Source of the DNA: an uncultured Candidatus Saccharibacteria bacterium
GTDB lineage: Bacteria; Patescibacteriota; Minisyncoccia; Phycocordibacterales; DATGWK01
Direction of reading: 5' to 3'
Assembly (NCBI GenBank): GCA_964390475.1
Contig: CAYMIB010000002.1
Span: 1 to 42,995 of the forward strand
Length of the DNA: 42,995 nt
This document shows, piece after piece, positions 1 to 42,995 of this stretch. Both the position numbers and the translations under genes were made by a program. How positions within the stretch are numbered: the stretch's first letter is position 1; each line of letters starts with the position of its first letter. The notes beneath the pieces were generated by a model that saw only the letters and a program-made list of their open reading frames with translations, made no database searches and had not been told where the DNA came from.

Positions 1-67
1 ATATAAAAGACGCTAAGACAAGTAATGTCTTACAAAATTTAATAACTATTTAATATGGCTTAAAACA

Positions 68-856
68 TCACTTATTTAGAAGTGCTCTGGTCGCCGGACC
101 AACAAAACCAGTGATAAAACCGACCTCAGACTCATGAGTGGTTTGATACATCAAAACAGCGTTATAGGTGATCGGGCCAAAATAGCCGGTGTTCTCTGGG
201 TAATTCAAGTGTCCCTCTTTTTGAAGTCTTTTTTGAAGCTCAACAACGTCGTTATTTTGCATTCCCCGCTCGAGATTAAAATTAAACAAAAATCTTGGAA
301 CCACACAGAGAGGTAAGTTTTCTAATTCCGAATCAAGTGAAACCGGAGTAGTGGTTGAAACAGGGGTTGTTGTTGCCAAAAGTGTATTCGAGAGATTACT
401 TTCGTCTAAATCATCCCCATCGTCGGAAATTTGGATATTCATCGAACCTCCGCCACCCTCGTCCCCCTCTCCACCATCCTCGTCTGGCAAACCAACCACT
501 TCAACCGATCTAGTTTTTGAGTCACTCAAACCACCAGAATCAGTGACGGAGTACTCGACTGAATAATCACCTGCCACATCAGTATCAACGTCATCTGAAA
601 CTTGGATTGAGGAAGTAAGGTTTCCGTCTTCTGGATCGCTAGCGGTTGCACCCGGATCATTAAAATTATCTCCAACATCAATCGTCATAGAACTTGAACC
701 AATTAAAGTGATTGATGGCGGGTTGTTTTCTTCCTCTTCCTCAATAACGTTAGTAACTTGTGCCCTAGAATAGACAAACAAACCACCGAAAACGATAACT
801 GACACCACCAAAAAAATCTGGACATCCAAACCTCTTTTTTTAATATAAGTCAGCAT
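68..856 (-). CDS. Membrane-anchored exported protein with Ig-like (DUF5011-type) module and C-terminal peptidoglycan-binding domain
   Basis: 262-aa ORF with an N-terminal hydrophobic helix (IFLVVSVIVFGGLFVY). IDVGDNFNDPGATASDPEDGNLTSSI...GDYSVEYSVTDSGG fits the DUF5011/bacterial Ig-like pattern. An acidic and Thr-rich linker follows. C-terminal VVELQKRLQKEGHL..TGYFGPITYNAVLMYQ resembles PG_binding_1. Motifs recognised from memory. Confidence 0.65.
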   Translation of the reverse strand: MLTYIKKRGLDVQIFLVVSVIVFGGLFVYSRAQVTNVIEEEEENNPPSITLIGSSSMTIDVGDNFNDPGATASDPEDGNLTSSIQVSDDVDTDVAGDYSVEYSVTDSGGLSDSKTRSVEVVGLPDEDGGEGDEGGGGSMNIQISDDGDDLDESNLSNTLLATTTPVSTTTPVSLDSELENLPLCVVPRFLFNFNLERGMQNNDVVELQKRLQKEGHLNYPENTGYFGPITYNAVLMYQTTHESEVGFITGFVGPATRALLNK

Positions 857-901
857 AACTTTCGAGCTATTTCACTAACTATTATATTTCACTTTAATTT
901 T

Positions 902-1768
902 TTACGCTTGGTCGTATGAGGATAGGTCAGAATTCCTTCTGGTTTTTAAATATTCGAGTGAACCATACAGACCGCACGAATCACCAAGCTCAGAAATCTT
1001 TATTTCTGGCAGTTCTGGATAAATTTTATTTACTTTACTCAAATATTCCTTAGTTTTTTCAACCGATATCGCTGGGTCACCCGTAATCATCGAACCTCCA
1101 AGAACAATCACGTCAGGCGACCAAAAAACACAAACGTTGTTCAAACCGTAAGCGAGGATTTTAGCCATTTTGTTCCAAAAAGCCGGTTCAACAATGTCCT
1201 TCGGCTCCTTTCCCATTCTTTTCAAAATTCCATGTCCAGAAATATAGTCTTCAAGGAAAGTCCCTTCGGCATCAGTGACGATTGTTCGATCAGCATCAAC
1301 TATCTGATGACCCGGCTCAAAACCAACGGACTTTGAGTCTACCTTTCCACCGACTATTCTTGAACCACCAACACCGGTACTAACCGTAATATATGCAACG
1401 ATTTCAAAACCACGACCAGCGCCATGGACCGCTTCACCCAAACCACCCATCGCCGCGTCATTTTCTATATAGACCGGCGCATTGAAAAAAGTTTCGAGTT
1501 CCGAACAAATCGGCTTACCAATCCAATCTTTCAGATTTGGTCCGTTTACAAGAAGCAGTTTTTTCTGGTTAAAGGTACCAGCAATGCCGCCAGAAACCGC
1601 ATCAATTCCTTCACCGCCAGCCAATGCCATAGCAGTTTTTTTAAACTCGACCAGCCCTTCCGTATAAGTTTCCGGAGTCGAGATTACGACAGTTTTGTCT
1701 AACGTTTCGCCGTCTCGAGACGAACCAAGCCGCATTTTTGTCCCACCTATATCAAAAACGATGTACAT
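902..1768 (-). CDS. ROK-family sugar kinase (probable glucokinase)
   Basis: 288-aa ORF. N-terminal FDIGGTKMRLG ATPase motif; ENDAAMGGLGE and TVSTGVGGS motifs are typical of ROK/ASKHA kinases. Confidence 0.8.
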   Translation of the reverse strand: MYIVFDIGGTKMRLGSSRDGETLDKTVVISTPETYTEGLVEFKKTAMALAGGEGIDAVSGGIAGTFNQKKLLLVNGPNLKDWIGKPICSELETFFNAPVYIENDAAMGGLGEAVHGAGRGFEIVAYITVSTGVGGSRIVGGKVDSKSVGFEPGHQIVDADRTIVTDAEGTFLEDYISGHGILKRMGKEPKDIVEPAFWNKMAKILAYGLNNVCVFWSPDVIVLGGSMITGDPAISVEKTKEYLSKVNKIYPELPEIKISELGDSCGLYGSLEYLKTRRNSDLSSYDQA

Positions 1769-1794
1769 TATTCAATAATTAAATTTGAAAAAGA

Positions 1795-2760
1795 CTAAGC
1801 GATTAATTTTTTAAACTCCTCAACCATCGGAACCTTCTCTGGTTCAGTGCCATACATCTTCGACAAAGCTAGAGCGGTCCAGTCAGCCAAAATCAAAGAA
1901 TTAAATATTTTTTCAAAGCTAGAGTTGCCAGAAAGTGAAATGATTTCTACTTCAAAACCTCTACTTCGCAAAAGGTTGGCCAGAGTTTCCATTCTATGCA
2001 TAATTTTTGGTGAATCGTTTTGATCTTCGATGAAAATGAAGTGGAAATTTGAAGAAAGGCCCCTGGTGCCATCAACAACATCAAAACCAGTCATTTCATT
2101 ATGATTGAGCTCTGGAAAGGTGTTATAAAAAGCTGGAATCTTGGCTGTTTCGTTGAATTTAATTTTCCAGTTGTAAGAAATCGCCAGATTTGCCCGCGAA
2201 GAATACACCACCGGAACTTTTCCATTGAGTTTTTCAGCCAACATTTTTCCTGACTCAACAAAATCTTCAGGTTTCAACTTCGAACCAAAATTAACAAGTT
2301 CACCAAGAGTTTCTTCGTCTCCGATCAATTTAACTAAAGAAATCAAAGAAAGACCCAAGGCGCTACGTGGCTGAACACCGGTTTGAGGTAAGACAATGTG
2401 TGGCAAATCATTCTTTTTGGCAAATTCAACGAGCGCTCCACCAGTGGCAATTACTGCAAGGTTATACCCACCAGCCAAAGCCTTATCTGCAAAATCGAGA
2501 ACTTCCTCAGTGTTTCCAGAGTATGAGCTAGCGATGAAAAGGCTATTTTTGAAGCGTTTTTCAGAAAGAGCTGGTAAACCGTAGTCGCGGTGAACATACA
2601 TATCAATCTGAGGATTAATAATCTTTAAAATACCTGACGCTAAATGCGAACCACCCATTCCACAGAGTACGAAGCTGTTGGTCGCTTTTAGTTTCGACTC
2701 GTTTTCAATTGTTGGGCTAAAGCTAAATTGTGAGGCCAGATTTTTAATTGCATCTTCCAT
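1795..2760 (-). CDS. Bifunctional phosphoglucose/phosphomannose isomerase (SIS-domain PGI/PMI)
   Basis: 321-aa ORF. GMGGSHLASGILK and SSYSGNTEE SIS motifs. Size and layout match the archaeal/CPR-type PGI/PMI family, and it lies next to a sugar kinase. Confidence 0.75.
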   Translation of the reverse strand: MEDAIKNLASQFSFSPTIENESKLKATNSFVLCGMGGSHLASGILKIINPQIDMYVHRDYGLPALSEKRFKNSLFIASSYSGNTEEVLDFADKALAGGYNLAVIATGGALVEFAKKNDLPHIVLPQTGVQPRSALGLSLISLVKLIGDEETLGELVNFGSKLKPEDFVESGKMLAEKLNGKVPVVYSSRANLAISYNWKIKFNETAKIPAFYNTFPELNHNEMTGFDVVDGTRGLSSNFHFIFIEDQNDSPKIMHRMETLANLLRSRGFEVEIISLSGNSSFEKIFNSLILADWTALALSKMYGTEPEKVPMVEEFKKLIA

Positions 2761-2809
2761 AGTTTGATAATTATACCCTATCTATTTTGACTGCTTAACC
2801 CTATCTTAA

Positions 2810-3943
2810 CTACTTAATCGCCTTAGCAATCGCCCTTACTACTTGTTTATCAAAAACATCCGGCAGGATTTTATCAACAGATCGGTTCTTAGTTATTCGA
2901 GCCAAATTCTCCGCCGCCCGCACGAACATTTCATTTTTAAATTGAGTAATTTTATTATCAAGTGCTCCTCGAAAAATTCCCGGGTAGGCCAAAACATTAT
3001 TCACTTGGTTTGGAAAATCAGAACGGCCAGTGGCGACGATAAATGCACCAGCAGATTTGGCAACGTCGGGCATAATTTCTGGAACCGGGTTGGCCATGGC
3101 AAAAATAATCGGTGATTTTTCCATTGACTGCACCATTTCTTTTGTCACTAAATTAGCGACACTCACCCCAATAAAAACGTGGGCACCATGTAAAACATCT
3201 GACAGACTCCCCTTCAAACCTTTTTTGTTCGTTACTTTCGCTAGTCTAACTTTTTCTGGATTCAGGCCTTCCCTCCCAGCATAAATAGCACCCTTTGTAT
3301 CACAAACTACAACATCGTTGATTCCATACGAAAGAAGGATGTTGGTGATGGCTGTGCCTGCCGCCCCACCACCGTTTATCACCACTCGAGCCTCTTCGGG
3401 CTTAAGTTTTCGAAGCTTCAAGGAGTTGATCAACCCAGCCAAAACCACTGTAGCCGTACCGTGCTGATCGTCGTGCATTACTGGAATATCGAGTTCAGCT
3501 CGCAATCTTTCTTCAATTTCAAAGCATCTTGGCGCCGAAATATCCTCGAGGTTAATCGCCCCAAAAACCGGCGTAATGTTTTTGATAATCATTATTATCT
3601 CTTCAACATCCTGAGTTTTAAGACAAATCGGAAATGCATCGATGCCAGCAAATTCATTAAACAATGCCGCCTTGCCTTCCATAACCGGAATCGCCGCCTC
3701 TGGCCCAATATTTCCTAAACCAAGCACCGAAGAACCGTCACTGATCACAGCCACGGAATTATTTTTGATTGTAAATTCTTTTGCCAGCTTTTTATTGCCG
3801 GCGATTGCCCGACTAACCGCACCAACTCCAGGAGTGTAGGCCAAAGAAAGAGTTCGACGATTTTTTATCGGCATTCGACTTTTAACCGAAATTTTTCCAC
3901 GATGTTTTTTATGAAAACTTATCGAATCTTTAAAAAGGTCCAT
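2810..3943 (-). CDS. NAD(P)-dependent malic enzyme (short form)
   Basis: 377-aa [20 protein letters not shown] and NGGGAAGTA (dinucleotide fold) are hallmark malic-enzyme motifs. Confidence 0.85.
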
Positions 3944-4010
3944 AAGTGCTGATTATAGGTAATGTGAGAATTTTATCCAGCGCAGCACCCTAAAGCATAA
4001 AACATAAAGA

Positions 4011-4032
4011 GCGGGACTGTTAGTCGTCCCGC
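4011..4032 (-). terminator. Intrinsic terminator of the 4041-4385 cassette
   Basis: Minus strand reads GCGGGAC-gactaaca-GTCCCGC followed by tctttatgtttta, 9 nt after the stop codon. Confidence 0.7.
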
Positions 4033-4040
4033 CCCACTTA

Positions 4041-4385
4041 TTACTTCTTTGTTCCCACGACGACCGGTTTCACGCCCTTCATCTGGTCCACCCAAGTGTT
4101 GTAGCGATCAATCCCGCCCTTGATCTTTTTATAGTCCGAGTCCCTCATGAGCTCACCGATAAGGTTGTTACTGATGCGCTCAGGGTTTTTGGGATCAACA
4201 ATTTGCTTGATCCGCCTCTTGAGATCGACGCTGGAAGGAGTGATGTGCTCGATGATCCTGGTCCGCAGACCAATAATCTCGTGATGACTGAAGTCGTTTT
4301 TCGTGACTTCATCTCCCTTCGACTCCCTTGGGTCAAGCTTCCTATGGACCATCGACTGTTGTACCAACATTGTAGTTCCGAGCAT
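4041..4385 (-). CDS. Hypothetical protein (GC-rich orphan cassette 1)
   Basis: The track ORF begins at a TTG (4388). The ATG at 4385 is preceded by AGGAG with 7-nt spacing (gaAGGAGttcgttgATG). 114 aa with no motif I recognise. GC is visibly higher than the neighbours. Confidence 0.7.
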   Translation of the reverse strand: MLGTTMLVQQSMVHRKLDPRESKGDEVTKNDFSHHEIIGLRTRIIEHITPSSVDLKRRIKQIVDPKNPERISNNLIGELMRDSDYKKIKGGIDRYNTWVDQMKGVKPVVVGTKK

Positions 4386-4466
4386 CAACGAACTCCTTCT
4401 CGCTGCACAAATATTGTGAGTGAAACGACCAGCGACACAGTGTCGCGAGTTACAGTTCCAAATAGT

Positions 4467-4496
4467 AGCTTAACTGGACAAGCGAAGACTTGTCAA
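4467..4496 (-). promoter_or_regulatory. Putative sigma70 promoter with near-palindromic -35 region
   Basis: Minus strand: TTGACAagtcttcgcttgtccagtTAAGCT. The -35 is a perfect TTGACA, the spacer is 18 nt and the -10 is TAAGCT. TTGACAAG-n6-CTTGTCca is a near inverted repeat. Confidence 0.4.
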
Positions 4497-4525
4497 ACCA
4501 TTATGTGAACAGGCTTGTAAACAAT

Positions 4526-5740
4526 TTAGTTTCTGGGCTTAACTGTTTTTGTAGGTAAATCAATACTTCTGACTTCGGCTTTTTGATTATCTGTTGGATT
4601 TTTTACTGACGCTTCCTTTTCTTTGTTTTCTTTTTCAGCTAGTTCTGACTGACTAGTAGATTCCGATTCTGACTTTAAATTAATTTTTACTTCATCGGGT
4701 ATATTTTGGTCCTGAACAAGTCCGTAGGCCTCCTTAAACAAAGCAAAAGCTTCGGTATATTGCTGATTTTTCAGTTTCTCTTCGCCAAGTCTGATCAACT
4801 CCCGAGCATGAATCAATGGATCAACAACCGTAACGACTTCGATTTCACCTGCAACTGTAGAAGTTTTGGCACTTTTGGTATCAACCGGTTGGATTGAGTC
4901 AGCGGTAGGCGCGGTAACAGAAGCCGGAGCAGAAACAGTCATCAAGGAGATTTCTCCAGTAACAATTTTACCCTCCACAGACTGCAGGGCTCTTTTTGCG
5001 GATTCAAGTTTAGCTTCAGCAATAACCTTTACGTCGTCATCAGTTTTTACAGCCAAAATCTGGTTTTCTGCATTTTCCTTCGATATAACCGAGGCCTTAT
5101 GTGGCTCGCTAAGAATATCTTTAATCACACCATCAGTTTCCAAAGAAGTTTCGAGATCGTTACTGATCACAAAAGCCGTCTTGAGATCACCGCTCTTGCC
5201 GCTTTTAGCTAAGTTTTCGACTTCTTTCTGAACCTTAAAAACATGAGAACTTAGTCTGACTGATATCTGATCTTTGATTTCTGGTGACAAACGATCTTCA
5301 ACAACTAGTTTTTTGGCTTCCTCAACGCGGTTTTTCGCTCGCTTTACTTCATATTCGATCTGAGCAGTGCCAGAAAGAAGAGCTGACTTAACACCCTCGT
5401 TTATGTTGACCATTATTGGGTAAAGAATGTCTCCAGGCAAAGAGTTTTGAGCGGCAAAAGAAGTTCCACCGGCACCGACAACCACAAAAAACATTATGAC
5501 GACGGCCGCAGCGCGGAGACTGTGGATATGAAATAAGGAAATAACTGATTGGAAATTTCCAGCCATGAATGGAGATTTTATCGGCGAGGCTGGCACAGTG
5601 TCCGTGGTCGCAACAAAAATTGGATTTTTCTTTACAAAAGAATCAACGGCAGAAAAGAGAGTGGTTTTTTCCCGCTCTGAAAGTGAGGTGGTTTTTGCCT
5701 TTTCCACCAGTTTTGAAAATATGTCTTTTTCGTTATTCAT
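4526..5740 (-). CDS. Putative anti-sigma factor / membrane protein coupled to the ECF sigma factor
   Basis: 404-aa ORF whose start overlaps the stop of the upstream sigma gene by 8 nt. One TM helix (AAAVVIMFFVVVGAGGTSFAA) and a long coiled, charged extracytoplasmic part. Function is inferred from position only. Confidence 0.5.
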   Translation of the reverse strand: MNNEKDIFSKLVEKAKTTSLSEREKTTLFSAVDSFVKKNPIFVATTDTVPASPIKSPFMAGNFQSVISLFHIHSLRAAAVVIMFFVVVGAGGTSFAAQNSLPGDILYPIMVNINEGVKSALLSGTAQIEYEVKRAKNRVEEAKKLVVEDRLSPEIKDQISVRLSSHVFKVQKEVENLAKSGKSGDLKTAFVISNDLETSLETDGVIKDILSEPHKASVISKENAENQILAVKTDDDVKVIAEAKLESAKRALQSVEGKIVTGEISLMTVSAPASVTAPTADSIQPVDTKSAKTSTVAGEIEVVTVVDPLIHARELIRLGEEKLKNQQYTEAFALFKEAYGLVQDQNIPDEVKINLKSESESTSQSELAEKENKEKEASVKNPTDNQKAEVRSIDLPTKTVKPRN

Positions 5741-6296
5741 GTTGGTTTACTAAAATCTGTTCAGCTGCTTGTGGTTCCGACAATGGAGACGAGGCTTGCT
5801 GGTCTCTCAGGATACTGCGTAACTTCTGCAATCCTCGGTGGATTCTGACCGATATATTGTTCTCGGTTTCGCCAGTAATCTCAGCAATTTCTTTGACGGA
5901 TAAGCCCTCAACATATTGCATATATATGGCATCCCGGTACTTTTCTGGTATAGAAGCTAGGAAAGCCATAGCCCGCTCACCGTCAAATTTGTCAATGATT
6001 GCCTCACTTATTTCGACTCCGACGTCAAAACCCTCTTCCATCAGACTGTCGAGCGAGCTTGCCTTTTTCTTGCGATATTGGTCGATTATGAGGTTTTTGG
6101 CAGTAGTAAAGAAAAGAGCCCTTAAGTTAACTATTTCCTTGCCATTTTTGGCATATTGCCAGACCTTCATGAAGGTTTCCTGGGTTATATCCTTAGCCAT
6201 TTCCCGGTCCGAAACACGCATAAGACAGAAGCGGAAAATAGCATCCGTATTTGCCTTGTAGGTCTCGAGAAATTGATTTTCGAAGTTTTTATTCAT
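5733..6296 (-). CDS. ECF-type RNA polymerase sigma factor (sigma-70 family)
   Basis: 187 aa. Region 2 reads IFRFCLMRVSDREMAKDITQETFMKVWQ. Region 4 HTH reads YVEGLSVKEIAEITGETENNISVRIHRGLQKLR. Confidence 0.85.
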   Translation of the reverse strand: MNKNFENQFLETYKANTDAIFRFCLMRVSDREMAKDITQETFMKVWQYAKNGKEIVNLRALFFTTAKNLIIDQYRKKKASSLDSLMEEGFDVGVEISEAIIDKFDGERAMAFLASIPEKYRDAIYMQYVEGLSVKEIAEITGETENNISVRIHRGLQKLRSILRDQQASSPLSEPQAAEQILVNQHE

Positions 6297-6410
6297 TCGC
6301 TAAGTTTATAAGTAATGGAATTCTACAACATTTACCAAAATTGTATAGCTTAAGTAAGGGTTCCTATTTGGGGCTGTTTGACAGCAATTTTGATGCTAAA
6401 ATGAATAGAT

Positions 6411-6701
6411 ATGGAAAAAGAAAATATTTTTAAAATTTTGATTGCGGTTTGTGCTGTTTTGGCAGTTGCGGTCATCATTACAACCACCGGTTGGGTTAAA
6501 TCAAACCAGGAGCTTCGCGGTTTTAGAAGTGGTGACGGCGAACTTATCGGGCTTGAAGAATCATTCGCGGTTTGTGAGGACACCAGCGAAATTAATAAGC
6601 AGAATCAATGCGTTGAAAGGCTGAGCGAATTATCAAAACTCTTGGCAAAATACGCCGAAAAATTGAAAGAGATTGAAATCCCCGTTCAGCCTGCCCAATA
6701 G
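6411..6701 (+). CDS. Small single-pass membrane protein, hypothetical
   Basis: 96 aa with one N-terminal TM (ILIAVCAVLAVAVIITTTGWV) and a helical charged tail with two Cys. Confidence 0.5.
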   Translation: MEKENIFKILIAVCAVLAVAVIITTTGWVKSNQELRGFRSGDGELIGLEESFAVCEDTSEINKQNQCVERLSELSKLLAKYAEKLKEIEIPVQPAQ

Positions 6702-6729
6702 ATTAAGCGATTAAGCCCAGGCTTCTAGC

Positions 6730-7005
6730 CTAAATTTGCTCCTGACTTTCTTCAAATATACTCTCGCAATTTTCAAGAATTGACATCAATTCATTGCGGG
6801 CTTGTTCGGTTGTAGTAGCCTGACCACCATTAGCTGCCCTCCAAGCATCAAGCTGAGTCCGACATTCTCCAACGTTCGCAGAAATTTCATCAAACGTTTC
6901 GGAAACCGGCTCACTTGGTTTCGTAAAATAAAGCACTGCAAAAATAATAGCGATAATCGCGAGCACAATTGATAAATACTTGTATGTGTTGTTGTTTTGT
7001 TCCAT
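6730..7005 (-). CDS. Small single-pass membrane protein, hypothetical
   Basis: 91 aa with an N-terminal TM (YLSIVLAIIAIIFAVLYF) and a tail with two Cys. Convergent with 6411-6701 and of similar architecture. Confidence 0.5.
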   Translation of the reverse strand: MEQNNNTYKYLSIVLAIIAIIFAVLYFTKPSEPVSETFDEISANVGECRTQLDAWRAANGGQATTTEQARNELMSILENCESIFEESQEQI

Positions 7006-7122
7006 GGTTTTATTTTCCTAAAATTAAGCTTCGAAAATAAATAATAATTTAGTAAACACCAAAAGCCACAAGAACTAAAAAAACCACCCTTTTTTATACT
7101 ACTCCCATTAAAATAAATGAAA

Positions 7123-7144
7123 AGACCCAACATGTGCTGGGTCT
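7123..7144 (-). terminator. Intrinsic terminator of the 7167-7460 cassette
   Basis: Minus strand: AGACCCA-gcacatgt-TGGGTCT followed by tttcatttatttta. Confidence 0.7.
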
Positions 7145-7166
7145 TGTTTGCGCTTTTGCGCTTGGT

Positions 7167-7460
7167 TTAGGCGGCGTTGGCGCTCGCGCTCGCGACTGGC
7201 TCCGAGCTCCACAAAATGAAGTTGTTGTTGGGAGTCCATTCGATCACGGTTTTGGGACCGTGATACTGAGCAACGATTGTGAAGAAGATGACTCTTGCTT
7301 CCGCCACCCCCTTGTTGTACCTCTCTCGGGTGAGGTAGTCCCCGACATTGCTCACGTTCTGATTGCCAACGTTGTACATACCGCTAAAGCGCTGGACAAG
7401 CTCATTGAGCTCCTGCCAAGCGGCCGTAACGGATGGGTCGGGTACGATCGGCTTTCGCAT
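7167..7460 (-). CDS. Hypothetical protein (GC-rich orphan cassette 2)
   Basis: The track ORF starts at a GTG (7496). The internal ATG at 7460 has a strong SD (aAAGGAGAccgacATG). 97 aa with no recognised motif. Confidence 0.7.
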   Translation of the reverse strand: MRKPIVPDPSVTAAWQELNELVQRFSGMYNVGNQNVSNVGDYLTRERYNKGVAEARVIFFTIVAQYHGPKTVIEWTPNNNFILWSSEPVASASANAA

Positions 7461-7517
7461 GTCGGTCTCCTTTTTTTGTTTTGCGCTGTTCACCACAAGG
7501 TTTACAGCTCTATGTAC

Positions 7518-7546
7518 ATCCTAACACAGTTGACAAGATTTGTCAA
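7518..7546 (-). promoter_or_regulatory. Sigma70 extended -10 promoter with perfect palindrome over the -35
   Basis: Minus strand: TTGACAaatcttgtcaactgTGtTAGGAT with a 17-nt spacer. TTGACAA-n3-TTGTCAA is a perfect inverted repeat (7530-7546). It sits 7 nt downstream of the tRNA-Ala 3' end. Confidence 0.55.
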
Positions 7547-7552
7547 AAATTG

Positions 7553-7625
7553 TGGACCATAGGGGAATCGAACCCCTTGCCTCTTCCATGCCATGGAAGC
7601 GCTCTACCAAGTGAGCTAATGGCCC
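7553..7625 (-). tRNA. tRNA-Ala (anticodon GGC)
   Basis: Minus strand: GGGCCATTAGCTCACTTGGTAGAGCGCTTCCATGGCATGGAAGAGGCAAGGGGTTCGATTCCCCTATGGTCCA. It folds as a cloverleaf. Anticodon loop is AT-GGC-AT. G3:U70 alanine identity pair and GTTCGAT T-loop are present. CCA is not encoded. Confidence 0.9.
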
Positions 7626-7632
7626 TATACAG

Positions 7633-8199
7633 CTACGTTTTACGTCGAAAACATCCTACCATGTGGTCATCGACCATTCCAACAGCTTGCATATGAGCAT
7701 ACGCAACCGTCGGTCCGAAAAAGCCAAAGCCGCGTTTCTTTAAATCTTTCGCAAACGCTTCAGCTTCTGGGATAAATTTTGGGTATTGCTTTAGGTCCGA
7801 TATTTTGTGTTTAATTGTCTTCCCCTTAACAAAGTTCCACATGTAAGCGTCGAAGGAACCGAATTCTTTTTGGATTTCCAAGAAAACTTGAGCGTTTTTG
7901 ATGGCCGCGTTTATTTTCTGTCGATTACGGATGATTTCAGGATTTTTTAAAAATCGCGTGACATCTTTTGCCCCAAATTTTGCCACTTTCTTTGGATCAA
8001 AGTTCGCGAAGGCTTTTCTGTAACCATCACGTTTTTTTAGGACAATTGCCCAAGAAAGGCCGGCCTGAGCACTCTCAAGTACGATGAATTCAAAAAGTTT
8101 TCGATCGTCATGAACCGGTACGCCCCATTCTTTGTCGTGGTATTTTTCGTATATTTCGTTTCCGGACGGAACCCAAGCGCAGCGGTTTACAGATTTCAT
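7633..8199 (-). CDS. tag: DNA-3-methyladenine glycosylase I
   Basis: RCAWVP...YEKYHDKEWGVPVHDDRKLFEFIVLESAQAGLSW is the Tag signature. I start at the ATG at 8199 (MKSVNRCAW) because the longer track ORF (to 8265) overlaps the upstream ORF. Confidence 0.85.
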   Translation of the reverse strand: MKSVNRCAWVPSGNEIYEKYHDKEWGVPVHDDRKLFEFIVLESAQAGLSWAIVLKKRDGYRKAFANFDPKKVAKFGAKDVTRFLKNPEIIRNRQKINAAIKNAQVFLEIQKEFGSFDAYMWNFVKGKTIKHKISDLKQYPKFIPEAEAFAKDLKKRGFGFFGPTVAYAHMQAVGMVDDHMVGCFRRKT

Positions 8200-8203
8200 T
8201 AAA

Positions 8204-8482
8204 TTATTCCCTGCTGTGATTTTGCAAAGATTTATACAGAGTTCCAGTAAGAAAAAGAGCGACAATGCCGATAAAAATTAGCACAAGCGGATGCTCGTTG
8301 AATAGATTTATTTGATCAGCAAAAAGTTCGAAGCCGTGCAAAATGGCGGCGACACTGAAGACGATTAGAAAAGAAAAAAGAAGTGGGTAGCGACGCAAAA
8401 CTGGTTGAGTGTACTTACCAAGATTTTCATGAACTTCTTTCGTTATCTCCTCTGCGTGTTGAATTGGATCTTTTTTAAACAT
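8204..8482 (-). CDS. Small two-TM membrane protein, hypothetical
   Basis: 92 aa with two hydrophobic helices (LLFSFLIVFSVAAILHGF; LVLIFIGIVALFLTGTLY), tightly packed between trhO and tag. Confidence 0.5.
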   Translation of the reverse strand: MFKKDPIQHAEEITKEVHENLGKYTQPVLRRYPLLFSFLIVFSVAAILHGFELFADQINLFNEHPLVLIFIGIVALFLTGTLYKSLQNHSRE

Positions 8483-8507
8483 CAGAAAAAATTAAAGGGG
8501 TAAAAAG

Positions 8508-9425
8508 TTAGAAGGGGTTATGGGCTAAACTTCGCCCTTTTAGTATAGCTGATTCTCGGCATTCATTGGAGCAGAAAATTCCACCTTCACTGCAGTTTTC
8601 ACAACAAATAAAATGACCGTGACAGTCTAGGTTTTCGCAGTTCATGCAACGTTCAGAACTCGTTCCGCAGAGTTTGCATTTGCCGACAACCGTGTGCTGT
8701 TCTGGCGAATCGTAGTTTACGACCACCCGACCATCAAAAACATAAAGCGAACCTTTAAATTTTTTGCCTGGATGTTTTTCGAGATAGCGGACAATGCCGC
8801 CGTGGAGCTGGTAGACATCCTTGAACCCTTTTTCAATAAGATATGCGCTGGCTTTTTCGCAACGCACGCCGCCAGTGCAGACCGGCACGACGGTTTCATC
8901 TTTTAGCTCTGGATGCTCAGCTAAAATTTTCTCAACCGCTTTCGGAATGTCGCGGAAGTTTTCAGCAGGCATGAGAAGTGAATTTTCAAAATGGCCAACA
9001 GAATATTCGTAGTCATTTCGCATGTCGATAACCACAAAATCTTTGTCATCTTCATACCATTTCTGAAGTTCGTCTGGTGAAAGATATGTCCCCTTTTTAA
9101 AATCACCTGATTCCTTAAATTTGGCCGAACCAGTACCGAGAGTTACAATTTCTGGCCGAACCCTTACAGAAAGCCGTGGAAAGGCCTTACCGGTGCCGAT
9201 GCTTTCTTTGAAATCAACGTCCATAAAACGTTCGTCGGCCCGCATATGCGCTATATACTTTTGAACATTTTCTTTTTCGCCCTCAACGGTGCCGTTAATT
9301 CCCTCTTTTGAAACAATGATTCGACCCTTGAGGTCAAGTTTTTGGCACAATAAAAGCTGATCCTGACGGAGTTTTGCTGGATCCGAGATCGGAACGTATT
9401 TGTAATACAGGAGGATAACGTGCAC
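8508..9425 (-). CDS. trhO: Rhodanese-domain tRNA uridine(34) hydroxylase (UPF0176/YceA family)
   Basis: 305 aa. N-terminal ILLYYKY pattern, rhodanese active-site loop CTGGVRCEKAS and a C-terminal Cys-rich tail, as in TrhO/YceA. Confidence 0.75.
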   Translation of the reverse strand: MHVILLYYKYVPISDPAKLRQDQLLLCQKLDLKGRIIVSKEGINGTVEGEKENVQKYIAHMRADERFMDVDFKESIGTGKAFPRLSVRVRPEIVTLGTGSAKFKESGDFKKGTYLSPDELQKWYEDDKDFVVIDMRNDYEYSVGHFENSLLMPAENFRDIPKAVEKILAEHPELKDETVVPVCTGGVRCEKASAYLIEKGFKDVYQLHGGIVRYLEKHPGKKFKGSLYVFDGRVVVNYDSPEQHTVVGKCKLCGTSSERCMNCENLDCHGHFICCENCSEGGIFCSNECRESAILKGRSLAHNPF

Positions 9426-9439
9426 AGTTTTAGTTCAGT

Positions 9440-10186
9440 TTAGCCCTTTAATATACTGATGTTTATCGAGAATGAAGCCTCGCCAAGTGTTTTCTTAACA
9501 CTAGTGAATGGACTATTTTTGAACGACAAAAATTCTGATCGGACATTTGAAAGCTCGTTGGCAATCATGTTAAGGCTTTCAGAATCAAGGTTTCCTTTGT
9601 TTAGTTGATCGAGGTATATCGATTCTTTGATACTAAGAGACTGAACGTGGATTAAATTACTATTGCAAATATTTACACCACCTTCTGATGAAGTTGAGTT
9701 AATATTTTTTGAGCTGATAATAAAATCTGATTTAGCCAGTTTTTGGATGTCACTAATTATTGAATCAGCTACTGCACTAGGAACGGTACCGTTCATTGAA
9801 ATCGAAGAGTGATTGTTTTGAGGTAGTTGAGAAGTATATTCGTAATTTGAGTTTGAAATTCCTTCGGATGCGCCAGGGTATTTTTTCAAGATGGCAACAA
9901 TTGCTTTTTCAGCAGAAGCAATGTCGGTGGAAAGAATACTGAAATGAACATTTTTATACTCAAGCGATCTCATTTCTGGAGGCAAAGTACAATCAAACAT
10001 ATCACTTGATACGGTTGGAGCGGTTCGGCTCAATCTTTCATGATCTAATTCAGCAACCTTAAGAGCTTCAGCTGCTCTCCTTTCTTCAGTTTTATAATAT
10101 TTAGACGCAAAAACAGCGGTTGTTGCAACAGCGATAACAAAAATGATCGAGACAACAAGCAGCCAATTCTTTTGAAAAGTGTTCAT
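9440..10186 (-). CDS. N-terminally anchored hypothetical protein
   Basis: 248 aa with a single N-terminal TM (WLLVVSIIFVIAVATTAVFA) and a Ser/Asn-rich body. No motif recognised. Confidence 0.55.
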   Translation of the reverse strand: MNTFQKNWLLVVSIIFVIAVATTAVFASKYYKTEERRAAEALKVAELDHERLSRTAPTVSSDMFDCTLPPEMRSLEYKNVHFSILSTDIASAEKAIVAILKKYPGASEGISNSNYEYTSQLPQNNHSSISMNGTVPSAVADSIISDIQKLAKSDFIISSKNINSTSSEGGVNICNSNLIHVQSLSIKESIYLDQLNKGNLDSESLNMIANELSNVRSEFLSFKNSPFTSVKKTLGEASFSINISILKG

Positions 10187-10355
10187 TATTTATGGTTAAT
10201 TATTTATTCCAATCTATTCTAGCATTGGAACGAGGGTTTTATCTATACCGAATAAGCGAAAACGATCAAATGATGATCGTACCCAGTAGCTTCTCCGGAG
10301 TTTCATAGTATTAAAAACACCCCAAGCTTTCGCTGTGAGGTGAAATTGTCTACTG

Positions 10356-11558
10356 TCATATGGACACACGTTTTTTTGTTTTTCGCTTTTTCCTTTTATA
10401 CGCTCCGAATATCTGACCGCGGCACGACATACTGCAACACGGCTTATATTTTGGATTTTTCCAGAGGCTGATCTTGTGCGTACGAAGGTCACGAAGAAAG
10501 CTCCTGTTCGGTAACGGGCACTTCGGGTTTGAACAGGTTAGTTTCACTCTGGCCGGCTTCATCTTCACGTATTTTTTAAAGTCAATTCCATGAAGTTTCA
10601 GCACCGTATTGAATATCCCATTTGAGACTTTAAGTAGAGAGGCGACCGAACCAAGCGCCTTATATTTTTCAAGAAGTCCTTCGATCTTCTCCCTTTTTGC
10701 AATCTTGGGACTTTTGTACTTTTTGGCCAGATAGTTTAGATGCCAGACGGGAGTCCTTGTAGTTAAATCAATGTTGTTGTCAGCACAAAGATATAACAAA
10801 CCCTGTCTTGTAATTTTCAAACCATTGGCTCTAATGAAGCCTGTGAGGGTTTCACCGTCTTCAATTACGGCCTTTCGAAGAGTTGGGATGTCAACCTTAG
10901 CCCGCTCTGTGTTTTCAGACCGTCTTCTCAAACCAAGTTCAGATCTAGCCAAACCCACGTAATGCGCACTTATGCCAACGTGGTTTGAAATCTCAAAATC
11001 CTTCATTCTCTGCCAGTTTTCAAGAATGAAAGCCTTTGCAAGCTTCATACGAACAGTCTTAACGTTGCGAACCATGACAGAAAGTTGCTGTGCAATTTCA
11101 GCGTTGGTTTTTGTGCTCATGAGTTCAGCGACAACTTGCGACTGTTCATCAGTCAGTGGCTCTCGAGAAATTTTTGCCAGTCTGTTGTCTGTGGTTTCTG
11201 TGACGTCTACTGTGTGACCACGAGTACCAATACACCCCGCGTAGCGAAAGAGCTTGAGCTTACGCCTGGTATTACCGACAACATAAGAGGGAGTCCCTAG
11301 GCTCTGAGCCATTTCATCATCGCTCATCTTTTTCCAGTTTTCCTGAATAAAGACAGAGTCGGGAGTAGATACCAACTTGATCTCTGACTGGTTTACTGGC
11401 GGATCTACGAAATTAATAGGAGTGGAATCTGTCGCTTCAAGAGATGACAAACCCTTCTCAAATGCAAGGGTAACGACCCTATCCGCCTTCAGACCAGACT
11501 TAGTAGCAATTTTTGCTACTCTATCCAAAACCTGACCAGCAATCCTTAGAGTGAACAT
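10356..11558 (-). CDS. Hypothetical DNA-binding protein with repeated HTH-like modules and C-terminal Cys cluster
   Basis: 400 aa. Internal repeats IQENWKKMSDDEMAQSLGTPSYVVGNTRRKLKL and ILENWQRMKDFEISNHVGISAHYVGLARSELGL, plus TNAEIAQQLSVMVRNVKTVRMKL. C-terminal CSNPKCP...CCSMSC and a basic tail. Confidence 0.6.
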   Translation of the reverse strand: MFTLRIAGQVLDRVAKIATKSGLKADRVVTLAFEKGLSSLEATDSTPINFVDPPVNQSEIKLVSTPDSVFIQENWKKMSDDEMAQSLGTPSYVVGNTRRKLKLFRYAGCIGTRGHTVDVTETTDNRLAKISREPLTDEQSQVVAELMSTKTNAEIAQQLSVMVRNVKTVRMKLAKAFILENWQRMKDFEISNHVGISAHYVGLARSELGLRRRSENTERAKVDIPTLRKAVIEDGETLTGFIRANGLKITRQGLLYLCADNNIDLTTRTPVWHLNYLAKKYKSPKIAKREKIEGLLEKYKALGSVASLLKVSNGIFNTVLKLHGIDFKKYVKMKPARVKLTCSNPKCPLPNRSFLRDLRTHKISLWKNPKYKPCCSMSCRGQIFGAYKRKKRKTKKRVSI

Positions 11559-11649
11559 GCTGTTCTCCTTACGAATAGAACTTTCAAAAAACTAAGCTCT
11601 ATCAGACATTATGCAAGAAAATAGTGGTTTGTCAAAATTGCTAATTTTG

Positions 11650-11722
11650 TGGACCCTACCGGATTCGAACCGGTGACCTCCTCATTGCAAATGAGGCGCT
11701 CTACCAACTAAGCTAAGGGCCC
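11650..11722 (-). tRNA. tRNA-Ala (anticodon UGC)
   Basis: Minus strand: GGGCCCTTAGCTTAGTTGGTAGAGCGCCTCATTTGCAATGAGGAGGTCACCGGTTCGAATCCGGTAGGGTCCA. Anticodon loop is TT-TGC-AA. G3:U70 is present. CCA is not encoded. Confidence 0.9.
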
Positions 11723-11848
11723 GTAAGGACACAGTATATTGGAAAATGGCGGGTGTCGCAACAGTATTTAGGCCGCAAATTAGGCCACGGGGCTTGGGTC
11801 GTCGTCGCCTATTTTCCGCGCCGCCAAAGAGTGATAAAATTGCCCGAT

Positions 11849-12526
11849 ATGAATACAAACAATGAACTTATGAAACAGATCGGTTTCTGGGCGGCAATTG
11901 TGGTTGGAATCGGCGCTGTGGTGGCTGGCATGATTTGGTTGGTTTCCATTCAGGCGAAGGCTCCACAAAATGTCGAGGAGTTGGTAATTGAAAATGTCAT
12001 TGCGCCGGATGATTGGGTAAAAGGCAGTCGAACAGCCAAAGTTACTCTCATTGAATACGGGGATTTTGAATGTCCGGGTTGCGCACAGTATGCTTCCGTT
12101 GTAAGTGCTCTCTCCGCAGAGTTTGGCGACAAAATCGCGGTCGTTTATCGACATTTCCCTCTCCCTCAACACACCAACGCTATACCAATGATTTACGTCG
12201 CTGAAGCCGCTGGTTTGCAAGGAAAATTCTGGGAGATGAACGATATGATTTTCGCCAACCAAGCAAAGTGGGTTGGTAAAAGCGATGTCAAAAGTATTGT
12301 GACTGAATACGCTAAAACTCTCGGTCTTGATGTTACAAAGTTCGTTTCAGATTTTGAATCAACAGATCTTCGCAAAAAAGTTGAAACGATTGTTGAGAAA
12401 AATTCCAAAGTCGGCATTACATATACCCCAACTTTCTTCTTAAATGGTAAAAGGATTGCCAACCCGAGAACTTACGCCGATTTCAAAGCAGTGATTGAAA
12501 CTGCGCTCAACGAGCAAGGCGGATAA
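11849..12526 (+). CDS. DsbA-family thiol:disulfide oxidoreductase (membrane anchored)
   Basis: CPGC active site in YGDFECPGCAQY, with an N-terminal TM (FWAAIVVGIGAVVAGMIWLV). I start at the ATG at 11849 rather than the GTG at 11753. Confidence 0.8.
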   Translation: MNTNNELMKQIGFWAAIVVGIGAVVAGMIWLVSIQAKAPQNVEELVIENVIAPDDWVKGSRTAKVTLIEYGDFECPGCAQYASVVSALSAEFGDKIAVVYRHFPLPQHTNAIPMIYVAEAAGLQGKFWEMNDMIFANQAKWVGKSDVKSIVTEYAKTLGLDVTKFVSDFESTDLRKKVETIVEKNSKVGITYTPTFFLNGKRIANPRTYADFKAVIETALNEQGG

Positions 12527-12547
12527 AGCGAGTAAAATTAAAAGAAA

Positions 12548-13051
12548 ATGAAAATTTCGAAACCTTTAGTTATTATTTTTCTGGTTTTGGCGGCTGTTGG
12601 TTTTCTTGATGCTACATATCTCACCGTCGAACATTACCTTGGTGTGATTCCTCCATGCGTCATTGCTGGCGGCTGTTCAGTGGTTTTAACCAGCGAATGG
12701 AGTGTGGTTTATGGCATACCAATCGCCTTGTTGGGCTCAGTCTACTATTTATCTCTGTTAATTCTGGCGGTTATTTATCTAAAAACTCGTTCGACTAGCG
12801 AAAATAACGGCTCTGAAACCCTAATAGTTACGGCTTCTTTCACGACCATTATCGGCTTTTTGACTTCAATTTTTCTTGTCGGTCTACAACTCTTTGTCAT
12901 CAAAGACATCTGCTTCTATTGCATAATTTCTGCAATATCTTCTATTGCTTTGTTTGTTGTCGGAACACTTATCTTGTTGAATTACAGACGAAAAATACAG
13001 ACGGAAAATCATGAACGGCTTGGTCGGTCAACAGCGAGCGAAATAATGTGA
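12548..13051 (+). CDS. Vitamin K epoxide reductase (VKOR) family membrane protein
   Basis: 167 aa and multi-TM. Loop cysteines CVIAGGC and a CFYC (CxxC) in the last TM region. Sits directly downstream of DsbA. Confidence 0.75.
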   Translation: MKISKPLVIIFLVLAAVGFLDATYLTVEHYLGVIPPCVIAGGCSVVLTSEWSVVYGIPIALLGSVYYLSLLILAVIYLKTRSTSENNGSETLIVTASFTTIIGFLTSIFLVGLQLFVIKDICFYCIISAISSIALFVVGTLILLNYRRKIQTENHERLGRSTASEIM

Positions 13052-14037
13052 TCTAAAAATTCGCCCATAGAAATTCCGGCGACAGAAAGAGCTCTAGGAA
13101 AAAGCGAGGCAGAGGTCATGCCAGGCAAAGTGTTTACTTCCAATATATAAATTCCCATTCGGTTTAGGATGAAGTCGGAGCGAGAATAATGACGCAGACC
13201 TAGAGCTTTGTGGGCGTCCACGGCGGCTTTTTGAATCAGGCTGGTTTCTGTTTCGCTAAAATTTCCCGGGCAAACTAGTTCGTGTAAATCGTCGCTGTAT
13301 TTTGATTCGTATGACCAAATGTCGTTTTGGCTTTTATCTGCTCGATTTTTAGAGAGGTCGCGAATTTCAACTGGATGAAGGGCAAAAACTTCCCCACCAT
13401 CAGAACCTTCAACGACACCGCAAGTTGCTTCCCGGCCTTTTATAAATTCCTCGATTAAAACAGAGTCGGAGTGTTCAAAAGCGTTGATAATGGCCTGGTC
13501 TAGTTCTGCTGAAGTACTGACAACGCTAACCCCAAGCGACGAACCAGATGCGGCTGGTTTAACCAAACGCAAATGCGGGTAACTAGTAGCGATTCTTTGC
13601 AAAACTGTTGGAGAATATTCACTTCTTTTTACCACCACGTGTTCCGGCGTCATTAGGCCGTGATTTCTAAAAAACTTTTTGGCCAATGGTTTGTTCATAC
13701 CTATGGCCGAACCAAGCGAGCCAGAACCAGTAAATGGAATGTTATGCGACTCGAGGATTTGCTGAACCCGACCGTCCTCACCATATGTACCATGCAAAGC
13801 ATTCACCGCCACATCGATATGCGGCAAAATTCTTTCGGCTGGTCGAGCAATACCAGCAGAGTGCCAGTTGCCATTTCGATCAATAAAAATATCCTGGACT
13901 TCGTAATTTTCCCTGGATCGAAGGGTGTCGATGATATTTTTGCCGGTTTTTAGCGAAACTTCGTATTCACCAGAAGGACCACCACGCAAAACACCAACCT
14001 TAAGTTTTCTTGATTTTTTTTGAGCCTGAGCAGACAT
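13009..14037 (-). CDS. ddl: D-alanine--D-alanine ligase
   Basis: 342 aa. N-terminal KVGVLRGGPSGEYEVSLKTG, an ATP-grasp body and C-terminal LEVNTLPGMTSASLFP. Confidence 0.9.
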   Translation of the reverse strand: MSAQAQKKSRKLKVGVLRGGPSGEYEVSLKTGKNIIDTLRSRENYEVQDIFIDRNGNWHSAGIARPAERILPHIDVAVNALHGTYGEDGRVQQILESHNIPFTGSGSLGSAIGMNKPLAKKFFRNHGLMTPEHVVVKRSEYSPTVLQRIATSYPHLRLVKPAASGSSLGVSVVSTSAELDQAIINAFEHSDSVLIEEFIKGREATCGVVEGSDGGEVFALHPVEIRDLSKNRADKSQNDIWSYESKYSDDLHELVCPGNFSETETSLIQKAAVDAHKALGLRHYSRSDFILNRMGIYILEVNTLPGMTSASLFPRALSVAGISMGEFLDHIISLAVDRPSRS

Positions 14038-14042
14038 TATGC

Positions 14043-15293
14043 CTACAATTGTACACGATTCCGAACCTTCTTGTGGTATTTAATGGCAAATCTGTGGGCT
14101 TCGCTATTAGCTAACAAAATCGCGGCTTCTCTTTTTGTGATTTGGCTTTCCTCACCCAAAATTTCTCGGGGTTTATGTTTTTCATCCTTAACCACCGACA
14201 CAACAGGAACGCTGATGCCTATTTTTTTCAAAACTTCCGACGCATGATTTATATGAGTTTTGCCACCGTCAACAACAACCAGCGATGGCATAGACCATTC
14301 GGGGTGAGAAAACCTCCGGGTCAAAACTTCAGTCAAAGCTTTCAGGTCGTCACTTTTTTCTTGCTGACGAATCTTAAACATTCGATACTCGGCCGGATCA
14401 GCCTCCCCATCACGCACAACAACCATTACTCCAACCATCGACGAACCCGAGAAATGAGAAATATCGTAGGCCTCTATTCTGTCCGAATTTCCCTGGCCGG
14501 AATCCTTTTCACGATGAATGAGAGCCACGTCCTGAATGTGTCGCAAAGCAAAAACTGTTTTCTTAACCTGACCAGCTTTTTCAAATTGCTTTTGTTTGGC
14601 TAAGTCCTTCATTTCTCGCTCAAGCGAAGCTAAAAGAACTTTTTTCTTGCCCTCAAAAAATAGCGTTAAATGCTTGATCGTTTTCTCGTACTCTTTTTTG
14701 GTAATTTCTCCTGAACAAACTCCCGGACAAAGACCGATTTGGCGGTTGAAACATGGACGAGGGTGTTGACCCACTGACTCTTTTACTTCTGTTGCGGGTA
14801 AACATTTGTCCCGATATGGAAAGATTCGGCGAATGATTTTCATAGCCACTCTAAGAGAACTGCCATTTGGAAATGGTCCGAAAATAGCTCGGTAGGATTC
14901 TGGATTTGAATATTTTTTTTCGATTTCTCGACCCCGAATCACTAGCACTCGTGGAAAATCCTCGTTGGTAATCAAAACAAAGTTATAGCTTCGGTCATCC
15001 TTTTCTTTTGTGTTGTGAAATGGCTGGTGTTTTTTTATAAGTGCCACTTCGAGAATAAGTGCTTCCAAAACCGAATCCGTGGTCTGGAAATCAACCTTGG
15101 TCGCCGCCTCGATCATTTTCAAAACAAGTGGCCCGCGAGTTTCAATTAAATCCTTAGCAAAATAACTTTTCACTCGGTCACGGAGTGAAGTGGCCTTTCC
15201 AACATAAAGAATCTTCCTCTTTTTATCCTTGAAAAAATAAACCCCTGGAAGATCCGGCAGTTTTTTTGCTTTTTTAAGAAGCGAAATGTTCAT
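14043..15293 (-). CDS. uvrC: Excinuclease ABC subunit C, short form lacking the C-terminal HhH region
   Basis: GIY-YIG N-terminus (GVYFFKDKKRKILYVGKATSLRDRVKSY), a UVR-like helix (QKQFEKAGQVKKTVFALRHI) and an endonuclease region ending HRFAIKYHKK. It is 416 aa, versus about 600 aa that I recall for E. coli UvrC. Confidence 0.85.
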   Translation of the reverse strand: MNISLLKKAKKLPDLPGVYFFKDKKRKILYVGKATSLRDRVKSYFAKDLIETRGPLVLKMIEAATKVDFQTTDSVLEALILEVALIKKHQPFHNTKEKDDRSYNFVLITNEDFPRVLVIRGREIEKKYSNPESYRAIFGPFPNGSSLRVAMKIIRRIFPYRDKCLPATEVKESVGQHPRPCFNRQIGLCPGVCSGEITKKEYEKTIKHLTLFFEGKKKVLLASLEREMKDLAKQKQFEKAGQVKKTVFALRHIQDVALIHREKDSGQGNSDRIEAYDISHFSGSSMVGVMVVVRDGEADPAEYRMFKIRQQEKSDDLKALTEVLTRRFSHPEWSMPSLVVVDGGKTHINHASEVLKKIGISVPVVSVVKDEKHKPREILGEESQITKREAAILLANSEAHRFAIKYHKKVRNRVQL

Positions 15294-15334
15294 TAGATAT
15301 TAGACAAGTGACACAAAGATATCGGATACCGCGT

Positions 15335-18034
15335 CTAACCCTTTTTGAGCGCCCTTTTTAAGTAATAACCCGTGTAGGATTTTTCTGAATTCGCTATGTC
15401 TTCTGGCGTACCTTTGGCCACAATCTGTCCGCCGCCGGCACCGCCCTCTGGCCCAATATCGATCACGTAGTCAGCACATTTTATGACATCAATGTTGTGC
15501 TCAATAACAATCACCGTATTGCCGCGATCAACGAGCTTGTCGAGAATTTCAATCAGCTTTTTTACATCTTCGTAATGCAAACCGATTGTTGGTTCATCGA
15601 GTAGGTAAATAGTTTTCTGAACATGCTGACGATAGAGCTCGGAAGAAATTTTTACACGCTGAGCCTCGCCACCAGAAAGAGTGGTCGCCGACTGACCGAG
15701 CTCAAGGTATCCAAGCCCAACTTCATCCATGGTTTTGAGGCGATCGTGAACAGCTGGAATATCTTTAAAAAACTCAAGCGCCTCTTCGACGGTCATTTTC
15801 AGCACATCGTGAATGTTTTTCTTTTTATATTTAACTTCAAGCGTATCTTTCATGAAGCGTTTGCCGTTACAGACGTCGCATGGCACATAGACCGTCGGCA
15901 AGAAATGCATTTCAACTTCAATCATTCCGTTTCCCTGACAGGTTTCGCATCGGCCGCCACGAACGTTAAATGAAAAACGATTGGCTTTCCAACCACGAAC
16001 TCTGGACTCGCTGGTTTCGGCAAAAAGCTCACGGATGAAGGTCCAAGCGCCAGTGTAAGTCGCTGGATTTGAGCGCGGAGTTCGACCAATCGGTGACTGG
16101 TCTATTAAAATCGTCCGACCAACGTATTCGGTGCCAGTGAAACTACTGCAGTTAAAAGTTTCTGCCGAACGATATCGTCTTTCAAGTCGGGACTGAAGAT
16201 TTTTGTGAACAATTTCGTACATAAAGGACGACTTGCCGGATCCAGAAACGCCAGTTATCGCCACCATTTTACCAAGCGGAATGTCGGCATTAAGATTTTT
16301 GATATTAAAAACATTACCGCTTCGAATAGACAAAGCACCAGCGTTTTTGTCTCGACGTTTTTCTGGCACCTCAACTTTTTTGTCTCCGCGCAGATAGTCG
16401 AGTGTCAGCGAGCCAGAATCATTTTTCTTAGCCGTCAAAAGTTTTTCCAAATCATCAGCCACCACAACTTCCCCACCATGAATTCCCGCCCCCGGGCCAA
16501 TGTCGACAAGATAATCTGAAGAGAAAATCGTGTCTTCGTCGTGCTCAACGACTAAAATCGTGTTGCCTAGATCCCGCAGGTTGTGCAGGGTTTTCAAAAG
16601 CCGATCGTTGTCTCTTGAGTGAAGACCGATTGTCGGCTCATCGAGCACATACAGAGCACCAACGAGGCCCGACCCAAGCTGAGACGCCAAACGGATACGC
16701 TGAGCCTCACCGCCAGACAAAGTATGGGCTCGCCGATCCAACGATAAATATTCAATACCGACGTTAACCATGAAATCGAGTCGGGATTCGATTTCGCGCA
16801 AAATAACTTTCGAAATACTTTTTTCTCTAGCCGTGATTTTTATTTTCTTGAGGAAATCGTTGCAGTCATGAATAGACATCGACACAAAATCGACGATATT
16901 TTTGCCACCAACTAAAACATGCAAGGCCTCTTCACGCAGACGCGCTCCTTTACATTTTGGACAAGAATCCTTTCCAAAAAAATGCAGGGTACCAAGGCCA
17001 TGACATTCAGGACAAGCACCATACGGTGAGTTAAAAGAAAAAAGTCGTGGCTCAATTTCCGGATATGAGTAACCGTCACGAGGACAAGAAAATTTCGAAG
17101 ACATGGTGAACGTTTCCTCTTTCTCATCCGCGTCGCCCCCTTCTTCCTTATTGGTTTTTTTGACCGATTTCTTTGGATTAAGAACGTTAAACGAAATTCT
17201 GACCAAGCCATCCGATTCATTCAGGGTTCGCTCCAAAGATTCACTTAGGCGTTCAAAAGCGCCACTTTTTGGATTTTTGAAGTCGTAAATATTGATTTGA
17301 TCAACCAGAACGTCAATGCTATGAGTTTTATTGCGGGAAAGAATGATTTGCTCGCGAAGTTTCTTGCGTTCGCCGTCAACAACGACATCAGAAAAACCCT
17401 TACCGAGCAGGTCGTAAAGAAGTTGGTAGTACTCACCCTTTCTACCTCGAACAAGCGGGGCAAAAAGCTCGACATAGATCGGGAAATTCATCGGTCGGTC
17501 ACTTTCTTTTGGTGCCGTTTTCAGCCGGGCATTTATTTTTTCAATTATAAAATTCTTGATCTCATCATTCGACAAACGCTCGATTTCATTTCCACAAACC
17601 AAACAGTGTGGCCGACCAATGCGAGCATATAGAATTCGCAAATAGTCGTAGATTTCTGTTATGGTCGCTACCGTTGAACGAGGGTTGTTTGACCGAGATT
17701 TTTGGTCGATTGAAATAGCCGGTGAAAGACCGACAATTTCATCTACGTCAGGCTTTTGCATTTGGCGCAAAAACTGTCTGGCATATGACGACAAAGATTC
17801 AACATACCGTCGCTGACCTTCGGCAAAAATCGTATCAAAAGCTAATGAAGACTTACCGGAGCCAGAAAGTCCAGTAAAAGCAATCATTTTATTGCGCGGC
17901 ATCTCAACCGTAATGTTTTTAAGGTTGTGGGTCCGAGCGCCTCGAACGATGATTTTCTCGTCCTGCCGACCAGATCGGCCGGAATCCCGGTTTGCGGCGC
18001 CGTTGTTTGTTTCTTTTGAGTTTTTATCCATCAA
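15335..18034 (-). CDS. uvrA: Excinuclease ABC subunit A
   Basis: 899 aa. Two ABC modules (GLSGSGKSS / GVSGSGKSS, LSGGEAQR twice) and zinc-finger Cys clusters (CPECHGLG, CETCQGNG). Confidence 0.95.
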   Translation of the reverse strand: MMDKNSKETNNGAANRDSGRSGRQDEKIIVRGARTHNLKNITVEMPRNKMIAFTGLSGSGKSSLAFDTIFAEGQRRYVESLSSYARQFLRQMQKPDVDEIVGLSPAISIDQKSRSNNPRSTVATITEIYDYLRILYARIGRPHCLVCGNEIERLSNDEIKNFIIEKINARLKTAPKESDRPMNFPIYVELFAPLVRGRKGEYYQLLYDLLGKGFSDVVVDGERKKLREQIILSRNKTHSIDVLVDQINIYDFKNPKSGAFERLSESLERTLNESDGLVRISFNVLNPKKSVKKTNKEEGGDADEKEETFTMSSKFSCPRDGYSYPEIEPRLFSFNSPYGACPECHGLGTLHFFGKDSCPKCKGARLREEALHVLVGGKNIVDFVSMSIHDCNDFLKKIKITAREKSISKVILREIESRLDFMVNVGIEYLSLDRRAHTLSGGEAQRIRLASQLGSGLVGALYVLDEPTIGLHSRDNDRLLKTLHNLRDLGNTILVVEHDEDTIFSSDYLVDIGPGAGIHGGEVVVADDLEKLLTAKKNDSGSLTLDYLRGDKKVEVPEKRRDKNAGALSIRSGNVFNIKNLNADIPLGKMVAITGVSGSGKSSFMYEIVHKNLQSRLERRYRSAETFNCSSFTGTEYVGRTILIDQSPIGRTPRSNPATYTGAWTFIRELFAETSESRVRGWKANRFSFNVRGGRCETCQGNGMIEVEMHFLPTVYVPCDVCNGKRFMKDTLEVKYKKKNIHDVLKMTVEEALEFFKDIPAVHDRLKTMDEVGLGYLELGQSATTLSGGEAQRVKISSELYRQHVQKTIYLLDEPTIGLHYEDVKKLIEILDKLVDRGNTVIVIEHNIDVIKCADYVIDIGPEGGAGGGQIVAKGTPEDIANSEKSYTGYYLKRALKKG

Positions 18035-18146
18035 TAAATTAATATAGATATATTCTGTATAAGCTATGAAAGCGGCACCATACGCACAAAACCCCTTGGC
18101 TTTCGTCTAAGGGTATAACTATCGTACCAGGATTTGGGGCCACTAG

Positions 18147-18926
18147 CTACTTCTTACCTTCAGCTAGAACATTTTGAAGTTCGCGAACCAAGTCGTCCAA
18201 AACGATACTTGCCTTAACGAGAAACCGGGCGGCGCCGAGCTTTTTAGCTCTTTCAATTTCATTATTTTGAGAAAAGTTGGAGAGGAAAATAACCGGAATG
18301 CTTTTGATTCGATCGTCAGATTTAATTTTTTCCAAAACATCGAAACCACTAATACCTGGCAATAGAATGTCGAGAATAATTATGTCTGGAGTTTCTTTTT
18401 CCAAAACCTGCAATGCCTCTTCACCGGTTCGGGCGTAAAGCAGTCGGCATCCTTGACCACCTAATTTTCTAGAGATTAGATCGCTTAGGAATTGATCGTC
18501 CTCGACCCACATAACCTTTTTTCCGGCCAAGGCGTTGGTCGCATCGTCGTTTTTCTTTGGCTTGCTGAGCTGAGTGTTGACCTTAACGACAAACTCATCG
18601 AGATTAAGCTGAGATTTTACCAAATAGTCTTTGACTCCGAGGTTCAGAGCGTTTTTGATTTCAGAAAGATCACCGGAACGAGAAATAATGATGGTTGGAA
18701 TTTCGGCCAAACCTTTGTCGTTTTGTTTGTCTTTAAGAAGAGAAAGTGGATCGGTGCTAGTTAGCTCCATGTCGAGTACAACCAAATCCGGCTTCGCTAG
18801 GTGAATTTGCTCAAGAGCGACAACGCCGCTGTGAACAATTAAAACCTCATGACCAGCGTCTTTTAGCTTTTGCTCGATGATATTCCCTAGGAAATTATCT
18901 TGCTCGACAAGTAGAATTTTTTTCAT
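18147..18926 (-). CDS. Response regulator with two tandem receiver (REC) domains and no output domain
   Basis: 259 aa. REC1 runs KKILLVEQD...DLVVLDMEL. REC2 runs KKVMWVEDD...DIIILDILLPGISGFDVL...K. Adjacent to a histidine kinase. Confidence 0.8.
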   Translation of the reverse strand: MKKILLVEQDNFLGNIIEQKLKDAGHEVLIVHSGVVALEQIHLAKPDLVVLDMELTSTDPLSLLKDKQNDKGLAEIPTIIISRSGDLSEIKNALNLGVKDYLVKSQLNLDEFVVKVNTQLSKPKKNDDATNALAGKKVMWVEDDQFLSDLISRKLGGQGCRLLYARTGEEALQVLEKETPDIIILDILLPGISGFDVLEKIKSDDRIKSIPVIFLSNFSQNNEIERAKKLGAARFLVKASIVLDDLVRELQNVLAEGKK

Positions 18927-18971
18927 TGTTTTGAGTTTTGTGAGTTTATTACTTTAAAATTATACCACCAT

Positions 18972-20408
18972 TCAATGTTTCAATGGCAAGGTGATGTGGA
19001 AGGTTGTACCTTTCCCCTCTTCGCTTTCAAAAGTCATGTCGCCACCGTGACGAGTGATGATGGTTTTAACGATAAAAAGACCGAGGCCAGAGCCCTCTGG
19101 GTCAAGCGCCTTGGCGTTGTCGGCCCGAAAGAAACGATTAAAGATATTTGACTGCTGATCCTTTGGAATTCCAATGCCGTTGTCGGAGACCGTAACATTC
19201 ATGGTGTTTGGATCCTTTAGTTTGAAATCGATAGTGATAGTACCACCAGATTTTGTATATTTTAGAGAATTTTCAATAAGGTTTTGAAAAACCGCTCGCA
19301 TTTTCTGTGGATCAATAGAAACCTTTGGTAGATTTTCTTCTTTTGTTATGACCAAACCAACATTTCGACGCTTCGATTCATTTCCAACTTCATCAATGAT
19401 GTTGTTAACGAGGTCAACGATGTCGATATCAAGAAAAGAAAAACCCATGGCGCCGGATTCAATTCGGTCAACACCAAGCATGTCGCGTATCAAATTAATA
19501 ATTCGCTCGTTGTATTCATAAGCCTTCATAAGAAGCGCTCTCTGTTCGGTGGTCAAAGGACCAACGTCGTTGGTTTTCAGCAAGGTGTCCAGTGTCCATT
19601 TAATAGCCGAAAGCGGCGTACGCAACTGATGCGAAACGGTCGAAACGAATTCTGATTTATCTTTATTTAGCTGTTCGAAACGCTCGTTTTGCTTTGTTAA
19701 GTCCAGATCCTTGCGAACTAACTGACGAGCATAGCTGTTGTAAGCCTCGTTTAGAAGTCGAAGGCGTTCGGCCTGGAGCTGAGCTCGACGACGACCCTCC
19801 GAGAGTTGTTCCTCGCGATTTTTAATAACCGAAGTCAGGTAACCCGCCAAGGCGCCAACAATAAAATAAATGGCGGTGGTGGTGATCGTCGAAGTCAGAG
19901 TAACCAAAAACTGATCCCAAGACATCACTCCATCGCCAGGGTAACCAGGAATGTTCTCGAGAAGGTGGTAATACTCGAGCACAACCATACTGTTTATAAA
20001 AAAACCGGAAACAAAAGCAATAATGAGAGAACCAACAACATCGAAGAGAATAATCGACGAAACGATAGGAATAAAGAAGAAAATCGGCGCGACACTTTCG
20101 GCACCGCCTGACAAATGAAGAATTATAGTGAAAAACAGTAGCTCGGAGCAGATCTGACTGATCGCCACGATGTTCAGATACTGACTTTTGTTATGCGATT
20201 CAATGTAGCTGACGAGTTTATAAAAAACCACGTTCATTAAGATGAACGAGAAAAAAAGGAAAAGCATCGTCGGCACCGGGAAAAAGTTTTTTCCCAATGG
20301 ATCGAGCTTTGAAAGCAGGCCCATAGCAAAAAGCGTCGGCGCATAAAACCAACGGGCCTTAATCATCCACCGATTGGCTTCAAATTTGTTTTGATGAACT
20401 AATTTCAC
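18972..20408 (-). CDS. Sensor histidine kinase (multi-TM N-terminus, HisKA + HATPase_c)
   Basis: 478 aa. H-box FVSTVSHQLRTPLSAI; N/G boxes DNGIGIP and GSGLGLFIVK. Confidence 0.85.
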   Translation of the reverse strand: MKLVHQNKFEANRWMIKARWFYAPTLFAMGLLSKLDPLGKNFFPVPTMLFLFFSFILMNVVFYKLVSYIESHNKSQYLNIVAISQICSELLFFTIILHLSGGAESVAPIFFFIPIVSSIILFDVVGSLIIAFVSGFFINSMVVLEYYHLLENIPGYPGDGVMSWDQFLVTLTSTITTTAIYFIVGALAGYLTSVIKNREEQLSEGRRRAQLQAERLRLLNEAYNSYARQLVRKDLDLTKQNERFEQLNKDKSEFVSTVSHQLRTPLSAIKWTLDTLLKTNDVGPLTTEQRALLMKAYEYNERIINLIRDMLGVDRIESGAMGFSFLDIDIVDLVNNIIDEVGNESKRRNVGLVITKEENLPKVSIDPQKMRAVFQNLIENSLKYTKSGGTITIDFKLKDPNTMNVTVSDNGIGIPKDQQSNIFNRFFRADNAKALDPEGSGLGLFIVKTIITRHGGDMTFESEEGKGTTFHITLPLKH

Positions 20409-20557
20409 GACGTTTCTTTTGTGAAATTATAACATGTGGTTTTTAGGATTTACCCACCACACTATCCCCGATTTCGTCTATTCTTCTGTTTTCTTTAATT
20501 AATCTTAATAAAAACTTGATTACGTACTCACTATGATCTATAGCACGAATAAAATCG

Positions 20558-21202
20558 ATGGTCTATATTTTTCTGGATGAATCTGGCGATTTGGGCTTTA
20601 ATTTTAAAAAGAAGAAAACTTCGAGGTATTTTATTATTACTGCCCTATTAACAAAAAATAAGACTCAGCTGGAGAAAATAGTTAAGAAAATATTTAGGGA
20701 CCTTGCTCCGAATGAAATTAAAACCCGCGGTGGAACATTGCACGCTCACAAAGAAAGTCCGAAAACAAGGCAAAAATTACTCGGATTATTTCACAATCAA
20801 ACGGGTACAAATATTGCTGTTATTTATATAAAGAAACAGATAGCTCACACAAACTTATTCAAGAAAAAACATCATTTATATTCTCAAATTATAAATGAAT
20901 TGCTCAGTAGAATATGTGAGAAAGAACTAATACCAAAAAATGAGATACTTCACATTTACGCTTCAAGAAGAGAGACCAACCGATCTCTGAATACTCACTT
21001 TTCCTCCTATCTTAAAAAGGAGTTAGAAACCCATTATAAAATAAGTGCTGAGATTTGTGTTCTTTCACCGTCGGCTGAAAAGGGTCTGCAGGTTGCTGAT
21101 ATGATCTCCTGGTCAATTTTCAGAAAATATGAACACGGTGACATAACTTACTACGAGACCATAGCAAAGGAAATTATTGAGGAAAATCAATTACACCCGT
21201 AG
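20558..21202 (+). CDS. DUF3800-family protein
   Basis: 214 aa. The N-terminal VYIFLDESGDLGF motif is typical of DUF3800. It is the only + strand gene in this stretch. Confidence 0.6.
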   Translation: MVYIFLDESGDLGFNFKKKKTSRYFIITALLTKNKTQLEKIVKKIFRDLAPNEIKTRGGTLHAHKESPKTRQKLLGLFHNQTGTNIAVIYIKKQIAHTNLFKKKHHLYSQIINELLSRICEKELIPKNEILHIYASRRETNRSLNTHFSSYLKKELETHYKISAEICVLSPSAEKGLQVADMISWSIFRKYEHGDITYYETIAKEIIEENQLHP

Positions 21203-21318
21203 GAAAAGCAAAACCTCGAACGCTATTTTAGAGGAACCATACGGAGCCCCACGTTCGAGGAATTACTTGCTTATTGGAGAGTGTACACGAAACTGCAATA
21301 AAATCAAGTCGACAAAGC

Positions 21319-23376
21319 TTATTTCTTATTTTGATATAAGCGTTCCAACTCCGCGATCTCATCGCGTAAAATCGCCGCGGTTTCGAAGTCGAGGATTTTT
21401 ACGGCATTAGACATTTGAAGCTTTTTTTCTTTGAGCAAACCTTTTGGTTTCTTTTTGAAAATTTGAGCGTCGATGGCGAGCAGATTCTGGACAGCCTTTG
21501 AATGTTCGCTTCGCATACTTTCTGAAATATCTCGAATCGCCTTGCTAATCGTTTTCGGAGTAATGCCGTGTTTTTTATTGTATTCGAGTTGAAGGGTTCG
21601 GCGGCGGTTGGTTTCGCCTATCGCTCGTTCCATCGAGCCAGTTACACGGTCGGCGTAAAGCACGACTTCACCCTCGATATTTCGAGCGGCGCGGCCGATA
21701 ATCTGTATTAGCGACGTTTCTGAACGCAAAAAACCTTCCTTATCAGCGTCGAGGATGCCGATGAAAGCCAATTCGGGCAAATCGAGACCTTCTCGAAGCA
21801 GGTTGACGCCAACAAGCACGTCGAACTCGCCACGGCGGAAACGAGTCAAAATTTCTATGCGCTCGATGGTCAAAATGTCACTATGTAAATATTCCGCTTT
21901 GATTTTTCGCTCTTTCAAAAACTCGCTCAGATCTTCCGCCATTTTTTTGGTCAGAGTGGTTGCAACCGCTCGATGCCCGCGTTTTATAAAATCTTCGGCT
22001 TTTTCTATGAAGTCCTGAACTTGGCCTTTGTAGGCGTTTTTCCCACCAGAGGCGCCGACCGAGCTCGCCATCACCGGCAACACGGTAATTTTCGGATCAA
22101 TCAAACCAGTCGGGCGAATCACCTGCTCGACAACATTTTCGCTATGCTCTGCTTCATATTTTCCCGGCGTCGCAGAAGTGTAAATCACCTGCCCGACTCG
22201 TTCCTCAAATTCATTGAACTTCAAGGGGCGGTTGTCTCGGGCTGACGGCAAACGAAAACCGTGATCAATGAGGGTTTTCTTTCGAGCCGCATCGCCGTTA
22301 TACATACCACCAATTTGCGGCACGGTGACATGCGATTCATCAATGATTGTCAGGAAATCCGGCGAACCGTCGGCTTTATGCGGAAAATATGAGAGTAAAG
22401 AATCTGGCGCATCACCAGCGATCCGTCCAGAAAAATGACGCGAATAATTTTCGATTCCACTGCAATAGCCAATTTCGCGGATCAGAGCTAGATCATACCG
22501 AGTGCGACGCTTGAGACGTTCGTGTTCGAGCACCTTGCCTTCTTTTTTAAAAAGTTTGAGCTGTTCTTCGAGTTCAGACTCGATCGTTTTAAGCGCATGT
22601 TCCACTTGCTCAGGGTTGGTAATGAAATGCTTTGCTGGAAAAAGAAAGAAAACTTTTACATCTTCCAAAATAGTGCCCGAAACACCCTCAATTTTTTTAA
22701 TGCTCACAATCTCATCGCCGTTTTTTCCAGTCCCGAGCTCGAGTCGATACACCACTTTTTCGTTGACAGGCATGATTTCGATCGAATTGCCCACCGCTCG
22801 GAATAAACCAGGGGTCAAGTCGGCATTGGTTCGTTCAAAATGAAGACCAATGAGAGCACGCATAAAATCGCCGCGATAGATTCCCTGCCCGCGCTCGATT
22901 CGCATATTTACTTTTTCGTACTCCACTGGACTACCAAGGCCATAAATACACGACACCGAAGCAACAATGATCACATCCTTCCTAGTGAGCAAAGCTTGAG
23001 TCGACGCGTGCCGAAGGCGGTCGATTTCTTCATTTATCTGTGCTTCCTTCTCTATATATGTATCCGTCACCGGCATATAGGCTTCCGGCTGATAATAGTC
23101 GTAGTAGGAAACAAAATAATGCACGGCGTTGTTAGGGAAAAATTCGCGATATTCCTGGGCAAGCTGAGCGGCCAGAGTTTTGTTGTGGGCAATAACCAGC
23201 GTCGGTTTGCCGGCGTTTGCAATGACATTGGCCACCGTAAACGTTTTTCCCGAGCCAGTTACGCCAAAAAGCGTCTGATGCTGCAGACCTTTTTTGAGTC
23301 CGTCAGTTAGACCTTGGATCGCCTTAGGCTGATCACCGGCCGGGGCGAATTCGGATTTGAGGTTAAAGAGGGACAT
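21319..23376 (-). CDS. uvrB: Excinuclease ABC subunit B
   Basis: 685 aa. GVTGSGKT, IIDESHVT and the C-terminal UVR motif FETAAILRDEIAELE. Confidence 0.95.
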   Translation of the reverse strand: MSLFNLKSEFAPAGDQPKAIQGLTDGLKKGLQHQTLFGVTGSGKTFTVANVIANAGKPTLVIAHNKTLAAQLAQEYREFFPNNAVHYFVSYYDYYQPEAYMPVTDTYIEKEAQINEEIDRLRHASTQALLTRKDVIIVASVSCIYGLGSPVEYEKVNMRIERGQGIYRGDFMRALIGLHFERTNADLTPGLFRAVGNSIEIMPVNEKVVYRLELGTGKNGDEIVSIKKIEGVSGTILEDVKVFFLFPAKHFITNPEQVEHALKTIESELEEQLKLFKKEGKVLEHERLKRRTRYDLALIREIGYCSGIENYSRHFSGRIAGDAPDSLLSYFPHKADGSPDFLTIIDESHVTVPQIGGMYNGDAARKKTLIDHGFRLPSARDNRPLKFNEFEERVGQVIYTSATPGKYEAEHSENVVEQVIRPTGLIDPKITVLPVMASSVGASGGKNAYKGQVQDFIEKAEDFIKRGHRAVATTLTKKMAEDLSEFLKERKIKAEYLHSDILTIERIEILTRFRRGEFDVLVGVNLLREGLDLPELAFIGILDADKEGFLRSETSLIQIIGRAARNIEGEVVLYADRVTGSMERAIGETNRRRTLQLEYNKKHGITPKTISKAIRDISESMRSEHSKAVQNLLAIDAQIFKKKPKGLLKEKKLQMSNAVKILDFETAAILRDEIAELERLYQNKK

Positions 23377-23426
23377 TACGGTAGTTATAGCATAATCACG
23401 ATAAAAATTTTAGAGAAATTAAAAAA

Positions 23427-23453
23427 ACGCGGAGTGTCCGAAGACCCCCGCGT
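23427..23453 (-). terminator. Strong intrinsic terminator ending the helicase/hairpin-tail transcript
   Basis: Minus strand: ACGCGGgggtc-TTCG-gacactCCGCGT followed by TTTTTTT. The loop is a cUUCGg tetraloop. This is the first terminator-like structure downstream of the helicase stop. Confidence 0.75.
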
Positions 23454-23456
23454 CTG

Positions 23457-24101
23457 TAGAAGAGAAAAGAACAACTAACTAGACAGAACCCTACGAAACT
23501 GAACACCAGAAACGCCCACAAAGCCTTTCAGCAATGTGAGCCTGTACTCGACCCGAGATCACTGAACAGTACTGCACGATACCACGCATCACATGGCGAT
23601 AATCGAATAGTGCGAGACGTTTTTCAACGCCCTGCACTCTGAACTACAACGAACAAAAGAGGACTTGGCGACACAGTACAATGCGCCAGTAAATCGAACT
23701 CAAATGTACACGAAAGGCCTTTCGGCTTCTCGTGTCGGCACAGAAGATCACAGGAGGCCACCGAACTACAGGTCACGACGCTACAGAGAACCTAACTGGA
23801 CTCAATCAGAAACGCACCAAGGACCTTCCGGCCTCCGGTGCCTGTACCAATCAATACTGTACCTAACAGTACACGACACCAGGTCACTAGAATTACAAGT
23901 GCACAGAAGCCCTTTCGGATTTCTGTGCCGATAGAGAACCGGACCTTAGGGTGCTCTAGAATACAGAACTCCACGGGACAGCACTTAACCTAAAATTGCA
24001 CAGAGTGATCGAAAGATTACTCTGTGCCTAAAGTACACCATACTGTACTCAGCGACACAGAGCGGCAGAGTACAAAAGTGAACCATGTGTCCGGCTACAA
24101 A
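23457..24101 (-). ncRNA. Hairpin-unit tail downstream of the helicase ORF (six hairpin units, no intervening terminator)
   Basis: Family hairpins at 23514-23541, 23610-23637, 23708-23735, 23814-23841, 23901-23928 and 23998-24027. Five are 28 nt (12 bp + GAAA/GGAA on the minus strand) and one is 30 nt. Spacing is 87-106 nt. No credible ORF, and no promoter or terminator between the helicase stop (24102) and 23453. Confidence 0.55.
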
Positions 24102-25940
24102 TTAGAGAAGCAGCTTCTCTGCATCCTTCACCGCGGCGTCAAACGTCAGGTCGCCCATGTAGACTTGCTGAAGATGTTTGGGCAGTGAAGCGAAGACGTG
24201 GCGACGGAACTGTTGGGAAATGAAGAACGTGACGCCAACATCGGAGCGGCTCCGAATGTTGCGTCCACGAACCTGAAGCGCTTGTTGCATTGCCCGCTGA
24301 CCCCAGATCGCCCAGCGCTGACCTCCCCACCGATCCTCCTCGAACTGAGTTCCAGGATCACGAGGGTTTGGATAACTTGGACGAAGAAAAAAGATGACGG
24401 GCGCCATCTGCCTTGGAAGATCAATTCCCTCGGCGTAGTTGGCGGCGGTACCAACCAAAGTACTTCCTTCACCCTGCTTGAAGATGTTGGCAGCTTCCTT
24501 GGCTGTTACACCGTTGCCGTAGCTGATTACCTCGAGACCCTCTTCTGCGGCCATCCGCAAAAAACGATCTCGTTCATCATTTGAAACGACAACCACCAAC
24601 GAACGTAGCCCCTTGTCGGCAAACTGCTTGCATGAACGTGCAATCTGACGCAACGTTTTTGGCAGATCCCGATCGCTCCGCGTATTTCTTGCGAGGTTTG
24701 GCGTGTCGGTTGGCATGTAGACCCTTGTATTGCTGGCTGGGAAATTCGAATCGAGAGACAGGAACGGATCCTTGATCCCCGTTTCGAACCCAAAGATCTC
24801 AGGGTTGCCAATCGTTGCCGACAGCGACACCCGGTTCTTAGGCAAAATCATTTTGATGAGCGGCACTACGTAGTAGCACCGCACCACCAACTTGGTTTGG
24901 AACCGACCTTCTGAGACACGTTCCCTTCTCTGGAATGCGCAGGTGTAGTTGAGTGCCTTCCTTTCTTCGGTTGGCACTGAATACTCAAGCGTTGAGATGT
25001 ACCGCCTGAGATCTCTCACGAGAGTCTCGAGCTTTTTCAATGTGACACGATCCTCACGTGGATCGATCTTGCCCTTTTTCACAGCATCTCTGATAGCAAC
25101 AGCAAGCTCTTTCACATCGATTTCCCGGAGGATTTCGATGAGTTGAAGAACTTGTGCTGGCTTGAGAAGCGCTGCTTCACCAACTGCCATGCGACCAGCG
25201 ATTGAAATCATCTTTCGCCTGAATGTCCTCAGGACTCTTGCGACCTTTGGGGCAACTGACGTCAGAATTTCTTCTGATCGCTTGAGGTGTAGATCAGTAA
25301 TGTCGTAGGAAAGAGAGTTGCGGACGACGTTTGCCAACTGATGCGCCTCGTCGATCACCACACCTTGAGTATTGAACTCCTTTGAAAACAAGTGGGTGAA
25401 GAGAAAGAAGGACATCGTTGAGAGCACAAGCCGTGCTTTCTTTGCCTTATACTTTTGCTGAAGATACGGGCAAGCCGTTGCTCCCTTCACATGAGTCTCG
25501 CCCGTTTCTTGGTCTACCCGATGCGGGCAGTCCTGAAGAAATGAACACGGAATCTGATCGGCACGAGGATTTTCTGGATCATCGACAAGTGTTTCAAGCG
25601 TTTCCGATGAAACTCTCGGCTCGTTCCGGTAATACAAGCACGGATGCTCATTTCGTCCCAAAGCAACTGGCAGATCCGGAAACTCTATCCGAATCTGATC
25701 CAAAATCGTCTTGGTCGGCGTAATGATGAACACCGTACCGTCTGTCTGCGTTCGCATGTAGTTTGCGATCGCAAATTCCACAGCCGTTTTTCCTGTCCCT
25801 GTCGGCGCCTCGATGATTGCAGAGCCATGCTCCGCGTAAAACTCGAGCATGTCGTTTTGCACAACTCGTGGCTCACGATACACCGCCGTGCTTGGAAAGT
25901 GCGTTTTAAGCACTGGCAAGCTGATGGTCTTTTGGCCCAT
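24102..25940 (-). CDS. DinG/XPD (Rad3)-family SF2 helicase with four-Cys Fe-S cluster insertion
   Basis: 612 aa. Strong SD (gaAAGGAGGtccataATG). Walker A APTGTGKT. Cys cluster HPCLYY..IPCSFLQDCPH..ACPYLQ. DEAH box VVIDEAHQL. Motif VI QALQVRGRNIRSRSDVGVTFF. Confidence 0.8.
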   Translation of the reverse strand: MGQKTISLPVLKTHFPSTAVYREPRVVQNDMLEFYAEHGSAIIEAPTGTGKTAVEFAIANYMRTQTDGTVFIITPTKTILDQIRIEFPDLPVALGRNEHPCLYYRNEPRVSSETLETLVDDPENPRADQIPCSFLQDCPHRVDQETGETHVKGATACPYLQQKYKAKKARLVLSTMSFFLFTHLFSKEFNTQGVVIDEAHQLANVVRNSLSYDITDLHLKRSEEILTSVAPKVARVLRTFRRKMISIAGRMAVGEAALLKPAQVLQLIEILREIDVKELAVAIRDAVKKGKIDPREDRVTLKKLETLVRDLRRYISTLEYSVPTEERKALNYTCAFQRRERVSEGRFQTKLVVRCYYVVPLIKMILPKNRVSLSATIGNPEIFGFETGIKDPFLSLDSNFPASNTRVYMPTDTPNLARNTRSDRDLPKTLRQIARSCKQFADKGLRSLVVVVSNDERDRFLRMAAEEGLEVISYGNGVTAKEAANIFKQGEGSTLVGTAANYAEGIDLPRQMAPVIFFLRPSYPNPRDPGTQFEEDRWGGQRWAIWGQRAMQQALQVRGRNIRSRSDVGVTFFISQQFRRHVFASLPKHLQQVYMGDLTFDAAVKDAEKLLL

Positions 25941-26007
25941 TATGGACCTCCTTTCGATGTTACGATGTTACTTTAACGCTCAAACATTAAACAAAAAAAC
26001 AGAACTG

Positions 26008-26026
26008 AAACGCACACGATGCGTTT
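26008..26026 (-). promoter_or_regulatory. Hairpin in the helicase 5' leader (possible attenuator or bidirectional terminator)
   Basis: AAACGCA-n5-TGCGTTT. On the + strand it is followed directly by TTTTTTT. On the minus strand it is preceded by an A-run and followed by cagttctgttttttt. Confidence 0.35.
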
Positions 26027-26060
26027 TTTTGTCAAAAAGCTTAAATTACCTCCGGGCGCG

Positions 26061-26089
26061 AGAATATCACATTTATTTTAATTTGTAAA
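26061..26089 (-). promoter_or_regulatory. Extended -10 sigma70 promoter for the helicase transcript
   Basis: Minus strand: TTTACAaattaaaataaatgTGaTATTCT with a 17-nt spacer. Same design as the array promoters. Confidence 0.6.
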
Positions 26090-26114
26090 GCATTGGTCGC
26101 ACGTCTCGCTAGCA

Positions 26115-26383
26115 TAAAAAATGCCAGCAAATCTTTCGAAATGCTGGCCTGCACTATAGGAAACTGCACAATACGTAACATTACCTCACTCTACTTCGAT
26201 CAAATTGTCGGTTGCAGATTTCTCAGCAACCGACCAGTAGACCAGAAAAACTTACGGGACATTACCATGGTGTACGATACCCCACAGTATGAAGTGTCGA
26301 TCGAGTTTTTCAACCCGACCGACCCGCGCAGAACAATACCCTGCCGGACCGTAGACTTGTTAACTGAACCACGGGGCTTGTTC
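26115..26383 (-). ncRNA. Hairpin-RNA unit U7 (2 hairpins)
   Basis: Runs from the promoter in module A to the terminator GCCAGCAtttc-GAAA-gatttGCTGGC + AUUUUUU (26123-26148). Family hairpins at 26207-26234 and 26295-26322. Confidence 0.55.
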
Positions 26384-26389
26384 GATATT

Positions 26390-26446
26390 AGAATAACACG
26401 CCAGATTTGGCTTGTAAAGTAAAAGCCGAGGGTTGGGTACCTCGGC
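26390..26446 (-). promoter_or_regulatory. Fused terminator-promoter module A
   Basis: Minus strand: GCCGAGG-tacccaac-CCTCGGC cttttacTTTACA -17 nt- TGtTATTCT. The hairpin is at 26425-26446, the -35 at 26413-26418 and the -10 at 26390-26395. Confidence 0.6.
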
Positions 26447-26809
26447 GAGTAGAACACGGAGCTGAAGGCAAGGGCACGTTAGAAAGGTTGACCCTACGAC
26501 ACTGAACCGGAAGTGTTGGCTTTGTGTTCCCACAAAACTAACCTATAGAGAACTGAACATAACTCGAGTGTAGGATACCTAGCTGGACTCTAATGAAATT
26601 GTCAGTTCGACCTTTCGACCAAACTGACCTATAGGAAAGGAAACGCGAGATCACAACGCTGGACAGTACTCCACCTGACGCTACTCAACATTACTCAACT
26701 AAAATTGTCATCCGGATTTTTCAACCCAGATGACCCATAGAATGCAGTACACCACCGCACGGCACCTCACACCACTTGAGGCTACTCAACATTACTGAAC
26801 CCAAGTTCC
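26417..26809 (-). ncRNA. Hairpin-RNA unit U6 (3 hairpins)
   Basis: Lies between the module B promoter and the module A terminator. Hairpins at 26515-26542, 26601-26628 and 26707-26734. Confidence 0.55.
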
Positions 26810-26815
26810 AAAAGG

Positions 26816-26872
26816 ATAATAACACGGAATATAATTTTTGTAAAATAAAAGCCGAGGGTTGATTACCTCGGC
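26816..26872 (-). promoter_or_regulatory. Fused terminator-promoter module B
   Basis: Minus strand: GCCGAGG-taatcaac-CCTCGGC ttttatTTTACA -17 nt- TGtTATTAT. Hairpin at 26851-26872, -35 at 26839-26844, -10 at 26816-26821. Confidence 0.65.
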
Positions 26873-27663
26873 GTACACTGTGGTCGACTTCGCATGACGA
26901 TACGAAACTAGACACGAACAAACTTGAAGTGTTGGCTGACCTTTTCAAGTCCGCCAACGAGCAGTGCGACAAACATTACTATAGTGCACAACACAATACA
27001 GTGCGCTATTTACCAGGTGGTCAAAAGTGTCAGTCGAGCCTTTCGGTCCAACTGACCCAAACATCACGTTAGGAGAGAGTGCCTTACTGCACAATACCTA
27101 GCCTGACAAGACCAGACAAATCGTCAGCGAGATCTTTGAACCTCGCTGACCCATACAGCAGTTTACTATTCCTTACTAGACTGAGCTATGCTCTAGAACA
27201 GTGAACCGCGTTTATCTATTACAATATCTCAACCGATTTTTTCAAACCGGTCGAGCCTTAGAATACCGTGATGTAGAAGACAGGAGACTACGTCGCCATA
27301 CTCGACCTGAGTCTACCCGACGGTGAAAATTTGTCAGTCCAGTTTTCACCAAACTGACCGAAAGTGGAGAACACTTAGGTATACGGCACAATACCGTACG
27401 ATACCCTGGCGAACTAAAACGTCAGTTCAACCTTCCGGCTAGACTGACCTACAGATAACTGAACCTGACTCGAACGCAGGTTACCTAGCTGGACTCTAAT
27501 GAAATTGTCAGTTCGACCTTTCGACCAAACTGACCGATAGAAAACTCAACTTGGCGGAACAAAACTGGACGCAACTAGAATTGTCATCCGGATTTTTCAA
27601 CCCAGATGACCAGTACTGCTCAGTAGCCAACTGCGCGGGACTCAACCTTGCAATACTCTATCC
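26843..27663 (-). ncRNA. Hairpin-RNA unit U5 (8 hairpins, longest unit)
   Basis: Hairpins at 26931-26958, 27029-27056, 27123-27150, 27228-27255, 27333-27358, 27421-27448, 27507-27534 and 27583-27610. Bounded by the module C promoter and the module B terminator. Confidence 0.55.
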
Positions 27664-27669
27664 GAATGC

Positions 27670-27724
27670 ATAATAACATGAATTATTTTTTTGTAAAATA
27701 AAAACCGAGGGTTGGTTACCTCGG
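27670..27724 (-). promoter_or_regulatory. Fused terminator-promoter module C
   Basis: Minus strand: CCGAGG-taaccaac-CCTCGG tttttatTTTACA -16 nt- TGtTATTAT. Hairpin at 27705-27724, -35 at 27692-27697, -10 at 27670-27675. Confidence 0.6.
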
Positions 27725-28099
27725 CGAAAAGCTAAGTGCCAATCACTTCTTTCGAAGAGAATGGCCCATACACAGCGGTACCGCACGCCAGGCCACCTGA
27801 CCTTACAGTGGTACACGAAGCTGAAATTGCTAGTCGAACTTTTCAGTTCGACTAGCCGGTACAAGACTCATGAGTACACGACCGAAGTCAACAGAACACT
27901 ACCGGAAATGTCAGCGTCACCTCTCGGCGAAACTGACCTACAGAGGAGTCAACACTGGGTTGCTGCACAAAACTCTACCTAACACTGCTACACGAAAGGA
28001 CAAAATGTCGAACTTGTGTTTCCACAAGATCGACCCTCAGAACACAAAGCCAGACTGGACAGAGCAACACACCACTAAACCATGTTATAAAAGCTGTCT
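27697..28099 (-). ncRNA. Hairpin-RNA unit U4 (4 hairpins)
   Basis: Hairpins at 27738-27765, 27829-27856 (perfect 12 bp + GAAA), 27910-27937 (GAGA loop) and 28007-28034. Confidence 0.55.
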
Positions 28100-28105
28100 A
28101 GCAAG

Positions 28106-28159
28106 ACAATAACACAAATTATTTTTTTGTAAAGAAAAACCGGCCACTTGGACCGGTTT
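28106..28159 (-). promoter_or_regulatory. Fused terminator-promoter module D (terminates the 86-aa ORF, promotes U4)
   Basis: Minus strand: AAACCGGtccaagtggCCGGTTT ttcTTTACA -16 nt- TGtTATTGT. The hairpin sequence differs from the other modules, but the promoter half is conserved. Confidence 0.6.
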
Positions 28160-28177
28160 GTGCTGTGACTCAGAGAT

Positions 28178-28438
28178 TCACTCGAACAAATAGAAGAGCT
28201 CTCCCTTCACGAGATCCTTCTCCTCAACCTCAATTTTCCCCTCAATCTCCTTAAGGATTTCTTTCCAATTCTCGGTGTTCTCACCAGTCCGGTATGTGAA
28301 TCTCTCAGCAATAGACTCACACCGTCCACCACCCTCTTGCCTTTGGCAGAGAATTCTGTCGGCCTCTTCCCGATTTTCAGCCAGAATCACGTAGCTGGTC
28401 AAGCCTGGTCCTGTGTAAATGTACGCCTTCAATTCCAT
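28178..28438 (-). CDS. Orphan 86-aa protein occupying one slot of the RNA-unit array
   Basis: The internal ATG at 28438 has the SD aAGGGGAaagtcATG. The track start at 28513 abuts the upstream terminator with no room for a promoter or RBS. Product MELKAYIYTGPGLTSYVILAENREEADRILCQ... has no motif I recognise. Confidence 0.6.
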   Translation of the reverse strand: MELKAYIYTGPGLTSYVILAENREEADRILCQRQEGGGRCESIAERFTYRTGENTENWKEILKEIEGKIEVEEKDLVKGELFYLFE

Positions 28439-28475
28439 GACTTTCCCCTTCGTTTGTGTGTTTGGATCTTTTCTC

Positions 28476-28504
28476 AGAGTATCATAAATATAAATACTTG
28501 TCAA
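28476..28504 (-). promoter_or_regulatory. Extended -10 promoter of the 86-aa ORF
   Basis: Minus strand: TTGACAagtatttatatttaTGaTACTCT with a 17-nt spacer. Confidence 0.55.
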
Positions 28505-28518
28505 ATGGACCATTCATA

Positions 28519-28800
28519 ATAAAAAAGTCGAGGATTGGTTACCTCGACGCGCACCAGGGTAAAGACTAGGCTACGAAACAAAACGGAACACTACTTTGCG
28601 AAATTGAAATTATTAGCTGAGCCTTTCGACCCAGCTAATCTACAGAGGAACAGACTGAGGTTAACGGTGCGATACGTTACCGTACGCCGCCTTAGACCAA
28701 ATTGTCAATCTCGCCTTTCAGCCAGACTGACCCGGAGAGTACTACAGTCAACAGCGGTAGACGGTAGATCACTGCACGTGAGTGAAGAACATCACGATCC
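28519..28800 (-). ncRNA. Hairpin-RNA unit U3 (2 hairpins)
   Basis: Hairpins at 28612-28639 (AUUAG.../...CUAAU base) and 28704-28731. Confidence 0.55.
28521..28548 (-). terminator. Terminator E (ends unit U3)
   Basis: Minus strand: GTCGAGG-taaccaat-CCTCGAC followed by TTTTTTATTAT. Same hairpin family as modules A-C, F and G, with a compensatory stem change. Confidence 0.65.
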
Positions 28801-28806
28801 GCACTC

Positions 28807-28862
28807 ACTATAACACGAATATCGTTTTTGTAAAATAAAAGCCAAGGGTTGGGTACCTCGGC
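28807..28862 (-). promoter_or_regulatory. Fused terminator-promoter module F
   Basis: Minus strand: GCCGAGG-tacccaac-CCTTGGC ttttatTTTACA -16 nt- TGtTATAGT. The stem has a G.U pair on the minus strand, which would be an A.C mismatch on the + strand. Confidence 0.6.
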
Positions 28863-29043
28863 GAGTAGGAAGGTGGACACCAGAAGACGATGCGAAACAC
28901 AACAGTAAAACACTGAACTTTATTTTTTTGAATTGTCAGCCCAGTTTTTCAACCGGACTGACCCGCAGACAACTACACAGCAGTAGAGTACACGTCACAT
29001 CACGCAACTCGACCGTGCAAAACGTAACCTCAATTACTTTTCT
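28833..29043 (-). ncRNA. Hairpin-RNA unit U2 (1 hairpin)
   Basis: Single hairpin at 28935-28962, identical in sequence to the inverted copy at 30833-30860. Confidence 0.55.
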
Positions 29044-29049
29044 TCAAAG

Positions 29050-29105
29050 ACAATAACATGGATTTATATTTTGTAAAATAAAAGCCAAGGATTGGTTACC
29101 TTGGC
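29050..29105 (-). promoter_or_regulatory. Fused terminator-promoter module G
   Basis: Minus strand: GCCAAGG-taaccaat-CCTTGGC ttttatTTTACA -16 nt- TGtTATTGT. The stem carries a compensatory G-C to A-U change relative to modules A-C. Confidence 0.6.
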
Positions 29106-29744
29106 GTAGAGTGGAGTACACAGAACGACACTGAAGAGTGCAAGAGGATACCGCACACCACGTCACCTCAGACCACGCTAAAGCGTCAGCTCGATTTTTC
29201 AATCAAGCTGACCCGTACCTGGGAATACAACAGCTTGCTGGACGAGAGACTAGCGTACACTACTGGACCAAAGCGTCAGCTTAGTTTTTCAACCAGGCTG
29301 ACCAGCACGGAAGTCCGGCCCACGAGACATGGCTAGACACCACTTCAAATTGTCGGCATCACCTTTCGGTGTAACCGACCGGCACAGAACTCTGCCGTAG
29401 CTTACAGGGCTATACGTAACAGAGCCACAGACAAAATTAAATTGTCGACCGTGTGTTTCCACAAGATCGACCCTTAGCACAGCACAGTTAACGGCAGAAC
29501 ACGGCAGTTCACGGCACTTGAGTGTAGATCAAAGTGTTAGCCCAGCATTTCTACCGGGTTAACCAGCAGTGTACATCACCGCACATTACCAAAGACGACG
29601 TCACGCTACGAAACCTCACTTCAAAATTGTTGGCACCGCGTCTCCGCGATGCCAACCCATAGAGCACCGGACGCGACCTGGCGATACCTAACAATACCTT
29701 GGGTGACAATACCCTGGGTGACTGTACCCAACTTAGATCGATCC
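29076..29744 (-). ncRNA. Hairpin-RNA unit U1 (6 hairpins)
   Basis: Hairpins at 29185-29212, 29275-29302, 29352-29379, 29444-29471, 29536-29563 and 29629-29656. The 5' end is inferred from the putative promoter at 29751-29779. Confidence 0.5.
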
Positions 29745-29750
29745 TCACAA

Positions 29751-29793
29751 AATCTACTATCATGTTGACACGAAGTCAACCGTATGTTAAGTT
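29751..29793. promoter_or_regulatory. Back-to-back divergent promoters sharing a palindromic -35 region
   Basis: + strand: TTGACAcgaagtcaaccgtaTGtTAAGTT (29765-29793, 17-nt spacer) for the 242-aa gene. Minus strand: TTGACT -17 nt- TAGATT (29779 down to 29751) for U1. gTTGAC-acgaa-GTCAAc is a perfect inverted repeat. Confidence 0.5.
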
Positions 29794-29880
29794 TCGCCCG
29801 GACTCAAGAGTGAGGGCGTTGTGCCGCTCGCCTGAGATTTCTTTCAAGGGCTTGAAAAAGCCACAGTACGGAGAAAGACC

Positions 29881-30609
29881 ATGAAGCGTTTGCTGATCAC
29901 GTGTGTTGGTGCGTATCCCATCATGATGGACCCGATGACTGATGAAGTGCTCGACAGCCTCGCAACAGGCGTCCGTGTTCAGATCCAGAAGGATCTGTCT
30001 CATGCCGATGTCGCTCGCAAGAAGATCTACCGCGAGAATGGCGACAAGGATGGTCGGATCGGCCTGCCGACCGAAATGCTTTTCGCGGCATTGGTTGCGG
30101 CAGGTCGCAAGGTTTCCTACCGAGGCAAAACCAATATCTCGACCGCTGAAACCTCCATGTTGCCCGGCCTGCTCACGATCAACGAGGACTTCCTGCCGTT
30201 CCCAATTCCGGACGGCGCGACCGAGCCGAAGTGGACGGTCGACAAGCGGCGTGGACGTCTGGAGAACGGTACGGCTGTGTGCTTGCGTCGTCCCAAGTTC
30301 GCCGACTGGGGTTTCGAGGTCACCATTGACTTCGATGACAAGGAGATCAGCGAGGGCAAGGTTCGAGAACTCTTCAACATCGCCGGCCGGTTCTGCGGAC
30401 TCGGATCTTTCCGACCGAGCTGCAAGGGTCCGTTTGGTCGGTTCGCGGTCCAGAAACTCGCCGACATCACGCCCACCGAATGGGCGAATGAGCCGGCTGA
30501 GGAAATCGAAGAGGGCGACGACACTGACCAGACTGGCGGCGAAGAGCGCCGGACTGGCAACAGTCATGGCAGGACCGGGACCAGGAACGGCGCGCTCGCG
30601 GGAGCTTGA
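29881..30609 (+). CDS. GC-rich 242-aa hypothetical protein with RAMP-like glycine-rich motif (possible RNA-binding/processing protein)
   Basis: SD acGGAGaaagaccATG. Of three overlapping long frames this is the only one with an RBS and a balanced composition. GLGSFRPSCKGPFGRF, near the end of the folded part, resembles the RAMP/Cas6-type G-rich loop (weak). Acidic disordered tail. The functional call is low confidence. Confidence 0.75.
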   Translation: MKRLLITCVGAYPIMMDPMTDEVLDSLATGVRVQIQKDLSHADVARKKIYRENGDKDGRIGLPTEMLFAALVAAGRKVSYRGKTNISTAETSMLPGLLTINEDFLPFPIPDGATEPKWTVDKRRGRLENGTAVCLRRPKFADWGFEVTIDFDDKEISEGKVRELFNIAGRFCGLGSFRPSCKGPFGRFAVQKLADITPTEWANEPAEEIEEGDDTDQTGGEERRTGNSHGRTGTRNGALAGA

Positions 30610-30698
30610 ACCGGCAACTGACGTTCTTCAGAAGGCAATGTTGTTTTGTAGTGCATAGTAAACAGCAGTTGCGTCATGCGCGTTTCTGTTCACTATCG

Positions 30699-30756
30699 CG
30701 GGCGTCCTGAAAAGGGCGCCCGTTTTTCTTTACTAAATCGAAATTTGTGTTATCTT
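30699..30756 (+). promoter_or_regulatory. Fused terminator-promoter module on the + strand
   Basis: CGGGCGTCCT-GAAA-AGGGCGCCCG (10 bp + GAAA) followed by TTTTTcTTTACT -16 nt- TGtTATCTT. Same layout as the minus-strand modules. Confidence 0.6.
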
Positions 30757-30762
30757 GGCGTT

Positions 30763-30964
30763 TGGACTCAAGTAGACTAGTGTTCCGTTGAGTACAGCAG
30801 GCTTGAGTATGGATCAGTTCTCTTTTCCGCGGGTCAGTCCGGTTGAAAAACTGGGCTGACGATTAGACCTCAGTTTTGTGTTCCACAGTTCGCTCGTGTG
30901 ACGTGATGTCCATTTAAGTTCCGTTTTCTGTCCGCCAGGGTATCCAATCCCTGGCTTTTATTTT
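30763..30964 (+). ncRNA. Inverted (plus-strand) hairpin-RNA unit, paralogue of U2
   Basis: Hairpin at 30833-30860 (GTCAGTCCGGTT-GAAA-AACTGGGCTGAC). Terminator GCCAGGG-tatccaat-CCCTGGC + TTTTATTTT at 30934-30964, abutting the tgt stop codon. Confidence 0.55.
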
Positions 30965-30965
30965 C

Positions 30966-32255
30966 TTACACTAGATACTTTCCCAAAAACCCCCCCTTAA
31001 ACTCCGCGAACTTCCCTTCTAAAATCGCTTGGCGCATGTTTTCTACCAAATGCACGATGAAATAAAGGTTATGAATGGTCGCCAGCGTCGCGGCCAACAT
31101 TTCATCGGCCCGAAACAAGTGTGATAGATAAGCTCTGGTGTAATTTTTGCAGGTATAGCATTCGCAGTCGGCGTCAGGCCGAGAAAAATCACGGACATAC
31201 TTTGCATTGGTGAGATTAATTTTTCCGCTCGCGGTGTACAGTCCACCGTTTCGAGCGACTCTGGTCGGCGCGACGCAGTCAAAAAGATCAACACCGTTTT
31301 CGACACCCATAAAAAGATCTTCTGGCTCGCCTATGCCGAGCAAATGTCGTGGTTTTTCTTTTGGTAAAATTTCGTTCACCCACTGTACGGCCGTGATCAT
31401 GTCTTCTTTGGCAAAAGAACCACCGATGCCGAAGCCATCGAAACTCTGACCAGAAGCTGGGCCGCGCATGTCGGCAATCGCCTGGGCGCTTTCTTTACGC
31501 AAAATCTCCGAACGGCCGCCCTGAACAATTCCAAAAAGAGCAATTGGCGGTTTGTCTGCGGCCGCCCGCTCGGCCGAAAGTTTTTGGTGATGTTCAAGCG
31601 ACCGCTTCGCCCAGCGATGAGTGCGATCGAGAGCTTCGCGTTGATAATGATTCGATTCGTGTGGCGAAGTACATTCATCAAAAGCAAAAATTATGTCGGC
31701 GCCGAGATTGTGCTGAATTTCCATCGACTTTTCCGGCGTGAAGTAATGCGCACTGCCGTCGAGATGCGACCGAAATGTCACACCGTTTGGATCAATCGAA
31801 GCGATTTTTGGTTTCTCCTCACTGTCGCGACCATTTCCACCACCAACACTTCCTTCAGTTCGTTCGGCAAGCTGTAGTTCTTCGTCGCCCTCCACTGCAT
31901 GACCTTTTACAATTTTGCTAATCCCCTTTCCATACGCCGCACCAAGAGAGAAAACCTGAAAACCGCCAGAGTCGGTCATGGTCGGCCCTGGCCAATTCAT
32001 AAATTTCTGCAAACCTCCAGCGTCACGAACGAGTTCATCGCCCGGCTGAAGAAAAAGGTGGTATGTGTTGGCCAAAACAACCTGCGCACCGGTCTCGCGA
32101 ATTTGCTCAGGGGTAAGCGACTTGATAGTGGCCTTAGTAGCCACGGGGACAAAAGCCGGGGTCAAAATAGTGCCGTGGGGAGTTATAAGTTCGCCCGCAC
32201 GAGCTCTCGTGCCAGGCAACTCGGCTTTTATATTGAAAACAAAAGGTTTTTTCAC
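30966..32255 (-). CDS. tgt: tRNA-guanine transglycosylase (queuine tRNA-ribosyltransferase) with internal insertion
   Basis: 429 aa. TPAFVPVATKATIKS, TDSGGFQVFSL, FDECT and the zinc site CECYTCKNYTRAYLSHL. Carries an extra acidic/Gly-rich segment after FSLG. Confidence 0.9.
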   Translation of the reverse strand: MKKPFVFNIKAELPGTRARAGELITPHGTILTPAFVPVATKATIKSLTPEQIRETGAQVVLANTYHLFLQPGDELVRDAGGLQKFMNWPGPTMTDSGGFQVFSLGAAYGKGISKIVKGHAVEGDEELQLAERTEGSVGGGNGRDSEEKPKIASIDPNGVTFRSHLDGSAHYFTPEKSMEIQHNLGADIIFAFDECTSPHESNHYQREALDRTHRWAKRSLEHHQKLSAERAAADKPPIALFGIVQGGRSEILRKESAQAIADMRGPASGQSFDGFGIGGSFAKEDMITAVQWVNEILPKEKPRHLLGIGEPEDLFMGVENGVDLFDCVAPTRVARNGGLYTASGKINLTNAKYVRDFSRPDADCECYTCKNYTRAYLSHLFRADEMLAATLATIHNLYFIVHLVENMRQAILEGKFAEFKGGFLGKYLV

Positions 32256-32542
32256 CTACCCATAATGATGTAAAAGAGGAACCTTGTCAAAATTACAAAT
32301 GTATGGTAAATATTGGGTAGATTGATCTTTAATAGGGATATTAAAAGCACCCTTGCTGATCAGTCTTTGTTTAGGTTCTTTTTTTGAAAATAAATCAAAA
32401 TTCAAAGAACCTTGTTTGTAAAAAATAAAGACGGAAAACCTGACATCCAAATAGCTCGTGTTCGATCGATGGATGCGCGCGTGCGTGTCCGAGCCAGACA
32501 AACCCCTAACCGAGCCCCGACCGCTGGGGCGAGGAGGCCCCC

Positions 32543-33076
32543 ATGTTCCCCAAGATCAGTGAACGTACCGCAGACTTCGTGTATGCGGAATCGTCCCGAG
32601 GTGACGCAGAAGCAAGAAAAACCCGCGTCCTGGACGAGCTTCTACGGATCGCTACACTGAATCCAGTGCTAGCCAATTTTCTGGTAGATGTCGGTTTGAT
32701 CCCGACCTACAGAAGACACCCTTCAGTAGTTCTTCACATCAATGGCTACGCTGTCGACATCTACAGGCTTGTCGAGGAAGAATGCAGGCAACAAGGATTG
32801 CGAATGCCCATTGTCGGTGGAGAAATCGGAGCGCCGATTCAGGCGGAATTCCGCAGAGGTCATCGCAAGTTCATAAGCGACGGCATTCTGACGCTTCTCC
32901 AAGAAAATCCGATCATCGTTGGCATTTCCAAAGATTGGATCATGCCATACGACGCAAAAGGTAACCATGACGCGATCCGAAAGGTCATGGACACCGGCTA
33001 TCTCTTCTTTTGCTTCTTGAAACGTCAATGGGATGTCAACGAGCTGAACACTCAGCTTGTTGGTAAGCTCAAGTAA
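32543..33076 (+). CDS. Hypothetical protein (GC-rich orphan cassette 3)
   Basis: 177 aa. Strong SD (gcGAGGAGGcccccATG), a GC-rich 5' leader and its own terminator. No motif recognised. Confidence 0.65.
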   Translation: MFPKISERTADFVYAESSRGDAEARKTRVLDELLRIATLNPVLANFLVDVGLIPTYRRHPSVVLHINGYAVDIYRLVEEECRQQGLRMPIVGGEIGAPIQAEFRRGHRKFISDGILTLLQENPIIVGISKDWIMPYDAKGNHDAIRKVMDTGYLFFCFLKRQWDVNELNTQLVGKLK

Positions 33077-33090
33077 TATCCAAACCTCAA

Positions 33091-33123
33091 ACGCCACGCC
33101 TTAACCGGCCTGGCGTTTTTTCT
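33091..33123 (+). terminator. Intrinsic terminator of the 32543-33076 cassette
   Basis: ACGCCAcGCCttaaccGGCcTGGCGT followed by TTTTTTTC. Confidence 0.7.
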
Positions 33124-33151
33124 TTCATATTGTGAGTGGCTCGTGGCGTCA

Positions 33152-33712
33152 CTACTTCACCCCCAAAAGTTCAACTTCAAACACAAGAGTAGCGTTTGGT
33201 GGAATCACGTCGCCGGCGCCAGATGCACCGTAACCAAATGCTGGAGGAACAACCAATCGTCGCTTGCCACCAACTTTCATACCATCAAAACCTTTGTCCC
33301 AGCCAGGAATGACCATGCCAGCACCAAGAACAAATTCGAAAGGTACACCGCGAGCGATTGAACTATCGAAAACTTTTCCGTCTGTGAAAGCACCAGAGTA
33401 ATGCACAGTGAGAGTTTTTCCGGCAACTGCCTCGGCGCCAGTTCCAACCACGACGTCCTGAATTTCAAAGCCAGAAACTGATGATGAAAAAGAATTTTGA
33501 GGTGCTGTGTCCATAGAATTTATTGTTGTGTCGTTAGTTGAATCATTAATTGCATCAATCGTTTGAGCGGTTTGCATACTTTGAGTGCTACCACGGTCTT
33601 CATTCCCCGCTCCAAAGAAAGAAACAACATTTCGGCCTGTGGTGAAGAAAATAATGATGACGATCAGAGAAAGTGTTACCGCTATCCATTGGTTTCTAGA
33701 TAATTTTTTCAT
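33152..33712 (-). CDS. Membrane-anchored FKBP-type peptidyl-prolyl cis-trans isomerase
   Basis: 186 aa with an N-terminal TM. The C-terminal FKBP domain reads LTVHYSGAFTDGKVFDSS...PFEFVLGAGMVIPGWDKG...GGKRRLVVPPAFGYG. Confidence 0.85.
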   Translation of the reverse strand: MKKLSRNQWIAVTLSLIVIIIFFTTGRNVVSFFGAGNEDRGSTQSMQTAQTIDAINDSTNDTTINSMDTAPQNSFSSSVSGFEIQDVVVGTGAEAVAGKTLTVHYSGAFTDGKVFDSSIARGVPFEFVLGAGMVIPGWDKGFDGMKVGGKRRLVVPPAFGYGASGAGDVIPPNATLVFEVELLGVK

Positions 33713-33853
33713 ATTTTGCCTAATTATTTTTAATCTCCCAGAATATTTAACAATTTCTTATAAAGTATTTGTATAGTATACCGCCTGGAAATTTGCCCGC
33801 AACGAACACCAAACGAACTTGCGATTCGCTTGGCAAGCCCGTAGAATTAGCCC

Positions 33854-34588
33854 ATGACAACACCGAAAAGAGACACCCCGGGCACCGAGGAAAATGATAA
33901 AAAGATTTTAGTGGCTGGATCATTGAGCCAAGAACAAGTTCATGACTCTGCAACAAGGAGAGTCGAGCTTATCACCAAAGAATTCAGTGAAGGTTTCGAA
34001 TTTTTGGAGGATTATCCGAAAACCGTTACAGTTTTTGGCTCGTCAATGATTACCGAAAACAGCCCATTTTATGAAATGGCTCGATCTTTGTGTAAAAAAA
34101 TTGCCGGAATTGACTACTCGGTCATCACTGGAGGTGGACCAGGAATCATGGAGGCCGCCAACCGCGGGGCTTTTGAAGCCCACGGTAGATCACTTGGCAT
34201 AACCATCAAACTTCCCCACGAGCAAACGACCAACAGCTATGTTACCGACAAAATAGCCCTGACCTACTTTTTTGCTCGAAAGGTTTGCCTGTCTTTTTCG
34301 GCTGAAGCCTACATTTTCTTCCCGGGTGGTTTCGGCACCCTCGATGAGTTTTTTGAAATTTTGACCTTGGTTCAAACAAAAAAAGTTGAGTCTGTACCGA
34401 TTATTTTAGTCGGATCAGAATATTGGCGACCACTTGAAAAATTTATTCTAAATGAAGTCCTTTCGCGTGGCATGATCGACTCCGAGGACATGAACCTGTT
34501 TTTCATCGAAGACAACGAACAAAAGATTCTCGATATTATTCAAAAATCACCGATCAGAAATGGCGTTAAGTACGATCATTCCGAGTAA
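33854..34588 (+). CDS. LOG / TIGR00730-family Rossmann-fold nucleotide-binding protein
   Basis: 244 aa. VTVFGSS, GGGPGIMEAANRGA and PGGFGTLDEFFE motifs. Confidence 0.8.
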   Translation: MTTPKRDTPGTEENDKKILVAGSLSQEQVHDSATRRVELITKEFSEGFEFLEDYPKTVTVFGSSMITENSPFYEMARSLCKKIAGIDYSVITGGGPGIMEAANRGAFEAHGRSLGITIKLPHEQTTNSYVTDKIALTYFFARKVCLSFSAEAYIFFPGGFGTLDEFFEILTLVQTKKVESVPIILVGSEYWRPLEKFILNEVLSRGMIDSEDMNLFFIEDNEQKILDIIQKSPIRNGVKYDHSE

Positions 34589-34618
34589 AATACCAAGGTC
34601 TCAAAGACGTAGGTCCTA

Positions 34619-35986
34619 TTAATCCAACTGCTCTTTAATATACTTCTGAAGTTCTTGGATTCGATTTCGAATCTGGGCGGCACGTTCAAATTCTTCGCTA
34701 GCGGCCATTGTTTTCTTTTCTTCTTCGAGTTTTGAAATCATTTTTTCAACTTCCGCTCGTGGCAGTTTTGGAATATGAGCATCGGTTCTTTGGCGAATGT
34801 CTTCGTCTTCAACTTTTGACATCGCATCAACCCTTCCTGATCTCTGCCAGTCAAAAGCCATGAAAACAATGTCATGGTAAAGGTTCTTAGCCTTTTCTAA
34901 TTTTTCTGGAGAAATGTTTGGCACGAGGCGAACTGAATCAAAAAGTTCCTTCGCTCCTCGTTCTACCATTTCAATACTCCACCATGGCCTAGCCGAAGCC
35001 CACCAATATTGGTCAGAATGAAGTGCTCGGTCTAGGGAATGTCTAGCTTCCGCATAACCAGCCATTTTTTGGTCAGCGTTGGCTACGGTTTCGATTGCAA
35101 AATTTGTCAGTTCCCATTGTAGTTTTTGAATTTCATTGTCGTCATCTAGCCACCGCGCAAAAGGAATGCGCTTTTCTTTGTCTTTTTCCATAAGCGCCCA
35201 AGTCGACGGAATAGGATCAATTTCTTTTTCTTCTTTAAAATACTGAGGCAACTCCGAAACCAAAACGGATTTTAGCCCACTTGCTTCATGCATTTCAAAA
35301 AGAAGTTCTTCGAGACCCGGCCGATGATGTCCGAACGACTCTCCGTCCATGGCGGTCAGCAAGTATTCATTTTTATTAATTCTGTCACCAAGGTTTTGAA
35401 CTAAAAGATTGGCCGTTCCAACCTGGCCAGAAAGAATAATCCAACTCATCCGACGCTCGCGAAAATAAATATTGAAATCTGGAATACCCGGAATGTTGTA
35501 AATTTTTCCATAATCAACCGGCCGTTTGTCCATTGGAAATGAAAGTTCATCAACAATCACCCATTTATATCCGAGTTTGTGAACGATTTTTCCAACTTCA
35601 ACATCAAAACCCATTTCTGGCGGGAAAAAACCAACCGGCTTCCACAAATCACCGAAATATTTTCTCAGCACTTCTTCGTTTAACTTAATCTGGCGAATGA
35701 CTTCATTTTCCGGCAAAAAAGGCAAAAGCGGATGATATTTAGCGCTGCCGGTGATTTCAATCTGTCCCCTTTTAAGAAGCTCACGAATCATATCGATGAC
35801 ATCAATGTGACCGTTTTCCTCAAGCAGTTCGAGCAATATTCCGTTGATATTAAAAGTAACCTTGTTTCCAGGCTGTTTTAAAAGACCTTTTATAATTGGC
35901 CGATATGACTCGGCTGTAATTTTATTTACCCATACCGGCTTTTGTGTCGGTGGTTGGTAAAAGTGAAGAAAATTTGCCCAGTACAT
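34619..35986 (-). CDS. Glycoside hydrolase family 57 protein with C-terminal UVR-like helix
   Basis: 455 aa. GH57 conserved regions are recognisable (LHFYQPP, GQIEITGSAKYHPLLP, MDGESFGHH, HSDQYWWA). The C-terminus EEFERAAQIRNRIQELQ resembles a UVR motif. Confidence 0.75.
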   Translation of the reverse strand: MYWANFLHFYQPPTQKPVWVNKITAESYRPIIKGLLKQPGNKVTFNINGILLELLEENGHIDVIDMIRELLKRGQIEITGSAKYHPLLPFLPENEVIRQIKLNEEVLRKYFGDLWKPVGFFPPEMGFDVEVGKIVHKLGYKWVIVDELSFPMDKRPVDYGKIYNIPGIPDFNIYFRERRMSWIILSGQVGTANLLVQNLGDRINKNEYLLTAMDGESFGHHRPGLEELLFEMHEASGLKSVLVSELPQYFKEEKEIDPIPSTWALMEKDKEKRIPFARWLDDDNEIQKLQWELTNFAIETVANADQKMAGYAEARHSLDRALHSDQYWWASARPWWSIEMVERGAKELFDSVRLVPNISPEKLEKAKNLYHDIVFMAFDWQRSGRVDAMSKVEDEDIRQRTDAHIPKLPRAEVEKMISKLEEEKKTMAASEEFERAAQIRNRIQELQKYIKEQLD

Positions 35987-36007
35987 TATGTAATTTTTAC
36001 GAAACTA

Positions 36008-37573
36008 TTATTTATTTTTATTGCGATCTTTGGATCGAAGTTCGATTGCTAATTCATAGAGTCGAGAATATTCTTCAGCCGATTTTTCCCAAGAGAAATT
36101 GCGAGCCATGGCCTGCTTTTGGATCTCACGCCAAGCCACAGGGTTTCTGTAGTGTTCCACAGCTCGAGTAACAGCAATAGCCATTGAAAGCGCGTTGAAA
36201 TCGGAAAAAGTAAAACCGTTTCCTAGCCCGGTTTTGGCGCTAAAATCGGTAACCGAATCATTCAAACCACCGGTTTTTCTAACAATCGGCACCAAACCGT
36301 AACGCATGGCCTCCATTTGGACTAGTCCGCACGGTTCGAAACGAGACGGAATCAAAATCATGTCAGCACCACCGAAAACTAAACGCGGAAGGATCGTGTC
36401 AAATGTCAGATGAGCCGAAACCTGTTTTGGAAATTGGTCGGCTAGGTCTTTAAAATAACCCATATATTTTCCATCACCAGAGCCAACGACAACCAGTTGG
36501 AAGTCGAGCTCTTTAACCAACGACTCGGTCATTCCAAAAAGTAAATCAAAACCCTTTTGTTCGACCAATCTGGAAACAATAGCCACAACCGGTACCTTTT
36601 TATCCTTCGGTAAACCAAAACGAACCTGTAGTTCTTCTTTGTTTTTCGCCCTCTTTGAAAGAGAACCAGATTTGTAATTCGAGACCAGCCGCTTGTCGGT
36701 CTCTGGATTAAATTCATCGTAATCAATACCGTTAAGCACACCGTGAACACGAGCTCGACGCTCTTTCAAAAGCTCATCGAGTCCTTCACCAAACTCTTTA
36801 GTCATTATTTCCTGAGAATATGTCGGCGAAACCGTCGCAATCAAGTCACTATAAATAATGCCGCGGCGCATACCGTTCATTTTGAGCAGTCGAGGGTCGA
36901 AAAAGGATGGCATGGCGGACTGTCCGTCGTCAAAATCCATTTCAGAAACGAAATGATGGTCAAACATACCTTGGTAGTAAAGGTTATGGATCATGAAAAC
37001 TGTGGCCAAGTTCGCAAACTTTGGTAGGTCTCGGTATGAAGTGTGAAGATAACTTGAAAGAAAACCAGTCTGCCAGTCTGAAGCGACGATAACGTCCGGC
37101 ATCCAATCATTTGAAACTTTTAAAAATTCCAAAACCCCACGACAAAAAAGCGTCCAGCGTATAGCGTCATCGCTGTATCCGTAAACATTTGAACGTTTCT
37201 CATAGTACTCTTCATTTTCCAAAAAATAGGTCGTGACGGGAATTTTTTCACCAGAACCACCTTTTGAGCCGGTTTTTTTAGGGGTGTATTTTCGAACATT
37301 ACAAACCAAATGAGTTGGCTCGCTATCTTGGTCACCCTTGCTATCTGTGGGCACTTCAAGGCCTTCGTATTCCATCTTTAGATGGTATTTATCCGGGTCG
37401 ATGTCCGCATAGCGCGGAATCATCACTCTGACGTCGTATCCAAGCTTATCCAATGCTCTGGGTAGAGAAAAAATCACTTCACCCAAACCGCCAGCCTTCG
37501 CAAAAGGCTTAGCTTCCGGGGCAATAAATAGAATTCGCCTCGAGTCTTTAGACGAATTAAACAAAAAAGACAT
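36008..37573 (-). CDS. glgA: Glycogen/starch synthase (GT5)
   Basis: 521 aa. N-terminal ILFIAPEAKPFAKAGGLGEV (KxGGL motif) and C-terminal SRFEPCGLVQMEAMRYG. Confidence 0.85.
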   Translation of the reverse strand: MSFLFNSSKDSRRILFIAPEAKPFAKAGGLGEVIFSLPRALDKLGYDVRVMIPRYADIDPDKYHLKMEYEGLEVPTDSKGDQDSEPTHLVCNVRKYTPKKTGSKGGSGEKIPVTTYFLENEEYYEKRSNVYGYSDDAIRWTLFCRGVLEFLKVSNDWMPDVIVASDWQTGFLSSYLHTSYRDLPKFANLATVFMIHNLYYQGMFDHHFVSEMDFDDGQSAMPSFFDPRLLKMNGMRRGIIYSDLIATVSPTYSQEIMTKEFGEGLDELLKERRARVHGVLNGIDYDEFNPETDKRLVSNYKSGSLSKRAKNKEELQVRFGLPKDKKVPVVAIVSRLVEQKGFDLLFGMTESLVKELDFQLVVVGSGDGKYMGYFKDLADQFPKQVSAHLTFDTILPRLVFGGADMILIPSRFEPCGLVQMEAMRYGLVPIVRKTGGLNDSVTDFSAKTGLGNGFTFSDFNALSMAIAVTRAVEHYRNPVAWREIQKQAMARNFSWEKSAEEYSRLYELAIELRSKDRNKNK

Positions 37574-37650
37574 TCAGATATTATACTACAAATTAAGGCA
37601 GGTAAAAAGAGGTCTAAGGTGGTCTGGTATAATTCTTTATAATTCAAAAA

Positions 37651-39312
37651 ATGACGAACGAACCAAAAAAAACTCAAACTGAAAGCGGGACCGAGACCAA
37701 AACCGGAGAACAGCACTGGTCACGAAGCGCTATCACCTATCAGATTTACCCGATGAGCTTCAAAGATTCAAACGGTGACGGCAAGGGTGACCTTGGCGGT
37801 ATTTTAGAAAAAATTGACTACTTAAACGGTGCCCAAAATTCACTAGGAATAAACGCTGTCTGGCTTTGTCCTTTTTATCCATCGCCAATGCTCGATTTCG
37901 GTTACGACGTTTCAGATTTTACTGGAGTCAATTCGATCTTTGGTGACATGGAAACGTTCGAACGACTGTCAGCCGAACTCCACAAGCGCGGAATAAAAAT
38001 TATTGTTGATTTTGTCGGCAACCACACTTCAATTCTTCATAAATGGTTTGAGGAGTCCCGAAGTTCAAAGACCAACCCGAAGCGCGATTGGTATGTTTGG
38101 CGAGATGGCGATGGTCGAGGTGGACCACCCAACAACTGGGTAAGCGTTTTCAGCGGCTCAGCCTGGGAACTCGACCCAAAGACTGGTCAGTATTATTTTC
38201 ACAGCTTTCTAAAGGGTCAGCCGGATTTAAACTGGCGCAATCCAGAAGTTCGCAAGGCAATGATGGAGGTAATAGATTTTTGGGTTGAAAAAGGAATCGA
38301 TGGTTTCCGAGTTGATGCCTTTGTTCATTTCATTGAGGACGATCAGTTTAGAGATGATCCCATAAATCCCCTATACAAAAAAGCCAATGATGATCCGTTT
38401 GGTGCCTTGACCCATATTCACAGCATTGGTGAGCTAGATCGAGCGAGTATTGTCGGCGATTTTTTTAATGAAGCCTTGGCAAAACATTCGGAGATTTTAA
38501 TCGTTAGCGAAGCATATGTCGGCCCAAAAGATATCCGACGAATTCAAGAAATTTGCCAGAGCGAACGATTCACGGTTTTTAACTTTAATTTCATCAATAA
38601 AAAATGGGATGCCCTGGAGTACAAACGGATAATTGATGAATACCTGCTCGACTCACCACCGTATTTTTTACCAAATTTCGTTTTTGGAAATCATGATGTC
38701 AAACGGTTGATGACCCGGGTTGGCGAAGCGGAGGCCAGACTGACAGCTTTTCTGCAGTTTACTCTGCCCGGTATGCTTTTTGTTTACTACGGTGAGGAAA
38801 TCGGCATGACAGACGGCAAAATTCCTCATAGTGCACTCCGAGATGCAATCTCGAAAGTTTTTATTGGCTTTCACGGAGGACGGGACCCGGAAAGAACACC
38901 CATGCAGTGGGATGATTCACCATATGCCGGGTTTAGCACGGACAAGCCATGGTTACCAGTCAACGACAACTACAAAACCATAAACGTGGCTCATGCCGAG
39001 CGAGATCCGCAATCTATGCTTTCTTTGTACAAAAATCTGATTAAACTCAGAAATCAGATCCCCGCCCTTAAGCTCGGCCAATATGTTCCTCTCAACTCAA
39101 GTTCAACTGAAGTCTTTTCATTTGAAGTCCATCATGAAAACGAGCGGTATTTCATAACTATGAATTTCAGTGCCAACGTGCAAAGAGAACTTTTGCCAAC
39201 CGATTCAAAAGATCCCGCGATAATTTTCAGCACCGCAAACCAAGTTTCCACCTCCAGACTCCCTCGATCGATCGAACTTATGCCGTTTGAGGGCTATGTA
39301 GTAAAAATTTAG
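37651..39312 (+). CDS. GH13 alpha-glucosidase / oligo-1,6-glucosidase-like enzyme
   Basis: 553 aa. YQIYPMSFKDSNGDGKGDLGG. GH13 regions DFVGNHTS, GIDGFRVDA, IVSEAY and FGNHD. Confidence 0.85.
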   Translation: MTNEPKKTQTESGTETKTGEQHWSRSAITYQIYPMSFKDSNGDGKGDLGGILEKIDYLNGAQNSLGINAVWLCPFYPSPMLDFGYDVSDFTGVNSIFGDMETFERLSAELHKRGIKIIVDFVGNHTSILHKWFEESRSSKTNPKRDWYVWRDGDGRGGPPNNWVSVFSGSAWELDPKTGQYYFHSFLKGQPDLNWRNPEVRKAMMEVIDFWVEKGIDGFRVDAFVHFIEDDQFRDDPINPLYKKANDDPFGALTHIHSIGELDRASIVGDFFNEALAKHSEILIVSEAYVGPKDIRRIQEICQSERFTVFNFNFINKKWDALEYKRIIDEYLLDSPPYFLPNFVFGNHDVKRLMTRVGEAEARLTAFLQFTLPGMLFVYYGEEIGMTDGKIPHSALRDAISKVFIGFHGGRDPERTPMQWDDSPYAGFSTDKPWLPVNDNYKTINVAHAERDPQSMLSLYKNLIKLRNQIPALKLGQYVPLNSSSTEVFSFEVHHENERYFITMNFSANVQRELLPTDSKDPAIIFSTANQVSTSRLPRSIELMPFEGYVVKI

Positions 39313-39405
39313 GTAAATTTAAGCTAAGACCTTATACATCAAAACAAAAACCACCCGTTTGGGCGATTTTTGTAAACTATATTTCAGAACTAAAACAAAG
39401 TGAAT

Positions 39406-39813
39406 CTACATCTTTGACCTTAAAACCCTCATCGCCACGTGTTTACCTGGACCGATAAAGACCAAAGCCAAAAGTGAAGCGAGTAATGCGAGATCGAGCT
39501 CATATCCACCCAAAAGTCCGATCTTGAAGGTAATCATCTTTACATATACCAAAGCCACAACCATAACTATGGCGAGCAAAAGAGCTGCCAAGTCTGTATA
39601 TAGACCAATAATCAAAGCGAGACCACCCAAAAGCTCAATAGTGGCGACAACATACGCCATAACTGCTGGCATGCCGAGCTGACCAAAGAAAGCAATCGTA
39701 CTGGCCATGTCTCCAAATTTGTCCCAACCATGAGCAACAAAAATGATACCGACAGCCAATCTTAATAAAAGCATGCCGAGGTCCTGATTCTTTTTTATAT
39801 TTACCATGAACAA
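39406..39813 (-). CDS. DoxX-family membrane protein
   Basis: 135 aa with four hydrophobic helices. LLLRLAVGIIFVAHGWDKF is the typical DoxX N-terminal pattern. Confidence 0.75.
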   Translation of the reverse strand: MFMVNIKKNQDLGMLLLRLAVGIIFVAHGWDKFGDMASTIAFFGQLGMPAVMAYVVATIELLGGLALIIGLYTDLAALLLAIVMVVALVYVKMITFKIGLLGGYELDLALLASLLALVFIGPGKHVAMRVLRSKM

Positions 39814-39882
39814 AATTTAACTTATAAATAAACTAAAATATAAACCTTACACAAACCAGTGGATCACACCTAAATTGTACAA

Positions 39883-41166
39883 TTAGGCCTTAGTGATGTC
39901 ACGGGGATAAAAAATGTCTATTGCCCAATCTACTGCAATTTTTATTCGCTTTGGCCAAGACGCGAATTTGGTGATATAAACGACTCGCCAAATGAACCAA
40001 GCTAGTGGACCCTCCCAAAGAATATTAAAAATATGTCCAACGGCCTGCCATTGTCCGAGTGAAAGGAGGTCGCCTTTTGATTTAAAGCGAAAAGCTTTTA
40101 GCTTGCCAGGTTGAAGGGCCCTTCCACGACAAATCGCCAAAGCTTCAGAAACAACGTTGGCCGCCGCTATTTCCGCGGCCTGAACCGCCGCCTGGGCAAG
40201 CATGGGTATCGATTCATTTTCAATGGTAGCAACGTCACCCAAAGCGAAAACATTATCGTGACCCACAGCTTTCAAATTCTTATCAACAATAATTCTTCCA
40301 GCACGAGGATCTTTCATAAACGGCTTGTCTGAAGCAGGAACGTTTGGACCAACACCAGCCATCCAAAAAACATGTTCGGAATCAATCCGTGAATCATCGC
40401 TCAGAGTGACGCCATCGCCGTCCACGGCCTTCACGCGCAAACCAATCACAACCTTCACCCCTATTCTCGTCAAAATTTTCATTGCCCGAGCTCGGACTTT
40501 TGGATGAAAAACTTTGAGTAGTTCTGTGTCGCCAGCAACTAGATAAATACTTATCTCATCCCCAGAAACCTGACCGCAGAAAAATTTTCTTAGGGTATCA
40601 AAGAAAAGATCAGCCATTTCAGCGGCCAACTCAACGCCGGTCGCACCACCTCCTGCCAACACAAACGTCAAAAGTCTTTTGCGCTCGGCAAGATCTTTGG
40701 TCTCCACCGCTTTTTCAAAGGCCGTGATTAGACGGTTGCGGATCTTTATCGCATCATGAAGATTCTTTAAAACGAAAGTATTTTCGACCGCACCAGGAAT
40801 GTTGTAAAAAGCCGTACTCGCCCCAGTCGCAACAACCAAAATGTCATAAGGAATCGTCGCAACCGAAGTTTCAACAGTTTTGTTTGCGGTATTTATATTT
40901 TTAACCTCCGCAACATGTAAGGTCGCACCTGGTTTCCAGATAATAGAACGTAGGGACTCAACGACCTGATGATGGGCCAGTCCGCCGGTCGCTACTTCAT
41001 GCAAAAGCGGGGTGAAAAGAAAATAGTTTGTATGGTTGATTATTGTTATATCAACCTTTCTAGCCGAAAGCCGCTTACGAATATTTAAAAAAGTGTAAAT
41101 TCCTCCAAAACCGGCACCCAAAATAACAATTCGAGGTTTAATTTTATTTTTGCTTTCTGGCAACAT
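39883..41166 (-). CDS. ndh: Type II NADH dehydrogenase-like FAD/NAD(P) oxidoreductase
   Basis: 427 aa with two dinucleotide folds (IVILGAGFGGIY; VLAGGGATGVELAAE). Size and layout match NDH-2. Confidence 0.75.
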   Translation of the reverse strand: MLPESKNKIKPRIVILGAGFGGIYTFLNIRKRLSARKVDITIINHTNYFLFTPLLHEVATGGLAHHQVVESLRSIIWKPGATLHVAEVKNINTANKTVETSVATIPYDILVVATGASTAFYNIPGAVENTFVLKNLHDAIKIRNRLITAFEKAVETKDLAERKRLLTFVLAGGGATGVELAAEMADLFFDTLRKFFCGQVSGDEISIYLVAGDTELLKVFHPKVRARAMKILTRIGVKVVIGLRVKAVDGDGVTLSDDSRIDSEHVFWMAGVGPNVPASDKPFMKDPRAGRIIVDKNLKAVGHDNVFALGDVATIENESIPMLAQAAVQAAEIAAANVVSEALAICRGRALQPGKLKAFRFKSKGDLLSLGQWQAVGHIFNILWEGPLAWFIWRVVYITKFASWPKRIKIAVDWAIDIFYPRDITKA

Positions 41167-41275
41167 TTTAGCTTTTTCGTCTGTCGATTAGCGGGTCGTT
41201 AAGTTGATCACTATCTGTTCTTTTGTTTGAATTATTTTAACATAAATTTTAGCCACAAAAAACGGGCATGAATAA

Positions 41276-41302
41276 AGCCCGGCACGTGTGAGGTGTCGGG
41301 CT
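41276..41302 (-). terminator. Hairpin terminator after the lipoprotein gene (possibly bidirectional)
   Basis: AGCCCGGCAC-n7-GTGTCGGGCT, flanked by aataa on one side and tttgttg on the other. Pairing is slightly better on the + strand (G.U there, A.C on the minus strand), so the strand assignment is uncertain. Confidence 0.5.
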
Positions 41303-41326
41303 TTTGTTGCGGTTTGCGATCAGGGT

Positions 41327-41695
41327 TTAGTACGGCCGATGACTTGATCTGCTTGGCGACCACCAGTCGAGCTGGGTGCCACTGCCGTGGTCACGCTCCC
41401 GATATGTAGAGATGCTGTTCCGATCGAAGTGCGTTGGGCCAAAGCGTCCTCCGATGCTGGCATGGAAGTTGTGGCTTTGGTTGACGATGACGACGTCCGA
41501 GCGCGGACCGAGGTCATTCAGACCCAACAACGTGCCAATGTTCGGACCGGTCGTGCCGTAGTTGGCGCCGCCGTATCCGCCGTTGCAGTAGTCGTCGGTG
41601 TCGGTCCAAACAAAACCAGCACAACCAGGCAGCGTGCAGAGCACAACCAATGCCAACATGGCAAAGACAATGAACCTGGAAACTGCAGTCTTCAT
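41327..41695 (-). CDS. Small lipoprotein, hypothetical (GC-rich orphan cassette 4)
   Basis: 122 aa. Signal peptide with lipobox (VVLCTLPGC), SD AGGAG 6 nt from the ATG, and a Gly/Asn-rich mature part. Confidence 0.7.
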   Translation of the reverse strand: MKTAVSRFIVFAMLALVVLCTLPGCAGFVWTDTDDYCNGGYGGANYGTTGPNIGTLLGLNDLGPRSDVVIVNQSHNFHASIGGRFGPTHFDRNSISTYRERDHGSGTQLDWWSPSRSSHRPY

Positions 41696-41773
41696 GGGAA
41701 ACTCCTAACAGGTGGTAATTCGGCAATCGGACAAAACAGACAATCTGTTCGCTCGATGTTCTAGTCTTGGGTA

Positions 41774-41802
41774 ATTATACACCCAAATAGTGGGTTTGTC
41801 AA
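41774..41802 (-). promoter_or_regulatory. Consensus sigma70 promoter of the lipoprotein cassette
   Basis: Minus strand: TTGACAaacccactatttgggtgTATAAT. Both hexamers are perfect and the spacer is 17 nt. Confidence 0.65.
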
Positions 41803-41850
41803 CCTGCATGTACCTACGCCAAGCCTACCCAGCCGTACTGCCTTGTCGCC

Positions 41851-42372
41851 CTACCTCGTCGCCGAAATCGTTTTATTTAGCTCGCTTGGGTTCAGGGCCT
41901 CCGGGGCGGCAACGGTGATGCGGCCAGTAGTGCTGTCTTTAACTATCGTGTAGCCAGTGTCGTAGTCTGTGCCACTAGTGAAATGAGCGCCTTGCATGCT
42001 TGGGTCAAAAGACATAGCGGGAAGATAAGTCGGCACCAAACAATTCGCAACATCGTATCCCCCGCTCGATTTTATAACGGTCGCAGTTGTTGGAATCGCC
42101 CCAGCAGCCGGACAACTAAAGACTCCTTGATTGTCTGTCATGTTTTGACTAACTGCATTTAAGATTGAAAAAACATTACTCGTGCGCTGAGAATTCCTCG
42201 CCTGTGCAAACTGCCGGGCCGGATTGATGGCCACAATAACCACCGCCGCCAAAATCGCAATGATGCCCATTACTAATAAGATTTCTATTAAAGTGAAGCC
42301 GCCTTTGCTAATTCCCTTGCCGGCGCCCTTACCGCTTTTGCCGCCGCCTATTATTTTTTTATTGTTTTTCAT
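41851..42372 (-). CDS. Type IV pilin-like / pseudopilin protein (prepilin-type N-terminal methylation motif)
   Basis: 173 aa. A Gly/Lys-rich leader is followed by G|FTLIEILLVMGIIAILAAVVIVAI, the class III signal peptide pattern. Confidence 0.85.
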   Translation of the reverse strand: MKNNKKIIGGGKSGKGAGKGISKGGFTLIEILLVMGIIAILAAVVIVAINPARQFAQARNSQRTSNVFSILNAVSQNMTDNQGVFSCPAAGAIPTTATVIKSSGGYDVANCLVPTYLPAMSFDPSMQGAHFTSGTDYDTGYTIVKDSTTGRITVAAPEALNPSELNKTISATR

Positions 42373-42422
42373 TGCCCCAGCCTAGCGTACAGGGGTTAAA
42401 GTTTTTCTTAAGAAAGAATAAA

Positions 42423-42995
42423 TTATGAGGAGATAAAGCCTCCCATCTGCAAATCCCAAAGTTTTTTGTAAAGACTGCCTTCTTTTTCAATAAGTCCGGA
42501 GTGAGTTCCTTCCTCCAGAATACTGCCATTTTCCATAACAATAATCCGATCCATTTTTCGAATCGTTGAAAGACGATGTGCAATGACAATCGAAGTCTTA
42601 CCTTTCATGAGAGTATCCAATGCCTCCTGAATCAAAGATTCGGAATGAGAATCGAGGCTTGAAGTCGCTTCATCTAAAATAAGAATTGGCGCATTTTTGA
42701 GGATGGCTCGGGCAATGGCGATACGCTGACGTTCCCCACCAGAAAGCTTCACACCGCGCTCCCCGACCAAGGTTTCGTATTTTTTGGGCAGAACATCGAT
42801 GAATTCGTCACAATGGGCAAGCTTAGCGGCCGCAATTACTTCTTCGTTCGTCGCATCACGCCGTCCGTATCGAATATTTTCCATAAGTGAACGATGGAAA
42901 AGAATCGGGTCTTGCGGAACCAAGCTGATATTTTCACGAAGACTTTCTTGGGTGACTTGGCTGATGTCTTGGTTATCGATAAGAATTTCTCCACT
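42423..42995 (-). CDS. ABC exporter ATP-binding domain (partial; 5' end outside the window)
   Basis: [16 protein letters not shown] signature and [12 protein letters not shown] Walker B. The frame stays open upstream of the track Met to the window edge (..[33 protein letters not shown]). Confidence 0.85.

What the first reader, a model, noticed from the sequence alone, without database searches (positions are those of the whole stretch)
26390..29105. Six fused terminator-promoter modules split the array into separate transcription units
Modules A, B, C, D, F and G share one layout on the minus strand: a 6-7-bp hairpin, then a U-run whose end forms the -35 (TTTACA), then a 16-17-nt spacer, then an extended -10.

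The -10 variants are TGtTATTCT, TGtTATTAT, TGtTATTAT, TGtTATTGT, TGtTATAGT and TGtTATTGT. The positions most critical for -10 function (T1, A2, T6 and the TG) are invariant across copies.

The helicase promoter (26061-26089), the 86-aa ORF promoter and the + strand module at 30699-30756 use the same design.

Putting an individual promoter and terminator on each 200-800-nt non-coding unit is unusual. It suggests the units are expressed as discrete RNAs, possibly at different levels, rather than as one long precursor like a CRISPR array.
Basis: seen in the sequence. Interest (0 to 1): 0.8.

Follow-up and report, generated by a model that had tools for sequence, protein, structure and literature searches.

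The report
Terminator-promoter punctuation in a guide-RNA array
Compact "stop-then-restart" transcription signals cut a very long array of VIPR-type guide RNAs in a Saccharibacteria (CPR) genome into separate transcripts; this array layout is not described in the 2026 preprints that defined VIPR systems.

Summary
Six minus-strand modules (26390-26446, 26816-26872, 27670-27725, 28106-28159, 28807-28862, 29050-29105) share one layout: a 7-9 bp GC-rich hairpin, a U-run, TTTACA overlapping that run, a 16-17 nt spacer, then TGtTAnnnT. One plus-strand module (30698-30756) has the same layout.

The "array" is a VIPR locus, the system defined in a 2026 bioRxiv preprint. The 242-aa gene is a Vipr-family RAMP. 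Each ~90-nt unit is a vrRNA-like RNA of 8-16 in-register [G/C]UNNN pentads plus a 3' hairpin. A DinG-like helicase is the accessory gene. I count about 41 units.

In five of six modules the terminator hairpin sits in exactly the slot and pentad register of a unit hairpin. It therefore ends a guide as well as a transcript.

The layout recurs in relatives. In 29 related CPR loci there are 40 terminator-to-promoter junctions on the array sense strand, against 1 on the antisense strand. Phage VIPR arrays have none.

Separate transcription units are well supported by sequence and comparison, but each unit still holds 1-9 guides and there is no transcript data. I rate it a new variant of a known kind, of moderate interest.

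The parts
26390..26446 (-). Module A: terminator hairpin 26446-26425 (GCCGAGG-tacccaac-CCTCGGC), U-run, -35 TTTACA 26418-26413, 17-nt spacer, TGtTATTCT ending at 26390
   Evidence: dG -12.4
26816..26872 (-). Module B: terminator 26872-26851, TTTACA-N17-TGtTATTAT
27670..27725 (-). Module C: terminator 27725-27704, TTTACA-N16-TGtTATTAT. It is the only module whose terminator follows a unit hairpin directly (13 nt) instead of capping a pentad tract.
28106..28159 (-). Module D: 9-bp terminator 28159-28137 after the 86-aa ORF, TTTACA-N16-TGtTATTGT
28476..28548 (-). Module E (semi-fused): module-type terminator 28548-28527, then TTGACA(28504-28499)-N17-TGaTACTCT driving the 86-aa ORF
28807..28862 (-). 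Module F: terminator 28862-28841, TTTACA-N16-TGtTATAGT
29050..29105 (-). Module G: terminator 29105-29084, TTTACA-N16-TGtTATTGT
30698..30756 (+). Plus-strand module after the vipr-like gene: 11-bp terminator 30698-30723, TTTACT(30729-30734)-N16-TGtTATCTT
   Evidence: dG -22.1
30757..30955 (+). Plus-strand transcript with two vrRNA-like units: one ends in unit hairpin 30833-30860, the other in module-type terminator 30934-30955
26100..29779 (-). Main vrRNA-like array with its first promoter (TTGACT-N17-TAGATT, 29779-29751). It holds 27 units ending in a 12-bp tetraloop hairpin and 5 units ending in a terminator hairpin. Each unit has 8-16 in-register [G/C][U/C]NNN pentads.
26061..26089 (-). Helicase promoter TTTACA-N17-TGaTATTCT, same design as the modules
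24102..25940 (-). DinG/XPD-family helicase, the accessory (vap-like) gene of the locus
   Evidence: PADLOC typeIV_DinG 5.6e-41; phrog_2488
23427..24100 (-). Six or seven more vrRNA-like units downstream of the helicase gene, with no promoter or terminator separating them from it and none between them, closed by terminator 23452-23427
29881..30609 (+). vipr-like gene: a 242-aa RAMP-fold protein of the Vipr family
   Evidence: phrog_4652 4e-17; PDB 36pp 'SUSP1 Vipr protein' 1.3e-11
28178..28438 (-). 86-aa ORF inserted in the array as its own transcription unit; no homologue in any related locus

Best explanation
What it is. The island at 23.4-31.0 kb is a chromosomal VIPR locus (Viral Interference Programmable Repeat) in a Saccharibacteria-like CPR genome. 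It has three parts:
- a vipr gene encoding an ancestral RAMP;
- a DinG-type helicase as the accessory gene;
- about 41 vrRNA-like guides, each a tract of 8-16 pentanucleotide repeats ([G/C]UNNN, the 'YNNNG' variant) capped by a 3' hairpin.

What the modules are. Each of the six modules is a compact two-function punctuation mark.
- A Rho-independent terminator (7-bp GC stem, 8-nt loop, U8-9 run) ends transcription. In five of six cases it also serves as the 3' hairpin 'tail' of the last guide, in the exact register used by ordinary unit hairpins.
- The last three U-run thymines are reused as the start of the -35 hexamer (TTTACA) of an extended -10 sigma-70-type promoter. That promoter launches the next group of guides, with a primary 5' end about 10-15 nt before the first pentad.

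What they do.
- They cut the 3.7-kb array into seven guide-RNA transcription units, one small-ORF unit and the helicase operon.
- Inferred: they keep distal guides expressed in a very long, hairpin-dense array.
- Inferred: they give the end guides processing-independent termini.
- Inferred: they may set guide dosage.

Shown and inferred.
- Shown by sequence and comparison: the anatomy, the register, the covariation and the cross-genome recurrence.
- Inferred: actual termination, actual initiation and Vipr loading.
For: Module anatomy and non-chance occurrence.

RNA-level selection on the terminator stem:
- 15 copies from 4 genomes are 100% paired, and 4 of 7 pairs show compensatory changes, including G.U pairs.

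Selective conservation:
- Hexamers, TG and the U-run are invariant while promoter spacers vary.
- Modules are 81-95% identical to each other, while the co-duplicated flanking units are 70% identical.
- Between the window and L001, only the module (88-92% over 40 nt) and one 17-mer survive in the whole array.

Slot and register:
- All 32 pentad tracts end in the same phase relative to the next hairpin, whether that is a unit hairpin or a terminator hairpin.
- They carry 8-16 in-register pentads.

Recurrence:
- 29 non-redundant CPR loci have 142 terminator-like sites and 40 terminator-to-promoter junctions on the array sense strand.
- The antisense strand has 17 and 1. Flanks have 0.05 junctions per kb, against 0.75 per kb in arrays.
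- Homologous modules are in L001, L008 and L158.
- Analogous modules of unrelated sequence are in L003, L015, L023, L032, L033 and L035.

Functional analogue: hammerhead-III-like ribozymes sit directly after unit hairpins in L006. Hammerhead-interspersed vrRNA arrays are reported in 10.64898/2026.04.26.720920.

Identity of the system:
- Vipr-family protein with a RAMP fold.
- 5-nt periodicity: GT observed/expected is 3.4-3.6 at lags 5, 10, 15 and 20.
- The same pentad arrays flank vipr in phage SUSP1 and in viral contigs.
- The unit hairpin is strand-specific RNA: 12 of 12 pairs covary and 39 cells are G.U.
- The preprint gives the vrRNA definition and lists helicase accessory genes.
Against: - There is no transcriptome, 5'-end or 3'-end data for this organism.
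- The U-run is interrupted (TTTTATTTT) and the stems are short, so read-through could be substantial.
- The -35 matches TTGACA at only 5 of 6 positions. Function in a CPR host is assumed from the sigma-70 consensus.
- Module copies are paralogues that spread by segmental duplication. They may be homogenised by gene conversion, so within-genome conservation is not independent evidence.
- One orthologous module (L008, 3487-3412) has TATTAA, which lacks the critical T6.
- Twelve of 29 related arrays have no junction by my criteria, and phage VIPR arrays have none. The feature is therefore not required for VIPR function.
- The conserved loop GGUAACCAAYCC has no explanation under a plain terminator model.
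Confidence: 0.75

Rival explanations
1. The hairpin plus U-run is mainly a structural 3' tail of the guide RNA, for example a cap or nucleation site for the Vipr filament or a shield against exonucleases. Termination is incidental and leaky. The array is mostly read through as long precursors, and the internal promoters only top up expression.
For: - The terminator hairpin sits in the same pentad register as unit hairpins.
- Its loop is conserved across genomes (T12, A13, C16, A17 invariant), which a plain terminator does not need.
- Phage VIPR units also end in a weak hairpin plus U-run with no promoter behind it.
- In L010 every unit ends in this hairpin type.
- The preprint reports a conserved structured 3' tail on vrRNAs.
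Against: - In the window, long U-runs (8 of 9 U) occur only at hairpins that are followed by a promoter. Ordinary unit hairpins have AAUUU.
- Module C's terminator caps no pentad tract.
- Module D and the plus-strand module use unrelated hairpins in the same layout.
- This reading is not exclusive with the main explanation.
Confidence: 0.2
2. The inverted repeat GCCGAGG-N8-CCTCGGC is a DNA operator for a dimeric transcription factor centred about 50 bp upstream of each start site. It regulates the promoters and does not act as an RNA hairpin.
For: - Its position is about -42 to -63 relative to the predicted start.
- The central 8 nt are conserved.
- The copies are identical in layout.
Against: - Substitutions are compensatory and include G.U pairs (modules C and F). 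G.U pairs preserve RNA pairing but break DNA symmetry.
- The strand bias is strong: 142 sense against 17 antisense terminator-like sites.
- Analogous modules in distant loci have unrelated stems but always a U-run.
- No regulator gene is present in the island.
Confidence: 0.04
3. The modules are inert copies of a single terminator/promoter junction, for example the one in front of the helicase gene. They were carried along by segmental duplication of the array and have no individual function.
For: - A 337-nt block holding a module plus three units is duplicated (27726-27443 and 26873-26537).
- Modules are the most similar segments in the array.
Against: - Modules are more conserved than the units duplicated with them: 81-95% against 70%.
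- Within modules the variation is confined to the promoter spacer and to compensated stem positions.
- Orthologous modules persist in genomes whose Vipr proteins are only 53-61% identical.
- Junctions of unrelated sequence arose in distant arrays.
Confidence: 0.05

Closest known systems
VIPR systems (Vipr RAMP protein plus vrRNA arrays); bioRxiv 10.64898/2026.04.26.720920 and 10.64898/2026.04.26.720927; PDB 36pp 'SUSP1 Vipr protein'
   Same: - Vipr-family protein: the profile hits the SUSP1 Vipr sequence at E = 1.3e-11, and phrog_4652 matches at 4e-17.
- ~90-100-nt RNAs made of 8-16 pentanucleotide repeats followed by a structured 3' tail.
- Arrays flank the vipr gene.
- A helicase-class accessory gene is present.
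- Hammerhead-interspersed arrays occur in relatives.
   Different: - The pentad consensus is [G/C]UNNN (the preprint's 'YNNNG' alternative), not GGYNN.
- There are about 41 guides, against 4 in SUSP1.
- The locus is chromosomal in Saccharibacteria/CPR.
- The accessory gene is a DinG/XPD-type helicase. I could not assign the locus to one of the seven published types.
- Terminator-promoter punctuation is not among the array architectures listed in the preprint's main text (tandem, staggered, ribozyme-interspersed, single). The word 'terminator' does not occur there.
Hammerhead-ribozyme-interspersed vrRNA arrays (preprint fig. S19; here L006)
   Same: An element placed right after a guide's 3' hairpin creates a discrete RNA end inside the array.
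   Different: The end is made by self-cleavage of a long precursor. In the window it is made by termination and re-initiation.
Type II-C CRISPR arrays of Neisseria meningitidis and Campylobacter jejuni with a promoter in every repeat (from memory: Zhang et al. 2013, Mol Cell; not checked here)
   Same: Extended -10 promoters embedded inside a guide-RNA array give primary, processing-independent 5' ends.
   Different: There a promoter sits in each identical repeat, with no paired terminators, and the system is Cas9-based. Here discrete terminator-plus-promoter modules occur every 1-9 guides.
Type IV-A CRISPR-Cas (Csf2/Cas7 backbone plus DinG helicase)
   Same: A RAMP-fold RNA-binding protein is found next to a DinG-family helicase. 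The best PADLOC hit for the helicase is a type IV DinG model, at 5.6e-41.
   Different: There is no CRISPR array of identical repeats. No Cas5, Cas6, Cas8-like or Cas1/2 genes are present. Guides are pentad repeats, not contiguous spacers.
Ordinary intrinsic terminators and sigma-70 extended -10 promoters
   Same: All consensus features are present.
   Different: The novelty is their fusion (a 3-nt overlap of the U-run and the -35), their repetition, and the use of the terminator stem-loop as a functional guide-RNA tail.

Membership tests
VIPR system | Vipr-family RAMP protein | tested here: met
   Profile of 32 family members against PDB sequences: 36pp 'SUSP1 Vipr protein', E = 1.3e-11 over residues 3-193. 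phrog_4652 matches full length at 4e-17. The AF2 model (pLDDT 88) hits only Cas7/Csm3-type RAMPs in the PDB. The G-rich loop motif GLGSFRPxCKGPFGRF is present.
VIPR system | vrRNAs: 9-16 tandem pentanucleotide repeats (YNNGG or the variants NNNGG/YNNNG/NNNNG) followed by a structured 3' tail, next to vipr | tested here: met
   GT autocorrelation is 3.4-3.6 times expectation at lags 5, 10, 15 and 20. Pentad position 1 is G 64%/C 23% and position 2 is U 81%. There are 8-16 in-register pentads per unit, ending 1 nt before the hairpin. The hairpin covaries at 12 of 12 pairs.
VIPR system | vrRNAs are expressed, bind Vipr and guide DNA recognition | not testable with these tools
   No expression or binding data. 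No target was found in the 1.58 Mb of held sequence under four decoding rules.
VIPR system | Assignment to one of the seven published types (Vipr phylogeny, vrRNA architecture, vap gene) | tested here: inconclusive
   The preprint places helicase or nuclease vap genes in types III-V. Its tables and trees are not held.
Rho-independent terminator | GC-rich stem-loop directly followed by a U-run, on the transcribed strand | tested here: met
   dG -10.3 to -12.4 kcal/mol, tails TTTTATTTT. The stem shows compensatory changes.
Rho-independent terminator | RNA 3' ends form there in vivo or in vitro | not testable with these tools
   Needs Term-seq or in vitro transcription.
Sigma-70 extended -10 promoter | -35-like hexamer, 16-18 nt spacer, TGn, TAnnnT | tested here: met
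   7 matches against 0.06 expected; these positions are invariant.
Sigma-70 extended -10 promoter | Primary 5' ends about 7 nt downstream | not testable with these tools
   Needs dRNA-seq or Cappable-seq.
CRISPR array / type IV CRISPR-Cas | Near-identical direct repeats separating unique contiguous spacers | tested here: not met
   Unit hairpins differ in sequence and keep only their structure. The 'spacers' are pentad repeats. One is conserved between genera.
CRISPR array / type IV CRISPR-Cas | Csf1/Cas8-like, Cas5 (Csf3) and Cas6 genes beside Cas7 and DinG | tested here: not met
   Only three ORFs lie in the island. The two small ones have no Pfam, PADLOC or NCBIfam hit.

The most novel reading that the evidence does not exclude
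Terminator-promoter modules are a fourth, transcription-based route of vrRNA biogenesis, beside tandem, staggered and ribozyme-interspersed arrays. In this route the terminator stem-loop itself is the Vipr-recognised 3' tail and the promoter defines the 5' end. Guides then need no nuclease at all, and promoter strength sets their stoichiometry. In the extreme case (L010) every guide would be its own gene, with the -35 (TTGCCA) built into the terminator's 3' arm. This would be a CPR-specific adaptation in genomes with few RNases. It would allow an unusually large (about 40-guide) chromosomal VIPR-helicase defence locus.
Probability: 0.35. Interest if true: 0.65.

Novelty: new variant of a known kind. 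Interest (0 to 1): 0.5.

Why it matters
VIPR systems were described only in 2026, as minimal RNA-guided DNA-binding systems proposed to be older than CRISPR. How their guide arrays are transcribed and matured is largely open.

This locus shows three things:
- A helicase-associated VIPR in an ultra-small CPR bacterium can hold about 40 guides.
- Its array is organised by repeated stop/restart signals, not by one leader promoter.
- The terminator hairpin is placed in the exact register of a guide tail.

If this holds up, it gives a processing-free design for expressing many vrRNAs from one compact cassette, which is useful for multiplexed VIPR tools. It also adds a new architecture to the natural diversity of guide-RNA arrays.

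Tried and rejected
- Phage origin of the window: rejected. The flanking genes are UvrB, Tgt, a two-component system and glycogen genes, and no phage record matches.
- Rfam: no family in the array.
- CRISPR or type IV reading: considered after the DinG hit and the Cas7-like fold. Rejected on repeat structure and missing cas genes.
- G/U richness as a transcription-linked mutation bias: dropped once the 5-nt [G/C]U periodicity explained it.
- 6-nt (Cas7-like) periodicity: absent. The period is 5.
- DinG next to vipr homologues in viral contigs: none in 80 loci.
- Non-CPR homologues sit in prophage replication modules without arrays detectable by my GT-phase detector.
- Module pattern scans of JGI metagenome contigs: 0 hits, then 5 chance hits in coding DNA.
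- Target search for 36 guides under the rules NN, NNx, NNN and NNNx in 1.58 Mb of held sequence: none at 85% or better.
- Homologues of the 86-aa ORF in related loci: none.
- Nine literature searches timed out before one succeeded.
- The preprint's supplementary tables are not held, so the VIPR type could not be assigned.
Full report
**Observation**

On the minus strand between 26390 and 29105 there are six copies of one layout. It consists of a GC-rich hairpin, a U-run, TTTACA that overlaps the end of the run, a 16-17 nt spacer, and TGtTAnnnT.

- The consensus scan finds the hairpins at 26446, 26872, 27725, 28159, 28862 and 29105. It finds the promoters at 26418, 26844, 27697, 28133, 28834 and 29077, all with TG before the -10.
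- The pattern TTTACA-N13/14-TGNTANNNT occurs seven times in the 43-kb window. These are the six modules plus the helicase promoter, all on the minus strand of this island, against 0.06 expected.
- The 34-nt module consensus has five hits at 3 or fewer mismatches, with none expected.
- Hairpin energies are -10.3 to -12.4 kcal/mol, and the tails read TTTTATTTT.
- In an alignment of the modules with their orthologues, the U-run, TTTAC and TGTTA are invariant, while the promoter spacer varies freely.

Three minor corrections apply:
- The helicase promoter is not fused to a module-type hairpin.
- The 86-aa ORF promoter is TTGACA-N17-TGaTACTCT and starts 22 nt after its terminator.
- The plus-strand module at 30698-30756 has the same layout with a different hairpin.

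**What the array is**

The window is a bacterial chromosome carrying UvrB, Tgt, a two-component system and glycogen genes. The closest relatives are Saccharibacteria MAGs. The island at 23.4-31.0 kb contains three ORFs.

- *Helicase.* The 612-aa protein is a DinG/XPD-family helicase.
- *Vipr-like protein.* The 242-aa protein has no Pfam, PADLOC or NCBIfam hit. It belongs to phrog_4652.
  - Its AF2 model (pLDDT 88) matches only Cas7/Csm3-type RAMPs.
  - A profile of its family hits PDB 36pp 'SUSP1 Vipr protein' at E = 1.3e-11.
- *Published definition.* Two 2026 bioRxiv preprints define VIPR systems (10.64898/2026.04.26.720920 and .720927).
  - A VIPR system has a Vipr RAMP and ~100-nt vrRNAs made of 9-16 pentanucleotide repeats followed by a structured 3' tail. 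The repeats are YNNGG, or the variants NNNGG, YNNNG or NNNNG.
  - The variable positions read double-stranded DNA with a one-nucleotide skip.
  - Accessory genes include helicases and nucleases.
  - Arrays can be tandem, staggered, hammerhead-interspersed or single.
- *The window fits this definition.*
  - The 'variable' segments show a very strong 5-nt periodicity. GT observed/expected is 3.4-3.6 at lags 5, 10, 15 and 20, and 0.1-0.2 at the neighbouring lags.
  - The pentad consensus is [G 64%/C 23%][U 81%]NNN.
  - Each unit has 8-16 in-register pentads that end one nucleotide before a hairpin.
  - The 12-bp tetraloop hairpin covaries at all 12 pairs and has 39 G.U cells. It is therefore an RNA structure of the minus strand.
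- *Same arrays elsewhere.* The same kind of pentad array flanks vipr in phage SUSP1 and follows vipr homologues in viral contigs.
- *Unit count.* I count about 41 vrRNA-like units.
  - 32 lie in the main array.
  - 6-7 lie downstream of the helicase gene, with no signal separating them from it, and end at a terminator at 23452-23427.
  - Two lie on the plus strand after vipr.

**How the modules fit**

The modules occupy the slot of a unit hairpin.

- All 32 pentad tracts end in the same phase relative to the next hairpin, whether that is an ordinary unit hairpin or a terminator hairpin.
- Five of six terminators are preceded by 9-14 in-register pentads. Module C's terminator is the exception and follows a unit hairpin by 13 nt.
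- From the predicted start sites to the first hairpin is 53-81 nt, which is one guide length.
- So the terminator stem-loop ends both the transcript and the last guide, and the promoter provides a primary 5' end for the next guide.
- The result is seven guide-only transcription units of about 200-810 nt holding 1-9 guides, one unit for the 86-aa ORF, and the helicase operon.

**Evidence that the modules are functional**

1. *The terminator stem is selected as RNA.* In 15 copies from four genomes it is 100% paired, and four of seven pairs show changes on both sides. G.U pairs are present.
2. *Modules are more conserved than their surroundings.*
   - They are 81-95% identical to each other. A 337-nt block (module plus three guides) that was duplicated with them is only 70% identical.
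   - Between the window and L001, only the module (88-92%) and one 17-mer are recognisable in the whole array. The helicases of these two loci are 76% identical and the Vipr proteins 53%.
3. *Homologous modules occur in relatives:* in L001, L008 (two internal) and L158. The short L028 array has only the terminal one.
4. *The architecture recurs with unrelated sequences in distant CPR arrays* (L003, L015, L023, L032, L033, L035).
   - Over 29 non-redundant loci, the array sense strand has 142 terminator-like sites (2.65 per kb) and 40 terminator-to-promoter junctions (0.75 per kb).
   - The antisense strand has 17 sites and 1 junction. Flanking DNA has 0.05 junctions per kb.
5. *One relative uses ribozymes.* L006 has hammerhead-III-like ribozymes directly after unit hairpins (E = 5e-5 and 2e-4, below Rfam's gathering score). 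The preprint describes this architecture. It indicates that discrete ends inside these arrays are selected for.
6. *Phage arrays lack the modules.* Phage VIPR arrays have no such junctions in 6 kb. The feature belongs to the helicase-associated CPR clade.

**Limits**

- Nothing here measures transcription.
- The U-run is interrupted and the stems are short, so read-through is possible.
- Each transcription unit still holds several guides. These must either act as multi-guide RNAs or be cut, plausibly in the AAUUU after each hairpin (inference).
- The conserved loop GGUAACCAAYCC is unexplained.
  - It changes in concert within a genome: 8-nt loops in all window copies and 5-nt loops in both L158 copies.
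  - This suggests either gene conversion or recognition by a factor.
- That leaves room for a rival reading in which the hairpin is mainly a guide tail and termination is leaky. I give that about 0.2. It is compatible with the main explanation.
- A DNA-operator reading is disfavoured by the G.U-compensated changes and by the strand bias.
- An inert-duplicate reading is disfavoured by the pattern of conservation.

**Comparison and novelty**

- The locus meets the sequence-level criteria of a VIPR system. I could not assign its type, because the preprint's tables are not held.
- It is not a CRISPR or type IV system. It has no identical repeats and no Cas5, Cas6 or Cas8.
- The preprint's main text lists tandem, staggered, ribozyme-interspersed and single-guide arrays. 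It does not contain the words terminator, DinG, CPR or Patescibacteria.
- A terminator/promoter-punctuated array in a DinG-associated CPR VIPR therefore appears to be a new variant of a very recently described kind.
- The nearest conceptual precedent, recalled from memory and not checked, is the repeat-embedded promoters of type II-C CRISPR arrays in Neisseria.

**Verdict**

The transcription units are well supported by comparison. However, the units are multi-guide, the nature of the array was missed, and expression is untested.
- Interest is moderate (0.5). The underlying system is remarkable but already published. The added value is the new array architecture and the dual-use terminator/tail.

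Noticed in passing
No promoter or terminator separates them from that gene, and there are none between them. Their hairpins have a GCAC...GTGC base instead of GTCAG...CTGAC. A strong terminator at 23452-23427 closes the group.
   Followed up: partly
L006 2079-2133, 2343-2397 and about 3975-4030 (+): Three hammerhead type III-like ribozymes sit directly after unit hairpins in a related CPR array. Two were detected by Rfam at E = 5e-5 and 2e-4, below the gathering score. The third was seen by eye and has an intact CUGAUGA...GAAA core.
   Followed up: partly
L010 4394-5796 (-): In this Saccharibacteria-related array every unit ends in a module-type hairpin (GGCAAGG-taaccaat-CCTTGCC) plus a T-run. 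The 3' arm TTGCCA/TTGCCT is followed at 16-18 nt by a TAnnnT hexamer in 8 cases. Each guide may therefore be its own gene. The promoter matches are weak.
   Followed up: partly
L005 10790-12650 (+): Units are separated by ~45-nt AT-rich palindromes (CTAATCAATG...ATTGATTAG) that contain TGtTATAAT-like extended -10 elements. This may be another form of per-unit promoter, or an operator.
   Followed up: no
window 28178-28438 (-): An 86-aa ORF with its own promoter and terminator is inserted in the middle of the guide array. It has no Pfam, PHROG or PADLOC hit and no homologue in any of the related loci.
   Followed up: partly
window 26425-29105 and L158 170-190, 2046-2066: The terminator loop changes in concert within a genome: an 8-nt UAACCAAY loop in all window, L001 and L008 copies, and a 5-nt UUAAC loop in both L158 copies. 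This points to gene conversion or to a genome-specific binding partner.
   Followed up: no
L008 about 5690-5800 (+): A short ORF inside the array resembles a truncated duplicate of the N-terminus of the vipr-like gene (MRRLRIQCEGTRPLIMDP...). Just upstream of it, on the array (minus) strand, lies a second copy of the divergent promoter region.
   Followed up: no
L038 3555-10628; L040 2278-10037: Non-CPR Vipr homologues (30-36% identity) sit in prophage replication/recombination modules (DUF3799 nuclease, ParB_N, AAA_24, DUF669, RusA, SF2 helicase, methylase). No pentad run was picked up by my GT-phase detector there. These may use another repeat consensus.
   Followed up: partly
window 26552-26568; L001 about 8916-8900 (-): One guide segment (CTCGAGTTATGTTCAGT) is identical between genomes whose Vipr proteins are only 53% identical. 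This hints at a conserved target.
   Followed up: no

What the first reader, a model, noticed from the sequence alone, without database searches (positions are those of the whole stretch)
28129..28548. An 86-aa orphan ORF sits in one slot of the RNA-unit array
Between terminator E and module D the usual hairpin content is replaced by a small gene with four supporting elements:
- a perfect -35 (TTGACA) with an extended -10;
- an SD (AAGGGGA);
- an 86-aa ORF (MELKAYIYTGPGLTSYVILAENREEADRILCQRQEGGGRCESIAERF...);
- a distinct terminator.

It therefore uses the same unit grammar as the ncRNAs and is presumably co-regulated with them. Its charged C-terminal half (EILKEIEGKIEVEEKDLVKGELF) could be a helical interaction module.
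Basis: partly seen in the sequence, partly recalled or inferred. Interest (0 to 1): 0.6.

Follow-up and report, generated by a model that had tools for sequence, protein, structure and literature searches.

The report
Small protein gene inside VIPR guide-RNA array
The 86-codon reading frame is a real, conserved small acidic protein gene embedded in the guide-RNA array of a CRISPR-like VIPR system in a Saccharibacteria chromosome; its only known relative sits in the same kind of array, but what it does is unknown.

Summary
On the minus strand there is an 86-aa ORF (28178-28438) with a TTGACA -35, a TG-extended but weak -10 (TACTCT), an AAGGGGA Shine-Dalgarno and its own terminator.

The "RNA-unit array" is a VIPR guide (vrRNA) array. 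It has YNNNG 5-nt repeats plus 28-nt GNRA hairpins and lies between a Vipr protein gene and a DinG-type helicase gene.

The ORF is very probably translated:
- Its codon usage falls in the range of real genes and beats every shuffle.
- One homologue (71 aa, 39-46% identity) was found among 1.84 billion representative proteins.
- That homologue lies in an orthologous Vipr/helicase locus, also between vipr and helicase and on the guide strand.
- 15 of the 33 identical residues use different synonymous codons.

The gene is optional. It was not found in 13 other Vipr-positive Patescibacteria genomes, including two of the same genus.

No family, fold or partner could be assigned. My best reading is a sporadic VIPR accessory or modulator protein; a hitch-hiking cargo gene is the main rival.

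Earlier notes of this scan concern this same window only, not other DNA.

The parts
28178..28438 (-). 86-aa ORF (stop included). Small acidic protein, pI 4.7; protein id P0001.
   Evidence: codon score; homologue; synonymous changes; pI.
28444..28450 (-). Shine-Dalgarno AAGGGGA, 5 nt upstream of the ATG.
   Evidence: read directly from the sequence.
28476..28504 (-). Promoter of the ORF: TTGACA, 17-nt spacer, TACTCT, with TG at -15/-14.
   Evidence: Below the threshold of the consensus scan because the -10 matches only 3 of 6. The homologue in L001 has TTGACA-18-TATGCT with TG.
28129..28159 (-). Intrinsic terminator of the ORF unit: 9-bp stem, 5-nt loop, T-run. It is unlike the array's standard terminator hairpin.
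28106..28133 (-).
28527..28548 (-).
26207..29656 (-). Main vrRNA array. About 25 guides, each about 10-12 YNNNG units followed by a 28-nt hairpin (12-bp stem, GNRA loop), split by terminator-promoter modules. The ORF cassette interrupts it between the hairpins at 28007-28034 and 28612-28639.
29881..30609 (+). vipr gene (242 aa), the RAMP-like guide-binding protein.
   Evidence: phrog_4652 at E 4e-17. tblastn to the phage SUSP1 Vipr. hhalign 97.1% probability, E 7e-11, over 170 columns against SUSP1 Vipr.
24102..25940 (-). DinG/XPD-type helicase (612 aa), the accessory enzyme of the locus.
   Evidence: Pfam DEAD_2 and Helicase_C_2. PADLOC typeIV_DinG at E 5.6e-41. Conserved next to vipr in L001, L005, L006, L025 and others.
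23514..23928 (-). Five further guide hairpins with YNNNG tracts downstream of the helicase gene.

Best explanation
The ORF is a translated gene for an 86-aa acidic cytoplasmic protein. It belongs to a tiny family with two known members. Both members are embedded, in the guide orientation, in the vrRNA array between vipr and a DinG-type helicase gene of VIPR loci in Saccharibacteria/Patescibacteria.

In this window it is a self-contained cassette with its own sigma-70-type promoter, Shine-Dalgarno and terminator. The cassette looks as if it had been spliced into one of the array's standard terminator-promoter modules.

I read it as an optional VIPR accessory or modulator protein, made alongside the guides. 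It would act on the Vipr-vrRNA complex or the helicase, for example by tuning assembly or restraining DNA binding, rather than on the DNA target itself.

Shown: the gene is real, it is conserved at the protein level, and all known members are located in VIPR arrays.

Inferred: any functional tie to VIPR and any mechanism.
For: Coding:
- The codon score lies within the range of real genes and above all shuffles and all array windows.
- The homologue P0002 was found at E 3.3e-5 among 1.84e9 proteins.
- The N-terminal block (KAY.Y...V.I.A.NREEAD..CQ) and the C-terminal block (IEVEEK.LVKGELF...E) are conserved around a variable, indel-bearing middle.
- 15 of 33 identical residues use different synonymous codons, and differences per codon position are 28/22/40.

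Linkage to VIPR:
- The only homologue lies in L001 between a Vipr (50% identical) and a helicase (56% identical). It is on the guide strand, with a TTGACA / TG-extended promoter of the same build, and is followed directly by guide tracts.
- The small protein's divergence (39-46% identity) is similar to that of Vipr and the helicase. This fits long residence in the system rather than a recent transfer.
- No homologue was found anywhere outside such loci.

Context is VIPR: Vipr matches the SUSP1 Vipr at 97% hhalign probability, and the array has YNNNG guides with a structured 3' hairpin, as described in bioRxiv 10.64898/2026.04.26.720920.
Against: - The family has only two members, so the co-occurrence rests on two independent loci.
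- The gene was not found in 13 other Vipr-positive Patescibacteria genomes searched whole or in the L006 locus. These include two species of the same genus with the syntenic uvrB-tgt locus (L005, L025). It is therefore dispensable for the system.
- Unrelated cargo (a HicAB toxin-antitoxin pair) also sits in the L001 array, which shows that arrays tolerate hitch-hikers.
- No family, confident fold or functional motif was found. The AlphaFold models are poor (pLDDT 55 and 62).
Confidence: 0.5

Rival explanations
1. It is hitch-hiking cargo: a real small gene whose function has nothing to do with VIPR. It sits in the array because the repetitive, fast-turning-over, non-essential array is a permissive landing site. 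It might for example be a remnant of a mobile element or a stress or addiction factor.
For: - The distribution is sporadic. The gene is missing from the two Vipr-positive congeners and from 11 other Vipr-positive genomes.
- Its promoter and terminator differ from the array's own modules, and the cassette looks inserted into a standard module.
- HicAB and two other unrelated small ORFs occupy the L001 array.
- The nearest structural and feature look-alikes are small phage hypothetical proteins.
- There is a weak N-terminal match to a 68-aa early-region ORF of an IMG/VR prophage.
Against: - Both known members are in the same kind of locus, at the same relative place and orientation, even though every component of the two loci is about 50% diverged.
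- None was found elsewhere among 1.84e9 representative proteins or 50,697 phage records.
- The IMG/VR match was pre-selected by the NREEAD pattern and covers only 33 columns (hhalign 81%).
Confidence: 0.3
2. It is a built-in brake or safeguard: an acidic, possibly DNA-mimicking inhibitor of the Vipr-vrRNA complex, or an addiction-type factor. It would limit self-targeting or stabilise the locus, by analogy with anti-CRISPR-like self-regulators and the CreTA modules in CRISPR loci.
For: - pI 4.7, with 19 acidic against 12 basic residues in both members.
- Location inside a chromosomal guide array with a strong -35.
- HicAB at the analogous place in L001 suggests that arrays carry stabilising modules.
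Against: - No guide of this array or of L005 matches the cassette under 0-, 1- or 2-nt skip rules beyond shuffled controls.
- Structural similarity to anti-CRISPR proteins is within noise (Z at most 3.1).
- There is no partner toxin gene in the window.
Confidence: 0.12
3. It is a chance ORF that is not translated. The slot would then encode an RNA, or be a decayed guide unit.
For: - An ORF of this length is expected by chance in 58% of simulations of the region.
- The -10 hexamer is weak.
- There are no expression data.
Against: - Codon score.
- Protein-level conservation with synonymous substitutions and in-frame indels across about 50%-diverged loci.
- Base composition is A+G-rich, unlike the U/G-rich guides, and the slot has no 5-nt periodicity or GNRA hairpin.
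- A Shine-Dalgarno is present in both loci.
Confidence: 0.05

Closest known systems
VIPR systems (Vipr protein + vrRNA + vap accessory genes), bioRxiv 10.64898/2026.04.26.720920; types with helicase accessory genes
   Same: - The locus has a Vipr homologue (97% hhalign probability to the SUSP1 Vipr).
- It has arrays of 5-nt-period guides with a structured 3' element. The YNNNG variant is named in the paper's methods.
- It has a helicase accessory gene (types III-V).
- It lies in a chromosome between housekeeping genes, as do 25% of the reported systems.
   Different: - The papers describe loci with 'typically only two protein-coding genes'. In the texts I could read they mention no protein gene embedded in the guide array.
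- The small protein shows no similarity to SUSP1 vap1 (hhalign 0.9%).
- The 3' handle here is a simple 12-bp GNRA hairpin, not a pseudoknot.
- The array is cut into separately promoted units.
vap genes (vipr-accessory proteins vap1-6)
   Same: Encoded inside a VIPR locus and recurring in a second, diverged locus of the same type.
   Different: - Present in only 2 of the roughly 16 Vipr-positive loci or genomes examined.
- No DNA-binding or enzymatic domain is recognisable.
- Much smaller (71-86 aa) than SUSP1 vap1 (146 aa).
Protein or toxin-antitoxin genes lodged in CRISPR loci (e.g. CreTA safeguards, array-adjacent anti-CRISPR/Aca genes); recalled from general knowledge, not tested
   Same: A small gene embedded in a guide-RNA locus, with HicAB found at the analogous place in L001.
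   Different: No toxin partner, no guide match to the cassette, and no sequence or confident fold similarity.

Membership tests
VIPR system (locus context) | A Vipr (minimal RAMP) protein homologous to characterised Viprs | tested here: met
   hhalign of the 9-sequence Vipr alignment against SUSP1 Vipr: 97.1% probability, E 7e-11, 170 columns. tblastn hits to 122 phage records including SUSP1. phrog_4652 at E 4e-17.
VIPR system (locus context) | Guide RNAs made of tandem 5-nt repeats (GGYNN or a related consensus such as YNNNG), followed by a conserved structured 3' tail | tested here: met
   About 30 tracts of 9-12 YNNNG units, in register with a 28-nt GNRA hairpin, on the minus strand. The same layout occurs in L005. 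The YNNNG variant is listed in the paper's methods.
VIPR system (locus context) | An accessory (vap) gene next to vipr; a helicase or nuclease in types III-V | tested here: met
   DinG/XPD-type helicase, conserved beside vipr in at least 8 loci.
VIPR system (locus context) | vrRNAs are expressed and bound by Vipr, and DNA recognition is guided by the RNA | not testable with these tools
   No expression or binding data are available for this uncultured organism.
vap (vipr-accessory protein), for the 86-aa protein | [quoted passage not shown] | tested here: inconclusive
   Present in two diverged loci (window and L001). Not found in 13 other Vipr-positive genomes or in L006.
vap (vipr-accessory protein), for the 86-aa protein | Homology to a described vap (only SUSP1 vap1 was available to me) | tested here: not met
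   hhalign probability 0.9% against SUSP1 vap1. Sequences of vap2-6 were not available.
HicB-like antitoxin (considered because of the beta-beta-alpha N-terminus and the HicAB pair in L001) | A match to the HicB/UPF0150 profiles, or to the HicB of the L001 array | tested here: not met
   No Pfam, NCBIfam or PADLOC hit. hhalign 0.06% against the L001 HicB.
Anti-CRISPR-like small acidic inhibitors | Fold or sequence similarity to a known inhibitor | tested here: inconclusive
   Best Z scores were 3.1 (AcrIIA15), 2.4 (AcrIE2) and 2.3 (AcrIC9), among unrelated rows and using a model with pLDDT 62.

The most novel reading that the evidence does not exclude
The 86-aa protein founds a new class of VIPR accessory factor: a small acidic protein encoded inside the guide array and, in L001, co-transcribed with the vrRNAs. 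It would bind the Vipr-vrRNA filament or the DinG-type helicase to control when the chromosomal system engages DNA. That would make it the first protein regulator reported for VIPR.
Probability: 0.3. Interest if true: 0.65.

Novelty: new variant of a known kind. Interest (0 to 1): 0.45.

Why it matters
VIPR systems were described only in 2026, as minimal two-gene RNA-guided DNA-recognition systems. How the chromosomal, helicase-linked types are controlled is not known.

A conserved protein-coding cassette inside the guide array, present in two loci that have diverged by about 50%, is a concrete candidate for an extra component or regulator. It is cheap to test in the published E. coli reporter assays.

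If it proves to be unrelated cargo, it still shows that vrRNA arrays, like CRISPR loci, collect small genes and toxin-antitoxin modules.

Tried and rejected
- **Family searches.** Pfam, PHROGs, NCBIfam, PADLOC and PDB-sequence profile searches of the small protein found no family.
- **Homologue searches.** The word-indexed searches (5.8e9 proteins) with the single sequence and with the 2-sequence profile returned only the protein itself and P0002. P0003 from the exhaustive search is a low-complexity tandem-repeat artefact. tblastn against 50,697 phage records found nothing at E <= 1.
- **Structure.** The AlphaFold2 models have pLDDT 55 (P0001) and 62 (P0002); only the N-terminal beta-hairpin plus helix reaches 65-82.
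  - Foldseek against PDB: nothing at E <= 0.001.
  - VIA-align wide search: best Z 4.1, which is within noise.
  - ESM Atlas by shape and by features: only small phage hypothetical proteins and YosH_C, at TM 0.55-0.6 and scores below 0.9.
- **Complex prediction.** A three-chain job with Vipr 1-205, the helicase and the small protein gave no verdict (score 0.00), so it is no evidence either way.
- **Guide targeting of the cassette.** 41 guides from the window and L005 were tested under 0-, 1- and 2-nt skip rules. The best matches were 18-19 of 30 positions, equal to shuffled controls. The true rule for YNNNG guides is unknown.
- **HicB relationship.** Rejected.
- **IMG/VR prophage ORF (L007 9986-10192).** It shares the ...AENREEAD... 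N-terminal motif (hhalign 81%, 33 columns). The hit was selected by that very pattern, so I treat it as a lead only.
- **Empty orthologous site.** I tried to define one in the congeners. The arrays share only hairpins and terminator-promoter modules and no guides, so gain and loss cannot be told apart.
- **L002.** This is the same strain (1 mismatch in 6638 nt) and adds nothing.
- **G226 match.** The E 0.0088 match lies inside a 269-aa frame and was disregarded.

Full report
**1. The observation**

| Element | Coordinates | Source |
|---|---|---|
| ORF, 86 aa, sequence as quoted | ATG 28438 to TGA 28178-28180 | |
| -35 TTGACA | 28504-28499 | |
| Spacer | 17 nt | |
| TG | 28484-28483 | |
| -10 TACTCT | 28481-28476 | |
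| Shine-Dalgarno AAGGGGA | 28450-28444, 5 nt before the ATG | |
| Terminator AAACCGGTCCAAGTGGCCGGTTT + T-run | 28159-28137 | |

- The -10 matches only 3 of 6 consensus positions. The simple promoter scan therefore lists the array's own promoters but not this one.
- A longer in-frame start at 28513 (111 aa) lies upstream of the promoter, has no Shine-Dalgarno, and is not supported by the homologue's start.
- Length alone proves nothing: 58% of Markov simulations of the 3.9-kb region give an ATG ORF of at least 86 codons.

**2. What the surroundings are**

The window belongs to an 828-kb, 74-contig genome. A congener is titled "uncultured Candidatus Saccharibacteria". Between uvrB (21319-23376) and tgt (30966-32255) lies an island with three components.

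- *Vipr gene.* A 242-aa protein at 29881-30609 (+).
  - It has no Pfam family but matches phrog_4652.
  - It matches 122 phage records including phage SUSP1 by tblastn.
  - As a 9-sequence profile it aligns to the experimentally characterised SUSP1 Vipr at 97.1% probability over 170 columns.
- *Helicase gene.* A 612-aa DinG/XPD-type helicase at 24102-25940 (-). Its best PADLOC match is the type IV-A CRISPR DinG, E 5.6e-41.
- *Guide array.* About 30 units on the minus strand. Each is 9-12 repeats of YNNNG in exact register with a 28-nt hairpin (12-bp stem, GNRA loop). The array is cut into transcription units by fused terminator-promoter modules.

This matches the VIPR systems of bioRxiv 10.64898/2026.04.26.720920. 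That paper describes Vipr, vrRNAs with 5-nt tandem repeats (YNNNG is named as a variant), a structured 3' tail, helicase or nuclease accessory genes in types III-V, and 25% of systems in chromosomes. Earlier notes of this scan on this same window gave me the VIPR lead; I checked it independently as described above.

**3. Is the ORF a gene?**

- *Composition.* The slot between the hairpins at 28007-28034 and 28612-28639 contains no hairpin and no 5-nt periodicity. It is A+G-rich on the sense strand, whereas the guides are U/G-rich.
- *Codon usage.* The per-codon log-odds against the genome's long ORFs is 0.153. This is the 38th percentile of real 86-codon windows (0.175 +/- 0.084). It is above every off-frame window, every one of 2000 shuffles (maximum 0.102) and every window of the array (maximum 0.088).
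- *Homology.* An exhaustive phmmer search of 1.84 billion representative proteins found one true relative, P0002 (71 aa, E 3.3e-5; pairwise 3e-16).
  - Both ends align: KAY.Y...V.I.A.NREEAD..CQ at the N-terminus and IEVEEK.LVKGELF...E at the C-terminus.
  - The middle varies and carries in-frame indels.
  - 15 of the 33 identical residues use different synonymous codons. Differences per codon position are 28, 22 and 40.
  - This pattern indicates selection on the protein.

I put translation at about 0.9.

**4. Where the homologue sits**

P0002 is encoded on a 9.6-kb Logan contig, L001, and on a second contig from a sister sample.

- L001 carries a Vipr 50% identical to the window's and a helicase 56% identical.
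- The intergenic DNA is full of period-5 guide tracts with a different handle hairpin.
- The small gene lies between vipr and the helicase on the guide strand.
- It sits behind a TTGACA-18-TATGCT promoter with TG, which has the same build as the window's. It has a GGAG Shine-Dalgarno.
- The first guide tract begins immediately after its stop codon, and no terminator-like site is seen until after at least two guides. Co-transcription with guides is therefore likely there; this is an inference.
- The flanking chromosomal genes differ (TsaD, PrsW, HSP20), so the two loci are independent insertions of related systems.

**5. Presence and absence**

- Whole-genome six-frame searches with the 2-sequence profile found the gene only in the window's genome. 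The samples were 401 Patescibacteria genomes and 61 close relatives.
- The same samples contain 13 other Vipr-positive genomes. Many have the DinG-type helicase adjacent.
- Two Vipr-positive genomes are of the same genus: G404 (= L005) and G403 (= L025). Both have the syntenic uvrB-helicase-array-vipr-tgt locus, helicases 76% identical, and the same hairpin and terminator families. Neither has the small gene.
- L006, a metagenome locus with Vipr at 53% and helicase at 55% identity, also lacks it.
- Arrays of different species share no guides. Orthologous slots therefore cannot be defined, and gain cannot be told from loss.
- In the window, the cassette is bounded by the two halves of what elsewhere is one module: a standard terminator hairpin plus T-run on one side, and a T-run plus TTTACA promoter on the other. 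This looks like an insertion into a module.

**6. What the protein might be**

- It is acidic (pI 4.7 in both members) and hydrophilic, with no signal peptide or membrane segment.
- No family was found in any library.
- It has no similarity to SUSP1 vap1 or to HicB.
- The AlphaFold2 models are weak (pLDDT 55 and 62). Both agree on an N-terminal beta-hairpin followed by a helix that starts at NREEAD.
- The helix predicted at residues 55-65 of P0001 lies in a segment absent from P0002. The conserved C-terminal block has a beta-like alternation.
- Fold and atlas searches gave only noise-level or generic small-phage-protein matches.

**7. Interpretation**

*Firmly supported:* this is a real small gene, a member of a two-member family found so far only inside vrRNA arrays of Vipr+DinG-type loci, and dispensable for the system.

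*Best mechanistic reading (0.5):* an optional accessory or modulator of VIPR, made with the guides.

- Every known member is in the same place in the same kind of locus.
- Divergence between the two members parallels that of Vipr and the helicase.

*Main rival (0.3):* unrelated cargo. This is favoured by the patchy distribution, by the cassette's foreign-looking promoter and terminator, and by the HicAB pair and other small ORFs lodged in the L001 array.

*Brake or safeguard variant (0.12):* this rests only on acidity and analogy. No guide matches the cassette under simple skip rules.

*Chance ORF (about 0.05).*

**8. Novelty and score**

The VIPR papers I could read describe minimal two-gene loci and no protein gene within the guide array. 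A conserved array-embedded protein cassette is therefore a new variant of a known kind of system.

The evidence base is two loci and no functional data. Interest is moderate, at 0.45.

Noticed in passing
L001:3959-4394: A HicB/HicA toxin-antitoxin pair sits inside the vrRNA array of the related VIPR locus, between guide units and upstream of the helicase. It may be an addiction module that stabilises the array.
   Followed up: partly
L001:1071-1454 (+) and L001:1940-2209 (-): Two further small ORFs (127 aa with a weak DUF2103 match, and 89 aa) lie between vipr and the small-protein homologue. The 89-aa gene has a perfect divergent TTGACA-16-TATAAT promoter back-to-back with the small gene's promoter. 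Neither has a counterpart in the window.
   Followed up: partly
window 26527-26765 and 27433-27641: A block of about 240 nt (three hairpins with their guides) is duplicated within the array at 74-80% identity. Two hairpins are identical while the guide tracts have diverged. This suggests the array grows by segmental duplication followed by guide divergence.
   Followed up: no
window 30770-30860 (+): A lone guide-like tract, ending in a hairpin identical to the one at 28935-28962, lies on the + strand downstream of vipr, after a vipr terminator at about 30697-30730. It could be a solo vrRNA transcribed with or after vipr.
   Followed up: no
window array, all guides: The second-to-last 5-nt unit before the hairpin very often ends in C instead of G (e.g. 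TTCTC TATAG, TACTC TCCGG), in both the window and L005. This position-specific departure from YNNNG next to the handle may mark the end of the guide.
   Followed up: no
L005 / L025 versus the window: Among species of the same genus the helicase is 76% identical but Vipr only 53-57%, and no guides are shared. Vipr and the array evolve much faster than the helicase.
   Followed up: partly
L007:9986-10192: A 68-aa ORF in the early (recombination-gene) region of an IMG/VR prophage shares the N-terminal ...F.I.AENREEAD... motif with the small protein (hhalign 81% over 33 columns). It could be a remote phage relative or a convergent beta-hairpin/helix-cap motif.
   Followed up: partly

Follow-up and report, generated by a model that had tools for sequence, protein, structure and literature searches.

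Our analysis of the 42,995-nt window (the whole stretch of DNA under study) indicates that the stretch between about 23426 and 30964 very likely makes up a VIPR (Viral Interference Programmable Repeat) locus on the chromosome of what is probably a Saccharibacteria bacterium, and that the 242-aa protein encoded within it would be its Vipr effector. VIPR, which recognises DNA by means of RNA guides, was described in two 2026 preprints (bioRxiv 10.64898/2026.04.26.720920 and 10.64898/2026.04.26.720927), according to which the effector Vipr polymerises on guide RNAs (vrRNAs) composed of pentanucleotide repeats and a structured 3' tail. The region carries the same set of features, that is, a Vipr homologue of RAMP architecture, RNAs built of pentamers, a structured 3' tail, and a minimal locus which holds an accessory gene and is devoid of a CRISPR array or cas genes [Table 1]. 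The locus belongs to this known, very recent kind.

As the initial annotation had stated, vipr has the highest GC content of all ORFs in the window (59.7%, the window as a whole being at 44.4%; GC3 71.6%), is divergent from the minus-strand array and is followed by a hairpin unit of its own on the plus strand. The Pfam, PADLOC and NCBIfam profiles gave no match to the protein, the Cas HMMs of PADLOC and NCBIfam and any Csf model included, and the match in PHROG was to a family of unknown function (phrog_4652, E=4e-17). Comparison with sequences of solved structures led to Vipr: phmmer matched PDB entry 36pp_D, 'SUSP1 Vipr protein', across the G-loop (E=1.6e-6), and hhalign aligned residues 1-191 in a profile of 29 homologues with residues 1-188 of SUSP1 Vipr (97.2% probability, E=3.8e-11), at an identity of only about 29%. 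Sequence comparison thereby establishes homology, full-length or nearly so, between the 242-aa protein and the Vipr of phage SUSP1, whose structure has been solved. The glycine-rich motif ELFNIAGRFCGLGSFRPSCKGPFGRFAV (residues 164-191), whose likeness to RAMP proteins had been considered perhaps coincidental, is the conserved core of the family and no chance match, because G169, G173, R178, G183, F185, G186, and F188 are invariant across the 29 aligned homologues; it is the most conserved part of the family, and the thumb residues D121, R123, G125, R137, and P138 are also invariant in the same alignment. In SUSP1 Vipr, the GGY of the repeat is read by H17 and D177 for G1, R138 and W178 for G2, and R179 for Y3 (the same two bioRxiv preprints, 10.64898/2026.04.26.720920 and.720927). 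For G2 and Y3, equivalent contact residues persist as R137, F177, and R178, which are invariant or nearly so, and the G1 readers H17 and D177 are replaced by D17 and S176. This replacement agrees with the missing first G in the repeat described below, yet members of the clade with D at 176 also lack the first G. Ser instead of Asp at 176 (SUSP1 D177) was rejected as a sufficient cause of the lost first G, since the first position is variable in the Asp relatives too. As the G1-contact residues are unconserved, the decoding rule may differ from the published 1-nt-skip rule.

The AlphaFold2 model of Vipr (mean pLDDT 88.2, pTM 0.78) predicts an RRM core, thumb, and G-loop in residues 1-195 and an acidic/Gly-rich C-terminal tail, predicted to be disordered, in residues 196-242. 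Structure prediction followed by Foldseek, which the initial annotation had proposed as a check, recovered the RAMP fold with Cas7-type matches: the best 50 matches in the PDB were all CRISPR RAMP backbone subunits (type VII Cas7, Csm3, Cmr; E about 1e-5, probability 1.0, TM 0.4-0.58), and Cas6 and Cas5 were absent from these 50. In BFVD, the best matches were uncharacterised viral proteins and one 'RAMP superfamily protein'. With one RRM and a thumb in the model, as against the two RRMs of Cas6, the protein is a single-RRM RAMP of Cas7-like, not Cas6-like, kind. The initial annotation had put the protein forward as a possible RAMP and a candidate for recognising or processing the 12-bp GNRA hairpins; the RAMP assignment and the tie to the neighbouring RNA units stand, but a Cas6-like role at the hairpins is unsupported, with no Cas6 in the best 50 matches and a homologue that binds pentamers.

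Table 1. Features of the locus in window coordinates; promoters and terminators are predictions.
Feature	Coordinates	Strand	Details
vipr ORF	29881..30609	+	ATG at 29881, stop ends 30609; 242 aa
vipr intrinsic terminator	30698..30723	+	11-bp stem, GAAA loop, T-run
Single plus-strand vrRNA	30772..30860	+	12 pentamers 30772-30831; 12-bp GAAA hairpin 30833-30860
Signals of plus-strand vrRNA		+	Promoter-like TTTACT-17-TATCTT upstream (by eye); terminator 30934-30955
Transcription unit 1, six vrRNAs	29185..29717	-	Hairpins 29656-29629, 29563-29536, 29471-29444, 29379-29352, 29302-29275, 29212-29185
Signals of unit 1		-	Promoter-like site 29779-29751; terminator 29105-29084
Transcription unit 2, one vrRNA	28935..29023	-	12 repeats; hairpin 28962-28935; promoter 29077-29050; terminator 28862-28841
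Transcription unit 3, two vrRNAs	28612..28787	-	Hairpins 28731-28704, 28639-28612; promoter 28834-28807; terminator 28548-28527
Small ORF inside array	28178..28513	-	Mechanical ORF 111 aa; likely 86 aa from MELKAY after RBS
Terminator of small ORF	28159-28137	-	
Unit with three vrRNAs	27829..28080	-	Hairpins 28034-28007, 27937-27910, 27856-27829; promoter 28133-28106; terminator 27725-27704
Unit with eight vrRNAs	26931..27656	-	Hairpin starts 27610, 27534, 27448, 27358, 27255, 27150, 27056, 26958
Signals of eight-vrRNA unit		-	Promoter 27697-27670; terminator 26872-26851
Unit with three vrRNAs	26515..26795	-	Hairpin starts 26734, 26628, 26542; promoter 26844-26816; terminator 26446-26425
Three vrRNAs before helicase	26121..26374	-	Hairpin starts 26323, 26234, 26148; promoter 26418-26390; no clear terminator before helicase promoter-like site 26089-26061
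Accessory helicase, candidate vap	24102..25940	-	612 aa; SF2 DinG/XPD family
Array B, seven vrRNAs	23426..24083	-	Directly 3' of helicase stop codon; hairpin starts 24027, 23928, 23841, 23735, 23638, 23541, 23453
Terminator-promoter cassette	27670..27725	-	GCCGAGGTAACCAACCCTCGG(C/T)-TTTTATTTTACA-16/17 nt-TATTAT
Further cassette copies	29050-29105, 28807-28862, 28106-28159 (variant), 26816-26872, 26390-26446		
Terminator-only cassette copy	28527-28548		

The array comprises 34 units, 33 on the minus strand and one on the plus strand after vipr, and each vrRNA has the form 5'-[(G/C)(U/C)NNN] x 8-12, followed by a G, a GNRA-loop hairpin whose stem is 12 bp long, and an A/U-rich 3' end. When 30 units were aligned on the hairpin start, G/C followed by U/C recurred at columns -6/-5, -11/-10, and so on to -56/-55, with three variable bases in between. 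Every hairpin is preceded by 8-12 in-phase pentamer repeats in which the canonical first G is unconserved. Autocorrelation at lags of 5, 10, and 15 was raised only within 23400-24000 and 26000-29800, and strict GY tracts numbered 11 in the window as against 0 in shuffled sequence. The available text of the preprints gives vrRNAs as 9-16 pentamer repeats (YNNGG or a variant, YNNNG being one) in which some positions are conserved and others hypervariable, with a conserved structured tail, and the [G/C][T/C]NNN repeat corresponds to the YNNNG variant. SUSP1 Vipr is reported to form a filament with one protomer per pentanucleotide repeat, the structured 3' tail only capping the RNA (bioRxiv 10.64898/2026.04.26.720920, 10.64898/2026.04.26.720927). 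Because this homologue binds one protomer per pentamer, and repeat tracts precede every hairpin, the tracts are the expected, and likely, Vipr binding sites. The variable triplets were also modelled as codons; none of the codon models outperformed uniform composition and stop-like triplets were enriched in the forward frame, which argues against a simple rule by which contiguous triplets are sense codons.

The hairpins themselves are strongly constrained in structure. Pairing was observed in 95.4% of cells (29-42% in slid controls), with compensatory changes at 12/12 pairs, which 0/500 shuffles reached. Many of the pairs are G-U, and the transcribed strand is therefore fixed; the predicted promoters and terminators fall on the same strand. 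The hairpin base GUCAG/CUGAC and the AAUUU which follows are conserved. There are nevertheless two hairpin classes with one vipr gene, GUCAG... and GCAC(A/C)..., whose stems vary freely, and this argues against sequence-specific recognition of the hairpin. The second class (GCAC(A/C).../...TGTGC or ...GGTGC) was found in several Array B units, and the last hairpin of Array B also serves as a terminator, with a T-run at about 23425. Searches of the region, the stretches between the units included, turned up neither a CRISPR array nor a ribozyme nor any Rfam family.

From the predicted promoters and terminators, the 34 vrRNAs appear to be arranged in at least ten promoter/terminator-bounded units. 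As many as eight vrRNA units share one promoter and one terminator, and some processing activity would therefore be needed, by which multi-guide transcripts may be cut. The small ORF inside the array had no match in Pfam, NCBIfam, or PADLOC and found only itself among 5.8 billion proteins; it was rejected as an accessory gene, being an orphan that is absent from related loci. The initial annotation had passed over two features of the layout: the strict 5-nt period that precedes each hairpin and, within the array, a gene for a helicase.

In the protein encoded by this gene, four Cys occupy the position of the FeS domain (about residues 101-157), and a Walker A motif (APTGTGKT) and a DEAH box are present. 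It carries the Pfam domains DEAD_2, Helicase_C_2, and ResIII, and was matched by the Rad3, DinG, and YoaA models of NCBIfam and, over its full length, by the PADLOC typeIV_DinG model PDLC01439 (E=5.6e-41); other Csf4/CasDinG models cover only the Walker-A region. Its best PDB sequence matches were XPD/Rad3, and the PDB matches included no CasDinG chain. Homologues (37-76% identity) adjoin vipr in 26 locus entries, which amount to 25 distinct loci as the entries L002 and L006 are one contig; these come mostly from Patescibacteria MAGs, plus two MAGs labelled Gammaproteobacteria. Because a homologue adjoins vipr in 25 distinct related loci, we assign the DinG/XPD-type helicase as the putative accessory protein of the VIPR system.

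The locus is situated between uvrB and tgt, a position shared with one other genome, that of the L002/L006 contig, and as flanking genes the two recur, of those tested, only there. The order vipr, array, helicase, array is repeated in this contig and in one further locus, L005. No guides shared with the related genomes were found. The guide content is wholly different between related genomes while the architecture is kept, which fits a defence or genetic-conflict role; with the conserved uvrB-tgt position, a host-regulatory role would fit too. Under seven spacing rules, all 34 guides matched the window and 63 other loci no more often than shuffled guides did; matches with a period of 5 were the guides themselves, and the window's own genes were not matched above shuffled controls. 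In IMG/VR (five scans) and one metagenome, 'abN' patterns of 8-10 repeats from 6 of the 34 guides gave, under one spacing rule, chance-level results among the matches listed, which is a weak negative. Extension of these matches into the flanking repeats was no greater than expected by chance, and other guides did not converge on the same contigs above control level. In four viral contigs, guide m27056 matched the start of a conserved ORF (20/24), most likely by chance.

By homology with the SUSP1 system, one Vipr protomer would bind each pentamer in an RNP, the thumb and G-loop would sequester the conserved G/C-pyrimidine dinucleotide, and the variable nucleotides would be presented for base-pairing. 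The helical filament would then recognise dsDNA by a gapped, non-contiguous code and form an R-loop. The hairpin would be an invariant 3' cap or handle which probably protects the 3' end, rather than the primary site of protein recognition. Going by the 5'-3' activity published for helicases of the DinG family such as CasDinG, the helicase may be recruited to the R-loop, where it would unwind or translocate 5'-3' and thereby strengthen or spread interference, as CasDinG does in type IV-A CRISPR. More speculatively, and with doubt prevailing, the helicase-coupled VIPR clade (mostly Patescibacteria, with three variable bases and the first-G readers lost) may decode differently from the GGY/NN 1-nt-skip rule, for instance with three paired bases per protomer, and may be an evolutionary link between VIPR and type IV CRISPR-Cas; in a reduced-genome epibiont, the present locus would then serve immunity or conflict as a large chromosomal system that has 34 guides and is non-adaptive.

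Conceivably, the protein could be a Cas6/Cas5-like hairpin-specific endoribonuclease that cuts the multi-unit transcripts at the 12-bp GNRA hairpins, as its sole or an additional role. Such an enzyme would suit the need for processing where up to eight units share a promoter and terminator and no ribozyme was found, as well as the conserved hairpin base and AAUUU, and a G-loop is common to RAMPs. We nonetheless regard this as unlikely, as the best 50 structural matches are all Cas7-type backbones without Cas6 or Cas5, Vipr has one RRM and not two, the characterised homologue binds pentamers, with RNase activity unreported in the available text of the VIPR preprints, and two hairpin classes with freely varying stems accompany a single vipr.

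Lower still is the probability that the RNP targets RNA, or regulates host genes post-transcriptionally, instead of acting on the dsDNA of mobile elements. It would agree with the solved folds that come nearest, namely Csm3 and Cas7 from the RNA-targeting complexes of types III and VII, with the chromosomal location and the synteny shared with a related genome, and with the negative search for phage or plasmid targets, which in the public collections covered 6 of the 34 guides. SUSP1 Vipr, however, binds dsDNA and silences transcription (bioRxiv 10.64898/2026.04.26.720920, 10.64898/2026.04.26.720927), the conserved partner is a DNA helicase of the DinG/XPD family, the genes of the window were not matched by the guides above shuffled controls, and the complete guide turnover between related genomes is unlike a conserved regulatory circuit. 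That the locus is instead a degenerate or atypical remnant of a type IV (or type III) CRISPR-Cas system is highly improbable: despite the RAMP adjoining a helicase that matches the PADLOC type IV DinG, the search for a repeat-spacer array was negative, the RAMP matches none of the Cas HMMs of PADLOC or NCBIfam, the RNA units have pentamer and not repeat-spacer periodicity, and the protein has direct sequence homology to Vipr. In essence, the VIPR reading accounts best for the locus.

Like the class 1 backbones Cas7 and Csm3, its best structural matches, Vipr has the thumb and G-loop for RNA binding, and, as in them, one subunit would cover each RNA segment of fixed length, with bases flipped at regular intervals. 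The period in the Vipr system is 5 nt rather than 6, one small protein would act without partner subunits, a repeat tract and not a spacer forms the guide, and Vipr shows no sequence-level similarity to Cas7 HMMs. With Cas6 it shares the RAMP superfamily and a G-rich loop, and CRISPR repeat hairpins are often kept as a 3' handle; in contrast, Cas6 has two RRM domains and cuts at the hairpin base, and the hairpin sequences at the VIPR locus vary too much to serve as a specific handle of the Cas6 style. As a point of method, a G-loop motif by itself, outside any CRISPR setting, sufficed to flag a true RAMP.

The type II VIPRs of Escherichia phage SUSP1 and a Pseudomonas fulva prophage resemble the present locus in a homologous Vipr with RRM, thumb, and G-loop in a core of about 20 kDa, guides of about 80-100 nt with pentanucleotide repeats, a conserved G-pyrimidine beside variable bases and an invariant structured 3' tail, guides on both sides of vipr, and the lack of a CRISPR array or adaptation genes. 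They differ in that the repeat here is [G/C][U/C]NNN with three variable bases as against GGYNN, a 12-bp GNRA hairpin forms the tail as against the SUSP1 pseudoknot, the guides number 34 as against 4, the accessory gene is a DinG/XPD helicase as against the predicted DNA-binding vap reported for type II, and the location is chromosomal as against phage. In their available text, the two preprints (10.64898/2026.04.26.720920,.720927) give types III-V as carrying enzymes such as nucleases or helicases and some VIPRs as chromosomal; a helicase, a chromosomal location, and a YNNNG-type repeat all hold here. According to the same text, type II was characterised by experiment, in phage SUSP1 and the Pseudomonas prophage, and types III and V by small-RNA sequencing only; the text makes no mention of Patescibacteria, of a tail formed by a GNRA hairpin, or of arrays this large. 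The locus is a guide-rich natural example of VIPR that goes beyond that text in its cassette-like units, simple hairpin tail, three-variable-base repeat, and DinG/XPD partner. It suggests that sizeable RNA-guided systems of this kind occur in Saccharibacteria and other Patescibacteria, and it offers material on variant-repeat decoding, on guide maturation without ribozymes or Cas6, and on the contribution of a helicase to a DNA-binding filament.

Type IV-A CRISPR-Cas (PMC10450177, PMC11519345) is set apart by its CRISPR array, Csf1, Csf3, and Cas6, which the VIPR locus lacks, and by the vestigial FeS domain of the published CasDinG, in contrast to the four Cys kept in the FeS position of the present helicase. 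The two systems are alike in joining a DinG-family helicase (5'-3') to a Cas7-like RAMP backbone which is assembled on guide RNA, a parallel which is drawn here by homology and includes the full-length match of the helicase to the PADLOC 'typeIV_DinG' model, and in interference or silencing that would be independent of a nuclease.

The protein encoded by vipr is a member of the Vipr family and a Cas7-like RAMP. The only significant match in the PDB sequence search was 36pp_D, the 'SUSP1 Vipr protein' (E=1.6e-6; the alignment spans the G-loop), from the Escherichia phage SUSP1, which carries a characterised type II VIPR, an RNA-guided DNA-recognition system. Among profile searches, Pfam, PADLOC and NCBIfam returned nothing useful, but a profile of 29 homologues aligned with SUSP1 Vipr nearly end to end (97.2% probability, E=3.8e-11); phrog_4652, of unassigned function in PHROGs, matched over the full length (E=4e-17). 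The alignment-based AlphaFold2 model was confident (pLDDT 88.2, pTM 0.78), with disorder predicted only in the C-terminal 45 residues, and its top 50 Foldseek matches in the PDB were all CRISPR RAMP backbone subunits (type VII Cas7, Csm3, Cmr; E ~1e-5, probability 1.0). This search returned no Vipr entry. Among viral models, the best matches were uncharacterised proteins and one 'RAMP superfamily protein'. The RAMP-like character proposed in the initial annotation is therefore upheld by SUSP1 Vipr homology and by fold, while its idea of Cas6-like hairpin recognition or processing is unsupported, Cas6 being absent from the top 50 structural matches. That annotation had also cautioned that the glycine-rich motif (residues 164-191) might be coincidental; seven of its residues (G169, G173, R178, G183, F185, G186 and F188) are invariant in the alignment of 29 homologues, so that the motif forms the family's conserved core and is no chance string. 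The family is a large one: among 1.84 billion cluster representatives, 6,692 clusters match its profile at E<=1e-3.

Equivalents of the SUSP1 residues contacting G2 and Y3 are conserved (R137, F177, R178). The G1-contacting residues H17 and D177 of SUSP1 are replaced by D17 and S176, which agrees with the repeat having lost its first G. Since relatives with Asp at the position of S176 also lack the first G, this agreement stands as an observation and does not explain the loss.

The array comprises 34 units of pentamer repeats plus hairpin (counted after register correction in four units), on a defined strand and with promoters and terminators; each unit holds 8-12 repeats of [G/C][U/C]NNN, 359 pentamers in total. 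A strict 5-nt periodic tract lies upstream of every minus-strand hairpin. When the hairpin starts of 30 units were aligned, columns -6/-5, -11/-10 and so on to -56/-55 were G/C then T/C in 25-30 units, and the three columns between these dinucleotides were unconstrained. Autocorrelation at lags 5, 10 and 15 was elevated only in 23400-24000 and 26000-29800, and a strict tract detector found 11 tracts in the window vs 0 after shuffling. On the transcribed strand the hairpin forms a genuine RNA structure: 95.4% of aligned cells are paired, compensatory changes occur in all 12 pairs (113 cells), and this level was reached by 0/500 shuffles and compares with 29-42% in slid controls. G-U pairs are frequent, which become mismatches if read on the other strand. 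No ribozyme, CRISPR array or Rfam family was found in the array region.

Two handle classes were observed, GUCAG.../...CUGAC-AAUUU upstream of the helicase (26121-29717) and GCAC(A/C).../...(U/G)GUGC in about half of the units downstream of it (23426-24083); the split recurs in the related contig L002 (5863-6264) despite a single vipr gene. Identical hairpin-plus-tail modules stand on unrelated guide tracts (hairpins 26628/27534, 26734/27610 and 28962/30833), each pair sharing 28/28 hairpin bases, with the next 12 nt fully identical only in 26628/27534. A segmental duplication (26527-26664 vs 27433-27570) covers one hairpin together with the initial third of the guide after it. Guide diversification by duplication and recombination at hairpins is suggested.

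The array is split by sites resembling promoters and terminators, which lie on the strand of the guides, and the resulting units hold 1, 2, 3, 6 or 8 guides; the boundaries are a repeated terminator-promoter cassette whose copies act as boundaries between guide operons. Seven further guides directly follow the helicase stop codon, the last hairpin doubling as terminator. The small ORF within the array, whose product is probably 86 aa, is an orphan among 5.8 billion proteins and is missing from related loci.

Features of the locus and their positions in the window
Feature	Position	Strand	Remarks
Helicase gene	24102-25940		between two array parts; 612 aa
Terminator hairpin GCCGAGGTAACCAACCCTCGGC			~seven copies; T-run overlaps -35 box (TTTACA) of next promoter
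Cassette copies	29050-29105, 28807-28862, 28106-28159, 27670-27725, 26816-26872, 26390-26446		
Further terminator hairpin copy	30934-30964	+	
Small ORF in array	28178-28513	-	promoter-like site, RBS and terminator of its own
vipr ORF	29881 (ATG) to 30609 (stop end)	+	242 aa
vipr terminator	30698-30723	+	
Single unit 3' of vipr	hairpin 30833-30860, terminator 30934-30955	+	

The initial annotation had rightly described vipr as the most GC-rich gene in the window (59.7% vs 44.4% for the window; GC3 71.6%), divergent from the hairpin units on the minus strand and followed by a hairpin unit of its own, which lies beyond the vipr terminator. The GC of vipr was also far above its surroundings in relatives (57-64% vs 42-52%; L002 at 10001-10747, L005 at 8001-8702, L007, L008 and L010), the syntenic locus included, so that a single recent transfer is an unlikely cause. 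The second-highest GC among window ORFs (57.2%) is at 41327-41695 (-). A weak, sub-threshold Rfam match to suhB/mmgR (30664-30737, +; 25 bits, E=0.068), overlapping the vipr terminator, is probably due to chance.

The helicase is a conserved partner of vipr. It carries DEAD_2, Helicase_C_2 and ResIII domains, a Walker A motif, a DEAH box and, at the FeS-domain position, four cysteines; it matches the NCBIfam models Rad3, DinG and YoaA, and XPD/Rad3 in PDB sequence searches. Of the PADLOC models, one with the label type IV DinG matches at full length (E=5.6e-41), but as other Csf4 models match only the N-terminus, we call it DinG/XPD-family and only possibly CasDinG-related. Of the 62 loci encoding relatives of the window Vipr in GTDB species genomes, 24 have a helicase homologue (37-76% identity) no more than a few kb from vipr; when L002, which is the same contig as L006, is counted as well, there are 26 locus entries and 25 distinct loci, mostly from Patescibacteria MAGs, two labelled Gammaproteobacteria. 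The closest relatives are Candidatus Saccharibacteria MAGs (53-55% identity). The order uvrB, helicase, array, vipr, tgt is common to the window and the L002/L006 contig, and L005 has the same array, helicase, array layout with at least 27 guides. Tests of the flanking genes uvrB and tgt showed both in the L002/L006 contig alone; the window flank is therefore not common to other loci, and linkage without a shared flank is the decisive evidence that the helicase is the accessory gene of the clade. A DUF3800 gene (20558-21202, +), lying between a histidine kinase gene and uvrB with neighbours on the opposite strand, has no homologue in L002. Distant Vipr relatives (L031-L066; Magnetococcales, Planctomycetes, Victivallales and other loci) showed N-G-C-N-N tracts, detected on both strands because the GC dinucleotide is palindromic, with G at the first position in ~40-60% of repeats; no homologue of the window helicase was found adjoining vipr in these loci.

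Guides are wholly different between the window and its relatives, and L002 and L005 have one or two in common; such turnover fits a role in conflict or defence. No targets were found: local searches under seven spacing rules equalled shuffled controls, and in five viral scans and one metagenome scan, which covered six guides under one spacing rule and are thus weak negative evidence, matches never extended beyond the selected core. Guide m27056 (minus strand, hairpin starting at 27056) matched four IMG/VR viral contigs (L187 at 2464-2498, L188, L189 and L190) at 19-20 of 24 'ab' positions of the 'abN' pattern. The match covers the RBS and the start codon of an ORF of 128 aa that is conserved, and it is in frame, the skipped base falling on the wobble position; its flanking repeats matched only at chance level, and the match is probably a coincidence. 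Codon-signature tests on the variable bases were uninformative. Stop-like triplets, TGA and TAG among them, were over-represented among variable triplets of the 34 guides. Read as triplets in the forward frame, only 13 guides are open, where position shuffling of the guides predicts 22.8 +/- 2.5.

By homology with SUSP1, one Vipr would occupy each pentamer, sequestering the conserved G/C-pyrimidine dinucleotide and displaying the variable bases; the resulting filament would bind dsDNA by a gapped code, with the hairpin as a 3' cap. The helicase may be recruited to the R-loop, as described for CasDinG in type IV-A CRISPR (PMC10450177, PMC11519345). Multi-guide transcripts could possibly be cleaved by Vipr itself, but our preferred guess is that host RNases would cut them at the A/U-rich linker 3' of each hairpin.

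VIPR systems are described in two 2026 preprints (10.64898/2026.04.26.720920, 10.64898/2026.04.26.720927), in which Vipr is a minimal RAMP and vrRNAs, the guide RNAs, are ~100 nt long, with 9-16 pentanucleotide repeats followed by an invariant structured tail. In these accounts a conserved GGY alternates with a variable NN, one protomer sits on each repeat so that a helical filament forms; GGY is sequestered by the thumb and G-loop, and NN pairs with double-stranded DNA, skipping every third target base. The same preprints distinguish seven types, mention variant repeats (NNNGG, YNNNG and NNNNG), report nucleases or helicases as accessory genes of types III-V, and place ~1/4 of loci on chromosomes. 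The locus studied here, probably on a Saccharibacteria chromosome, is a VIPR system from a clade associated with a helicase; its repeat is a variant one, its tail is a hairpin and its array is unusually large. VIPR, its variant repeats and helicase-bearing types are already described (10.64898/2026.04.26.720920, 10.64898/2026.04.26.720927); potentially novel are how three variable bases are decoded, what the helicase does and how it relates to type IV CRISPR, the way in which guides mature, and what they target. In comparison with the published repeat, [G/C][U/C]NNN corresponds to the YNNNG variant and not to GGYNN.
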